Assembly: GCA_951406725.2 (NCBI GenBank)
Contig: OX597814.1
Location: forward strand, 7,626,001-7,690,000
Origin: Octopus vulgaris
Taxonomy: Eukaryota
DNA length: 64,000 bases
Direction of reading: 5' to 3'
The notes under the pieces: model-generated
The model's database searches: none
The model's input: only the letters and a program-made list of their open reading frames with translations
Told to the model about the DNA's origin: nothing
Program-made: the position numbers and the translations under genes
Part shown: positions 1 through 64,000 of the stretch, piece by piece
Layout: each line of letters begins with the position of its first letter
How positions within the stretch are numbered: position 1 is the first letter of the stretch

Positions 1-63
1 GAGGTTAGATGAAAAGGGGAGGAGAGTTGAGCCCAAATGGCGTAAAAGAGCGAAGAGAGAAGA

Positions 64-1960
64 TTAATCCCTGTTCACGGTGCAAACGGGAGTCCGGATG
101 ACCTCTGTGCAAGGACAATCCGAACACAGACAGATGTTGCAAGGAGTGACCAGTGGAGCGGAAATGGTGTCATTGCCGAGGTGGATGTCTCGGAGGTGTT
201 CCGCGAACCGGTCAACCAAGCGGTGTCCTGTTTGTCCGATATACAGGGAATGGCAGAGAGAGCAGAATATGCAATAGATGATATTTCTGGAGGTGCAGGT
301 GAAGGAGTCGATGATGCGATAGGGTCGATGATGGGTGCCGGGGAGGAGGGTGGTGTTGGAGAGGTAAGGGCAAGTGCGACAGCGTGGGCGGGAGCAGGGG
401 AACGAGCCAGGTTGGGAGGTAGGGTTGGGGAAGAAGTTAAGGACCAAGAGGACTCGTAGGTTGTGGGCTCGTTTGAAGGAGGAGAGGGGTCTGTTAGGGA
501 AGATGTGTGAAGTGGACGGGTTGGACTGGAGATGCCGGAAAGCTCGGAGAATGGTGCGTTGGAGAGGTAGGGTGGTGGGGTGGTAGGTGAGGGGAAAAGG
601 GAGCGGGGAGACTTCAGGGTGGGGTGGGGGTGGGGGAGAACAGATGCACGGTCTACGGAGCGTGCTCTGACAAGGGCGGTGTGGATAGTGGTGGGGATAT
701 CCACGTAAGATGAAGTGGCAAAGTCTCAAAGTCATGGTCATCACTATAGAGCCTGCGTAGATGGAGGAATTGGGAATAGGGGATGGAAAGCTTGGTGTAT
801 TTGGGGTGGGAGGAGAAGTTTAGGTATGAGTGTGAGTCTGTATGTTTGTAGTGGATGGAGGTGGTAAGAGTAGAGTGATGAATGCTGACCGAAATGTCAA
901 GAAAGGAGACAGAGGTGTCAGAGATAGTGCAGGAGAAGTGGAGGGCAGGATGGAAAGATTTGACGAAAGAGAGGAAGGAGTCTTGATGTTCGCGGGAGAG
1001 TGAGGTGGCACCGATACAGTCGTCAATATAACGGCCATATAGTTCGGGAGTGGGACCAGTGAAACTAGAGAATATTTGGGCCTCAACATAGCCAACGAAC
1101 AGGTTCGCATAGTTGGGGCCCATTCTCTTCTCCATGGTCACTCCCGAGACCTGCTGGTAAAACTCGCCCGCGAACGAGAAGCAGTTGAGTGAGAGGACAA
1201 GTTCGGCCAGACGAACGAGTGTGGAGGTGTAAGGCTGGGAAGTGTTTCAGTGAATGCAGCCCCTCGTTGCGAGGGATCACAGTGTAGAGTCTCTGGATGT
1301 CCATTATAAGGAGAAGTTTGGAGGGAAGGAGAAAGAGCTGAATAGACGAAGAGCATGGTTTGTGTCATGGATGTGACAAGGAAGAGAAGCCACTAGGGGG
1401 TGCAAGGATACGGTCGAGATATTTGGAGATAAGCTCGGTGGGGCAGTTACAGGCGGTGACGATGGGGCGGCCAAGGTTGTTGGGTTTGTGGATTTGGGGG
1501 AGGAAGTTAATGGTGGGGATGCGGGGAGTTCGGACAATGATGTTGGATGCGGTGTGGGGGAGGTGGGAGGACGAGATGAGGTCATGGATGGTTGAGGAGA
1601 CCGTCTATTGGTAGCTGGGCGTGGGGTCAGACGACAGAGGGCAGTAGAAGGAGGTGTCATGGAGTTGGCAGAGAGCTTCGGCCTTGTAGAGGTCCACATG
1701 CCATACCACCACAGCTCCACCCTTGTTGGCCGGTTTAATAACGATGTCAGTGTGCCGTCGGAGGGATCGAAGAGCCGAGAGTTTGGCTGGGGAGATGTTG
1801 AGACGATGGGAACACCTGGAGAAGTTGAACCGCTCTAAAGTGCACTGACAGACGCCCGAGAAAAGATCCACTGCTTGGAACTGGCCAGGAGCAGGCGTCC
1901 ACTGGGATGGTTGGCGGACCAGGTGAGTGAAGCAGTCCTCCTCGTTTGATGCGGGTGGAT
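64..1960 (-). mobile_element. Penelope-like retroelement (RT + GIY-YIG endonuclease), frameshifted
   Basis: ORF pieces carry MGPNYANLFVG and the RT motif YGRYIDDC, a CxxxxCxxC linker (CSRPRCRTC) and GIY-YIG NIIYCIFC...LYIGQTGHRLVDRFAEH; several frameshifts. Confidence 0.9.
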
Positions 1961-1986
1961 AAGGGTTATTTAGTGTGCACTTTTCC

Positions 1987-2028
<42 letters not shown>

Positions 2029-2269
2029 ATATATCTATAGATCTATATATATACATTTATTTGCATACATAAATTTAAATTTAAATTAATAAGGGTGAAC
2101 AATTTAATATTAATTTGATTCGTATCAATTTAAAACCAGTGGTGTAGCATATAAGACCATAGTGGATCTTCTTCTAGCAGAATGGATGTCCAGTAACAGT
2201 TCACCCCTGCTATATAATAGTTTCATTTTAATAGTTTCAGTATTAAAGTGAAAGTATCAGACATTACAG

Positions 2270-2500
2270 TAGAGATATGTTTTTGTTTCACTTTTAACAC
2301 GTAATACTGAAATAGTGGAGGAAATATGATATTGCTGTGGGCTCGCCCTAGAGAAGAAGTTAGAATTGTTTTTGCCCTAGACACTACATGGACCCTAAGT
2401 AAGGCATTTGTAAAATTTGAATGAAATTGGTTGTGTAGTTCTCAAGTTTTAGGGATTCACAGACAGACACACATTCTCAGTTTTATATATATATAAAGAT
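2270..2500 (+). mobile_element. 3' end of a Helitron/HINE-like non-autonomous element (tentative)
   Basis: Ends acagacagacacacattctcagttttatatatat, resembling the end at ~34700 (catttcagttttatatatagat); family assignment is from recall. Confidence 0.4.
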
Positions 2501-2522
2501 ATTAATTATTAAAATATAACAT

Positions 2523-2526
<4 letters not shown>

Positions 2527-2616
<90 letters not shown>

Positions 2617-2640
2617 TGTATGTATGTATGTATATGTATA
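2527..2640. repeat. (TA)n/(TATG)n microsatellite
   Basis: Directly visible. Confidence 0.95.
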
Positions 2641-2929
2641 TATTGGTGAAAAGAAAAAAAATCCTCATGAGGACGTTTCGCTTGAACTTTATGAATTAAG
2701 AAGAACTGTATGCGAAAAGCCATAGTATAACTGTGTGTGTGTTATATATTTATATACATGTACATTTGTATGCATATATATATGTATGTATATATATATT
2801 TGTTTGTGTGGATTGTAGTTTGTTTATATTATATTGTATCGTAATATTTGATATGTTAGAATCTATTATAATACGTATTGTCAAGTGAAGATTACTCCAA
2901 ATATAATAATATTGTTATTATTGATAAAC

Positions 2930-2934
2930 ATAAC

Positions 2935-3019
<85 letters not shown>

Positions 3020-3025
3020 TTAATA
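2930..3025. repeat. (AAT)n microsatellite
   Basis: Directly visible. Confidence 0.95.
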
Positions 3026-3302
3026 ATTGATTATTATTTATATGATCACAAGAGTAGACGTGTTGATCTGTTCCAGTATATGTATATATTTGTTTATGAC
3101 GATTGGTGTATTTACTTGGACCTATTGTGTAATTGTGTTTATTTATGTATTTTACACATGTAAAAGTATATACACTCTACTTATGTATGTATATGTATAT
3201 CAATAAGTTTATATGGGTATTTGTTCATATTTTTTATTTATATTAAATAATACGTGTATCATGTTTCATGTATTAATATTAATATTTTTAAAGTTCCTTA
3301 TA

Positions 3303-3437
3303 ACCTCTGACAAGGCCTATGGTTATATATATAAATACCCTATTTTTAAATGCCTACAACCTCAATATATGGACAACTATAAGCAATAAAAATTAAAATA
3401 AGTAATTTTAACCATAGTCTGAAACAGCTGTAAGAAG
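3303..3437 (+). ncRNA. Degenerate type-I hammerhead ribozyme with a long stem-II insert
   Basis: CTGACAA (3307-3313), GGCCTATGGTTA...TAACCATAGTCT, GAAAC-AGCT-GTA (3421-3432); palindromic ACAGCTGT stem III. Confidence 0.6.
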
Positions 3438-3524
3438 TGATTTTAATGATTTCAATATTTTATTATGATTTTTATAATTTATATTCTTATCTTATATGTA
3501 TTGAATTATAAGATGATGGCTGCT

Positions 3525-5850
3525 TATAAATGCCAAAACCTTCCCAGGTGAAGAATGTACCCCACAACATAGACTGGTAGTTAGTGACTTCAGGATCAGG
3601 GCTAAGAGGACGATCAGAAGACAACCAACATGGAGAAGAAGGATCTGGAAGCTTAAAGATCCTGCGAATGGACAGAGATTTAGGGACATATTACTTGAAG
3701 CCTTTGACGAAATAGAAGGGGATATAGCTTCACATGGGGTAGAAGACAACTGGAGGTTTCTAAAGGACAACCTGCTGAGAGCCACTGACCAGATCTGTGG
3801 ATGGTGCAAAGTCCCCTCAAGACACAAAATAACGTGGTGGTGGAACAATATTTGTTGATAGGGCTATTATACAAAAGAAACAGGCATGGAAGGACTGGAA
3901 GAACGGTGGTAGCAGGGAATTGTATCAGACTACCAGAAGGAAAGCTAGGAGGCAGGTGTATTTAGCCAGAGGGGAAGCAGATAAGAAAAAATTTGCCAAT
4001 GTTCTGTGCCATGAGGACGAAAGACTTGAGGTATTTCGTGTTGCAAGACAGTGTGTGAGAGAGAATCGTGATGTGGTAGGAAAGAAATGTGTTCGCATGG
4101 ATGATGGTTCACTTGCGCTGAATGAGGATGCAAAGAGAGAGGCTTGGAGATGCCACTATGAAAGGTTGCTGAATAAAGAGTATGAGCGGGATAAAGAGAG
4201 TCTGCTGAATGTTGACCCAACAGAGGGACCAGCTATCCGTGTTGACAGTTCCTTGGTAGTCAAGGCAATTAGAAGCATGAAGACAGGGAAAGCCCCAGGC
4301 CCATCAGGTATCACTGCAGAGATGCTCAAAATATCTGGTAGTGTCGGCTATAGCATAGTCACCCGTATAGTTAACCAGGTGATACACGAAGGAGTCATAC
4401 CCAATGACTGGTGTAGTAGCATAATAGTCAACTGCTACAAAGGTAAAGGTGACGCCCTAGATACAAGTAATTACAGAGGTATCAAGCTGTTAGATCAGGT
4501 AATGAAGGTTACGGAGTGGGTCATAGCCCAACTGATTAGGGAGAGAGTCAACTTGGACGAGATGCAGTTCGGTTTCGTGCCAGGGAAAAGCACCACTGAT
4601 GCCATATTTCTGGTGAGACAGCTGCAGGAGAAATACCTAGCCAAAGATAAACCTCTATACCTGGCTTTCGTTGACTTGGAGAAAGCCTTTGACAGGGTTC
4701 CCCGATCCCTTTTCTGGTGGTCAATGAGGAAACTAGGGATAGATGAATGGTTAGTGAGAGCTGTGCGAGCCATGTACAGGGACGCTGTTAGTAAGGTGAG
4801 GGTTGGCAACGAGTACAGTGAAGAATTTTGGGTAGAGGTAGGGGTCCACCAAGGCTCAGTCCTCAGCCCCCTCCTATTTATCATAGTCCTCCAAGCAATA
4901 ACGGAGGAATTCAAGACAGGATGCCCATGGGAGCTCCTCTATGCTGACGACCTTGCTCTAATTGCTAAATCACTATCAGAACTCGAGGTGAAGTTTCAGG
5001 TGTGGAAGCAAGGATTAGAATCGAAGGGCCTTAGAGTCAATCTAGCTAAAACCAAAGTCCTAATAAGTAGGAAGGTAGACAAATCACAAATTCCTTCAGG
5101 TTGATGGCCCTGCTCGATCTGTAGAAAAGGCGTAGGTAGGAACTCTATAAGTTGCACCAAGTGTAGGCTATGGACACATAAGAGGTGCAGCAATGTCAAC
5201 GATAGTTTTTGTATGTGGCAGATGCTCTGGTGCAATAAACACGGAAAATGCGCAGAGACCATCTTCTTCCACATTCCAGGGAGGAAAACTAGAAATAGTT
5301 GATAGTTTCCGTTACCTAGGTGATCAAGTCAGTAGAGGGGGCAGGTGTGCTGAAAGTGTAACTGCTAGAGTAAGAATAGCATGGGCAAAGTTCAGAGAGC
5401 TCTTACCTCTGCTGATGACAAAAGGCCTCTCCCTCAGCGTAAAAGACAGACTGTATGATGCATGTGTACGAACAGCCATGCTACATGGCAGTGAAACATG
5501 GGTTGTGACTGCTGAGGACATGCGTAAGCTTGCAAGAAATGAAGCCAGTATGCTCCGTTGGATGTGTAATGTCAGTGTTCATATCCAACAGAGTGTAAGT
5601 GCCTTGAGAGAAAAGTTGGACCTAAGAAACATCAGATGTGGTGTGCAAGAGAGACGTCTACGCTGGTATGACACGTGGTAAGAATGGATGAAGATAGTTG
5701 TGTGCGAAAGTGCCACACCCTAGCGGTTGAGGGAACCTGTGGAAGAGGTAGACCCAGGAAAACCTGGGACAAGGTGGTGAAGCATGACTTTCGCTCTTTA
5801 GGTCCCACCGAGGAAATGACTAGAGACCGAGACCTTCGGAAATATGCTAT
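3525..5850 (+). mobile_element. RTE-clade LINE, 5'-truncated, with an interrupted RT ORF (3920-5104 and downstream pieces)
   Basis: GKAPGPSG, NYRGIKLL, QFGF, AFVDLEKAFD, GVHQGSVLSP, LLYADDL and C-terminal GRGRPRKTW. Confidence 0.95.
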
Positions 5851-6023
5851 GCTTTATAATATATTTTATTTTTCATTTATGATTTGGTTTACGTCTATCA
5901 TTGTTTGAATTACATAATAGTGGTTTTTCTCTAATTTTCATATATTGTATATTTATATTGTGAAATTTGATTTAATACTAAATTAATACTGTAAGTTTGG
6001 AGTTATACTCCCTATTATCATCA

Positions 6024-6058
<35 letters not shown>

Positions 6059-6316
6059 TTACTTCTTTCTTCAAACTCTCTTCCGTTTCTCGCCGAGTGT
6101 TTTCCGTACACCTAGGACAGAGAAGCTCATTGTATGCATTCCCAGGTTACACACACAATTCGAGACACGTGTGATTCGAACTGAATAGCACGTGTCTCGA
6201 ATGGGCTGGAGAATTTGTATTTTGGATATATTTGGGGTACTTAATTGTGCTAATGACTTAGTGTTTGCTTCTTCCATGGGTATGAGTAAGTATTTCATTT
6301 ATTTTCTTTACCACAT

Positions 6317-6370
6317 TTATCACTGACGAAAGGAGGGTTCTTATGAACTAACCCTGAAATCAGTCCGATA
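6317..6370 (+). ncRNA. Degenerate hammerhead motif
   Basis: CTGACGA (6323-6329), stem II AGGGTT/AACCCT, GAAAtCAGTC, flanked by TATC/GATA. Confidence 0.5.
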
Positions 6371-6609
6371 TGGTAATAACGGAATTTTTTAGAAATTTCT
6401 GTCGACCTTTTTCGAGTAATGTGCTTATTGTAATAAATTGAATGGTTATGGACAATGTGTCTAGTTTCGGCATATTTGGCATTAGAAATTTTTTCGTTTG
6501 CGCTTATTTATAAGTTGTTTATAAATTTAACCTTTAAAGGTATTTTTTAATATGCTGGCCATTGATAACATTTTTTTAGAAAAATTTTATCCTACATTAG
6601 ATGTATATA

Positions 6610-6892
6610 ACCTCACCTGGCCCCCGTGCCGGTGGCACATAAAAAGCACCATCCGATCATGGCCGTTTGCCAGCTTCATCTTGCACCTGTGCTGGTGGCA
6701 CGTAAAAAGCACCCACTACACTCATGGAGTGGTTGGCGTTAGGAAGGGCATCCAGCCATAGAAACATTGCCAGATCAGACTGGAGCCTGGTGCAGCCTTC
6801 TGGCTTCCCAGACCCCAGTTGAACCGTCCAACCCATGCCAGCATGGAAAGCGGACGCTAAACGATGATGATGATGATGATGATGATGATGAT
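6610..6892 (+). mobile_element. RTE 3'-UTR fragment or RTE-tail SINE with (GAT)n tail
   Basis: ggttggcgttaggaagggcatccagc...catggaaagcggacgctaaacgatgatg; the same sequence follows the RTE ORF ends at 20972 and 48018. Confidence 0.85.
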
Positions 6893-6935
6893 ATATATAT
6901 ACATACATACATATATATATACATATTTATACATA

Positions 6936-8090
6936 TATGTGGTCTGATCAATAAGTATCCGGACTGTTGCCACAGTAACAAAGCTAAAGTATGCAGAGTG
7001 AAGTGCCTTGGCACAGATTGACCTTGAACTCTACTCTGCATGCATACTAAGTTTTAATGCTCTATCTCACTTTTGCTGTTTATTGCAGTGCTTGGGAGGA
7101 ACATGTGTAGCATGTGATTGTTGCATTGACCATCACAAAGGCAGTCGAGCAAAAACTCATAAGATTTTGCCAAAAGCTTGGTAATGCCTGCTTGTAGACG
7201 AGTGCATGAACTGCATGCATGTGTACTAGTGGTTCAGATATTTTCAAGGCGGTGACAAAAATATCAAAAGTGATGAAAGTTTTGGGAGACCCACAACCAA
7301 CAGAACTGAGAAAAATATTGCAGATGTGCATGCAGCTGTGAGGGGAAATCCTCAAATCACCATCCATGAGTTATCAGAGGATGTTCAGGTTAGTTAGTTA
7401 CAGTTCAGTTCAGCCCATTATCACTGAAGATTTGGGTATGAGACGCGTTTCTGCCAAATTTGTGCCAAAACTGCTTTCAGCTGACCAAAAAGACACTTGG
7501 GTTTCAGTTGCTCAAGATCTCCTTGATTGGGTCGAGAACAATGGAAACGTCTTGAAAATGGTCATAACAGGTGATGGATCATGGGTCTATGGCTATGACC
7601 CTGAAACAAAGCTTATTCTTTGCAGTGTAGACTCCAACCTCTCCAAGAGAGAAGCAATGTGAAGACACTGTTGACTGTTTTCTTTGATTACAAGGGGATT
7701 GTTCATCATGACTATGCTCCAGCTGGTCAGACAGTAAACAAGCAGTACTACTATGACGTTTTGCAGTGTTTACAGGATGCTATTCCTCAGAAAAGACATG
7801 TGTCCAGTGAGTGGCAATTGCACCATGACAATATGACTGCCCACTCAGGAGTTGTTTTTGGTTAGGCACAGCACTCCCCAGGTCCAACTGCCACTGTATT
7901 CCCCAGATCTTTTTCCTCTTTCCAAATACTTGAACTGAAAAAGATTCCAGGACATCGAAGAAACCAAAGAGAATGCAATGAGGCAGCTGCAGATTATCCC
8001 AGAAAACGAGTTCCAGGAATGCTTCCATCAATGGAAACAGCACAGGATTAAGTGTGTGGCTTCTGAAGGGGATTACTCTGAAGGAGATTA
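6936..8090 (+). mobile_element. Mariner transposase pseudogene
   Basis: LGMRRVSAKFVPKLL, VITGDGSWVYGYDPETK, LTVFFDYKGIVH, LHHDN; TIR-like start ggtctgatcaataagtatccggactg. Confidence 0.9.
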
Positions 8091-8094
8091 AATG

Positions 8095-9170
8095 GATAGA
8101 CAAAAATTTCATATTCGCATTGTAATGCTTTTCTTTTTTAAAAACTGGAGAAAATCCTGCAAAGACTTGCAAAAACATTTGTGCAGCTTATGGTGATGAT
8201 GATGCTGTAGGTGAATCAACTGTTCAAAAATGGTTTGCAAAATTTAAAGCGGGAGAGTTTAGCTTGGGAGATGACAGTTGCAGTGGATGACCTTCCAAAT
8301 TGGATGAAGATGTTTTGAATGCCCAAAGATTGAAGAAAACTCAAATATCACAACTAGAGAACTTGCAGAGGAGTTGGAAGTTTCTAAAAGTATAGATCAT
8401 GAAGACCTAATGAAGCTAGAATACATTTCTCACAAACTCTCAGAAAAGAATTGCTTTTACTGGTATTCCGTTTGTGATATGTTGTTGAAACGGAATAAAA
8501 GCATGCCTTTTCTGAAACAACTTGTGATTGGAGATGAAAAATGGATTGGGTATGAAAACATAGTGCAAAAAAGATCCTGGAGTTTGTGTAAGGACTTCCC
8601 CAAAACAGCAACCAAAGACAAATAACCATGCCAAAACAGCTATGCTTTGTGTTTAGTGGGATCATCATCATCATCATCATCATTTAGCGTCCGCTTTCCA
8701 TGCTAGCATGGGTTGGACGGTTCAACTGAGGTCTGTGAAGCCAGAAGGCTGCATCAGGCCCAGTCTGATCTGGCAGTGTTTCTACGGCTGGATGCCCTTC
8801 CTAACGCCAACCACTCCGTGAGTGTAGTGGGTGCTTTTTACGTGCCACCCGCACAGGTGCCAGACAGAGCTGGCAAATGGCCACGGACGGATAGACCATT
8901 AATTCTGATGTGTACTCTCATTAGCTGGCTAATTTGAACCAAAAAAAAATCAAAGAATTGAAGCTGGAAATTGCCAGCAGGAAAGAGGTAATGTTCCAAC
9001 AAGACAATGCCTAGTCACATGTCTTTGGCTTTACATGAATTTGGCTGGGATCTCTTACCCCATCCCCCATAATATTCTGATATTGCACCACCTGAATACC
9101 ACTTGTTTTGTCTCTACAGAACTCATTGCAAGGAAAAACATTTAACAATTTAGATGGAAAAAAAAACTTT
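8095..9170 (+). mobile_element. Second mariner remnant, interrupted by a minus-strand RTE tail (8662-8890)
   Basis: FLKQLVIGDEKWIGYEN, QQDNA and a degenerate HPPYSPDIAP motif. Confidence 0.85.
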
Positions 9171-9189
9171 CATGAAGATTTTGCACTCT

Positions 9190-11740
9190 CTTATTTGGTA
9201 TGTCTCTAAGGATGCTAAGGGTAGAGGAGTGGCTTGTTAGAGCTGTCCAAGCCATGTACAGTGATGCTGTCAGTAAGGTGAGAGTTGGCCTTGAACACAG
9301 TGAGAAATTTAACATACAAGGTGGATTTCACCAGGGATCATTTCTTAGTTCACTCTTATTTATCCTCCAGGCCATAACAAAGGAATTCAAAAATACTACA
9401 CCCAGGACCATGCTAATAGCTTAGGAGTAAAATTTAGGATTTCTCAGTTTTCTGTGAATTGATCTTGTTAAAACTGTTCCTATCTGATTTCCACGCTATG
9501 GCAACACTATTGTTATGTTTTCGTAATTCTGTGTAATGTCCTTCCTTATGTATTTCAGATTCTTTAGTTTTGGGACAAACCATGCTAATAGTGTCTACCC
9601 TTCCTAAGGGATGTGGGGAAAAGCCTGAACAATGAAGAAAAGTCTGTCATCATCAAAGAAAGTGCTAAAGACAACCTTCTTCATGGCATCGTGGAGAAGT
9701 TAGGTCGTCATGTGGACATGGTTTGATGATTCCTGAAAAACCCTTTGACAAAGAAGAAACGATCCATTGTGGGACCTCCAAGACTGTGACAGCTAGGGAT
9801 TTTCACTCCCTCCGGACTTCCTCATGTACTGAAAGCTACCTGAAATTGTATCCTTGGGACCATGGCTCCCATGTGAGAACCCCTGAAACTGCCTCCTTTG
9901 ATGTCCCATCACAGGAGTTTGAGGCTTCTATGGGCCCCAAAATGCATGACATTAGACTTGAGTTGTGTTCTATTCACTGACAAAACCAGGGTGACCCTTG
10001 ACAAACCTGATGGTTGGGCAAATGGCGTATTTCGGAGAGGAGCATCAACAACAGGGTGGAGGAGTCATGTTGTGGGCTGGTATCACTGGGGGCACACATG
10101 TTGGCCCAGTCAGGGTGCCTCAAGAGGTTAAAGTGACTAAAGGAGGTCTTGGATCCCTGAATAGATGATATACCAGTGTCAATTCTAAGGAATCTTGTAT
10201 TCATGCATCACAATGCTCCTTCCCACCCTGTTAGGACCACTGAAACATTCCTAGGGTTTTACGGCAAACAAGGTGAAAGGTTGATTATGTGACTGTTAGC
10301 ATCTCCAGGTCTCAACCCTTTTGAAAATCTTTCGTCTGTCGTTTAATAAGATGATTTTGCCAATGAATGCCAGCTTACATTGAAAGATGTCTTATGGGCG
10401 GCCATCAAAGCTGCAGCAGAGGCTGTCCAACCTGCTACTATTAAGAAATTGACAGAATCTTTGACTAATTAGTTTTTTGAAATTATCAGTCAAAATGGTA
10501 CTCATGTGGCTAAAGAATTAATTATGTCAATAAATGTTATAATATTATTATGGTTTTCTGTTAAGTGAATACTCAATGTAGGCTTAATATGTATCATTAC
10601 CCGTCAGATTTCTGGAAAAAAAAAATGTCTAGATGGGCTATTTTCATTCAAAAGTTATTGGCATGGTTCACCCAAAAACTGAAGAATCTGAAATAAAAAA
10701 GGAAAAGACGGTACACAGAATATCGGAAACATAACAATGTCCATAGCATCTGGGAGAAGTTTCATCAAAATCGATTCACAGATAACCAAGAAATCATATA
10801 TTTCACTCCTATGCTATTTGCGTGGTTCTGGGTGTATATGTTGATGATCTTATTACAGAATCTGAAGCAGAAGTGGAGAAGTTCTGGGTCTCGAAGCAAA
10901 ACCTGGAATCAATGAGCCTGAAAGTTAACTTAGCAAAGACTAAAGTTGTTATAAGCAAGAAAGCAGACAAGACTCTCTTTCCATCAGGTAGATGGAAAAT
11001 GGTGGTGGTGGTGGTGGTGGTGGTGGTGGAGGTATGTAGGGAAGGGGTGTAAGCTATGGATGCATAAGAGATGCAGTGGAATCGTAGGTAGGTTAACAGA
11101 TGGGGTTGCTTTCATGTGTGGCAGATGCGCAGGAACAATAAGCACTAAGGGCACGAGGGACTCTGTCAAATGCCCAGGAGGCTCTCTTGAGGTAGTAAAT
11201 AGTTTCTGCTATTTAGGTGACCAGATTAGTAAAGGGGGTGGATGCTCTGAAAGTATTGTTTCTAGAATAAGAATAGGATGGAGGAAGTTCAGTAGCTGCT
11301 ACCTCTGTTGGCAACGAAAGGACTCTCAGAGTGAAAGGTAGATTGTATGATGCCTGTGTGCCAACGGCTGTATTACACGATAGGGGGACATGGGCTTTGA
11401 CTGGAGAGGAATGAACATTGTATGCTTCATTGGATTTGCAACACGAGTGTGCATGACCAACAGAGCAGAACTGTATTGAGAGAAAAGTTGGGCATAAGAG
11501 GGACTGAATGTGGCGTGCAGGAGAGGAGAATATGGTGGTTTGGACTTGTGATGTGTCTGTGTGTGAAGAAGTGCCTGTCACTGAAGGTGGATGATACCTA
11601 TGGGAGAAGGAGGCTGAGGAAGGCATGGGAGGAAGTGGTGAGGACTGATCTTAGGCTCACAGACGAAATGACAGTGGACCAAAATATTTGGCACTATGAG
11701 GCTCTACCTGCCCACATTGGCAAAACTGAGGGCTAGAAGT
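9190..11740 (+). mobile_element. Degenerate RTE LINE split by a Tc1-like element
   Basis: GFHQGSFLSSLLFILQAITKEFK precedes 9399 and YVDDL resumes at 10837; C-terminal RTE motifs continue to ~11700. Confidence 0.85.
9399..10834 (+). mobile_element. Tc1-like DNA transposon, decayed, ~190-bp IR/DR-type TIRs, TA TSD
   Basis: TA|cacccaggacc...ggttctgggtg|TA; TIRs ~9399-9590 and ~10655-10834 with the internal direct repeat ccatgctaatag; transposase remnants VLFTDKTR, FMHHNAPSH, SPGLNPFEN. Confidence 0.85.
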
Positions 11741-12123
11741 GTTGTGTCCCACCCACGTGTAACAGCAACCTTTTCACAAACCCTACCCCAAGAAACCGAC
11801 CTACATCACCTCTTCTAAATAGCGTCTTTCCCTTCCTCACATTTCCTCTTCATAAACTATGACTGTTTTCCTTTGTCACCTTTCCTGTCCTGCTCACTGC
11901 CCTGCTCACTGTTCCCTACACCCCAGCCCTATTTAATATGTACCAGTTGGGCTCTGCCTAATCATGTGGATGGGGTTTTGGTAAGCAAGAAGAATTGTTT
12001 TCTTCTTAGAATCAAATTTACAAAATCAGGAAGCAATGTCTTCCATGGCACAAAATTGGTTTATGCATTCTTATTAAATACAATACAGAATAATAGACTT
12101 TAACTGGATTTGAACTTTCAGCC

Positions 12124-12129
12124 TTTATT
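12124..12129 (-). promoter_or_regulatory. Candidate polyadenylation signal AATAAA for the PARP gene
   Basis: tttatt on the + strand just past the 3' tandem repeat, followed by U/GU-rich sequence; another AATAAA lies at 12682-12687. Confidence 0.4.
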
Positions 12130-12214
12130 TTACTTTAAGCAATAATTACTTCTAATGTAAAAAAAGATTGAAAATGTCAACATGAGATAACGATTCAGAA
12201 AATATGAAATTCAA

Positions 12215-12980
12215 TAATTTTAATGTAATAAATTTGAATAGTTTTAGTGTTACAAATCAGAAAAAGTTTAAGCGTTACAAATCATAAAAATTTTAAATGT
12301 TAGAAATTTGAATAGTTTTAGTGTTACAAATCAGAAAAAGTTTAAGCGTTACAAATCATAAAAATTTTAATGTAATAAATTTGAATAGTTTTAGTGTTAC
12401 AAATCAGAAAAAGTTTGTTACAAATCAGAAAAAGTTTAAGTGTTACAAATTTGAATAGTTTTAGTGTTACAAATCAGAAAAAGTTTAAGCGTTACAAATC
12501 ATAAAAATTTTAATGTAATAAATTTGAATAGTTTTAGTGTTACAAATCAGAAAAAGTTTAAGCGTTACAAATCATAAAAATTTTAATTGTAATAGAAATT
12601 TGAATAGTTTTAGTGTTACAAATCAGAAAAAGTTTAAGCGTTACAAATCATAAAAATTTTAATGTAATAAATTTGAATAGTTTTATTGTTACAAATCAGA
12701 AAAAGTTTAAGCGTTACAAATCAGAAAAAATTTAAATGTTAGAAATTTGAATAGTTTTAGTGTTACAAATCAGAAAAAGTTTGTTACAAATCAGAAAAAG
12801 TTCAAGTGTTACAAAAAAAGTTTAAATGTTACAAATTTGAATAGTTTAAATGTTACAAATTTAAATAGTTTAAATGTTAGAAATTTGAATAGTTTTAATG
12901 TTACAAATTTGAATAGTTTCAGTGTTACAAATGTTAATAGTTTTACTGTTACAAATCTGAACAGTTTTAGAGTTACAAAA
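12215..12980. repeat. AT-rich minisatellite (~24-bp monomer, ~73-bp higher-order unit) in the PARP 3'UTR
   Basis: Repeated gttacaaatcagaaaaagtttaagc / gttacaaatcataaaaattttaat / gtaataaatttgaatagttttagt. Confidence 0.9.
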
Positions 12981-12989
12981 GTCTTGATT

Positions 12990-13255
12990 TCAATTAGAGA
13001 ATGTAATTAAATAATGAGGATATGCCTGAGAGTCACGAACAATAACATAATTCCTGGGTCTTTGAATATTATCAACAGTGGAATTGTAAGGATCCTGTAA
13101 AACATTCAATCCATGACGTTTTTGTATCACTTTGCCCACAAGAACACTGCATTTGTATATTCTCTTTATGTTGTTATGGTCAGGAGTAGAATATTTATCA
13201 CTTGTAGAATTCTGGATGTCTGTGGTAAAGGAAACACCTTCATCAAATGCAGTGG
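12990..13255 (-). CDS. PARP14: PARP14/15-like ADP-ribosyltransferase, terminal coding exon
   Basis: Acceptor ttcttag| in phase 1; (A)TAFDEGVSFTTDIQNSTSDKYSTPD...VLVG...YNSTVDN...DSQAYPHYLITFSN* matches the macro-PARP catalytic C-terminus; exact orthology is not established. Confidence 0.9.
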
Positions 13256-13772
13256 CTAAGAATAGACAAAAAAAAAAAGATATATATATATACATATATA
13301 TATTTATCATGCTGGGACTACTTGTTAGTACCATTCATTATTAATTGATAATTTTTTACTGTTATGGGTTTTTTTTCTTTAAGCCACTGATATTATTGTA
13401 AACAAAGATATCCTCATATATATTTAAATAACTTTTATTCACTTCCACCACCTTTTTTGAAATTTCCTGCGGCATTCAAAACAGTCATTATACACATCAG
13501 TGAGATGAATAATCTCTTAAACCCCCAGAGTTACTCAAAATGAACTAAGAGTCTTTCTCAATATTCGAAATCATGCTGCTACAGGTATGTCTAGCTTTTT
13601 CAATTTTTGATTATTGTCATCATTGGTGCGGGTTTCTAGTATCTATATTCATTTGTCCACTTTCACCTTTGTGTTTAAGTGACAATTTGTGGTTTGGTCA
13701 TTTTGACTGCTATATTTAGCATGCTGGGTACTACTTGTTAGGACCCTTAATTAATAACACACACACATTCAT

Positions 13773-14910
13773 CAGAACCACGCAAATAGCATAGGAGTGA
13801 AATATATGATTTCTTGGTTATCTGTGAATCGATTTTGATGAAACTTCTCCCAGATGCTATGGACATTGTTATGTTTCCGATATTCTGTGTACCGTCTTTT
13901 CCTTTTTTATTTCAGATTCTTCAGTTTTTGGGTGAACCATGCCAATAACTTTTGAATGAAAATAGCCCATCTAGACATTTTTTTTTTTTCCAGAAATCTG
14001 ACGGGTAATGATACATATTAAGCCTACATTGAGTATTCACTTAACAGAAAACCATAATAATATTATAACATTTATTGACATAATTAATTCTTTAGCCACA
14101 TGAGTACCATTTTGACTGATAATTTCAAAAAACTAATTAGTCAAAGATTCTGTCAATTTCTTAATAGTAGCAGGTTGGACAGCCTCTGCTGCAGCTTTGA
14201 TGGCCGCCCATAAGACATCTTTCAATGTAAGCTGGCATTCATTGGCAAAATCATCTTATTAAACGACAGACGAAAGATTTTCAAAAGGGTTGAGACCTGG
14301 AGATGCTAACAGTCACATAATCAACCTTTCACCTTGTTTGCCGTAAAACCCTAGGAATGTTTCAGTGGTCCTAACAGGGTGGGGAAGGAGCATTGTGATG
14401 CATGAATACAAGATTCCTTAGAATTGACACTGGTATATCATCTATTCAGGGATCCAAGACCTCCTTCAGTCACTTTAACCTCTTGAGGCACCCTGACTGG
14501 ACCAACATGTGTGTCCCCAGTGATACCAGCCCACAACATGACTCCTCCACCCTGTTGTTGATGCTCCTCTCCGAAATACGCCATTTGCCCAACCATCAGG
14601 TTTGTCAAGGGTCACCCTGGTTTTGTCAGTGAATAGAACACAACTCAAGTCTAATGTCGTGCATTTTGGGGCCCATAGAAGCCTCAAACTCCTGTGATGG
14701 GACATCAAAGGAGGCAGTTTCAGGGGTTCTCACATGGGAGCCATGGTCCCAAGGATACAATTTCAGGTAGCTTTCAGTACATGAGGAAGTCCAGAAACAG
14801 TGAAAATGTCTATGCTTGTTTGTCCAGGTCTCCCGCATAACTTGCAGCCTATATTCCTTAAATCCCTAGCAGTCACTGTGTTGCAGGTCCCACAATCAGA
14901 TTATTTCCTC
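13773..14910 (-). mobile_element. Inverted partial copy of the Tc1-like element at 9399-10834
   Basis: 13773-14792 is a near-identical reverse complement of ~9813-10830 (mirror ORFs 9974-10204 and 14402-14632). Confidence 0.9.
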
Positions 14911-15560
14911 CTTGGCATTCATGTAGCTAAATAATTCATCATCATCATCATCGTCATCATTTAACGTCCATTGTCCATGCTGGCATGGGTTGGACAGTTT
15001 GACTGGGCTGTCTCACTGGAAGACTGCACCTGGCTCCAGTCTGATGTATTATGTCAATAAATGTTATAATATTATTATGTTGTTATATTTCGGAATGGTC
15101 ATATTGCCAGTTTAGCCAATAAAAACACACGCACTATATATTTGGTGTTATTTTGCTTCAGTGATATTTATTTTTTACATTAATCTTAATCTTATTTCGG
15201 CCAGAGTTCTTTCCTCACACTCCTGTGACCGCATCAGTGGTCCTTTGTTTTCTTCTCACTTATTTGTGTCTCTCCTTACTAACCGTCAGCCATTTTGTAT
15301 TTCTATTGTATGTCTTCATTTGCGCATGCTTATATCTCTATGTGTGTCTATGTTTATTTAGTGTGTGTGTGGGGGGATGCCTGTAATATTTGTATCTTCT
15401 GTTTATATACATTCATGTAATTTGTATTTTGTTTTTGTTGTTGTTGCTTTTGTTCTAATTTTGTTCATGTGTTTACATCCACCCATTATTATCATTACAT
15501 ATGCTTGTATGTATGTATAACAACAATATTAGTAATAATAAAAATAAATCTAATCGAAAA

Positions 15561-15604
<44 letters not shown>

Positions 15605-15619
15605 TATACACATATACAA

Positions 15620-15659
<40 letters not shown>

Positions 15660-15665
<6 letters not shown>

Positions 15666-17650
15666 TTAGAGACAAAACCACTATTTTGCAAAACAAACAA
15701 GGAAAGACTTAATCAATACATAAAATGTTAATAAAAAGTCAAAAAAACCGCCACTACAATTGTTTCTTGTCTTGATCGACAATCTTCAGGTGGACTTCCA
15801 ATCTAAAATATCAATATTTTAAAATATAAAAATAATAATTTTAAAATAATTAAAGTATTAATGAAGAAATATAAATATATAATCTATTTATAACCTATAT
15901 ATAATCCATATATAATCAATATATAAACAATATATAAACTAAAATAAACCTATCAACAATTAAATATAAAATATAAAATATAAAATATAAAATATAAAAC
16001 AAAACAAAAAATAAACTATATATACACCCATACACCTATAACTAATTATATATAACCATATCTAAATACATACACTAAATCACACACCTATATATATATC
16101 CCTATACATACACATAAAAACGTCTAGGCAACGATAAATAAATAAAATAGCTAAATACTTCAACACAATACTTATTCATACTCCCTCACACACACATACA
16201 ACCCACATTCCCGCTCTAGAAACGGACATCACTTAAAATTATGAACGGAGAAATGGAATAAATGGAATTAAAAATTATATTCACTTGGTAAAACGAACAC
16301 TACTTAAAAATTATGAATGAAATAATGCAATAAAACAACAGACATCGCAAATAGACACAAATTACTACGAATTCCCTAACAAAACTACCATGATAAACCA
16401 AAACTCATAAAAACATATAATGATAAAATCTCCCTTTACTAAACTCTATAACATACCTATATAGCAATCCCCCTAACCTAAACATTCACACACAAATACA
16501 CACACGTAAACCACACACCCACGACATATACAAATACCCACCCCACTTACACATACCTATACATACATATAAACCTCAACATATACTCCAAAAACCCACT
16601 CAACCCCACACTGACAAATAAACACATACATCCCCAAACCTAAATAGCAAACCCATAAACACATTCACACACAAATATACATACGTAAAACACACACCAT
16701 ATACATATACATACTCACCAAACTCAATATATACAACAATATTAACACTCCCACATTCATACAGATAAACAAACTACACAACCAAAATACGCACACACTC
16801 ACACACAATCCCACATACATAAACACTCCAAAGAAAAACAACATTATTACACATAATACGATATATAAAATACATCGTAAGTAACCAGAATATCAAAAAT
16901 AACAATATGACATAAAGAGAAATAATATACATACTTTCAAGTCAGTTTCAAATTATGAAGTGAAATTAAATTCTAATCCGTTAAAAACATCAAACCAAAT
17001 TACGTTACCATAGGAACATAACTTATGTATAAAAAGAATACGCGCTATGGAAGCAAACCTCACTTAAAATTATGAATGGAGAAATAGAATAAATGGAATT
17101 AAAAATTATATACACGCGGTAAACCAACATTATTTAAAAAAATTATGAATGGATTCTTTTATAAAACTACCATGATAAACTAAAACTCACAAAAACATAA
17201 ATGATAAAACCTCCCTTTACTAAACCCTATAACATACTTATATAGCAATCCCTTTAACCTATACATTCACACACAAATACACACACGTAAACCACACACC
17301 CATAACAAATACAAACACCCACCCCACTCACACACACACCCACAAGTACATATAAGCCTCAACATATACACCAAACAAAATTACGTTACCAAGGAACTTA
17401 ACATATGTATAAAAAGTATTCCCGCTCTGGAAACGAACATCTTTTAAAAATTATGAATGGAGAAATGGAATAAATGGAATTAAAAATAATATTCACGTGG
17501 CAAAACGAACACCACTCAAAAATTATGAATGAAACAATGTAATAAAACAACAAACATCGTAAATAGACAAATTACCACGAATTCCCTAAAAAAACCATGA
17601 TAAACCAAAACTCATAAAAACATATAACGATAAAATCTCCCTTTGCTAAA

Positions 17651-17655
<5 letters not shown>
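15660..17655 (-). mobile_element. Non-coding hammerhead-bearing element with internal tandem duplications, between (TA)n tracts
   Basis: Hammerhead at 15751-15793; end motif aatagtggttttgtctctaat; block aaaattatgaatggagaaatggaataaatggaatt recurs at ~16235, ~17065 and ~17447. Confidence 0.6.
15751..15793 (-). ncRNA. Minimal type-I hammerhead ribozyme, intact core
   Basis: CCAC-CTGAAGA-TTGTC(GATCAA)GACAA-GAAAC-AATT-GTA-GTGG; palindromic ACAATTGT. Confidence 0.88.
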
Positions 17656-17709
<54 letters not shown>

Positions 17710-17828
17710 TATACATACATATACATAATACATACATATATACATAGATATATATACATATATATAGTTATTCATTTCTATTTGTTTATTTATCTGTGTA
17801 TTTATTATGTTTTCGGGATCCTCTATCT

Positions 17829-19643
17829 TCATATGTTGTGGTGTGTGCTATTGCTCCATTCTAGTTTTCTATTCAGGCTAGGTTTATTTTCTATTATATG
17901 TGTAGCTTCTGTAATTTGTCTAATTGTTGCGTCTGTTCTATGTATGGACAATATCTTAATCTCTATGTTATTGATTGATCCCCCGTGTTCCTGTTCGGCG
18001 TGTTGGTACAGAATCGATGAGCTTTTACCTTCCTTGAGTTGTCTCCAATGTTCATTCACCCACTCTCCTATGCTTCTTGCCATTTCCCCTACGTATGTTA
18101 TTGTCTTGTTACTGCATCGTCCCTCTATACATCTTATACTATAGACTACATTTCTGGCTTTACAGTTTGTTTGTGGGCTAAATCTACATATAGTGCAATA
18201 GTTATCCGTACAGGGGGTTCTACTAAAAGGATAGGTTCTACCAATTATAGATTTGATAGGGTTGCCTGGCTTTTCAACAACCTTAATTCTTAGTTTAAGT
18301 TTATCTAGGGTCCTTCTAAAGCGGTACGCCAGTTCACCTCCAGGGGTGGTGTCAACGAACATGACACTCTGGTATTTATGGCTATCATACCAAGAGTTTG
18401 CCTTCCCTATTTTCTTTTTTGTTCTTTCTATAGTGTTCCATGACTTGTTACTATAGAGTGGGCAAATCCCATTCCTATCATTACATAATATATTATCAAA
18501 TTTCTTCATGGCTCCTTTGTATACTCTGATCCTTTCTTTATGGCTGTAACCTGAGAACTGCATGTGGTGAATGAAATACTGTATGTGTCTCTTTAATTCT
18601 GTAGGCTCGCACATGCGTGACACATTTCTCATTATTCTGATGAGGTCTGCCATCAAAATATTGAATTTGGCATTGCCCACAATGGCTGAGTTCCGGTGGA
18701 TCAGGTATTTTGAGGCCATAGGTTTGGCATAGTATGAATGAAGGATTTGGGTTTTATTTTTCACAATTTCTAGCCAGAGTTCAGTGTCTAGTACTGGTAG
18801 TCTATGGTTGGGGTGTTTAGTGGGGTAGTCTATTGTGACCTTAATACTCTGGTGGATGGAGTTAGCTATTTGCTGGATGCTCTCCATAGTATTAGTTTCT
18901 ATTACTATATCAACATTACTCTCTTGTGGGGGTACCTTTACCACTATGTTGATATCATCAACATAGCGAGAGTACATGTTTACGACTATGGATTTCTGCA
19001 GTAGGCGTTCTTTAAGCCTTCTGTCCAACCATACCATGAAAAGGTTGGCCACATCACCAGCGATACTAACACCAATGGCTGCCCCCTCGTCCTGGGCATA
19101 TATTTTATTATTAAATTTAAACGTGTGGCCTTTTAGGGTAACTCTTATACTAGCTCCTAGTGCATGTGCGATCATTTTCTTTACCTGATGGACATTTGCG
19201 GGGCTCCGTATGGCTCTGGTCCATCCGCGCCATCTTTCTATATGTGTCTTCCTAGCCATAGAAGTAATTGTGGGCGGTCTACCTCTTAAACATCTACTGG
19301 GGCAGAAACTACTAAGATTATGTTTATCTAAGTATTCATTATTACATGTCAGTCTAAGTAGGAGGCCCAGTTCTTCTGTATTGACATTACAGAACTCCAC
19401 CTGGCTCTCGTTGATCATCTCCACGCATTTCTCCACTGCAAAATCTACGTCAATCGATGGGTATAGGGATACCACATCCATGCTACCTACTATACATCCT
19501 GTCAAATCACAAGTTTTGTTACAGTCACTGATCCTGCTTAGGAGATCTTCTGTGCTGTCACACACATCAGGTGACATCCTGATTATAGGGCGTATGATCA
19601 TTGAGAGGAAGTAGGAGATTCTGTAATTGCTAGCGATATTCAC
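17829..19643 (-). CDS. Penelope-like RT + GIY-YIG endonuclease ORF (604 aa, N-terminally truncated)
   Basis: SMDVVSLYPSI, GAAIG, YSRYVDDI, Cys linker, NVVYSIRC...TYVGEMARS...EH, RQITEA, PSLN. Confidence 0.92.
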   Translation of the reverse strand: MNIASNYRISYFLSMIIRPIIRMSPDVCDSTEDLLSRISDCNKTCDLTGCIVGSMDVVSLYPSIDVDFAVEKCVEMINESQVEFCNVNTEELGLLLRLTCNNEYLDKHNLSSFCPSRCLRGRPPTITSMARKTHIERWRGWTRAIRSPANVHQVKKMIAHALGASIRVTLKGHTFKFNNKIYAQDEGAAIGVSIAGDVANLFMVWLDRRLKERLLQKSIVVNMYSRYVDDINIVVKVPPQESNVDIVIETNTMESIQQIANSIHQSIKVTIDYPTKHPNHRLPVLDTELWLEIVKNKTQILHSYYAKPMASKYLIHRNSAIVGNAKFNILMADLIRIMRNVSRMCEPTELKRHIQYFIHHMQFSGYSHKERIRVYKGAMKKFDNILCNDRNGICPLYSNKSWNTIERTKKKIGKANSWYDSHKYQSVMFVDTTPGGELAYRFRRTLDKLKLRIKVVEKPGNPIKSIIGRTYPFSRTPCTDNYCTICRFSPQTNCKARNVVYSIRCIEGRCSNKTITYVGEMARSIGEWVNEHWRQLKEGKSSSILYQHAEQEHGGSINNIEIKILSIHRTDATIRQITEATHIIENKPSLNRKLEWSNSTHHNI

Positions 19644-20079
19644 TCCACAGACTGGTCTTGTTGGTGGTCCTGCTATAGGATCAGTAAAAACTTTATGGTC
19701 CTTGCGAAGTCCATACAGTGCCGGGATATCATTGTTCTAGGCTTGGAAATTATTCGCAGTACGTTTCTGGGGTCCCAGAACAATTGTCCACATCATCATG
19801 TGGGCATTGAGGACCTTTTCTCTCTCCTCATGTGCCTGTACAGTTGTTATTTTTGTATTGGCGATATGAGGTTGCATTGCCTGGATGTAGTTCGGTAAGC
19901 TGCCGGACTTATTATGGTTTTCTGTTAAATATATACTCAATGTATGATTAATATGTATCATTACTCTTCATTTACTGGGGAAAAAATGTCTACATGGGCT
20001 ACTTTCATTCACAAAAGCTATTACTATGGTTCACCAAAAATAAAAGAATCTGAAATAAAAAAGAAAGGATGTTACACAA

Positions 20080-21408
20080 GAGAAGTTTCAAGTGTGGAAG
20101 CAAAGTCTAAAATCGAAGGGCCTTAGAGTCAATCTAGCAAAAACCAAAGTCCAAGTAAGTAGGAAGTCGGATAAGCCACAAATCACTTCAGATAGATGGC
20201 CCTGCTTGATATGAAGAAAAGGCATATCTAGAAACTCCATAAGCTATGGACACATAGGAGGTACAGCAATATCAAAGGAAGGCTAACTGGGAAGATAGTT
20301 TCTGTGTGTGGTAAATGCTCAGGAGCAATAAACACTGAAAATGTGCATAGAACAGCTTCTGTCACATTCCAGGGGGAAAAACTACAAGTAGCTAATAGCT
20401 TCAATTACCTAGGTGACCAAGTCAGTAGCGGGGGAGGGTGCTCTGAAAGTGTAGCTGCTAGAATAAGAATAGCTTGGGCAAAGTTCAGAGAGCTCCTACC
20501 TCTGCTGGTAATAAAGGGTCTCTCGCTCAGAGTGAAAGGTAGATTGAATGACGCATGTGTGAGAACAGCCATGCTACATAGCAGTGAAACATGGGCAATG
20601 ACTGCTGAGGACATGCGTAAGCTCGCAAGAAATGAAGCCAGTATTCTCCGATGGATGTGTAATGTCAGTGTTCATACTCGACAGAGTGTAAGTACTTTGA
20701 GAGAAAAGTTGGACCTGAGAAGCATCAGATGTGGTGTGCAAGAGAGGGGACTGTACTGGTTTGGTCATGTGGTGTGAATGGATGAGAATAGCTGTGTGAA
20801 AAAGTGTCATACCCTAGTGGTTGAGGGAACCTGTGGAAGAGGTAGACCCAGGAAGACCTGGGATGAAGTAGTGAAATACAACCTTTGGATGGTGGGCCTC
20901 AGTGAGGCAATGACAAGTGATCGAGACCTTTGGAGACATGCTGTGCCTGAGGAGACTCAGCAGGCCAAGTGAAACTGTAACCGTGGCCTAAGCCAGTGGT
21001 GCATAACTAGCCCATTTAAGAGTACCCTTCAGTTGTTGGGCAATAAACTGCACTTGTGAAGATCTGTTGAGGCAAAGGAAATTGGTGTTCTGGCCGATGA
21101 CAATACCACCTGATTGGCACCTGTGCTGGTGGCACATAAAAAAAAAACACCATTCGAGTGTGGTCAATGCCAGTGCCAGCTGACTGGTCCCATGCTGGTG
21201 GCACATAAAAAGCACCATTCGAGCATGGTGGTCGCCAGTGTTTCCTACTGAAGCCAGTACTGCCTGACTGGCCGTCATGCCGGTGGCACATTAAAAGCAC
21301 CCATTACACTCTCAGAGTGGTTGCCTTTAGGAAGGGCATCCAGCTGTAGAACCGTCCAACCCATGCCAGCATGGAAAGTGAACGTTAAACGACGATGATG
21401 ATGATGAT
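20080..21408 (+). mobile_element. RTE LINE 3' part with 3'UTR and (GAT)n tail
   Basis: YLGDQVSSGGG, RIRIAWAKFRELLP, GRGRPRKTW; the UTR runs to gatgatgat. Confidence 0.9.
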
Positions 21409-22229
21409 AAACAAATTAGATACATCAAATATATTAAATACAGGCAAAATTGGGCTCAGCAATCCATAATAATGTTGGCTGATGGAGCTCATCACAATAT
21501 GCTGTTGTATGGATGCAAGGAGCATCGGATGAGATGATCCTGCGTCATCAGGGCAGAGAAGATCTTAATGCAGGGAAGTTCAAAGATGGAAGGATTAAAT
21601 GTGGAGAGCAGGATGCATTCGAGGGGTAGCTGGTGGAGGGGGGGAGTATTAAGACTGGGAATGGTGAGACAGGAAAAGAGGGTTCAGGGAGAGTGAGGGG
21701 TTAATAATGAGGTGGTAGTAAAGGTGGAGAGTAGGAGAATGAATAGGAGGGTAGAGTAGATAGCATTTGAATGATAGTCTGTTATGTAGGGTTTGTTAAG
21801 TTTTATGGATAATAGTTATAGAATTAGTGGGAGTTGAAATAGTGAGGAAAGGAATGGCAATTATTTGAGGGAAGTGTCTAGTTCAAAGATTACTAAGGTA
21901 TGTAGAAAGGTATGAGAGAAGAGAGAGGTGGGTGATTGGCAGTCAAGATAGTGATGGTTAGTGGAAGGGGAGTACTGAGATATGCAGAGGTGAATGAAAT
22001 TGGATAGAGCAGGTGAGTAGAGAGGGTGAGGAGTAGTATAAAGTGCTTTTGTTTGAAGAAGTGAATTAAGAGGAGAGGAGACCCCTTGTGAGAATGAGGA
22101 GTCTATGAGGGAAACGGGATGTACTGGGTTAGAGGAATTTGGAAAGCTAACAATGAGACAGAATAGTTTATTGGGAAGGGTGGTATTAGTTGAGGTAAGT
22201 TGCTAGGCTGACCTAGTCGTGCCTCAAGA

Positions 22230-23800
22230 TTAATTTTGAGTAAGGATACTTAGAGCTATGGGATTGCATAAATTTAATGAAATGGACAAATGATGAGTAG
22301 AACCTGTGTTCACAAGACAGTATTACATCTGAGAATCTATTAAGTAAAGAGGGGTTGTGGTGGTGAAGCATGGTTAGCGGTTCTCTTAAGCATAATTTTA
22401 CACATACCAATGTATGTGTTGTATGGGGGAGCCTCATCTATGATGGACCAGGATAGGGTATAGGGAACATTTTGAGAATTGACGTTGTGTATAATAAGGT
22501 GCTAAGGAGGGTGATAATTTGAAGTTGGATTGGAGAAAGTGTTCATGTGTACACGGTAGCAGCACTTTAAATCAACAATGCCACCAATATAGACCCTTGC
22601 TTGGTGGGAGCATGGTGTGATAATACAGCGCTTGAAGACTTCATATTTACACAGACAGAAACCCCCCAAGAGGGCATACTTGAGAAGTTCAACAATTTCA
22701 AGTTTTCCAACTTGTTCTGCAGTTGAAGTTTATTGTTATGGAGGTCAAACTATGGTGGTCCATTATTAGTGAGGGAGAACTTGAAGTGCAGTCTGTATCA
22801 GTATTGGATTTGGGGGAAAGGTATCACTGCTAGTAAATGTGGTCACACAGTATTGTGGGAAGATATCGTGGGAAGATATCGTGTTATTATTTAGTCGAGG
22901 GGGATACTGAGAGTTGTATTATTGCCACTAGGTGGCTTAATTTGGGGTGCAGTGTGAAAAATTGCAGGTTACAAGAATTGACATTGTAGTTTGTGTTTGT
23001 TAGAGGAGGTGATTATGGATCCCAAATTTGAGTAGGAGATTTTAACAGAGGATTTATAAAAAGATAGGTTAGTGAGAAGTTAGAGTTTAGGAGTTTAAAG
23101 AAAAGTTTAGAGAGAGATTTAACTTGAAGAGAGAATGGTGATGCAAACCATAACATCTCTCACTTCCCATACTTAAGATGTATAAAACACGTGATTGCAC
23201 CGAGTAGATCTAGATAGGGAAGCTTACAGTTACTAGAGGTTTGAAGTGGTTAGTGGGGTTATTGAGTACGATGTGAAGGTTCTTTTTTTTTTTTTTTTTG
23301 AGAGTTAATGGATTAATGTAGAGTGGAAAAAAGATCTGAAAATTCGGGGTTTGTATTAGGAAAGAAATGTGCAATTTTGATTTTAAGTTTGGTATTAGAG
23401 ATATAGGAGATATTTTCATAGAAGTTAGTTATCTGGAGAGCCTGGTTATAACAAGGGGCATGACTGCTAAAATTTTCATTTGCAGATAAGTTGGAGATTC
23501 TGATAGAAATGCCTATTAAGAGTAAGTTTAGGGTGATTTGATAGGATGTTGATATATTGTAAAGATTGATTGAGTTTATGGAAAGGCTGATATAGATTTG
23601 TATCTAAGTTCAGAATGATGTCTAAGAAATTGACTAGTTTAGTGTTACTTTTGAATGTAATACTCAGGTTATAGTTTTTAAAAAATTTGTGTAGGGTTTT
23701 CTTGGTGCATCCAACCAAGAAGCTTGAGATAATCCAGTTGCTGTAAGGAGTGCATCGTCCCTGTAGACCCCTCTGGAGAGGTTAGGGAAGTATTGTTTAA
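22230..23800 (-). mobile_element. Highly degenerate Penelope-like element
   Basis: YRDDAL RT motif (~23750), VNFLDIILNL...YINILSNHP, and a GIY-YIG remnant VYIG (~22590). Confidence 0.75.
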
Positions 23801-24699
23801 TATGGGAAAGAAGGAATTATTATATATATACATATATTTCCCTGTTACACTCAAACCTGTCATCATTTGATACAGGATAACCACCTCTAATGCCCTTCTG
23901 TTGTGGCCAGACACTTGCTTCTGTCTCTTTGTCTCCCTCTAACCTTTCATCCTCTGACACAAGTTCCCCACTAAAATGCTCTGCCCCTCTCATAATTCAA
24001 TGTCTTGTGCCAGAGCTGGTGCCACATTAAAAGCATCCAGTCCATACTGTAAAGTGGTTGGTGTATGGAAGAGCATCCAGCTGAAAAACTCATGCCAAAA
24101 CTAACTTCACCTGTGCTAGAGCCACATAAAAAGCACTGAGTCTACTCACTAACCTCTCATCTATCCCTAGTTTCTGCATTACCCACTAGATAAGGGATGG
24201 GGGGGACCCTGTTAGAGGCTTTCTCCAAGTCAGGTAAAGAAGTTTATCTTTGGCTAGGTATTTCTCCTGCAGCTGTCTTACCAGGAATATAGCATCATAT
24301 GTATTTATGTATGTATGTATGTATGTATGTATGTATGCATGTATGCATGCATGCACGCACGCATGCACACATGCAGGCAGACAGGCAGGCAGATAGATAG
24401 ACAGACACACACACACACATAGTTATCATATTATACCCGGATGGGGATTTATTCCCTCTTCACAACATTTCCATGGGCCTGAAACGACTATAGGTCCAGG
24501 CAGTAGAGGGTTGTCTTTTTCTTTTTATTATTTTATGGGTTTCAAGTGTTTTTTTAGATGTGGGTCTTGACTCAGTAGCGGGATGTTCTTGTATATAATT
24601 GTTTGAGCTTCTGCATTTCTTGGATTGTGTGTTGAGAGATATGGGAGACTATTAAATGTACCGTGATTGTGTTTCAATTTTCATAAGTCTTGAGTAGTG

Positions 24700-26640
24700 A
24701 TTGTCATGGCCTGTTCTATTCCATTGTCAACTAATGATGCTGGGTAATGTCTTTCGAGAAGAATTACCTTCAAAGAATTTACTTTATGCCATAAGGTGTG
24801 AAGGGTGTCACAAAGATTACATAGGACAAACGAGCCTTACCCTCAGAGAATGGATGACAGTCCACCACCAACAACCGAGGGACCCTACCACAAGATAGAT
24901 ACCACTTAGTGGTCACTTAAATCTCTGTGCACAAAACAAGTCCCCCAAATTCCTAGTTTTCCCACTATACCAATGCCCAGACAACACCACTGACCAAACA
25001 CGAATAGAGAAAATAAGCTTATTCAAAAATAGACCACAACTCAACATACTCTAACATACCGCCCCAAGTACACACCCACAATAAACACCCACACATACAT
25101 ATACACACATGCACAAACACAATATCCCCACACCTGAGCACAAACCCACACACATCCCAAGAAAAAACACATACATATATATACTTGCAATGATTCTAGC
25201 AACCATAACCAACACTCACATACACATATGTAAACACGTACATGCACACACTTACACACACCACCCTAACAATTACAAATCACATTCACACAAACATATT
25301 CACACATACACAGATACACACACAAACATGCAAATACAGCAAAACCCACACAAACATGTACGCATATATGCACACACACACACACACTCAAAAGAAAGAA
25401 ACACACTCATATACACATAATAAAATCCCAACAACCACAACAAACACTCACATACACACACACAATGACACACACCTCCCTGACAAATTCAAGACATATA
25501 GACACATCCACACGCATATACACACACTGTGCTAACAATACAAACAAAACAAATTGCACACACACACACGCACACACACATGCACACACACACACACACA
25601 CACCCGGAAACTATATAAACCATACCCACATATACACACGCACAAACACATACTCAGTACCAACATGCACAGAACGTACACGCAGACACATACACACCAC
25701 CCGGATAAACATAACACACATGGACACACAGAACCCCTGATAAATACAACACACTCTACACAGACACCCACACATACCCCCACACACATACATATGCACC
25801 CTCACATACACATACGGTTGCTCACATACACACACACACACACAAGGAAAATTAACACAAGACAAACATACTCAGAGACACACACTCACGTACACATCCC
25901 TACCAAGACAAAACACACAAACATACACACGCACACACAGATGCACATACACACACACGTGAAGAAACACATACACACAGCACCCAGACAAATACTAATT
26001 ACACACATACACAAACATGCACACATATACAGACATTCACACATATATACACACCATCCTACCAAATATAAAAAATACACACAGATCATATACACATGCC
26101 ACAATATACTCTGTGACCAATCAAAAATGGCCCCCACACACACAAACATAAGCACATGTATATATACACACACACATAGAGATGTGCACAGTGAAACACA
26201 CACACCATTCTGACCTCTGAGACCAGTCCTGAAAACCACTGAACCATGACAGACTAGCCCAGAAACAAAAAATCTTTTTAATTCCACATTGCTCAGAAAA
26301 ATGTCAAACAGACAGCTCAGTTATTCCTCTCCGAATTTTTGTAAACTCTTAAATATATCTCCTTCTGTGTATATATATATACTACCAAACAAACAGGATT
26401 TTTATTGAACTACTAATACCTTTTGTTGAAGACTTTCATAAATACTTTCTTGTTAACTGTTTTTAACATTTTCTTATTATTATCAAAGAATGTATAACTG
26501 TATTTTAATACTTTTGTGACAACCACTACTTAACACAACAAAAGCTTTTACATTTTACTTTTGACAATCTTTTTCTAAAAAAAAGTGAAACCGGTCAAGT
26601 GAATAAACATCTTTTAAAATTGCATTTTCAAACCTTCTTT
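24700..26640 (+). mobile_element. Penelope-like 3' fragment: GIY-YIG remnant, CA-rich spacer, terminal hammerhead remnant
   Basis: KNLLYAIRCEGCHKDYIGQTSLTLRE; low-complexity CA tract at 25050-26210. Confidence 0.7.
26557..26600 (+). ncRNA. Degenerate minimal hammerhead
   Basis: ACTT-TTGACAA-(T-run/A-run stem II)-GAAAC-CG-GTC-AAGT; palindromic ACCGGT; core mutated. Confidence 0.55.
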
Positions 26641-26700
<60 letters not shown>

Positions 26701-27225
26701 AAGTTTGAAAACGCCACTATATAAGATAAATTTTAATTTTCTTAGAAATTTTACATGTTTCGGTTCTTCTTGAAAAACGAACCTTATCAAAAATATTTTA
26801 AAAAGTTAAGTGTAATAAAAAAGTTCATAATTGTTTCTTACTGGTCTCAACAGAATCCACGTGGTGGTTTTTTGTGGGTAGTAAGCATAATAGCTATCTT
26901 ATGTGTTTGAATAAAATAAGGAAATGACCAGTGGCCGAAATGGCAGTAGCAGCAGTTACTGCCATTTCACTGCTGCTACTTCCATTTCGGCCACTGGTCA
27001 TTTCCTTATTTTATTCAAACACATAAGATAGCTATTATGCTTACTACCCACAAAAAACCACCACGTGGATTCTGTTGAGACCAGTAAGAAACAATTATGA
27101 ACTTTTTTATTACACTTAACTTTTTAAAATATTTTCGATAAGGTTCGTTTTTTCAAGAAGAACCGAAACATGTAAAATTTCTAAGAAAATTAAAATTTAT
27201 CTAATATAGTGGCATTTTCAAACTT
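26701..27225. repeat. Near-perfect palindrome with 256/257-bp arms and a 12-bp spacer; each arm carries a degenerate hammerhead
   Basis: 26701-26956 is the reverse complement of 26969-27225 with few mismatches; motif at 27131-27178 ATTT-TCGATAA-GGTTC..GAACC-GAAAC-AT-GTA-AAAT. Confidence 0.95.
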
Positions 27226-27287
27226 CTTTTTTATAAATATATACCCACTCGTATACAACCTACACTTGTTATATATATATATATATA

Positions 27288-27832
27288 TCATCATCATCAT
27301 CATTTAGCGTCCGCTTTCCATGCTAGCATGGGTTGGACGGGTCAACTGGGGTCTGTGAAGCTGGAAGGCTTCGTCAGGCCCAGTCAGATCTGGCAGTGTT
27401 TCTATGGCTAGATGCCCTTCCTAACGCCAACCACTCCGCGAGTGTAGTGGGTGTTTTTTACGTGCCACCTGCACAGGTGCCAGACAGAGCTGGCAAACGG
27501 CCACGAACGGACGGTGCTTTTACATGTCACCGGCACGGGGCCAGGCGATGCTGGCAACGGACACGAATGGATGGTGCTTTTACATGCCACCGACACGGGG
27601 CCAGACAGAGCTGGCAAACGGCCACGAACGGACGGTGCTTTTACGTGTCACCGGCACGGGGGCCAGCCGAGGCTGGCAACGGACACTTACGGATGGTGCT
27701 TTTACGTGCCACCGACACGGGGCCAGACAGAGCTGGCAAACGGCCACGAACGAACGGTGCTTTTATGTGTCACCGGCTGGCAACGGACACGAACGGATGG
27801 TGCTTTTACGTGCCACCGACACGGGGCCAGAC
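27288..27832 (-). mobile_element. RTE 3'UTR/tail copy with ~60-bp internal tandem repeats
   Basis: (CAT)n followed by the reverse complement of the RTE tail; very similar to 45712-46292. Confidence 0.85.
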
Positions 27833-27844
27833 ATATATATTCAT

Positions 27845-28050
27845 TATTTGTTTCAGTCATTTGACTGCAGCCATGCTGGAGCACCAGCTTTTAGTTGAAC
27901 AAATCGATCCCAAGACTTATTCCTTGTAAGCCGAATACTTATTTTATTAGATACTTTTGCCGAACTGTTAAGTTACAGAGATGTAAACACACCAATATCG
28001 GTTGTCAAGTGGGGGGGGGACAAACACAGACACAAAAACATACACACACA
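27845..28050 (-). mobile_element. Octopus-type SINE 3' half
   Basis: Reverse complement of the SINE tails at 35140-35370 and 46295-46535. Confidence 0.75.
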
Positions 28051-28059
28051 CACACATCA

Positions 28060-29150
28060 GATTCCATTACATGCCAGGGAGAAAAGCTAGAAGTAGTTAA
28101 TAGCTTCCATTACCTAGGCAGTCAAGTATGTAATGGAGGTAGATACTCTGAGAGTGTAGTAGCTAGAATAAGAATAGCCTTGACAAAGTTGAGGGAGCTC
28201 TTACCTCTGCTGGAAACTAAGGGCCCCTCGCTCAAGATGAAAAGTAGACTGTATGATGCATGTGTGCAAACTGCCATGCTACACAGCAGTAAAACATGGG
28301 CCGTAACTGCAGAGGACATGCATAGGCTTGAAAGAAATGAAGCTAGTATCATCCACTGGATGTGTAATGTCAGTGTGCACACATGACAGAGTGTAAGCGC
28401 CCTGAGAGAAAAGTTGTGCAGAAGAAGCATCAAATGTGGTGAGCAAGAGAGATGACTGCACTGGTATGGTCATGGGTTAAGTATGGATGAGGACAGCTGT
28501 GTGAGGAATTGCCACTCCCTAACTGTGTATGGAACCTGTGGAAGAGGGAGACCCAGGAAGACATGGAATGAGATGGTGAAGCAGGACCCTCAAACACTGG
28601 GCCTCACAGAGGCAATGACAGGAGACTGAGACCTTTAAAGATATGTTGTGCAATTGAGAAGACCTGGCAACTAAAGTGAAATCGTATCCATGGCCGATGC
28701 CAGTGTTGCATGTCTGACCCCGTTGAGAGTACATCTGATGCATCAGGCGAGATGATATCCTAGAGGTCTGTTGAGTCAAGTAAAATCAAAATCGTAGCTG
28801 TGGCCAGTGCCCCCTCACTGGCCCCCATGCTGGTGGCACGTAAAAAGCACTGTCCATACATGGTCAATGCCAGGTCTGCCTGAATGGTTCCTGTGCTGGT
28901 GGCATGTAAATAGCACCATCTGACCATAGTCAATGCCAGTGTCCTGTTACTGGCTCCCCTGCCAGTGGCATGTGAAAAGCACCCACTACACTTTCAGAGT
29001 GGTTGGCATTAGGAAGGGCATCCAGCTGTAGAAACACTGCCATATCAGATTGGAGCCTGGTGCAGTCACTGGGTTTACCAGACCTCAGTCAAACCATCCA
29101 ACTCATGTCAGCATAGAAAACGGATGTTAAACGATGATAATGATGATGAT
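28060..29150 (+). mobile_element. RTE LINE 3' fragment with tail
   Basis: GEKLEVVNSFHYLG...RLYDACV; ends in gatgatgat. Confidence 0.85.
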
Positions 29151-29174
29151 ATAAAGATATATATATATATGTAT

Positions 29175-29331
29175 GATGGGATTCTTCCAGTTTCTGTCTA
29201 CCGGATCCACTAACAAGGCTTTGGTGGGCCTGAGACTGTAATAGGAGACACTTGCCCAAGGTTCCATGCAGTTGGACTGAACCTGGAACCATGTGGTTGG
29301 TAAGCAAGCTATTTACCACACAGCCACTCCT
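29175..29331 (-). mobile_element. tRNA-derived SINE head (OK-type)
   Basis: Reverse complement reads caggagtggctgtgtggtaa...ggttccaggttcagtcc, with A- and B-box-like motifs. Confidence 0.8.
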
Positions 29332-31734
29332 GCTTTATAAATCCACTGGTAATAAAGCCACCCACTTAATGTAGCCAAAATGGGTTGTGACAGAATTTTT
29401 ACACATAAAATCTCTTGTTTAATAAATCCAATTCTCACTGCTTCTTCTTTAAGTGTCAACAAGTGACAGGGATCAAATGAAGTTTTTTTTTTTTGGTCTT
29501 AAATACTGACAAGTAGGCTCCAACAGCCACAGACAGCCAGCTGCTACACTCCATCATCCAAAAATAGATCAATAAATAAGTAGTAGCTGGCAGCGGCTAC
29601 TGGAACCTACCACACAATCCTGTCATTCAAGCAAAAAAGTAGAATCTGGGACATGAAATTTTTTTCCCCACAAGAGTTCCAGACCCCAGTTATGAACTCA
29701 TTTGCATAAAGCTAATCAGAGCTCAACTATCAAACTAGTGTCCTCCTATTCATGAAAATACTCTGGTTGAGTTCAGTGGAAAACGTGCGTTATAGTGAAA
29801 TCTAACTGTTCTAAATGGGTTAATAGAGGTGACAAAAGTGAAATTTAGTGCATAAAGTGAATGGAGAGCTGTTCACCGATGATGCCTGCAAGTGTTGCCA
29901 ATTTATGTAATTTACTAGAAAATGTAAATGAGTGTAGTTTCCTAATTTTTTGACTGATTTTCTACATTCCTAATTTAAAATGTTGGTGTTGATTTGGGAA
30001 TATCGTAATCAATATGGTGTCCTGTCATAGTGCACCCTCCTTGCATATATCAATGGCTACATGCATTATCACTAATCTCAGTCTGAGCATAGGTACCTAA
30101 TGTTAGCTCCAGATAGAGATGGTACGCGATTGATCTATGACGATGGAATGTGGTGCTTATGTGAGACTTATGCTGTACTCACAGTGTGGCATACACCATT
30201 CTATCCCTGACCTGCTGTACTGTAGTAGTACACAGTATGCGGATTTTTAAGTTGAGCTCCGATTGGTTGTATGCAAATGAGTTCATTATTGAGGCCCAAA
30301 ACTCTTGTGGGAAGAAAATTTTGCCTCTGGAACACCTCTTGTCAAAATTAAATGCCCTTCTCACTGGATGATGAAATGTACCACATGATAGCTGGCTGTT
30401 GGAACCTACCTGTCAGTATTTAAGGGTAAAATAACATGTCATTTGCACAGAGAGGCAGACAGACACACACAAGTTGTTCAAAATGTTCAAAATGAAAAGA
30501 GAGAGACAGGACAAATCTGTGGCAGAAAAGATTCAATTGTTAAAACGTTAGAAGGTTTTGGGAAAACACCTCAGCAAGGAGCAGCACAGAGTTTGGGAAT
30601 TTCAAGAAGTCTGCTCCATAATTTGTTGTGAGGGGCTATAAGATGGCAAAGGACTGTGTGGCCGTGATGCAACAGGAATGGAGACAAAGAAAACTTGCTT
30701 TTAATCAGAGAGGCTGGTTCACCAAGATGCTTCAAAAAGGTCAAAACGCTTCCAATTCAGAACAACTTTTTTAACCAATGCTTGGATGACAGAAAAAATC
30801 TATGGAAAATGGCTCAGATCTTGGGATTGTCATTTGCAAGAACCTGGAAGACAAGCGGTGGTCTTACTTGATAATTGCTCTTCTCATGTAGTCATTGATG
30901 ATCTCAAGAATACCACTTTAAAATTTCTTCCTCCCAACACAACGTCAATGCTGCAGCCCCGTGACATGGGGATAATCAAGACCTTGAATGCCTACTTCAG
31001 ACATGAAATGCATGAGAAGATCATTGCTGTGACGTTTTTGCCCAAGAAGTTGCAAAACAGATCACCATTTTGGATGCCATATACATATTAAGCATAGAAT
31101 GGAAGAAGGTCTCTAGCCAGACAATCAAACATTGTTGGACTAAAGCTGGTTTTGTTTTGAATTAAACAAAGCCATAGATTTTAACGAAGATTTGATTCTG
31201 CCTTCACCACCAACTGGATTGACCAAAGGGCATTTTGAGAACTGATTGTCCGTAAATAAAAAGGCTGTTGTTCCTCCAGAGATCATCACCGAAGAAGAAA
31301 AACTAGGTAAGATCATTCATGACATTCGGCAATCTGAGAAGGAAACTGAAGGAGAGTATGGTGATTCCAACATTGATGTTGATGAAAGCATTCCAGAGCC
31401 TTCAACACCAGCTGAAATGAGACACAGTATCTCGAATAGAAAATGGCCTTCAAAGTTTTGATTTCAGTGATATGAATCTTTTTAGAACTCTTAAAGAAAA
31501 AATCAATGCAGATTTGCAAACAAAGTGAACACCAAAGCAAACAACACTCTACAAATTTTTCATTCAATGACATTGTTTATAATGTTTTTATTTGTGTATT
31601 CACCTATGTTTGTATTTTAATAAATACACATGTTTAATCAATCAGCGAATTTTGTTCCCTCAGTTAATAAATCCCTTGCTTAATAAATCCAAAATAGGCA
31701 GTCCCAAGATGGATTTATAAAGCAGGGTCCACTG
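29329..31734 (+). mobile_element. pogo/Tigger-like DNA transposon, decayed
   Basis: LLDNCSSH...FLPPNTTSMLQPRDMGII (DDE_1 type); right TIR ggatttataaagcagggtccactg|TA mirrors cctgctttataaatcc at 29329. Confidence 0.85.
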
Positions 31735-31794
31735 TATTTTTATGCTTTTGGGTTTTATTATTGAATTCCCAGATGTTTTAGATATGTATTTATG

Positions 31795-32490
31795 TTCATC
31801 ACCATCATAATCATCATCATTTAACGTCTGTTTTCCATGCTGGCATGGGTTTGACGGTTTGACTGGAGAATGGCAAGCCAGGAGGCTGCACCAGGCTCCC
31901 ATCTGATCTGGTAATGTTTCTACAGCTGGATGCCCTTCCTAATGCCAACCACTCCGAGAGTGTAATGGGTGCTTTCTACGTGCCACTAGCATGGGAGCCA
32001 GTCAGGCAGCACTGGCAGCGGCCATGTTTGTATGGTGCTTTTTATGTATCACCAGCACAGGATCCAGTCAGGGTGGGGGCTGGCATCAACCACATTCAGA
32101 TGTGCTCTTTATATGCCATTGGCAAAGGGAGCCAGTCAGGTGGCACTGGCATTGTTCCACACATGAATGGTGTTTATTGCTTGCTGGTGATGAGACACTG
32201 GTATCAACCACACCTACAATTTCCCTTTTGATTTTATTTGATTCAATAGGTCTTCTCAAGTGTGGCATGCTGGCTGTCAATTCAAAGGTACTTTTTAAAT
32301 GGACTGATGTAAGCTACAGCTGTGATCTCAATTTACTTGCCAGGTCATCTCAATCACAGCATATCTCTAAAGGTCTCGGTCTTTAGTCATTGCCTCTGTG
32401 AAGCCCAATGTTCAAAGGTTGTGCTTCACCACTTCATCCCATGTCTTCCTGGGTCTCCTCTTCTGCAGGCTCCTTCTACTGTTAGGGAGT
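31795..32490 (-). mobile_element. RTE 3' end
   Basis: Reverse complement of the RPRKTWDEVVKH coding end plus UTR and tail. Confidence 0.8.
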
Positions 32491-32666
32491 GACACACGGG
32501 AGTTTTATAAAGTTGTTTAACCAACTGTTTATTATATTCTTTTGAATTTATTTTCTTTGTCTCAATTTTACCTGAGCATTTCTACTTGCAGCCCTATATT
32601 TTTTTCAGTTTCTATTGAAAAGGTGAAATTATAAAAGTTATTATTTATATTTACATATATATATAT

Positions 32667-34102
32667 ACTAGCTGAAGGTGACCCGCTCTACGCGCGGGTA
32701 AGAGTGTGGTTGTTACTTTCTGTTGCTTCCTTTCAGCACGTAAAAAGCACCATCCGAACGTGGTGGATTGCAGCGCCGCCTTGACTGGCTTCTGTGCTGG
32801 TGGCACGTAAAAAGCACCAACCGATCGTGGCCGCTGCCAGCCCCCTGGCACCTGTGCAGGCGGCACGAAAAAAGCACCCACTACGCTCACAGAGTGGTTG
32901 GCGTTAGGAAGGGCATCCACCTGTCGAAACACTGCCAGATCAGACTGGAGCCTGGTGCAGCCTCCTGGCTTCCCAGACCCCTGTGAAACTGTCCAACCCG
33001 TGCTAGCACGGAAAACGGACATTAAGCGATGATGATGATGATGATGATGATGATTCTCCCTCTTTGTTTCTTTCTCCTTTCTCTCTCACTTTCCCACTCT
33101 CTTACTCTTCCTTTCTCTCGGACTCTCCCTCGCTTTCTCTTACTCTCTATCTTTATGTATCTCTCTCCCATTTATAAACAACAAAAGATCTTGAGTAAGT
33201 TGAGAAATAAAATATTTAGAAAGATCAATCATAAATATCAGGCAGTTACAAAGGAAAGGTCTGCTTCAAGACAGACAGCAAAACACTAACATTTAAAAGG
33301 GACAGACGAACTTGCGAGCTGAATAAAAATAATAAAATATTGGAAACCAAAGTTTGAAGGGATAGAATTTGAGGATAGTAGAGTCACCATGGCTGGCATT
33401 TCTTAACGACGGACAGCAACGTATTGACAGTTCAACGGCTGGCGTAAAATTTTGAACTTGATGTAAAAGAAAATCCCTAAAAACCAAGTTTTGACTTGAT
33501 TCTTTCTCACGACAGTAGACTCACGATGGCAAGCATTCAAAACTTCTTCATCATGGACGGCAACACATTGACGATTAAAAGGCTGGAGCAAATTTTTTAG
33601 CTTGATGTAACAGAGAATTGCTAAACACCCGCTCCTTTAAATTTTAATCCCCTTCCAGCCCCATTTATACCCCTTTTCACCTTTTGGTTAATATAACCCG
33701 ATTTAATTTGGGTCTACTGGGGCCACATTTTATAAGATGAGGACACAACCAAGTTTCCCAAGTTCTGGTCATAGACCATAGAACACTCAACCAAGTTTCC
33801 CGAGTTCTGGTCATAGACCATAGAACACTAAACTAAGTTTCCCGAGTTCTGGTCATTTGCAGAATAAATAGAGACGGCGGAGGTGGCAGACGTCGTTGCA
33901 ATGTAAACATGATTTGTTATAAGAGAAAGATTGTCCAGATTGTGTGTTGGTGGTGTTGGTGGTGGCGATGATAATTATCATTAGGAAAAAGAGTGAGTGA
34001 GTGAGGAAGACATACATAAGTTGTGGCGATGATAATTGTAGACCCCTTTTCACATTTTGATGAAGAGAACCCGATTTCATTCGGGTGTACTGGGGCTACA
34101 TA

Positions 34103-34161
<59 letters not shown>

Positions 34162-34266
34162 ACGCTGTAGAAATTAAATTAGAGATAAAACCACTAATAG
34201 GGAAATGAAACAGTAAAAAACCAAAAACAAAAACATAAAAATAAAAATATAATATTAGATATATGA

Positions 34267-34300
<34 letters not shown>

Positions 34301-34718
34301 TGACAGGTAGACAATAGAATGCGATGGCGATGGGGATGGCGAGTAATATTTGTTACTGTCCATGAACGCTGAGAGATACATGAGTAAAATGTATAGGAAG
34401 GTAAGAGATAGAGTGAGTGAAAATGTTCTTGGAAGAGAGTAAATAGCTACAGAGTGATTTGAGGAAGACTTTACATTAAATAACGGTAGTTGCATTGTCA
34501 AATGAAGAGAAGTGACAGAGTACTGGAGGAAATAGGGTGAGGTAGGAAGATGGCCCCTAGCAACCACACCTTTTAAGATAGGGATTTGTAAGGTAGCCCA
34601 CATGCATCGTCACCTCATTCTACATGTCCCTGTAAATTTTGGAGCGAATCGGACGGGATGTACTGGCATTGAAAGCGAACCAAGCGGTAAAAACGCATTT
34701 CAGTTTTATATATAGATA
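32667..34718 (+). mobile_element. Helitron/Helentron-like non-autonomous element containing an RTE tail (32735-33053) and about three 40-bp tandem repeats (33748-33855)
   Basis: Starts actagctg...acccgc..gcgggt (hairpin) and ends cagttttatatatagat, inserted in a TA tract; family assignment is from recall. Confidence 0.5.
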
Positions 34719-34740
34719 TATATATATATATATATATATA

Positions 34741-35372
<632 letters not shown>

Positions 35373-35731
35373 ATATATATATATATATAAAATGAGATAG
35401 GGGTTGAAAATTCAACCCACCATGGGATAACATATATCCAATATACTGCTAGATAGGTACCCAACAAGACTAATACATAAATGTTAAAAATTGCCAAACA
35501 ATCAGTACATCTATTGTATTATATGGGTAAAGGTAATAATATTACCGTAAATTTAATTACATATTATATTTGAAATTTTATACTTATATTTCCTTGTCTA
35601 TTTACATTTACTGTATATTTTGTATAATGCCTTTACTGATATGTAATGGTGTAATAAAGTATTGATTGGGTATCATCTGATGGTTGATGTTTTATTGATT
35701 TAAGTATGTTTCTCCATTTTCTAATTTTGTA

Positions 35732-35767
<36 letters not shown>

Positions 35768-35815
35768 ATAATAAATCTCTGAACGAGGTATAAACAGTAA
35801 CTGCACGACAATGTG

Positions 35816-35880
<65 letters not shown>

Positions 35881-37149
35881 TATATTACAAGTAAAATATA
35901 TAAACAAAACAGCAGAAGTGAAAGTCCTGAAAATGTGCAAAGAGGGAGCATAGCATCAGGTATACATACATTATATGCACATTGAGTGAGTGGAACAGGT
36001 AAGATGCAGGCTGTGCATGTTTTTAGCAAACTGATTGTCTGATGTAATACCTACTCAACAATGGATGCTCAACTTCTGGCTGAGATTACCAAAATTAGAT
36101 GGAAGTTACATTGTCATTTGGAATATCCAAATTAACTCATCACAGATGTGAGTTGGACTGAACCGAAAAGCCAGTAATACAGAATAAAAATAGAAAGGGT
36201 AAGAATGGAAAAGATGGGGTCAAATATGTGGGAGTGGGAGTTGTATAGAGTTGATGAGAACGAAGATGGCTGAAGAAAGAGAAGAGACAAATGAGCAAAT
36301 AGTTCATGTTGTTAAAGGGAAAAACTAGTAAAATGAACATCCGTTGTTGAGTGACTATTACGTCAGGCAATCAGTTTGCTAAGAAGCATATCCAGCTAGC
36401 AATTAACCTGTTCCCCTCCCACAATGAAGATTTTTATTTGCTTTTGTAGCAATTCTGGTTACTAACTGTGAGCTATATAGAAACTATCAGTTTATTGAAT
36501 TTCTTCATAACTTCAATATGGGGAAACAGAGTCAAACCTTTGATGCCAATAAATTATTATTTTTCCTCATCGTAACAACCTCCACTTTTTGTTATCTATA
36601 GCTGCCATGAACTACCTGAAGCTTACAAACTTCCTACACTCAGATCCCCGGTCCTTTTGTGTATTTATATACATATATAGGCACGGGAGTAGCTGTGTGG
36701 TAAATTAATGGAGCTTGGTTAGGAAGTGATATCACACCCACCAAAAGCCCTGTCCTTTCACCATCAGATTACCATTTATTTAAAAGTTTTTAAAATTCTT
36801 TGAATGGTAAAAGTTTCAATAATGAAAAGCAGGGGCAAATTATGCCAATCTAATCTACAAAAAAATAAAATATTTTGCATTTTATACAGAGTATTCAGAG
36901 TAAACTCCATAGTTTTTTTGAATTAGATGCATATTTTGCCATAAAAAGGAAAACGTTACTATTGATCTAGTTTATTCAAGGTAGGCAGTGCCTAGCGAGG
37001 CAGCATATCCTTGAAAGCCTACACAGCAATCAAGTCCAGTAGTGACTTGAAATATTCAAACGGGGTTAATTCTCCCAATTATGTACCCAGCAATGTCAAC
37101 AGAAACTTCCAGAATGAGTTCCATGTCAGTTGACAGATGTGTGTCATTG

Positions 37150-37700
37150 AAACTCTGCAAGCATTTAATAGTTCCAAACACTTTATCAGAAAAGATCTAT
37201 TAAAAGCCTGTCCCCTGCCAATATTTGCCACTGAACATGTTTGGGTGGCATTTTGTGGAACCCCACTCTTCTACTCACCCCATATCCATATTCAGCAAAC
37301 ACATCAAAATCTAATTCCAAAAGATGATGAAAGAGTTAGTGAGAGAGGATCGTTTGAGATATCTAAATGGAGTGACCTCTGTGATGGCACCATTGCTGAT
37401 TTAACAAATTTCTGTACAGTTATTAAATGTCCCTTGACCAATTTCTAGGCCGTAGTAGACATTGAATATTTCAATGAGAGTTAACAACACTGTATTGATT
37501 ATCTCAGTATATCTATAATTGACAAACTCAGAATGGTGATTGCTAGGCCTGGTGTTCGCTTGTTGATATTTCTGTCCAGTCCTGCAGACTCTCCACTAAA
37601 CTTTTTCTTTCCTATAACATTATCCCTCTGGAATTCCACCCCTTCTCTTATCTTTCCTGCAATATTTTCATTTACAAAAGTTCAAGAGGAACATTAATGG
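37150..37700 (+). mobile_element. Very old CR1/L2-type LINE C-terminal remnant
   Basis: Degenerate motifs such as FFFPITLSLWNSTPS, resembling the CR1 FF..RV...WN.LP ending. Confidence 0.4.
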
Positions 37701-37988
37701 ATGGGGACAGACCCTTCCTCCCAATCCAGCAAGAAAAACAGGTAAGTGTTGGTTCCACAATAATAAAATACACCTGATTTACTCTAGAGCAGAAGATGTT
37801 AGGAAGGGGACCTGGCAGTAGAAACGATGCCAAACATGGAATGTGTAAGCAACATGACATCCTCTGTCCTCTCTGAGTGAGAAAGGATTCTAAACAGCAA
37901 TCAATGTGGAGAGTGACTGTCCAGCTCAGGACAATAGGAAGGGTGGGTAGAGGACACTACTATTGCCACTTCGAGAATATGTACTTAC

Positions 37989-38166
37989 CATTTTTACGAC
38001 AATAGCTACGGTTGAATCCATATTTATTTATTCCATCAACAGCTCCTTCAGTAGTACCATGCCAAAGGCCAACAACTTCAATTTTAACCTTTGGATTTTC
38101 TGCCTCATATTGTTTTTTCAATGCTTTGTATCCCTGGTATAATGTTTTATTTTGAATTCTCTCAAT
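37989..38166 (-). CDS. PARP14: PARP14/15-like, penultimate coding exon (missing from the ORF track)
   Basis: ctacag|IERIQNKTLYQGY...GLWHGTTEGAVDGINKYGFNRSYCRKN+G|gtaagt; 178 nt, phase 0 to 1, in frame with 13255. Confidence 0.93.
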
Positions 38167-38553
38167 CTGTAGAAAGGAAAATACATTTATGAAAAAACAA
38201 TCAGTTCACTTCTTTGACAAGGAAATAACATTTGTGGTAAAAAAACACAACCCTATCTGCTTTTTTTTTCTTTTTTATTTGATACCAATTTTGATTCGGC
38301 TGTAAATTTTGGTAAGGCATAATAGTTTAGCTGCAAAATGGTGTTGCATTTACAATTCAATGCAAGAAGTTAAAGCAGAGGTATTTTTGTTGAGCAAAGA
38401 TTTCTTGTGAATATCCAAAAACACATAGAACCATCCCAAAATAGGTTCAAACAATGAGATTTAAATCTTTTATACAAACAAAATGTCTCTTAACATTTTG
38501 TTTTAACAATAAACCATCAAATATTGTTTATAAACAGAATTGAAAATACAAAC

Positions 38554-38687
38554 TTTGATTATACGACAGGAAGGCAAATTCCGACGGAAAGTGGCCTGGA
38601 TGTTGTCATATTCTGGTCCTTTTGTGACTTTAACAATTCTAATTAATTCTTTGTCTTCCATTGGTGACCATGTATCAGGGACCGATT
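38554..38687 (-). CDS. PARP14: PARP14/15-like, exon starting the catalytic domain (missing from the ORF track)
   Basis: ctctag|xSVPDTWSPMEDKELIRIVKVTKGPEYDNIQATFRRNLPSCRIIK|gtttgt; 134 nt, phase 1 to 0; matches the P..W..M...EY..V...F pattern. Confidence 0.88.
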
Positions 38688-38911
38688 CTAGAGTTCAAAC
38701 AGAAATCAAATATTTCAGAAGAAAATTAAAATTATGAACCCTTTTTATGTTGAAAGTTTAGAAAAACCCCCAGGAGTATTTAAATAAATTTTTTGGGTTT
38801 TGAAAGGAAATACTGAATTACTAAACAAGCACTGTAGTTTTGTAGTGGTACTAGTAGTAGTGGTAGTGATGGAAGTGTTAGTGGGTGTGGTGATAAAACA
38901 AAGCAGACATT

Positions 38912-39095
38912 AGGCGCAGGAGTGGCTATGTGGTAAGTAGCTTGCTAACCAACTACATGGTTCCGGGTTCAGTCCCACTGTGTAGCATCTTGGGCAAGTA
39001 TCTTCTACTGTAGCCTCGGGCCGACCAAAGCCTTGTGAGTGGATTTGGTAGATGGAAACTGAAAGAAGCCTGTCGTATATATGTATATATATATA
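38912..39095 (+). mobile_element. OK-type tRNA-derived SINE head (tail probably at 46295-46535)
   Basis: aggcgcaggagtggctatgtggtaag...ggttccgggttcagtcccactg...gaagcctgtcgtatatatg. Confidence 0.85.
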
Positions 39096-39423
39096 TTATA
39101 TTAAATTAGAGATAAAACCACTATTAGGCAAATCAAACAGTGAAAAACATAAGCCAATACATAAAATTAATTTTAAAATATAAAAGTTAAAAGTTAAAAA
39201 ATTATTAAAATAATTTAAACTTATAAATTTTAAGTATATATATACAAATATATATATATATGTATGTATATTTTTATATTTATATATTATTTTGTTTACT
39301 AATTAATTAATTTATTTATTTTATTTATTTATTTTTTATTTATTTATTTTTTATGTATTTATTTTTTATTTTTTATATAAATATCAAAAGTATTAAAAGT
39401 TTAATAAAAGATAAAGAGTAAAA

Positions 39424-39516
39424 CACTACCATCGTTTCATGGCTGTACCAATTCGAATAACAATAATTTAAATTCAGTTAATAATTCGAGTTATGGTTAC
39501 AGTCAATCTTCAGGTT
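39424..39516 (-). ncRNA. Hammerhead ribozyme with extended stem II and weak stem I
   Basis: AC-CTGAAGA-TTGACTGTAACCA...TCGAAT...ATTCGA..TGGTACAGCCAT-GAAAC-GATG-GTA-GT. Confidence 0.7.
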
Positions 39517-40114
39517 AATTGAAATATTTAAAAAATAATCAGAAATATTTAAACAATATTTTTAAGATATAAATAATATAATAAACAATGATAAATCTCA
39601 GAGCGAGTTATAAACAGTAGCGGTAACACATCGTGTTGCATATTTGCCAGCTGGTGGAGATATCTTCCTGGGGCTACAAACTACAGTAGCATCCACCCTT
39701 ATGTGTTCGCCATATTCAAATGGCAAATATGCGTCACGATGTGTTACCGCTACTGTTTATAACTCGCTCTGAGATTTATCATTGTTTGATTTCACTTTTT
39801 CAATATCAGTGTCATATCGACACTGGAAAAAGTATATGTATTTGTGAAGGGATCTGACTTCTCATCGACAACCATGATTGTTATTTGTCTAGGGACACCT
39901 CTTTCATCTGCGTTTTGAGAATTTTGCTGCCTTTTTGTTGAGTGAGTTCGTATTTTTTGTTCATCGTTGTTTGTGAATTATTACTCGTGAATTGAACAGT
40001 TGTCCGTTGTGTAAAAGTAATTTTCGCCCTACGGGGCAGAAAATTCTGTGTTTAAACATTGTCATTACCTTCGAGGTAATTTTTTTGAAACATTTGTTCT
40101 CATAATTTTGAGAA

Positions 40115-41364
40115 ATGGATTTCGACTTGGCGTCGAGGAGTGACTTTCCCGTGATGGGAAAAGGTGAACAAAAGGATACCGAAGTCAAAAAACAGTCTTT
40201 TTCGGCCGCAGTGGGCAGAACCGTAACGGATGTAGAATTTAAGATTGAACAGTTATTCGAATACCGGAACTTGGTAAAAACGGAAGGAAATGAAATTAAA
40301 CTGGTACCGCCGCAAGCGAAGATACAGGAAATAAAGGCAGAGACAGTTGTATACAAAGTTTATAGCAACAAAGAAAAAAAATAATGGATGTCAAGAACGA
40401 GATAGTAGAAAAGTGCTTGTCCCCGGTGTGGGACAAAATTCGCCACGTTGTTCGAGGTGCTCGCTGCGCTACCGTTGAAGCACATTTCGACTCGGCTGAT
40501 GTGGCAAGAGAGGTGTCATCAATGACCTTGAAAAGTGAGGATATCATGTTGCTACCTTCGTATATGGGGAAAAGATCAGCCAAACTACATGTAGAGGATA
40601 TACCGAGAGGGTATGATATAATGTGGGTAGCAGCGGCAGTCCTGCACAACGTAGAGTGGGAAGTTTCAATTCTGCAGATGAGAAGGAAAGAGGAGGTGCA
40701 CTGGAAAGGACAAACGCTAGAACTCCTCGTTCAAGCAGAAAATAAGATACTAGAAAACTTACCCGATAGGGTATTTAATGAGGAGGGAACTTCAATGAGA
40801 GTGTCAGTGGAGGGGCGCAGACCTAGGTGCTTCAAATGTGGCGAAAAGGGTCACGTTCGCTCAAACTGCTTAAAAAAAGAGAAAATCAACGAAGCCCCTC
40901 CTCAAAGTGCTTCAAACACTGAAAAAGAAAAGGCGGAAAAAGAACCCAAGACTGCGACAAGGAAAGGAACTGAAACGGAAGATGAAAATGAACAGATGGA
41001 ATATACACAGGTGACACACAAAAGAAAAAAAGATAACACCCTGGACTCCCCTCCCCAAACAAAGAAAAAATCAGCAAACACCGCAGAGATACATACAAAA
41101 CAAATTCCCCAGCCCTACCCCCACGGCACTGTATTCATTGGAACACAGTTCGCCAAGCCCCTCCCCATAAAACAAGATTTGAAAAAATTGTTAAAAAAAA
41201 ATGATAAGATTATAGCATTTGACGAGAAGAACGATAGGGTGTACAAATATTTCAAATTTTCAAAAGTTAAACTATTCAGTAAGTCTACAGACACAAAATC
41301 AACCACTCGCTTCGCAAAAATAAAGGAAGACGAGTGGAAGGAAAAACACTACAAGAACATTTAA
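40115..41364 (+). pseudogene. Tx1 ORF1 with CCHC zinc knuckle; apparent frameshift in the A-run at ~40375
   Basis: VSVEGRRPRCFKCGEKGHVRSNC. Confidence 0.85.
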
Positions 41365-41576
41365 AGAATAATTTTATAAGAGATGTAACGAAGGAAATAC
41401 TGGAGGGTAAACTTATTATAACCCCGGCAACCACACCTACCCAGAGCCCGATGGCAACGCCGGTTAAGAGCCCTGCAGCTACGACCACAAGGGAGGAAGA
41501 AGGGGAAGCGGGCAGATTTAAACTGTCATGCTCCCTTTCTCAACCGTAAGTTTATTTATTTTTTCTCTCTCCGACA

Positions 41577-44500
41577 ATGGCAAAGCTGGGTTGTGTGAAT
41601 GTGCGTGGAATGGGGTCGAAATGGAAACAAATTTGTTTCCTGAACGACCTCACGACACACGGAGTGGACGTAGCTATTGTAACCGAGTCCAAGATGAACG
41701 GGGCCCAAGCGTTCTCGCCTCTTCTAAATGGTTTCGAGAAATTTATTTCTCCTAGGCGAGGAAGAGGCGTGGCAGTCCTTATCAGGAAGAGCTTGAACTT
41801 GCAGGTAAGTACTGTCTTTCTGGACCCAGAAGGCAGGCTGGTCGTTCTGGATGTGACCCACGTAAGTAAACAGTCCTTCAGGTTGGTAGCTGTCTACGCT
41901 CCGAATGAGTGTAGGCAGGCGGGTTTTTCGGAATCTGGAGCACTTTTTAGTGACGTCGAAAACGGTAGTCTTAGTAGGGGACTTTAACACTGTCCTTGAA
42001 GTGCGGGTCGACAGTGTTGGCTCAACCAATAGGAAGGGGAACCCTAGCCTCAAGGGTCTACTAGAGAGCTTTGATCTAGTGGACCGTTATCGACTGGATG
42101 AGCCGAGCGTTCCACAGTGGACGTGGAGTAACAACGACGGCTCACACAGATCGTATATAGATAGGATATTCGTTAGGAAAAGAGATAAGGATACGTTTAG
42201 TTGTCCACAGTTTCACATTGTGCCTTACACAGATCACAAATTTGTGACCTGTAGGGTGCAATTAGATAAGTGCCATAGACAGGGACCCGGGTACTGGAAG
42301 CTGAACAAGTCTATTTTGAATTGTGAAGACTTCCATACCCGGATTAAGGTGTTAGTACAGAGGGCATTGTGTGGCACCATCATTAACAATAGATGGTGGC
42401 ACTCCCTCAAAAGAGCCATTCGTTCAGAGTCCATTAGATTTAGCAATCAGCTAAGGTTAGATAGGTCTAGGATAGAGGACGATTTAGTTAAGAATCTAAA
42501 CGAGGCAATGGAAGCTGGCTCTGCATCCGGAGTGATGACGGCAAGGACGGTATTGTACCGTCACCTTAACTCCAAACACAAAGGTTGCAGAGTCAGAGCT
42601 AAGCTACGCGCTGGGAAACGAGAAGGTATTAACGTTGCCGGATGGGCCCGTTGAGTGGAGAGTCAGAGAGGTAACAAAGCTTCAATCAAGTCTTTAACTG
42701 ACGAATAGGGACAAAAGATCTATGGACAGGAGAAGATGCAAAAGTTTCTCCACCAGCATTTCGCCCGCATGTTCGGGGGTGGTGTGGCGCCGGAGCAGGG
42801 GAGGGCCTTAAAGGACTTCCTAGCCGGCGGACCGCGGCTCTTGGGGCGTGAGGTGGAGTGCTGTGAAGGAGCGATCACTCCCGCGGAGATAGAGGGGATA
42901 CTGGCTGGATGCGCCGGGGAGAAGTCGCCGGGGTTGGATGGTCTGCCCTACGAGTTTTACCAAAGTATGCCGGACTTGTTCGGGGGAATAATGGCAGGTG
43001 TCTACGCGAACTGGCAGCAGAATGGGAGAATTCCCAGTTCTGTAAGCTGGGGAGTGGTGACGCTAATCCAGAAAGACCCGAGCAAGGGGGATAACATTAG
43101 TAATTACAGGCCCATAACACTACTTAATGTAGAGTTAAAGATTTTGGCCAAGATGTTGGCAAAAAGGTTGACGATTGTCGTGGAGAAACTTGTAGGGAAA
43201 GCACAGACATGTGCAATTCCAGGCAGGTTGATCCAGGACAATCTTCACCTTATACGCTACACCTTAGATAGGGTGGGTAAATTAACCGGCAAGGGCGGGG
43301 TAATGGTCCATTTAGACCAAAGTAAAGCGTTCGATAGGGTAGACCATAAGTACCTGGCGACGGTCCTCGAAGCGGCTGGACTGGGCCGTGAATTTCGCGG
43401 GTGGATCTCCGCTATGTATAGCGGCATCAAGTCCACCGTCCAGAAACGGATACCTAACGGAACCGTTTTCGATCGAATGTTCAGTTCGTCAAGGGTGCCC
43501 CTTGTCACCACTTTTGTACGTGTTGGCTCTCGAGCCATTGCTGCGAAAGTTGGAGAGGCTGGGAAGTAACCCGGATGAGATCGGAGGTGGGAGGACGGTT
43601 ACTGCTTATGCGGATGACGTCACCCTCATCGTGTGCAATGAGGCCCAGCTACCTTGTGTAGAAGATGCTATCAGAGGATACGAGGCGGTGGCAGGAGCAA
43701 GGGTTAACAAGGACAAGTCGGTTGGCTTGCGCCTCGGCACCTGGAGGAGCAAGTCGATATCGTCCAGTGTCATGGGACACTGGATGGATGGTCCTGTTAA
43801 GTTGCTTGGAGTTTGGTTTGGGTCAGACTCCCAAACGGAGAGGAATTGGAGTGAGGTGACGAACAAGGTGGAGGCCATAGTACGGACCTGGTCCGGAAGG
43901 TCTCTGTCCTTGAAAGGAAGGGCGGAGGTGGCACAGATGTTCATTGCATCTGTAATCACTTACCGCCTGACCGCTGTCCCTTGCCCTGATTCATGGCTTA
44001 GCAAGTTGGAGCGAATCCTTTTCCGCTTTTTGTGGAAGGGAGGAAAGCCACTTGTGAGGCGCTCCGTTTGCTGCCAGGAACCGTTAAAGGGTGGGTTAGG
44101 AATGCCTTGGTTGATGATGCGCAGGCATGCGTTGAGGCTGAAGCATCTCTGGCACCACCTGAAGAGTGATAAGGTGTGGAGTCCGCTGGCAGGGGAATTT
44201 TTCCTGAGACCGGCTTCCTTAGTGAATTTTAAACCCAGTCGCATCAAAAGACGGAATCTGACTTTATGGCAAAAGGAGTGCCGACAAGCACTCACGCTGA
44301 TCCACAAGGCGGGCAAGGCCGGCTGCGGAAATACGACCTCGGTATTTTATAGCAGGCTGGTAGAGGCAAAGAACGACGACGTCCTAGGAGGGGCTCTGGG
44401 GTTTGACGAAGACCAGCTTACCAACCTGTTTAAAAAGACTTTCAGGACGGGGTATTTGGATAATTTCCAAAGATCCCTGGCCTGGCAGTGTTATAGGAAT

Positions 44501-44957
44501 GCTTTACCTGTTCGCGAGAAGTTATCGCGGCACGGAATTTCAGTGCCACCGACGTGACCAAGATGCGGGTTGGACGATGAAACCGTCCAGCACGCTTTTG
44601 TACACTGTCGGAAGTTGTCAGACTTGATAAGTTACGCAGAACACGTGTTATCGCATCTGGGACGAGTACAGCTGTCGGCTGAGTCTATGATTAAAGATGA
44701 TACCGCCAACTGGACTCTCGAAGGAAGGTGAGGCATGTTTTCACTGCACGGTTGCAGTAGTAAAAGAATGCATGTGGCGTACAAGAATGGAAGGAGTCGC
44801 AATAGGATCCTTTGTCTCAGGCCCCGGCTTGCTCACTTACTTCAGATATCATCTGAAGAGCAAAATGGGGCTGGAAAAGAAGATCTTACCACGAGGTGTG
44901 TATGAAAAAAGATGGAAGGAAGTGGCAAAAAAGGTGGGTGTCAGAAACCCAGCTTAA
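41577..44957 (+). pseudogene. Tx1 ORF2 (APE endonuclease + RT) with frameshifts and stops
   Basis: CVNVRG, AVYAP, VGDFN, SYIDRIF, TDH, GPGYWKLN, KSPGLDG, NYRPITLLN, DQSKAFD, VRQGCPLSP, AYADD, GGLG. Confidence 0.93.
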
Positions 44958-45236
44958 CTATGGATGGAGGAGAGGAAAGAAAAGCTGCGGGGCCTTATAG
45001 GTTGCCGGGGTTTAAAATATATCGGTAAGAGCGCAAGTTAATGTAATGTTGTAATGTTCTATTAAGTCAATGCAAAGGACCATTTAAATACAAATTTTGT
45101 TTAAGGAATAATCCATATATTATGGAAAATTTTTAATCGAACCACTTAACTGTTTTTTGTATGTATGTCCTGTATTGTCCTTCTATGTAATGATTTTATA
45201 ATCGTAATAAAGAAATTCATCGACAACCATGATTGT

Positions 45237-45281
45237 CACACGCTGATGAAAGGTAAACACCTTGAAACTCGGGTACGTGTG
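45237..45281 (+). ncRNA. Canonical type-I hammerhead ribozyme
   Basis: CACACG-CTGATGA-AAGGT(AAAC)ACCTT-GAAAC-TCGG-GTA-CGTGTG; predicted cleavage after A45275. Confidence 0.92.
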
Positions 45282-45711
45282 TATCATGTGTTGAAGACGG
45301 GGAGGATGACTCCCCTTCACAAATACTGACAGGACACAGATAGTGTGTCTATAGCCAGCTGGTGGAGATATCTTCCTGGGGCTACAAACTACAGTAGCAT
45401 CCACCCTTATGGGTTAGCCATATTCAAATGGCAAATATGCAACACAAAATAATATAATAATTTTACTTATAATAAACTCTATTATCAAACTAGAAACTTA
45501 AAACTTAATAATTGTGATTATATCAAAATCGATTATAATGTTAAATATTAATTTTAATTTTTAAGGTAAGAAACCCACCGATAATCTAATGTCAGTAATA
45601 GTCTATATCTAATTACATAAATATAAAAAAAAAAAATGACTATTATATATAAAAAATTATCAATGGATATATATAAATGTATATATATAAAAATGTATAT
45701 ATATATGTATA

Positions 45712-46292
45712 TGTCCGTTGCCAGCCTCGATTGCCCCCATGCCGGTGACACGTAAAAGCACCATCCGTTCGTGGCCGTTTGCCAGCTCTGTCTGGCAACC
45801 GTGTCGGTGGCACATAAAAGCACCATCCGTTCGCGTCCGTTGCCAGCCTCGGCTGGCCCCCGTGCCGGTGACACGTAAAAGCACCGTCCGTTCGTGGCCG
45901 TTTGCCAGCTCTGTCTGGCCCCGTGTCGGTGGCACGTAAAAGCACCATCCGTTCATGTTCGTTGTCAGCCTCGGCTGGCCCCCGTGCCGGTGACACGTAA
46001 AAGCACCATCCGTTCGTGTCCATTGCCAGCATCGCCTGGCCCCGTGCCGGTGACACGTAAAAGCACCGTCCGTTCGTGGCCGTTTGCCAGCTCTGTTTGG
46101 CACCTGTGCAGGTGGCACGTAAAAAACACCCACTACACTCGCGGAGTGGTTGGCGTTAGGAAGGGCATCCAGCCGTAGAAACACTGCCAGATCTGACTGG
46201 GCCTGACGAAGCCTTCCAGCTTCACAGACCCCAGTTGACCCGTCCAACCCATGCTAGCATGGAAAGCGGACGCTAAATGATGATGATGATGA
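45712..46292 (+). mobile_element. RTE 3'UTR/tail with ~60-bp tandem repeats
   Basis: Repeated ccccgtgccggtgacacgtaaaagcacc; (GAT)n end. Confidence 0.85.
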
Positions 46293-46294
46293 TA

Positions 46295-46535
46295 TGTGCT
46301 TGTGTGTCTGTGTTTGTGTGTCTGTGTTTGTCCCCCTAGCATTGCTTGACAACCGATGCTGGTGTGTTTACATCCCCGTCACTTAGCGGTTCGGCAAAAG
46401 AGACTTATAGAATAAGTACTGGGCTTACAAAGAATAAGTCCCGGGGTCGATTTGCTCGACTAAAGGCGGTGCTCCAGCATGGCCACAGTCAAATGATTGA
46501 AACAAGTAAAAGAGTATAAAAGAGAGTATAAAAGA
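46295..46535 (+). mobile_element. OK-type SINE 3' half
   Basis: gtgtttgtccccctagcattgcttgacaaccgatg...aaacaagtaaaagag. Confidence 0.85.
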
Positions 46536-46654
46536 GTATTAAAGCACAATACAGTCCTTGCACCTACATCAAACCATCCAACCTATGCTGGCATGGAAAA
46601 CAGATGTTACAAGATTATGATGATGATGATGATGATGATATTATATATATATGT

Positions 46655-47803
46655 CATCATCATCATCATCATTATCACCGTTTAATGTCCGCTTTCCCTG
46701 CTGGTATAGGTTGGATGATTTGACTGAGGACTGGCGAGCCAGATGGCTGCACGAGGGTCCAGTCTGATCTGGCAGTGTTTCTACAGCTGGATGCCCTTCC
46801 TAATGCCAACTACTCTGAGAGTGTAGTAGGTGCTTTTAAGTACCACTGGAATGACGGCCAGGCAGGCGGTACTGGCAATGGCCACGTTCAGATGATGCTT
46901 TTTACGTGCCACCTGCACAGGAACCAGTCCAACAGCACTGGCAACAACCTTGCTCAAATGTTTTTTCACATGCCACCGGCACAAGTGTCAGTGAGGTGAT
47001 GCTGGTAATAATCACACTCGAATGGTGCTTTCTACGTGCCACCAGCATAGAAGCCAGTTAGCTGCTCTGACAATGATGACGCTCGGATGGTACTCTTAGT
47101 GCTCCACTAGCACGGATGCCAATCATGCGGTGCTGTCATCGAATTTGATTTTGATTTTGATTTCACTTGCCTCAACAGGTCTTTGCAAGTAAGGTTTAGT
47201 GTCCAAGGAAGGAAAGCTACACATAAGTGGGCTGGTTACACCCCTACCATAGGTCTCACTTGGTTTGTTGGGTCTTCTCACGCATAGCATATTTCCAAAA
47301 GTCGGTGAGGCCCAATGTTCGGAGGTCGTGCTTCACCACTTCATCCCAGGTTTTCCTGGGTCTGCCTCTTCCACAGGTTCCCTCAACCACATGGGTGTGA
47401 CACTTTTTCACACAGCTATCCTCATCCATTCTTGCCACATGACCATACCAGTGAAGTCATCTCTCTTGCACACCACATCTAATGCTTCTTAGGTCCAACT
47501 TTTCTCTCAAGGTACCTACACTCTGTCGAGTATGCACACTGACATTACACATCCATCGGAGCATACTGGCTTCATTCCTTGCGAGCTTATGCATGTCCTC
47601 AGCAGTCACGGCCCATGTTTCACTGCCATGTAGCATGGCTGTTCATACACATGCGTCATACAGTCTACCTTTTACTCTGAGCGAGAGGCCTTTTGTCACC
47701 AGCAGAGGTAAGAGCTCTCTGAACTTTGCCCAAGCTATTCTTATTCTAGCCACTAAACTTTCAGAGCACCCACCCCCGTTACTAACTTGGTCACCTAGGT
47801 AAC
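46655..47803 (-). mobile_element. RTE 3' fragment
   Basis: Reverse-strand YLGDQVS...GRGRPRKTW plus UTR and tail. Confidence 0.88.
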
Positions 47804-47806
47804 AGA

Positions 47807-48503
47807 ATGGTCATGTGGCGAGAATGGATGAAGATAATTGTGTGAAAAAGTGTCACACCCTAGCGGTTGAGGGAATCTGTGGAAGAGGCAGACCCAGGAA
47901 AGCCTGGGATGAGGTGGTGAAGCATGACCTTCGAACTTTAGGTCTCACCAAGGAAATGACTAGAGACCAAGACCTTTGGAAGTATGCTGTGCGTGAGAAG
48001 ACCCGGCAGGAAAAGTGAGACCATAACCAATGGCCTCTACCTGGGATGTAGCCAGTCCACTTATGCATACCTTTCCTTCTTGGGACACTAAACTCTACTT
48101 GTTAAGATCTGTTGAGCCAAGTGAAAATCAAATCAAAAATCGAAATTGATCAACATCAATGGAAATTGTAGCTGTGATACCAGTGCCGGTGGCACATAAG
48201 AGAACCATCCGAACGTGGCCTTTGCCAGCGTCGCCCCGACTGGCCTCATGCAGGTGGCACGTAAAAAGCACCATCTGATCGTGGCCATTTGCCACCCTTG
48301 CCTGGCACCTGTGCCGGTGGCACATAAAAAGCACCCACTACATTCACGGAGTGGTTGGCATTAGGAAGGGCATCCAGCCGTAGAAACATTGTCAGATCAG
48401 ACTGGGCCTGGTGCAGCCTTCTGGCTTCCCAGACCCCAGTTGAACCGTCTAACCCATGCTAGCATGGAAAGCGGACGCTAAACGATGATGATGATGATGA
48501 TGA
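47807..48503 (+). mobile_element. RTE 3' fragment, back-to-back with the previous one
   Basis: ARMDEDNCVKKC...GRGRPRKAW plus UTR and (GAT)n. Confidence 0.88.
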
Positions 48504-50089
48504 TATATATTTGCATATAATGTTTGAAGTGGTGCACAGATTTTATGTATTAAGAAAAAGTCAAAATTCTGGATAATATATAGAAGGAAGAAAGGAAAGT
48601 TTTCTTTCTCCTTCTTTCTTCTTATCTTTTTCAATCCTTTCTTTCTTTCTAACTTTTTTATTTCTATCATCCATTTTTCTGTCTAATGTTATGAAATTAT
48701 AAATTATAATGTGAAGTAAACAGGAAAACAGTTTTCATGCTGCACTGGAAGGATGAAGTCCATTATTAAAATGGGGGACGCTATAGTTATTAGCCAAAAC
48801 TGTGAAACTAGGACAAATTGGCTAGACCCTGGCAAACTTTATAAATAGAGATAATTTTACCCTCCAGTTTTTTTGTGATAGTTTATTCTGTGAGACAAAG
48901 TTGTTCAATTGGATTCTGGAAGCTATGATTGCCTGTTTAGTTTACGTCAGATTTAAAATAATTTCTGTGTCACATCTGGGTCCAAGGTTCGAAATCAAAG
49001 GTTGAACAACAAATTGATAGAAGACAGACTTAATGATATTCCAAGGTTCAAAATCCAAGGTTGAACACTGAATTTGTGAAGAAAGATTGTATGAAGTCAA
49101 GGTTCAAAATCCACTTTTGAAATCCAAGTTTCGAAAACTGAATTTGTACTAAAATGGAAATCTGGATTTTATGAAATCCAAAATTTTTGGAATACATATT
49201 TTTGAAAAACCAATTTTGTGTGAGGTCAATTTTGGTGAAACCAAAAACCGGAATACAGAGTCCGAATTTCTGAACTGTATATATATGTTACCCTTGTAAC
49301 TTTTGACTGGCCGTCTGGTGTAGCATATGCTGTTATTTTATGTAAGCTGTTTTTTATGCTGACTGTTAATAATACTTTACAAAAAAATTTCATGGTGCAG
49401 TGTTGTTTTGGGTTCACCCTATCCTTGTTGATTCTGTAGATTCGGGTTAACACTAATCAAGCCTCCAAAAATTCACCACACACATACACAGATTCAAAAT
49501 AAAAAAGAACCTTCTCTTTCCAATTCAACTCCAGATGAGCACCATTATACACCACACAGTTTAGCAATGATCACCTCATTCAAATTTCCATTTATTTTGA
49601 TATGGGGCAAAATGTATAATATGCTGGTTAATAAACTTTGTTGATTGTATATTATCCCCCTTTTGTCACCTTTCATCATCATCATCATTTAATGTTTGTT
49701 TTCCATGTTGGTATGGGTTGAATGATTTAACTGACAACTGGTAAGCTGGGCAACTGTACCAGGTTCTAATCTGAGTTGGCATGGTATCTAAAGCTGGATG
49801 CCCTTCCTAATGCCAACCACTCCCCGAGTGTAGTGGGTGCTTTTATGTGCACATCTATGATCTCAGCTTCATAGGTCTTCACAAGCATGGCATATTGCCA
49901 AAGGGGTCACCTATACGAGCTGCAGCCATGTTTGATGCTTGTTAACGTTCTCTGCTAAGATTTTTAAGGATCACACTACTCTATCACTTGCTATGTGTGT
50001 GTGTGTGTGTGTAAGTATCATGTAGTCACCTGTATAGTTATTCAGGTGGGGGGGGGGCACCATCCCCAACGACTGGTGTAGTAGCATTA

Positions 50090-51830
50090 TAGGCAGCTGC
50101 TATAAGGGTTATAGGTGATGCCTTAGATAGAAAAAACTACAGAGATATTAAACTGCTAGACCAAGTCATGAAAGGTACTGAGAGGGTTATATTTCAGGTG
50201 ATTAGAAATAGAATTAAACTAGATGAGATGCAGTTTGGTTTTGTAGCTGAGAAGAGTACCACAGAAGCCATCTTCCTAGTGAGACAGCTGCAAGGAAAGT
50301 AGTTGGCCAAAAGTAGGCCATCGACCTGGAGAAAGCTTTCAACAAAGTTCCTTGGTCTGTTACATGGTAGTCTGTAAGGAAGTTAGGAGCAGAGGAGTGG
50401 CTTGTTAGAGCTGTCCAAACCATGTACAGTCAGGAAGGTGAGAGTCAGCTATGAATAATACAGAGATGAATTTTGCGTTCAGGAAGGGGTTCACCAGGGC
50501 TCAGTTCTCAGCCCACTCTTATTCATTATAGTCCTTCAGGCCATCACAGAGGAATTCAAGACTGGGCGCCAGTGGAAACTGCTATATTTCTTTATTGCCC
50601 ACAAAGGGCTAACATAGAAGGGACAATCAAGGACAGACAAAGGGATTCAGTCGATTATATCGACCCAAGTGCATAACTGGTACTTAATTTATCAACCCTG
50701 AAAGGATGAAAAGCAAAGTTGACCTCGGCAGAATTTGAACTCAGAATGTAACGGCAGACAAAATACCGCTAAGCATTTCACCCAGTGTGCTAACGTTTCT
50801 GCCAGTCATCGCCTGTCTTTTTTTTTTTCCTCAGATAAATAATGGATGTTTGGTTGTCCATTTTGGAAGGTCAGAGTGGTACATGATTTATCATCACAGG
50901 ATTGAGAACTGCTATATACTGATGACCTTGCTCTTATTGCAGAATCTTTAGCAGAATTGGAGAAGAAATTCCATGTATGGAAACCAAACAACTTGGAATC
51001 AAAGGGCCTAGCTAAGTCAAAAGTGGTTCTTAGTGAGAAAGAAGATAAATTTTCCTTCCGTCAGGTAAATGGTGCGACTCAATATGTAGGAAAAGTGTTG
51101 GAAGAAATTCCAATTGTTGCACCCAATGTAAACTATGGACACATAAGAGGTGCATTGGAACCACAGATAGATTAACAGATAAAGTCATCTTTGTGTGTGG
51201 CAGATATGCAGGAACAATAAACACTAAGAGCACACAGGACTTAGATTCTCTCAAATGCCCAGGAGGCTCTCTTGAGGTTATAGATAGTTTCTGTTACCTA
51301 GGTGACCAAATTAGCAATGGTGGAGGATGCTCTTAAAGTATTGTTTCTAGAATAAGAATAGGATGGAGGAAGTTCAGAGAACTATTACCTCTGTTAGCAA
51401 CAAAAAGGACCCTCTCTCTCAAAGTGAAAAGTAGACTATATGGTGCTTGTGTGCGAATGGCTATACTCCATGGCAGTGAGACATGGTCTTTGCATGTAGA
51501 AGACATGCATAGAATGGAGAGAAACGAAGGTATTATGCTCTGTTGGATGTACAATATCAGTGCACATGTGGGACAAAGTGCAAATGTATTGAGAAAAAAG
51601 TTGGGCACAAGAGGTATCAAATGTAGCTTGCAAGAGAGAAGACATGTGATGCATATGAATGAGGATAACCATATAGAGAAGTGCCAGTCACTGAACGTGG
51701 ATGGCATCTGTGGAAAAGGGAAACCCTGGAAGACATGGGATGAAGTGGTGGAGACTGATCTCAGGTTTTTAAGCCTCATGGAGGAAATGACAATGGATCA
51801 AGATGTCTGGGCAATATGAGGCTTTTGAGA
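50090..51830 (+). mobile_element. Degenerate RTE LINE
   Basis: NYRDIKLLDQV, EMQFGF, LYTDDL, RIRIGWRKFRELLP. Confidence 0.85.
50583..50815 (-). mobile_element. OR-type tRNA-derived SINE inserted in the RTE
   Basis: Reverse complement aggcgatgactggcagaaacgttagc...ctgagttcaaattc (B box); gaactgctata-like duplication at the flanks. Confidence 0.7.
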
Positions 51831-52856
51831 AGACCTACCCATTTCAGTGTATCTGTGTTCTAGAAGCTCTGTGTGTTCCACATGCAACAATAAATCTTTC
51901 CACACATCCTACCCCAACAAACAAAAGTACATCACTTTCTCCCATTTCCACTTCATGCATTAGGCTTATCTCTCACTCCTCAATCCCTTCCTCATGGCCC
52001 TACTCACTGACTCATTGCTATCCCATGGTACCCCACCCCTTCTATATACCCAGGTTTTCACCAGCCACTGCACTACTCTTGGCCCTTATGCTTCTTTGCC
52101 AATACCCTGCCACTTATATTATGACCTCCATACCTTGAGGTTCTACCCTGGCACTTACCACCACCTATCACTCTCTCCCTTTACAATCCAATTCATATTC
52201 TGATCCCTGCTCCTTGTGAGTAAGCCCTGGCACTTTGCTACCACCCCTCTCCTACTCTCACTTACCCTCTTGCTCTCTCCCACTCTCTTTTCCTTTTGAT
52301 TTTCCCTCAGGCTGGACAGCCATGTGTCTCCTCTACAGCGGTACACATGTTACTGTCTTCATACTTGATCACTCTCTCTCTACCTCTCTGGTAAAACATG
52401 AACCTCTCCCTACAACAGGATATGGGTTTCTGCCCCTGTTTCTCCATCACATTCGAACCTAATGCCCCCTCCCCTTCTCAAAGGGTCTTTGTCTTGCAAT
52501 TTACTTGGTGACCCTGACAGTGCAGGTGCCACTTCAAAGTACCCAGTGCACTCTGTAAAGTGGTTGGCATTTGGAAGGACATCCAGCTGTAAAAAGCTTA
52601 CAAAAACTGACCTGACCTGAGCAAGTGCCACGTAAAAAGCACTCAGTCCAATCTACTGGGTGGGTGTGTTAAGAAGGGCATCCAGTTGTAGAACTGTGCC
52701 AAAACAGACACAAAAGTCTGCTGGAGGCACCTACCTGGCCAGGTCCTGTCAAACCATGCAACCCATGACAGCATGGAAGGAGGAAGTTAAAAGATGATGA
52801 TCATGACATACATGTTCATACAATGTCAAAGCTGTCACGTGAAAAGCATGTGTGCC

Positions 52857-55800
52857 AGTACCATGTATAAAGTACCTCTTCTGGTACCATGTATAAAACA
52901 CCTCTACTGGTACCATGTATAAAGCACCTCTACTGGTACCATGTATAAAGCACCTCTGTTGGTACCATGCATAAAGCACCCCTATTGGCACCATGTATAA
53001 AGCACCTCTATTGGTACCATGTATAAAGCACCTCTACTGGTACCATGTATAAAGCACCTCTATTGGTACCATGTATAAAGCACCTCAACTGGTACCATGT
53101 ATAAAGCACCTCAACTGGTACCATGTATAAAGCACCTCTATTGGTACCATGTATAAAGCATCTCTACTGGTACAATGTATAAAGCACCCCTATTGGACTA
53201 TGTATAAAGCCCCTCTACTGGTACCATGTATAAAGCACCTCTACTGGTACAATGTATAAAGCCCCTCTATTGGTACCATGTATAAAGCCTCTCTATTGGT
53301 ATTATGTATAAAGCATCTCTATTGGTACCATGTATAAAGCCCCTCTACTGGTACCATGTATAAATCACCTCTATTGGTACCATGTATAAAGCACCTCAAC
53401 TGGTACCATGTATAAAGCACCTTTACTGGTACCATGTATAAAGCACCAGTGTTGGTACCATGTATAAAGCACCTCAACTGATACCATGTATAAAGCACCT
53501 CTACTAGTACCATGTATAAAACACCTCCGTTGGTACCATGTATAAAGCCCCTCTACTGGTACCATGTATAAATCACCTCTATTGGTACCATGTATGAAGC
53601 ACCTTTACTGGTACCATGTATAAAGCACCTCTACTGGTACCATGTATAAAGCACCTCTACTGGTACCATGTATAAAGCATCTCTACTGGTACCATGTATA
53701 AAGCACCTCTATTGGTACCATGTATAAAGCACCTCTACTGGTACCATGTATAAGGCACCAGTGTTGGTACCATGTATAAAGCACCTCTATGGGTACCATT
53801 TATAAAGCACCTCTAGTGGTACCATGTATGAAACACCTCTACTGGTACCATGTATAAAGCACATCTACTGGTACCATATATAAAGCACCTCTATTGGTAC
53901 TATGTATGAAACACCTCTACTGGTACCATGTATAAAGCACCAGTGTTGGTACCATGTATAAAGCACCTCTCCTGGTACCATGTATAAAGCACCTCTACTG
54001 GTACCATGTATAAGGCACCAGTGTTGGTACCATGTATAAAGCACCTCTCCTGGTACCATGTATAAAGCACCTCTATTGGTACCATGTATAAAGCACCTCT
54101 ATTGGTACCATGTATAAAGCACCTCTACTGGTACCATGTATAAAGCACCTCTATTGGTACCATGTATAAAGCACCTCTACTTGTACCATGTATAAAGCAC
54201 CTCTAGTGGTTCCATGTATAAAGCACCTCTACTGGTACCATGTATAAAGCACCTCTATTGGTACCATGTATAAAGCCCTCTACTGGTACCATGTATAAAG
54301 CACCTCTAGTGGTACCATGTATAAATCACCTCTATTGGTACCATGTATAAAGCACCTCAACTGGTACCATGTATAAAGCACCTCTACTGGTACCATGTAT
54401 AAAACACCTCTACTGGTACCATGTATAAAGCACCTCAACTGATACCATGTATAAAGCACCTCTATTGGTACCATGTATGAAGCACCTTTACTGGTACCAT
54501 GTATAAAGCACCTCTACTGGTACCATGTATAAAGCACCTCTACTGGTACCATGTATAAAGCACCTCTACTGGTACCATGTATAAAGCACCTCTATTGGTA
54601 CCATGTATAAAGCACCTCTACTGGTACCATGTATAAAGGCACCAGTGTTGGTACCATGTATAAAGCACCTCTATGGGTACCATTTATAAAGCACCTCTAG
54701 TGGTACCATGTATAAAACACCTCTACTGGTACCATGTATAAAGCACATCTACTGGTACCATGTATAAAGCACCTCTATTGGTACCATGTATGAAACACCT
54801 CTACTGGTACCATGTATAAAGCACCAGTGTTGGTACCATGTATAAAGCACCTCTCCTGGTACCATGTATAAAGCACCTCTACTGGTACCATGTATAAAGC
54901 ACCTCTATTGGTACCATGTATAAAGCACCTCTATTGGTACCATGTATAAAGCACCTCTACTGGTACCATGTATAAGGCACCAGTGTTGGTACCATGTATA
55001 AAGCACCTCTCCTGGTACCATGTATAAAGCACCTCTACTGGTACCATGTATAAAGCACCTTTACTGGTACCATGTATAAAACACCTCTACTGGTACCATG
55101 TATAAAGCACCTCAACTGATACCATGTATAAATCACCTCTATTGGTACCATGTATGAAGCACCTTTACTGGTACCATGTATAAAGCACCTCTACTGGTAC
55201 CATGTATAAAGCATCTCTACTGGTACCATGTATAAAGCACCTCTATTGGTACCATGTATAAAGCACCTCTACTGGTACCATGTATAAGGCACCAGTGTTG
55301 GTACCATGTATAAAGCACCTCTATGGGTACCATTTATAAAGCACCTCTAGTGGTACTATGTATAAAACACCTCTACTGGTACCATGTATAAAGCACATCT
55401 ACTGGTACCATGTATAAAGCACCAGTGTTGGTACCATGTATAAAGCACCTCTCCTGGTACCATGTATAAAGCACCTCTATTGGTACCATGTATAAAGCAC
55501 CTCTACTGGTACCATGTATAAAGCACCTCTATTGGTACCATGTATAAAGCACCTCTATTGGTACCATGTATAAAACACCTCTACTGGTACCATGTATAAA
55601 TCACCTCTATTGGTACCATGTATAAAGCACCTCTACTGGTACCATGTATAAAGCACCTCTACTGGTACCATGTATAAAGCACCTCTACTGGTACCATGTA
55701 TAAACCTCTATGGTACCATGTATAAAGCACCTCATGGTACTGACTGGTACCATGTATAAAGCACCTCTACTGGTACCATGTATAAAGCACCTCCACTGGT

Positions 55801-58105
55801 ACCATGTATAAAGCACCTCTACTGGTACCATGTATAAACACCTCTATTGGTACCATGTATAAAGCACCTCTACTGGTACCATGTATAAAGCACCTCTATT
55901 GGTACCATGTATAAAGCACCTCTACTGGTACCATGTATAAAGCACCTCTACTGGTACCATGTATAAAGCACCTCTATTGGTACCATGTATAAAGCACCTC
56001 TACTGGTACCACTGGTACAGTATAAAGCACCTCTATGTACCATGTATAAAGCACCTCTACTGGTACCATGTATAAGGCAGTGTTGGTACCATGTATAAAG
56101 CACCTCTCCTGGTACCATGTATAAAGCACCTCTACTGGTACCATGTATAAAGCACCTCTATTGGTACCATGTATAAAGCACCTCTACTGGTACCATGTAT
56201 AAAGCACCAGTGTTGGTACCATGTATAAAGCACCTCTCCTGGTACCATGTATAAAGCACCTCTATTGGTACCATGTATAAAGCACCTCTATTGGTACCAT
56301 GTATAAAGCACCTCTATTGGTACCATGTATAAAGCACCTCTACTGGTACCATGTATAAAGCACCTCTATTGGTACCATGTATAAAGCACCTCTATTGGTA
56401 CCATGTATAAAGCACCTCTATTGGTACCATGTATAAAGCCCCTCTACTGGTACCATGTGTAAAGCACCTCTATTGGTACCATGTATAAAGCCCCTCTACT
56501 TGTACCATGTATAAAGCACCTCTAGTGGTACCATGTATAAAGCCCCTCTACTGGTACCATGTGTAAAGCACCTCTATTGGTACCATGTATAAAGCCCCTC
56601 TACTGGTACCATGTATAAAGCACCTCTAGTGGTACCATGTATAAATCACCTCTATTGGTACCATGTATAAAGCATCTCAACTGGTACCATGTATAAAGCA
56701 CCTTTACTGGTACCATGTATAAAACACCTCTACTGGTACCATGTATAAAGCACCTCAACTGATACCATGTATAAAGCACCTCTACTACTACCATGTATAA
56801 AACACCTCCGTTGGTACCATGTATAAAGTCCCTCTACTGGTACCATGTATAAAGCACCTCTATTGGTACCATGTATGAAGCACCTTTACTGGTACCATGT
56901 ATAAAGCACCTCTACTGGTACCATGTATAAAGCACCTCTACTGGTACCATGTATAAAGCATCTCTACTGGTACCATGTATAAAGCACCTCTATTGGTACC
57001 ATGTATAAAGCACCTCTACTGGTACCATGTATAAGGCACCAGTGTTGGTACCATGTATAAAGCACCTCTATGGGTACCATTTATAAAGCACCTCTAGTGG
57101 TACCATGTATAAAACACCTCTACTGTACCATGTATAAAGCACATCTACTGGTACCATATATAAAGCACCTCTATTGGTACCATGTATCAAACACCTCTAC
57201 TGGTACCATGTATAAAGCACCTCTACTGGTACCATGTATAAAGCACCTCTGTTGGTACCATGTATAAAGCACCTCTATTGGTACCATGTATAAAGCACCT
57301 CTATTGGTACCATGTATAAAGCCCCTCTATTGGTACCATGTATAAAGCACCTCTACTGGTACCATGTATAAAGCACCTCTACTGGTACCATGTATAAACA
57401 CCTCTATTGGTACCATGTATAAAGCACCTCTATTGGTACCATGTATAAAGCACCTCTATTGGTACCATGTATAAAGCCCCTCTACTGGTACCATGTGTAA
57501 AGCACCTCTATTGGTACCATGTATAAAGCCCTCTACTTGTACCATGTATAAAGCACCTCTAGTGGTACCATGTATAAAGCCCTCTACTGGTACCATGTGT
57601 AAAGCACCTCTATTGGTACCATGTATAAAGCCCCTCTACTTGTACCATGTATAAAGCACCTCTAGTGGTACCATGTATAAAGCCCCTCTACTGGTACCAT
57701 GTATAAAGCACCTCTATTGGTACCATGTATGAAACACCTCTACTGGTACCATGTATAAAGCACCTCTATTGTTACCATGTATAGAGCACCTCTACTTGTA
57801 CCTTGTATAAAGCACCTCTACTGGTACCATGTATAAAGCACCTCTATTGGTACCATGTATAGAGCACCTCTACTTGTACCTTGTATAAAGCACCTCTTCT
57901 GGTACCATGTATAAAGCCCCTCTATTGGTATCATGTATAAAGCACCTCTATTGGTACCATGTATAAAGCCCCTCTATTGGTATCATGTATAAAGCACCTC
58001 TATTGGTACCATGTATGAAACACCTCTACTGGTACCATGTATAAAGCACCTCTACTGGTACCATGTATAAAGCACCTCTATTGGTACCATGTATAAAGCA
58101 CCAGT
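52857..58105. repeat. 26-bp satellite array, ~200 copies (GGTACCATGTATAAAGCACCTCTAYT)
   Basis: Directly visible; variant blocks recur. Confidence 0.98.
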
Positions 58106-58204
58106 GTTTGTGCCACATAAAAACCGAGTGCACTCTGTAAAGTGGTGGGCATTAGGAAGGACATCAAACCATAGAAACCATGCCAAAACAGACAATTGGA
58201 GTGT

Positions 58205-59200
58205 GCTCTTCTCTCTTATATGCTGCATCTAATTCCTATTATGCCTACTTTCACTGCACATTCAGAGGTGAATACTAGCTTCATTTCTCTCTAATCTTCA
58301 CATGTCCTCCACATTGAGGGCCATGTCTTGCTACCATGTAGAATTGCTATTCATATACATACCTCATACAATCTTCCTTTCAATTGGGGAGAGAAACCTT
58401 TCATTGCGAACAGAAGCAAAATCTCTCTGAATTTTCTCCATCCTTTCCTTATTTTAATAATTACACTGTCCATGCATGCCCCCACTACTAATTCGGTCCC
58501 CTACATAGCAGAAACTATTGACTACCTCTAGAGCTTCTAAAGCATTTGGAAAGCATTTCCACATTATCTGGAAGATTTTATGGCCCCTGTGCCCCTTCCA
58601 CACACGAATACTACTTTCTCTGATACGCTTCCTATTATTCCATTGTACCCCTTGTGTGTCCATAGCTGGCACTGTGTACACCATATGGAACTTGTGCTTG
58701 CACATTTCTTATACATCGAGCAGGGCCACTTACCTGAAGAGGGTAGGGTACTGTCTGTTTTCTTGCTTAATAAAACCTTAGTCTATGCTAAGTTAACCTT
58801 AAGGCCCTAAAATTTCAGCTTTTGCCTCCTCACCCGGAATTTCTTTTCTAGCTTTGGTATAAAATCTGTTTTGAGGGCAAATAGTAGTTCTGAGGGGGCT
58901 GCTAGTCTTGAATCCCTCTCTTATGACGTGGAAGATAATAAAGAAATGTAGGGGACTGAGCCTTCATTAACACTTAAAATGTACACCATTTTCTTTGCTG
59001 TACTCATGGTTAACTGTCACCTTGCTAACAAAGCCCATCTACATGGATGGCCTGTACAGCTTTCACAAGTCTATCCCTAGCCTCCTCAGATCCCACATTG
59101 CCACACAACAGAGTACTCAAAAGAAAGCTTCCTCTAGATCAACAAATGCAAAGTATAATTCTTTAGTCTTAGCCAAGTATTTCTCTTGCAAATACCATTG
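58205..59200 (-). mobile_element. Highly degenerate RTE LINE
   Basis: LEVVNSFCYVGDRISSGG and QEKYLAK remnants. Confidence 0.75.
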
Positions 59201-60399
59201 AAATATATGTACAAAGACAACTGTATAAAGAAGTGTCAATTGCTTAAAATTGTTGGAATCTGTGGAAGAGGGAGACTCGGGAAAATATGGGATGAATTAG
59301 TGAGGGTCAGTCTCAAGACTTTGAGCCTCACAGAGGTAATAACGATGGAATGAGAAGTCAGCTGATTGGAGGTTCTTGAGGATACCTCACTCTGACTTCA
59401 GAAAAACAGAGTTCTTGAAATGCAGTACTACAATAGAGACAGGCACACACATACAAAGACATCAACCCCAAACTGTAACTGCTGAAAGCCTACAAGCTGC
59501 CCTCTGAGATGATCCTGCTTCTCCAGGGCTATAATTTACAGACCCACTCTCATGCCATCTGATGTCATCACAAGGTATTACATGGATATGGCAGCCATGT
59601 TTGTCAAGGAAGGGTATACACAGGATATGCATTACCTCAGGGATACAGAAAATTCCACCCCATCACGTTTATCTGGAGACTTTGCAACCTCTGGAATGAT
59701 CCTATCTCCAAACATTGAACAGTGTATCTTCAACATGGACACACTTTATTTACAAGGAGCCTACAATTGCCAGATTTGCATCTGTGAAAGCCTGCATATT
59801 CTCCTCCAACCTACATTATCCATCATATTCCAATCATCAACAAGAAAACCTGTCTTATTGTTGCAACACAGATATGCCCTCCTGGTGAACTTCAAACCAC
59901 TGGCTGCTGACAACCCAGATATACCACCTTTTTCCTGGCTGCCTCATAAGCAAGGGTAGGGTACTGAACCTCTGTTGCCCACACACACCACACAGTCATC
60001 CCTCCAAATATTCGAGCCTTATGTATTTTCTGCAATCATTCCTGACTCTCTTTATATATACATATATGTGTGGTGTGTGAATATGCTTGTATGAAAGTAT
60101 GTTATCATGCTTTACATGTATAAGCAATGTCAAACATTACACAATGCTGATGCTCAGAAGGCATTCTTTCAGTGTTGAACTGTGATCTGTTTAGTGATTG
60201 ATTGATTCCCAATTGTGTGTGTGTGCGTGCGTGTGTGTATGTTGTTGTGAGAGTTTTGTGTGTAAACAAGACAAACAAAGTTTTTGGAAAATCAACAATG
60301 TGTGATCCTCAATAGGGAGGAGACATTCAAGGGTTGCTTATGGAAACACCCCCAAAAAAGTCCATGGCTACCCTGACTTTTGGGGCAGGTGCCTTTTTT

Positions 60400-61556
60400 G
60401 CAACTATAGGGATATGCTCAGGGCATGCTTATTCACTTGCATCATTCTCACCACTTTCATTCACCTTTTGGCAAACTGGCTAGATGACAACACTCCCCTC
60501 TCTACCCTTGTTTCCCTTTTCAAGTAAAACTTGAGGAAGTTGATTAGCGATTGACCAAACAGAAAAGTGTTTGTCTTCAGCCTCTTCAATCTCATCCACC
60601 ATACAACCACATTTACCATGGCCACTAGGTATATAAAAACAGATTTTCCTTCCCAGTTAAAGGAAAGCGACAAGGCAATTTTCATGATGGATCAGTTGAC
60701 AGCCAGATCTGTCCCACATGTGACAGTAGGTGTTCAACATAAACCCATAAGTCAGCAATGCTTGGGCACTGCGCAAATGAATGCAGGATCATCTTGTGGT
60801 CCTTGCACACATCTCATCTGACATACTCAACTGACGGCAATTCCGTGCCTGTAAATTTTATCTCAAACAGGCAAAGCTCCCTGGTAGACTGCCAGGGCAG
60901 ATATTTTGGGAAATTATCCATCGGTTGCAGCCTGAGAGTTCTCCAGAAAAGAGTGACTAGCTGATCTTCTTCAATGCCTGAGGTCTCCCCCAGAACGTTG
61001 TTGCAATTTTGCTCTACTAATCCTCTATAAAACGCTAAAGTAGACGTTCCACCCATCGCAGGGTCTGATTGGCTGAGGGTTGTGAGTACTTGAAGACATT
61101 CTGCTTTCCAAATGCTGCCCCTCGATCTCTGTTTTACCCAAGAATGCAGCTCCCTTAAAGAAACTAGCTGCAGAGATATGTATCTGGTGAATGGCGACCA
61201 CACCTGTTCACCATCAAGGAAGTACCGGAGATGTCGTAGCCTCAGTGCATGTCTGTGCATCATCAACCATGGTATGCCCAGGCCACCACACATCAGGTGT
61301 TGACAGTAGATAGACTGCCTGGCCATCGAGACATGTCCCTTCCACAAGAAATGGAAGAGTATATGCTCCAGCATAATCAAACAGGAGCCAAGACAAGGCA
61401 CAATGGTCAAGTGACAGCAGATGACAGATGCGATTTATGTGTTACCACCTCTGCCTGACCTTTCAGGGATAGCTTTCTCTCTACCCATTTCTGGGTGAGA
61501 GTAGTCGTCCTGCTCATTACCTTATCCCAATTTTGGTCCATCTGGAGTGACATCTG
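60400..61556 (-). mobile_element. Degenerate Tx1-clade LINE 3' fragment
   Basis: KLSLKGQAEV and FLWKG...GGLGIPWLMMHRHALRLRHL, homologous to 43900-44950. Confidence 0.85.
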
Positions 61557-61559
61557 GAG

Positions 61560-63902
61560 CAAAGACAAGGAGCACAAGAAAAATGCTGAATAGTTGCAAG
61601 AACTCAAAAAAACAGTGGTCTGTCCAAAACAGGCAGAACTAGTCATTTCAGTTAGGGAAGTGAAGGAAATCAGCAAAAATATGTGCAACTGGAAGGCCCC
61701 AGGACCAGATGGAGTTCAAGGTTACTGGATCAAAAGATTTGGTGAATGTCACGCATGAATAGCTGCACAACTCAACACCTTGTTAAATGCTGACCAAATG
61801 ACACCAGAGTGGTTGACATTGGCTAGGACAGTGCTGTGCTTAAAAAACATTGAAAAAGTCACTACAGTAGACAATTACAGGCTGATGTCCTGTTTGCCTC
61901 TTATGCGGAAGTTCTTGACTGGAATACTCGCAGAGTCAATGTAAGAACGTCTGGAAAAAAATGGAGTTCTGCCACATGAGCAGAAGAGTTGCAAGTATAA
62001 GTGCAGAAGTATCAAGGATCAACTCCTGATAGATAAAAATGTACTCAGAGACTGCAAGAGGAGGAAAAGTAACTTAGCCATGTCATGGATCGACTATCGT
62101 AAGGCATATGTTATGATTCCACGTTCTTGGATTATGGAGTGTATGAGCCTATTTGGTAATGCATCAAGTGTTGAGCGATTGCTTGGTAAAAGTATGGCGA
62201 ATTGGAGGATGGAACTGACAGTATACAGAAGAAGTTTAAGGACAGGAGAAATTAGGAGGGGCATCTTCCAAGGGGACTGTCTGTCCCCACTGATCTTTGT
62301 ACTGTGCTTGATACCAGTAACACTGATTCTGAGGAAAACAAAGGCTGGGTGTGTATTCAAAAGCTGCCAGCAAGAAGTCAGCCATTTGTTATTCATGGAT
62401 GACCTCAAACTTTTTGGTAAAGACGAATGCCAAGTCAGTTCCCTCTTTTCATATGGTGTATACATTCAGTGCTGATATCAGAATGGAGTTCGGACTGAGA
62501 AAGTGTGGTGTGTTAGTCTTGAAGAGAGGCAAAATCAAATGTATGGACGGACTAACGATACCATTGGGGGAGTTTGTGAAGCAGATAGAAGAGACAGGCT
62601 ACTTGGGGATTTTGGAAAATGAATAAACTGATGGAGAAAGAAATGACAGAAACATCTAAGGTGGAGTACTTGCACAGACTGAGACTGATCCTTAAGTCGA
62701 AATTAAGTGGACAATTAAGATCGAAGCTATCAAGACCTGGGTGGTTTCACTCCTTAGATATGGAGCAGGGATAATCGCATGGACAGTAGACGAACTAAAC
62801 AGCTGAGATAGAAAGACAAGGAAGTTGCTTACTAGATATGGGTCACTCCACCCAAAAAGTAACACAGACAGACTGTATGTACCAAGAAAAAGAGGGGGAA
62901 GAGGACTTATTGGATGTGAGCACAGCATTAGAGCAGAAGAAAACAACATAGCATGGTATGTAAAAAAATGCCACAAAACCACAATTATTGGAAGTAAGAA
63001 GGTCAGGCTTGTGTAGGATGAAAGATGGCAAAGATAAAGCACTGTACAAGAAATTGAAAATAGGTGGGTAAAGAAAAGAATGCATGGACAATTTCATAGG
63101 GATGTTGAAGATAAGACAGACAGAGGAAAAAGACGGGTGTGGATGACTAAAAGAGATTCAAAACCAGAAACAGAGGCTCTAGTCTGTGCTGCCCAAGAGG
63201 AATCACTAAGAACAAATTACATAAAATACAAAATAGACAACACAGCAGAAAGTAATAAGTGCAGAATCTGCGGACAAAACGGTGAAACCGTATGGCATAT
63301 TACCAGTCAATGTATGCCACTAGCCCAGAAGGAATATAAGAGAAGCCATGACAATATAGCCAGGTTTGTCCATTGGACACTTTCCAACAAGTATGGACTT
63401 GACAGAGCAAAAACTTGGTATGACCACAAACCTGAAGGCATTGGTGAAAATAGAAATGCAAAGATCCTATGGGATTTTATGATTCAGTACAACCATGAGA
63501 TAGAGAATAGGAAGCTGGACATAGTCTTAATTGAGAAAGAAAGCAAACTATACTGGAAGATAGATATAGCATGCCCAGCTGAAAACAAGATATGCGATAA
63601 GGAAGAAAGAAAAGTCGTGAGATATGACAGGTTAGCTTGGGAGGTTAAGCAGTTGTGGTTGATGAAAAAGGTAGCAGTAGTACCAATAATTGATGGAGCC
63701 CAGGGAAGAGTAAGTAAAAATCTTGAGAAGTACATGGAACAAATAGGGGCTGCAATAAGGAACACTTGCAGAAAATAGCAGTGCTTGGGACCCCTTGAAT
63801 ACTCCGGATGGTACTCAAAAAACAAGGGGTTTTACCATAGTTCACTCGTAGTGAACAGTTGATACTGTAGTACGTCTCCAGCGTTAGAAGCTGTTCAAAG
63901 GC

Positions 63903-63946
<44 letters not shown>
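61560..63946 (+). mobile_element. R4/Dong-like LINE (RT + restriction-like endonuclease), decayed, with (TAA)n tail
   Basis: [61 protein letters not shown]...IDIACP. Confidence 0.88.
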
Positions 63947-63948
<2 letters not shown>

Positions 63949-64000
63949 CACACACCAGAAAAGGTCACAGAAAACGAGAAAGCAACCATAATCTGAGATA

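Follow-up and report, generated by a model that had tools for sequence, protein, structure and literature searches.

An interrupted hammerhead repeat of Octopus vulgaris with insertion scars of Penelope type

Structure of the Interrupted Element

In the stretch of Octopus vulgaris DNA analysed here (the window, 64 kb), the segment bounded by two exact 14-bp duplications is most probably a dispersed copy of a high-copy, non-coding, 353-nt hammerhead repeat, which was likely inserted in trans by a Penelope-like element and was later interrupted by a LINE. The left copy of the outer target-site duplication (39571-39584, plus strand) consists of A/T only, and its last 2 nt also fit the inverted, 5'-truncated arm that follows (39583-39649, minus strand). 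This arm is the reverse complement of unit segment 39721-39787 (67 nt, 2 mismatches), and its outer 49 nt (39583-39631), here called the tail, are absent from the right end of the element. The junction strings showed a 4-nt microhomology (39646-39649, plus strand) where the arm meets the forward piece head to head. The forward piece, entirely on the plus strand, begins with the upstream part of the unit (39650-39881), comprising the repeated start, the tail zone (39739-39787), a hairpin linker and the 5' arm of a long stem (39838-39851). It is broken by a full-length, decayed LINE of L1/Tx1 type (39882-45216, 5,335 bp) flanked by a 20-bp target-site duplication (39862-39881 and 45217-45236, 20/20 identical), the right copy of which completes the stem below the hammerhead again by providing its 5' strand. 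Then come the type I hammerhead motif (45237-45281, predicted cut after A45275), the remainder of the unit (45282-45353), which holds a terminal hairpin besides the long stem's 3' arm (45313-45326), and a partial second unit (45354-45446), a pseudo-LTR-like direct repeat that stops at unit position 93. The right outer duplication (45447-45460, plus strand) is identical to the left one (14/14).

Deletion of the LINE and one of its duplications leaves 507 nt between the outer duplications, of which the unit makes up 353 nt, and the direct repeat (39646-39737 and 45354-45445) extends over 92 nt with 4 mismatches, or 87 nt at 97.7% by BLASTN. The earlier note had described an element of about 500 bp bounded by a 14-bp duplication and built from a 67-bp inverted segment, one 353-nt unit and a repeat of about 87 bp of the unit start, and all of these parts were recovered. 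The unit is non-coding, with a longest ATG frame of 46 codons in the tripled unit and a GC content of 42%. Boundary-matched 14-mers occurred in 333 of 200,000 random AT-rich position pairs outside microsatellites and in 3,633 of 200,000 when microsatellites were included, pairs less than 200 nt apart being skipped. An assembly artefact was rejected, given that both duplications are exact and that LINE-free joints were present in four sequencing runs.

Hammerhead Motif and Folding of the Unit

The hammerhead has a helix I of 6 bp, a complete type I core (CUGAUGA / GAAA / UA), a helix II of 5 bp and a helix III of only 2 bp capped by a near-palindromic 4-nt loop, and its GUA cleavage triplet ends at A45275. 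A strict descriptor matched 45237-45281 and none of 100 simulated 64-kb sequences, and a chance hammerhead was rejected on this count. An Rfam scan gave no hammerhead match in the 64-kb window, nor at E up to 10 within 45100-45500. Viral, metagenome and prokaryote-genome collections gave no match to a hammerhead pattern either, which is unsurprising for animal DNA. Metazoan non-LTR retrozymes have likewise been described with a type I hammerhead whose helix III is 2 bp long and carries a tetraloop, with a non-coding unit of about 350 nt, GC below 50%, strong self-pairing, high copy number and a target duplication of more than 4 bp (PMC7229834).

The long stem that had been proposed to carry the hammerhead was present in the MFE fold of the rebuilt unit, whose z-score was -6.1 as a linear molecule, -5.8 as a circle and -4.9 for the reverse complement (100 shuffles each); since the reverse complement also folds well, fold energy does not tell the strands apart. 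For the monomer, the MFE is lower than the energy of the catalytic fold by 5.6 kcal/mol and the probability of helix III is about 1e-4, while the dimer folds at -52.7 kcal/mol vs 2 x -24.6 kcal/mol for monomers. The hammerhead monomer is therefore predicted to misfold, the dimer being favoured by the folding model. Cleavage would take place mainly as a dimer in tandem transcripts, in which case the family would have arrays as its source loci, and this copy, with its single hammerhead, would be a dead end. Among Xenopus retrozyme dimers, 8 of the 9 tested showed no cleavage, which was counted against our preferred explanation.

Ends of the Element and Mode of Insertion

The two ends of the element correspond to unit positions 93 and 142, and thus stop 49 nt apart within the unit; this tail had been missed in the earlier note. 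The right end and the tail end each map to a hairpin loop, in two different small AC-rich hairpins that folding predicts. A separate, diverged solo-tail fragment (77%) of the same family (35764-35823, minus strand), lying inside a (TA)n tract, stops where the inverted arm does, at unit position 142. The typical Penelope layout has two direct repeats, an adjacent inverted repeat, a one-sided tail and a short duplication (PMC3846280; PMC8557442), and the tail is bounded by two internal start sites of reverse transcription without homology to the target (PMC11167929). In accordance with this layout, the octopus copy shows a partial tandem (pseudo-LTR), an inverted 5'-truncated arm, a one-sided tail and an AT-rich target with a short duplication, all shared with the insertions of Pen2a_Av (PMC3846280), PAc Poseidon (PMC11167929) and the non-autonomous Chlamys/MRC1 elements (PMC8557442). 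Internal start sites downstream of a hammerhead are a further common trait (PMC11167929). The octopus copy differs from the compared insertions in having no ORF and in its tail (49 nt vs the 30-40 nt reported), and its target duplication is 14 bp vs 8-10 bp in rotifer Penelopes; MRC1-type elements, unlike the octopus unit, belong to a clade described without canonical hammerheads (PMC8557442). The end anatomy fits target-primed insertion by a Penelope-like element acting in trans. An autonomous Penelope element whose ends match did not turn up in the window, where the two Penelope-type ORFs have no similarity to the unit. The departures in tail and duplication length, the A/T-only outer duplication and the missing Rfam match were counted against the preferred explanation. 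The insertion scars of this copy are unusually readable.

Under this explanation, a multimeric unit transcript would have been bound at the tail zone by a Penelope protein, and both strands of an AT-rich target would have been nicked 14 nt apart, as the 14-bp duplication suggests. From the first nick, internal priming would have started at unit position 93 and copied 442 nt, passing the hammerhead cleavage site and ending 271 nt beyond it, whereas the second nick would have primed 49 nt further down, at position 142, with only 67 nt copied; the end points are those seen in the sequence. The two cDNAs, which overlap by 4 nt, would then have been joined head to head by repair, giving the inverted arm with its tail, the unit and the partial repeat. 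The LINE came later, entering at the base of the hammerhead stem and generating its 20-bp duplication, and has since decayed.

An ordinary LINE passenger of SINE type, with an inversion produced by twin priming, would account for part of this anatomy, as L1-type elements also make inversions with microhomology and 14-bp duplications. This origin is nevertheless hardly credible here: the element has neither poly(A) nor a LINE-like 3' end, its inverted arm reaches past the right end instead of deriving from upstream of the forward piece, its two internal end points are fixed, and the LINE carries its own duplication inside the element.

The template, rather than the machinery, is at stake in a second alternative, in which 353-nt monomers cut out by the hammerhead are closed into circles by a host ligase and the Penelope RT makes 1.25 rounds of such a circle. 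The forward cDNA extends 271 nt past the cleavage site, which is impossible from a linear monomer; the unit is predicted to be stable as a circle (z -5.8), and the retrozymes of mussel, coral and axolotl form abundant circles of 220-390 nt (PMC7229834). An uncleaved multimeric transcript, however, explains the crossing equally well and yields the same product, so that a circle is not needed, and a multimer was the dominant substrate of the one Penelope protein tested in vitro (PMC11167929). Of the 92 positions of the direct repeat, 4 distinguish its two copies, and at two of these the inverted arm agrees with the 3' copy, a pattern required by neither model. We therefore regard a circular template as possible and rather doubtful.

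Other Copies in Sequencing Runs

The unit-bearing stretch was found in 20 of the 24 listed runs, from 9 studies and under 3 organism labels. Contigs were aligned to the stretch at 88% likeness for four of the 24 runs (X2, X4, X6 and X12), and the alignments listed comprise 15 of 140 joints, 24 of 1,654 loose ends and 32 of 19,617 pieces. Contigs that skip the LINE occurred in all four runs examined, with 14-16 variant letters and sides of 26, 29, 32 and 67 nt, and hence the rebuilt 353-nt unit represents a high-copy family with sequence variants; the absence of other copies, which the earlier note had named as refuting its reading, thus does not apply. Among the joints listed, all LINE-free variants rejoin at 45219-45221, and most of the 20-bp duplicated site is accordingly conserved in the family. 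Run X4 contained two opposite-strand joints among those listed, another copy in X12 exits the unit at 45436 into AT-rich DNA, and one X2 contig links 39560 to 45447 through 11 letters, resembling an empty site. Among the contigs listed, none contained a pair of full units or of hammerheads in tandem; they are too short to show arrays.

Summed contig depth in two DNA runs reached 267-578 thousand in two unit bins vs 6-14 thousand at the LINE's own ends; these sums were not turned into copy number because depth varied more than tenfold within the LINE 5' end alone. The RNA origin of runs X6 and X12 is a guess, and their unit-to-LINE depth ratio resembles that of the DNA runs, so that neither was used as expression evidence; no RNA holder of the stretch was present among the 24 runs listed. 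As a lead, X6 and X12 share one LINE-free variant that is missing from the DNA rows among the joints listed.

Depth in X2 fell from 451 thousand at 39746 to 11.7 thousand at 39815, which indicates that most family members lack the linker of this copy at 88% likeness; such members may carry a variant linker, be truncated, or represent the ends of a coding element. The last option corresponds to an autonomous Penelope remnant (pLTR-ORF-pLTR) whose ORF was lost by local deletion, the 353-nt unit then not propagating as such and the abundant hammerhead copies being ends of a coding element. The depth drop of about 40-fold from tail zone to linker agrees with this origin, and start sites lying 170-220 nt after a hammerhead are reminiscent of the pLTR-ORF start of Poseidon (PMC11167929). 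On the other hand, contigs of a variant subfamily in X6 cover the unit up to 39809 and continue into a related hairpin linker (read by eye, the hairpin is kept with one compensatory pair and one mismatch), no frame of the unit contains a coding remnant or the RT and GIY-YIG ORF expected between the repeats, the unit as a whole, and not the hammerhead alone, folds far better than shuffles, and both duplications are intact. An autonomous remnant is thus quite improbable, and insertion of an ORF-less unit in trans remains our preferred explanation.

The Nested LINE

The LINE (39882-45216) is placed in the L1/Tx1 group by its predicted proteins: ORF1 (40366-41364) carries a CCHC knuckle, and ORF2, with APE and RT domains, is split into several frames from 41550 on (both by Pfam). 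A profile of 24 relatives scored 405 bits on human L1 ORF2p vs 135 on R2. The Tx1 label itself is presumed from general features of the clade; the close relatives found came with neither names nor context. The LINE ends shortly past an AATAAA without a poly(A) run, and its 20-bp duplication rebuilds a complete hammerhead right behind it.

We lean towards assigning the LINE to a Tx1 family specific for this one site in the hammerhead repeat. Such targeting is compatible with insertion of the repeat by a Penelope-like element and rivals only a chance insertion of the LINE. The LINE is full-length within a 0.5-kb element and has an exact 20-bp duplication, its 5' and 3' end bins are similar in depth, and the rejoining of LINE-free variants at 45219-45221 keeps the duplicated site mostly conserved. 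Many Tx1 families prefer multicopy targets, other transposons included, as with Tx1L in Tx1D, Tx1-Mar in Mariner-N4 and Keno in U2 (PMC4494074), and the octopus LINE shares with these APE-RT, a CCHC ORF1, nesting in a multicopy element and a long duplication. Its host, a hammerhead repeat, differs from the targets of Tx1L, Tx1-Mar and Keno, and was not found as a Tx1 target in the literature searched. Against targeting, this is a single insertion vs the same target in more than 20% of flanks by which target-specific Tx1 families are defined (PMC4494074), none of the 24 of 1,654 loose ends listed falls at either LINE end, and a chance hit is possible because the repeat is so abundant. A hammerhead was likewise lacking behind an old LINE relative at 60800-61550 and at 80 metagenome L1/Tx1 loci retained out of 366, which also have no similarity to the 353-nt unit; at 25-40% identity, these 80 loci are too distant to bear on LINE targeting.

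An extension of this reading, which we consider unlikely, is a parasitism of three levels in which Penelope moves the retrozyme, Tx1 targets the foot of the hammerhead stem and the LINE uses the ribozyme of its host. The 20-bp duplication would rebuild the ribozyme 59 nt behind the LINE end, the read-through transcript of the poly(A)-less LINE would be cut by it, and the cut RNA would carry a 3' tail that matches the target and could serve for priming at a further retrozyme copy.

Discussion

Non-LTR retrozymes are known in Metazoa, for example as Mytilus repeats of 350-390 nt and axolotl Rtz_353 (PMC7229834), and have been proposed to be non-autonomous Penelope-like sequences (bioRxiv 10.64898/2026.07.22.740005). 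These two sources thus already catalogue elements of this kind and propose their Penelope mobilisation, and the octopus family is a further example. The family itself was not found in the literature searched, and paper supplements or Repbase/Dfam may already include it. The proposal of a PLE-mobilised mobile RNA family was retained as to its multicopy, non-coding nature, its hammerhead and its Penelope-type anatomy, whereas a circle is not needed. The preprint invokes the same mobilising machinery and takes monomer copies as offspring of active arrays; it builds on co-occurrence and pLTR homology, mostly in vertebrates, whereas the octopus case builds on an insertion scar, and a homologous pLTR was not identified. 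With 1.25 units and one hammerhead, the octopus copy falls below the preprint's definition of an active element and differs from the retrozyme arrays of PMC7229834, in whose description an inverted arm and tail do not appear (the word 'inverted' occurs 0 times in its main text).

R2 uses its own 5' ribozyme, and the borrowing of a host ribozyme by the LINE for its 3' end would, if true, be a parallel. A site-specific LINE would make the hammerhead repeat a class of target absent from the literature searched; without site-specificity and ribozyme borrowing, the locus is an ordinary dead nested repeat. Penelope mobilisation of animal retrozymes has so far been argued from co-occurrence and end homology, and the octopus locus adds direct anatomical support in the form of a Penelope tail, an inverted arm, a duplication and cDNA that extends across the cleavage site, all on a unit without an ORF. 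Two start sites are now named at this locus and can be used in an in vitro priming test, and the question of circle versus multimer becomes one of counting in genomes.

Structure of the element and its outer duplication

Comparison of the segments revealed that every feature named in the earlier note, which had described a 353-nt non-coding hammerhead repeat (hereafter the unit) interrupted by a LINE, is present in the window. The arm at 39583-39649 is the reverse complement of 39721-39787 apart from 2 mismatches in 67 nt, and the direct repeat at 39646-39737 and 45354-45445 extends over 92 nt with 4 mismatches. The LINE is flanked by an identical 20-bp duplication (39862-39881 and 45217-45236), and the whole element by an identical duplication composed of A/T only (39571-39584 and 45447-45460). 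After in-silico excision of 39882-45236, 507 nt remained between the outer duplications, with a repeat distance of 353 nt.

Boundary-matched 14-mers arose by chance in 0.17% of random AT-rich pairs without microsatellites and in 1.8% with them. Contigs of four sequencing runs (X2, X4, X6, and X12) were mapped onto the element, and one X2 contig connects the left flank straight to the right duplication, the element being absent. The outer 14-bp repeat was taken as a real target-site duplication. The rebuilt unit proved strongly structured, folding far below shuffled sequences in linear (z -6.1) and circular (z -5.8) form; the reverse complement also folds well (z -4.9), and thus the sense strand is fixed by the hammerhead only.

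The hammerhead motif

The segment 45237-45281 contains a complete type I core with helices I, II, and III of 6, 5, and 2 bp, respectively, and the 4-nt loop that closes helix III is near-palindromic. Under a strict hammerhead descriptor, none of 100 simulated windows gave a match. According to the accessible text of PMC4209133, this architecture is canonical in animals, weak as a monomer and active as a dimer. Folding predictions agree with that behavior: in the predicted minimum-energy monomer the core CUGA and the loop of helix III pair with each other (-24.6 kcal/mol, compared to -19.0 for the catalytic fold) and the probability of helix III is near 1e-4. A dimer in which helix III forms between the two molecules over 8 bp is predicted at -52.7, against -49.2 for two monomers. 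A search against Rfam gave no hammerhead in the window, nor in 45100-45500 at E up to 10. Self-cleavage is therefore a prediction. In the accessible part of a 2026 preprint treating retrozymes as non-autonomous Penelope-like sequences (bioRxiv 10.64898/2026.07.22.740005), 8 of 9 dimers assayed failed to cleave.

Copies of the unit

Further copies were found: the stretch 45217-45446 was present in 20 of the 24 runs listed (9 studies, 3 organism labels), and all four runs examined (X2, X4, X6, and X12) yielded LINE-free contigs connecting 39849/39850 to 45219/45221 through 14-16 letters, which vary between runs and from the window sequence. These contigs are LINE-free subfamily variants. Contigs were too short to contain two units. 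Summed contig depth, which is not a copy number, was tens-fold higher over the unit than over the LINE ends. At 39815 the depth was about 40-fold below that at 39746; a variant linker in X6, whose hairpin is preserved by one compensatory pair despite one mismatch, accounts for part of this fall, and truncated copies or coding-element ends may also be involved.

Insertion signature and template

The inverted arm was previously read as a 5' piece, a reading that overlooked a 49-nt Penelope-type tail at its outer end. Numbered along the unit, the right end lies at position 93 and the outer end of the arm at 142, leaving 49 nt one-sided. Penelope-like elements carry an optional 30-40 nt one-ended extension, or tail (PMC8557442 and PMC3846280). 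PMC11167929 shows this tail to span the interval that separates two internal start sites of reverse transcription; the main site lies in an AC-rich stem-loop and lacks homology to the AT-rich target. The 49-nt stretch corresponds to such a tail. Both ends (93 and 142) fall within loops of predicted hairpins, and no bases are shared between the right end and the target. A solo tail fragment of the family (35764-35823, minus strand, 77% identical), located between two (TA)n tracts, also ends at position 142. In X12, the match of another copy to the unit breaks off at 45436, a distance of 10 nt from the right end seen here, and two opposite-strand joints occur in X4, at 39740 and 39721; the geometry of these is ambiguous to read. 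The inverted and forward pieces adjoin head to head across 4 common bases.

The unit has no coding frame, and the mobilizing protein, probably that of a Penelope-like element, must therefore have acted in trans. No partner element was found in the window. It holds remnants of two Penelope-type RT/endonuclease elements that belong to different families, both on the minus strand (64-1834 and 17829-19736), and their ORFs share no ends with the unit. The remnant at 17829-19736 terminates in a TA-rich microsatellite, about 60 nt past its stop.

The forward piece measures 442 nt and extends 271 nt beyond the predicted cleavage site, which rules out a cleaved linear monomer as template. A circular monomer, as proposed in the accessible text of PMC7229834, fits this piece, but an uncleaved multimer yields the same product and is the preferred substrate in the sole in vitro Penelope system (PMC11167929, available sections). 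The data of this analysis fit both, and the uncleaved multimer is slightly favored.

The nested LINE

In the LINE (39882-45216), ORF1 carries a CCHC knuckle, and ORF2, which encodes APE and RT domains, is broken; the element is putatively of the Tx1 type, whose features it fits. Relatives at 37-59% identity have APE, RT, and zf-RVT domains, and their profile is nearest, among solved structures, to human L1 ORF2p. The insertion point is the foot of the hammerhead stem, where the 14-bp lower stem is split by 5.3 kb, and the 20-bp duplication keeps the hammerhead whole behind the LINE, with the predicted cut 59 nt from the LINE end. Tx1 families often favor multicopy targets, other transposons included (PMC4494074, accessible text). 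With a single insertion known, the balance tips slightly toward a LINE target-specific for this repeat site. A hammerhead was present at 0 of 80 L1/Tx1 loci, all of them too distantly related to speak for or against such targeting. The bolder reading of a site-specific LINE borrowing the host ribozyme is rather unlikely.

Other features of the window

The window consists of AT-rich, microsatellite-rich animal DNA, crowded with Penelope-type ORFs and with LINEs in decay, and its repeat landscape appears cephalopod-like. The minus strand carries another type I hammerhead motif (15750-15793), unrelated to the first, with helices I and II of 4 and 5 bp and a perfectly palindromic helix III region. 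Its host piece is AT-rich and terminates in (TA)n near 15660, and the end of this piece resembles 39076-39167 (84%), 34883-35029, and 5876-5958; by sequence resemblance, these likely represent a second dispersed Penelope-tail family. A weaker motif (6315-6378, plus strand), with a palindrome upstream (6158-6202), matched the relaxed descriptor only. A related L1/Tx1-type LINE survives as an old relic (60800-61550, minus strand, 46% amino-acid identity), with no hammerhead behind it.

The AT-rich host site (39500-39581 and 45447-45600) is possibly multicopy, the X2 element-free joints having depths of 69 and 324, and X4 joining 39581 to 39740 on opposite strands with a depth of 339. About 200 copies of a 26-bp satellite occupy 52858-58102, and an abundant short repeat forms 61/122-bp tandem arrays at 45712-46124 and 27456-27777, one beginning 250 nt behind the hammerhead element.

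Relation to known elements

A search of mostly open-access papers turned up no account of the unit family or of Tx1 targeting of hammerhead repeats; Repbase, Dfam, or supplements may already list the family. Published works describe retrozymes (PMC7229834), tie them to Penelope elements (10.64898/2026.07.22.740005), and report non-autonomous Penelope derivatives and trans-mobilization between pLTRs (PMC8557442 and PMC3846280). Tandem arrays aside, which the contigs were too short to show, the unit has every sequence-testable feature of retrozymes, with cleavage predicted, and the element works like a non-autonomous Penelope-like element. It is a genuine copy, dead but well preserved, of a retrozyme-type family, a kind of element already published, and the scars of Penelope insertion on it are clear.
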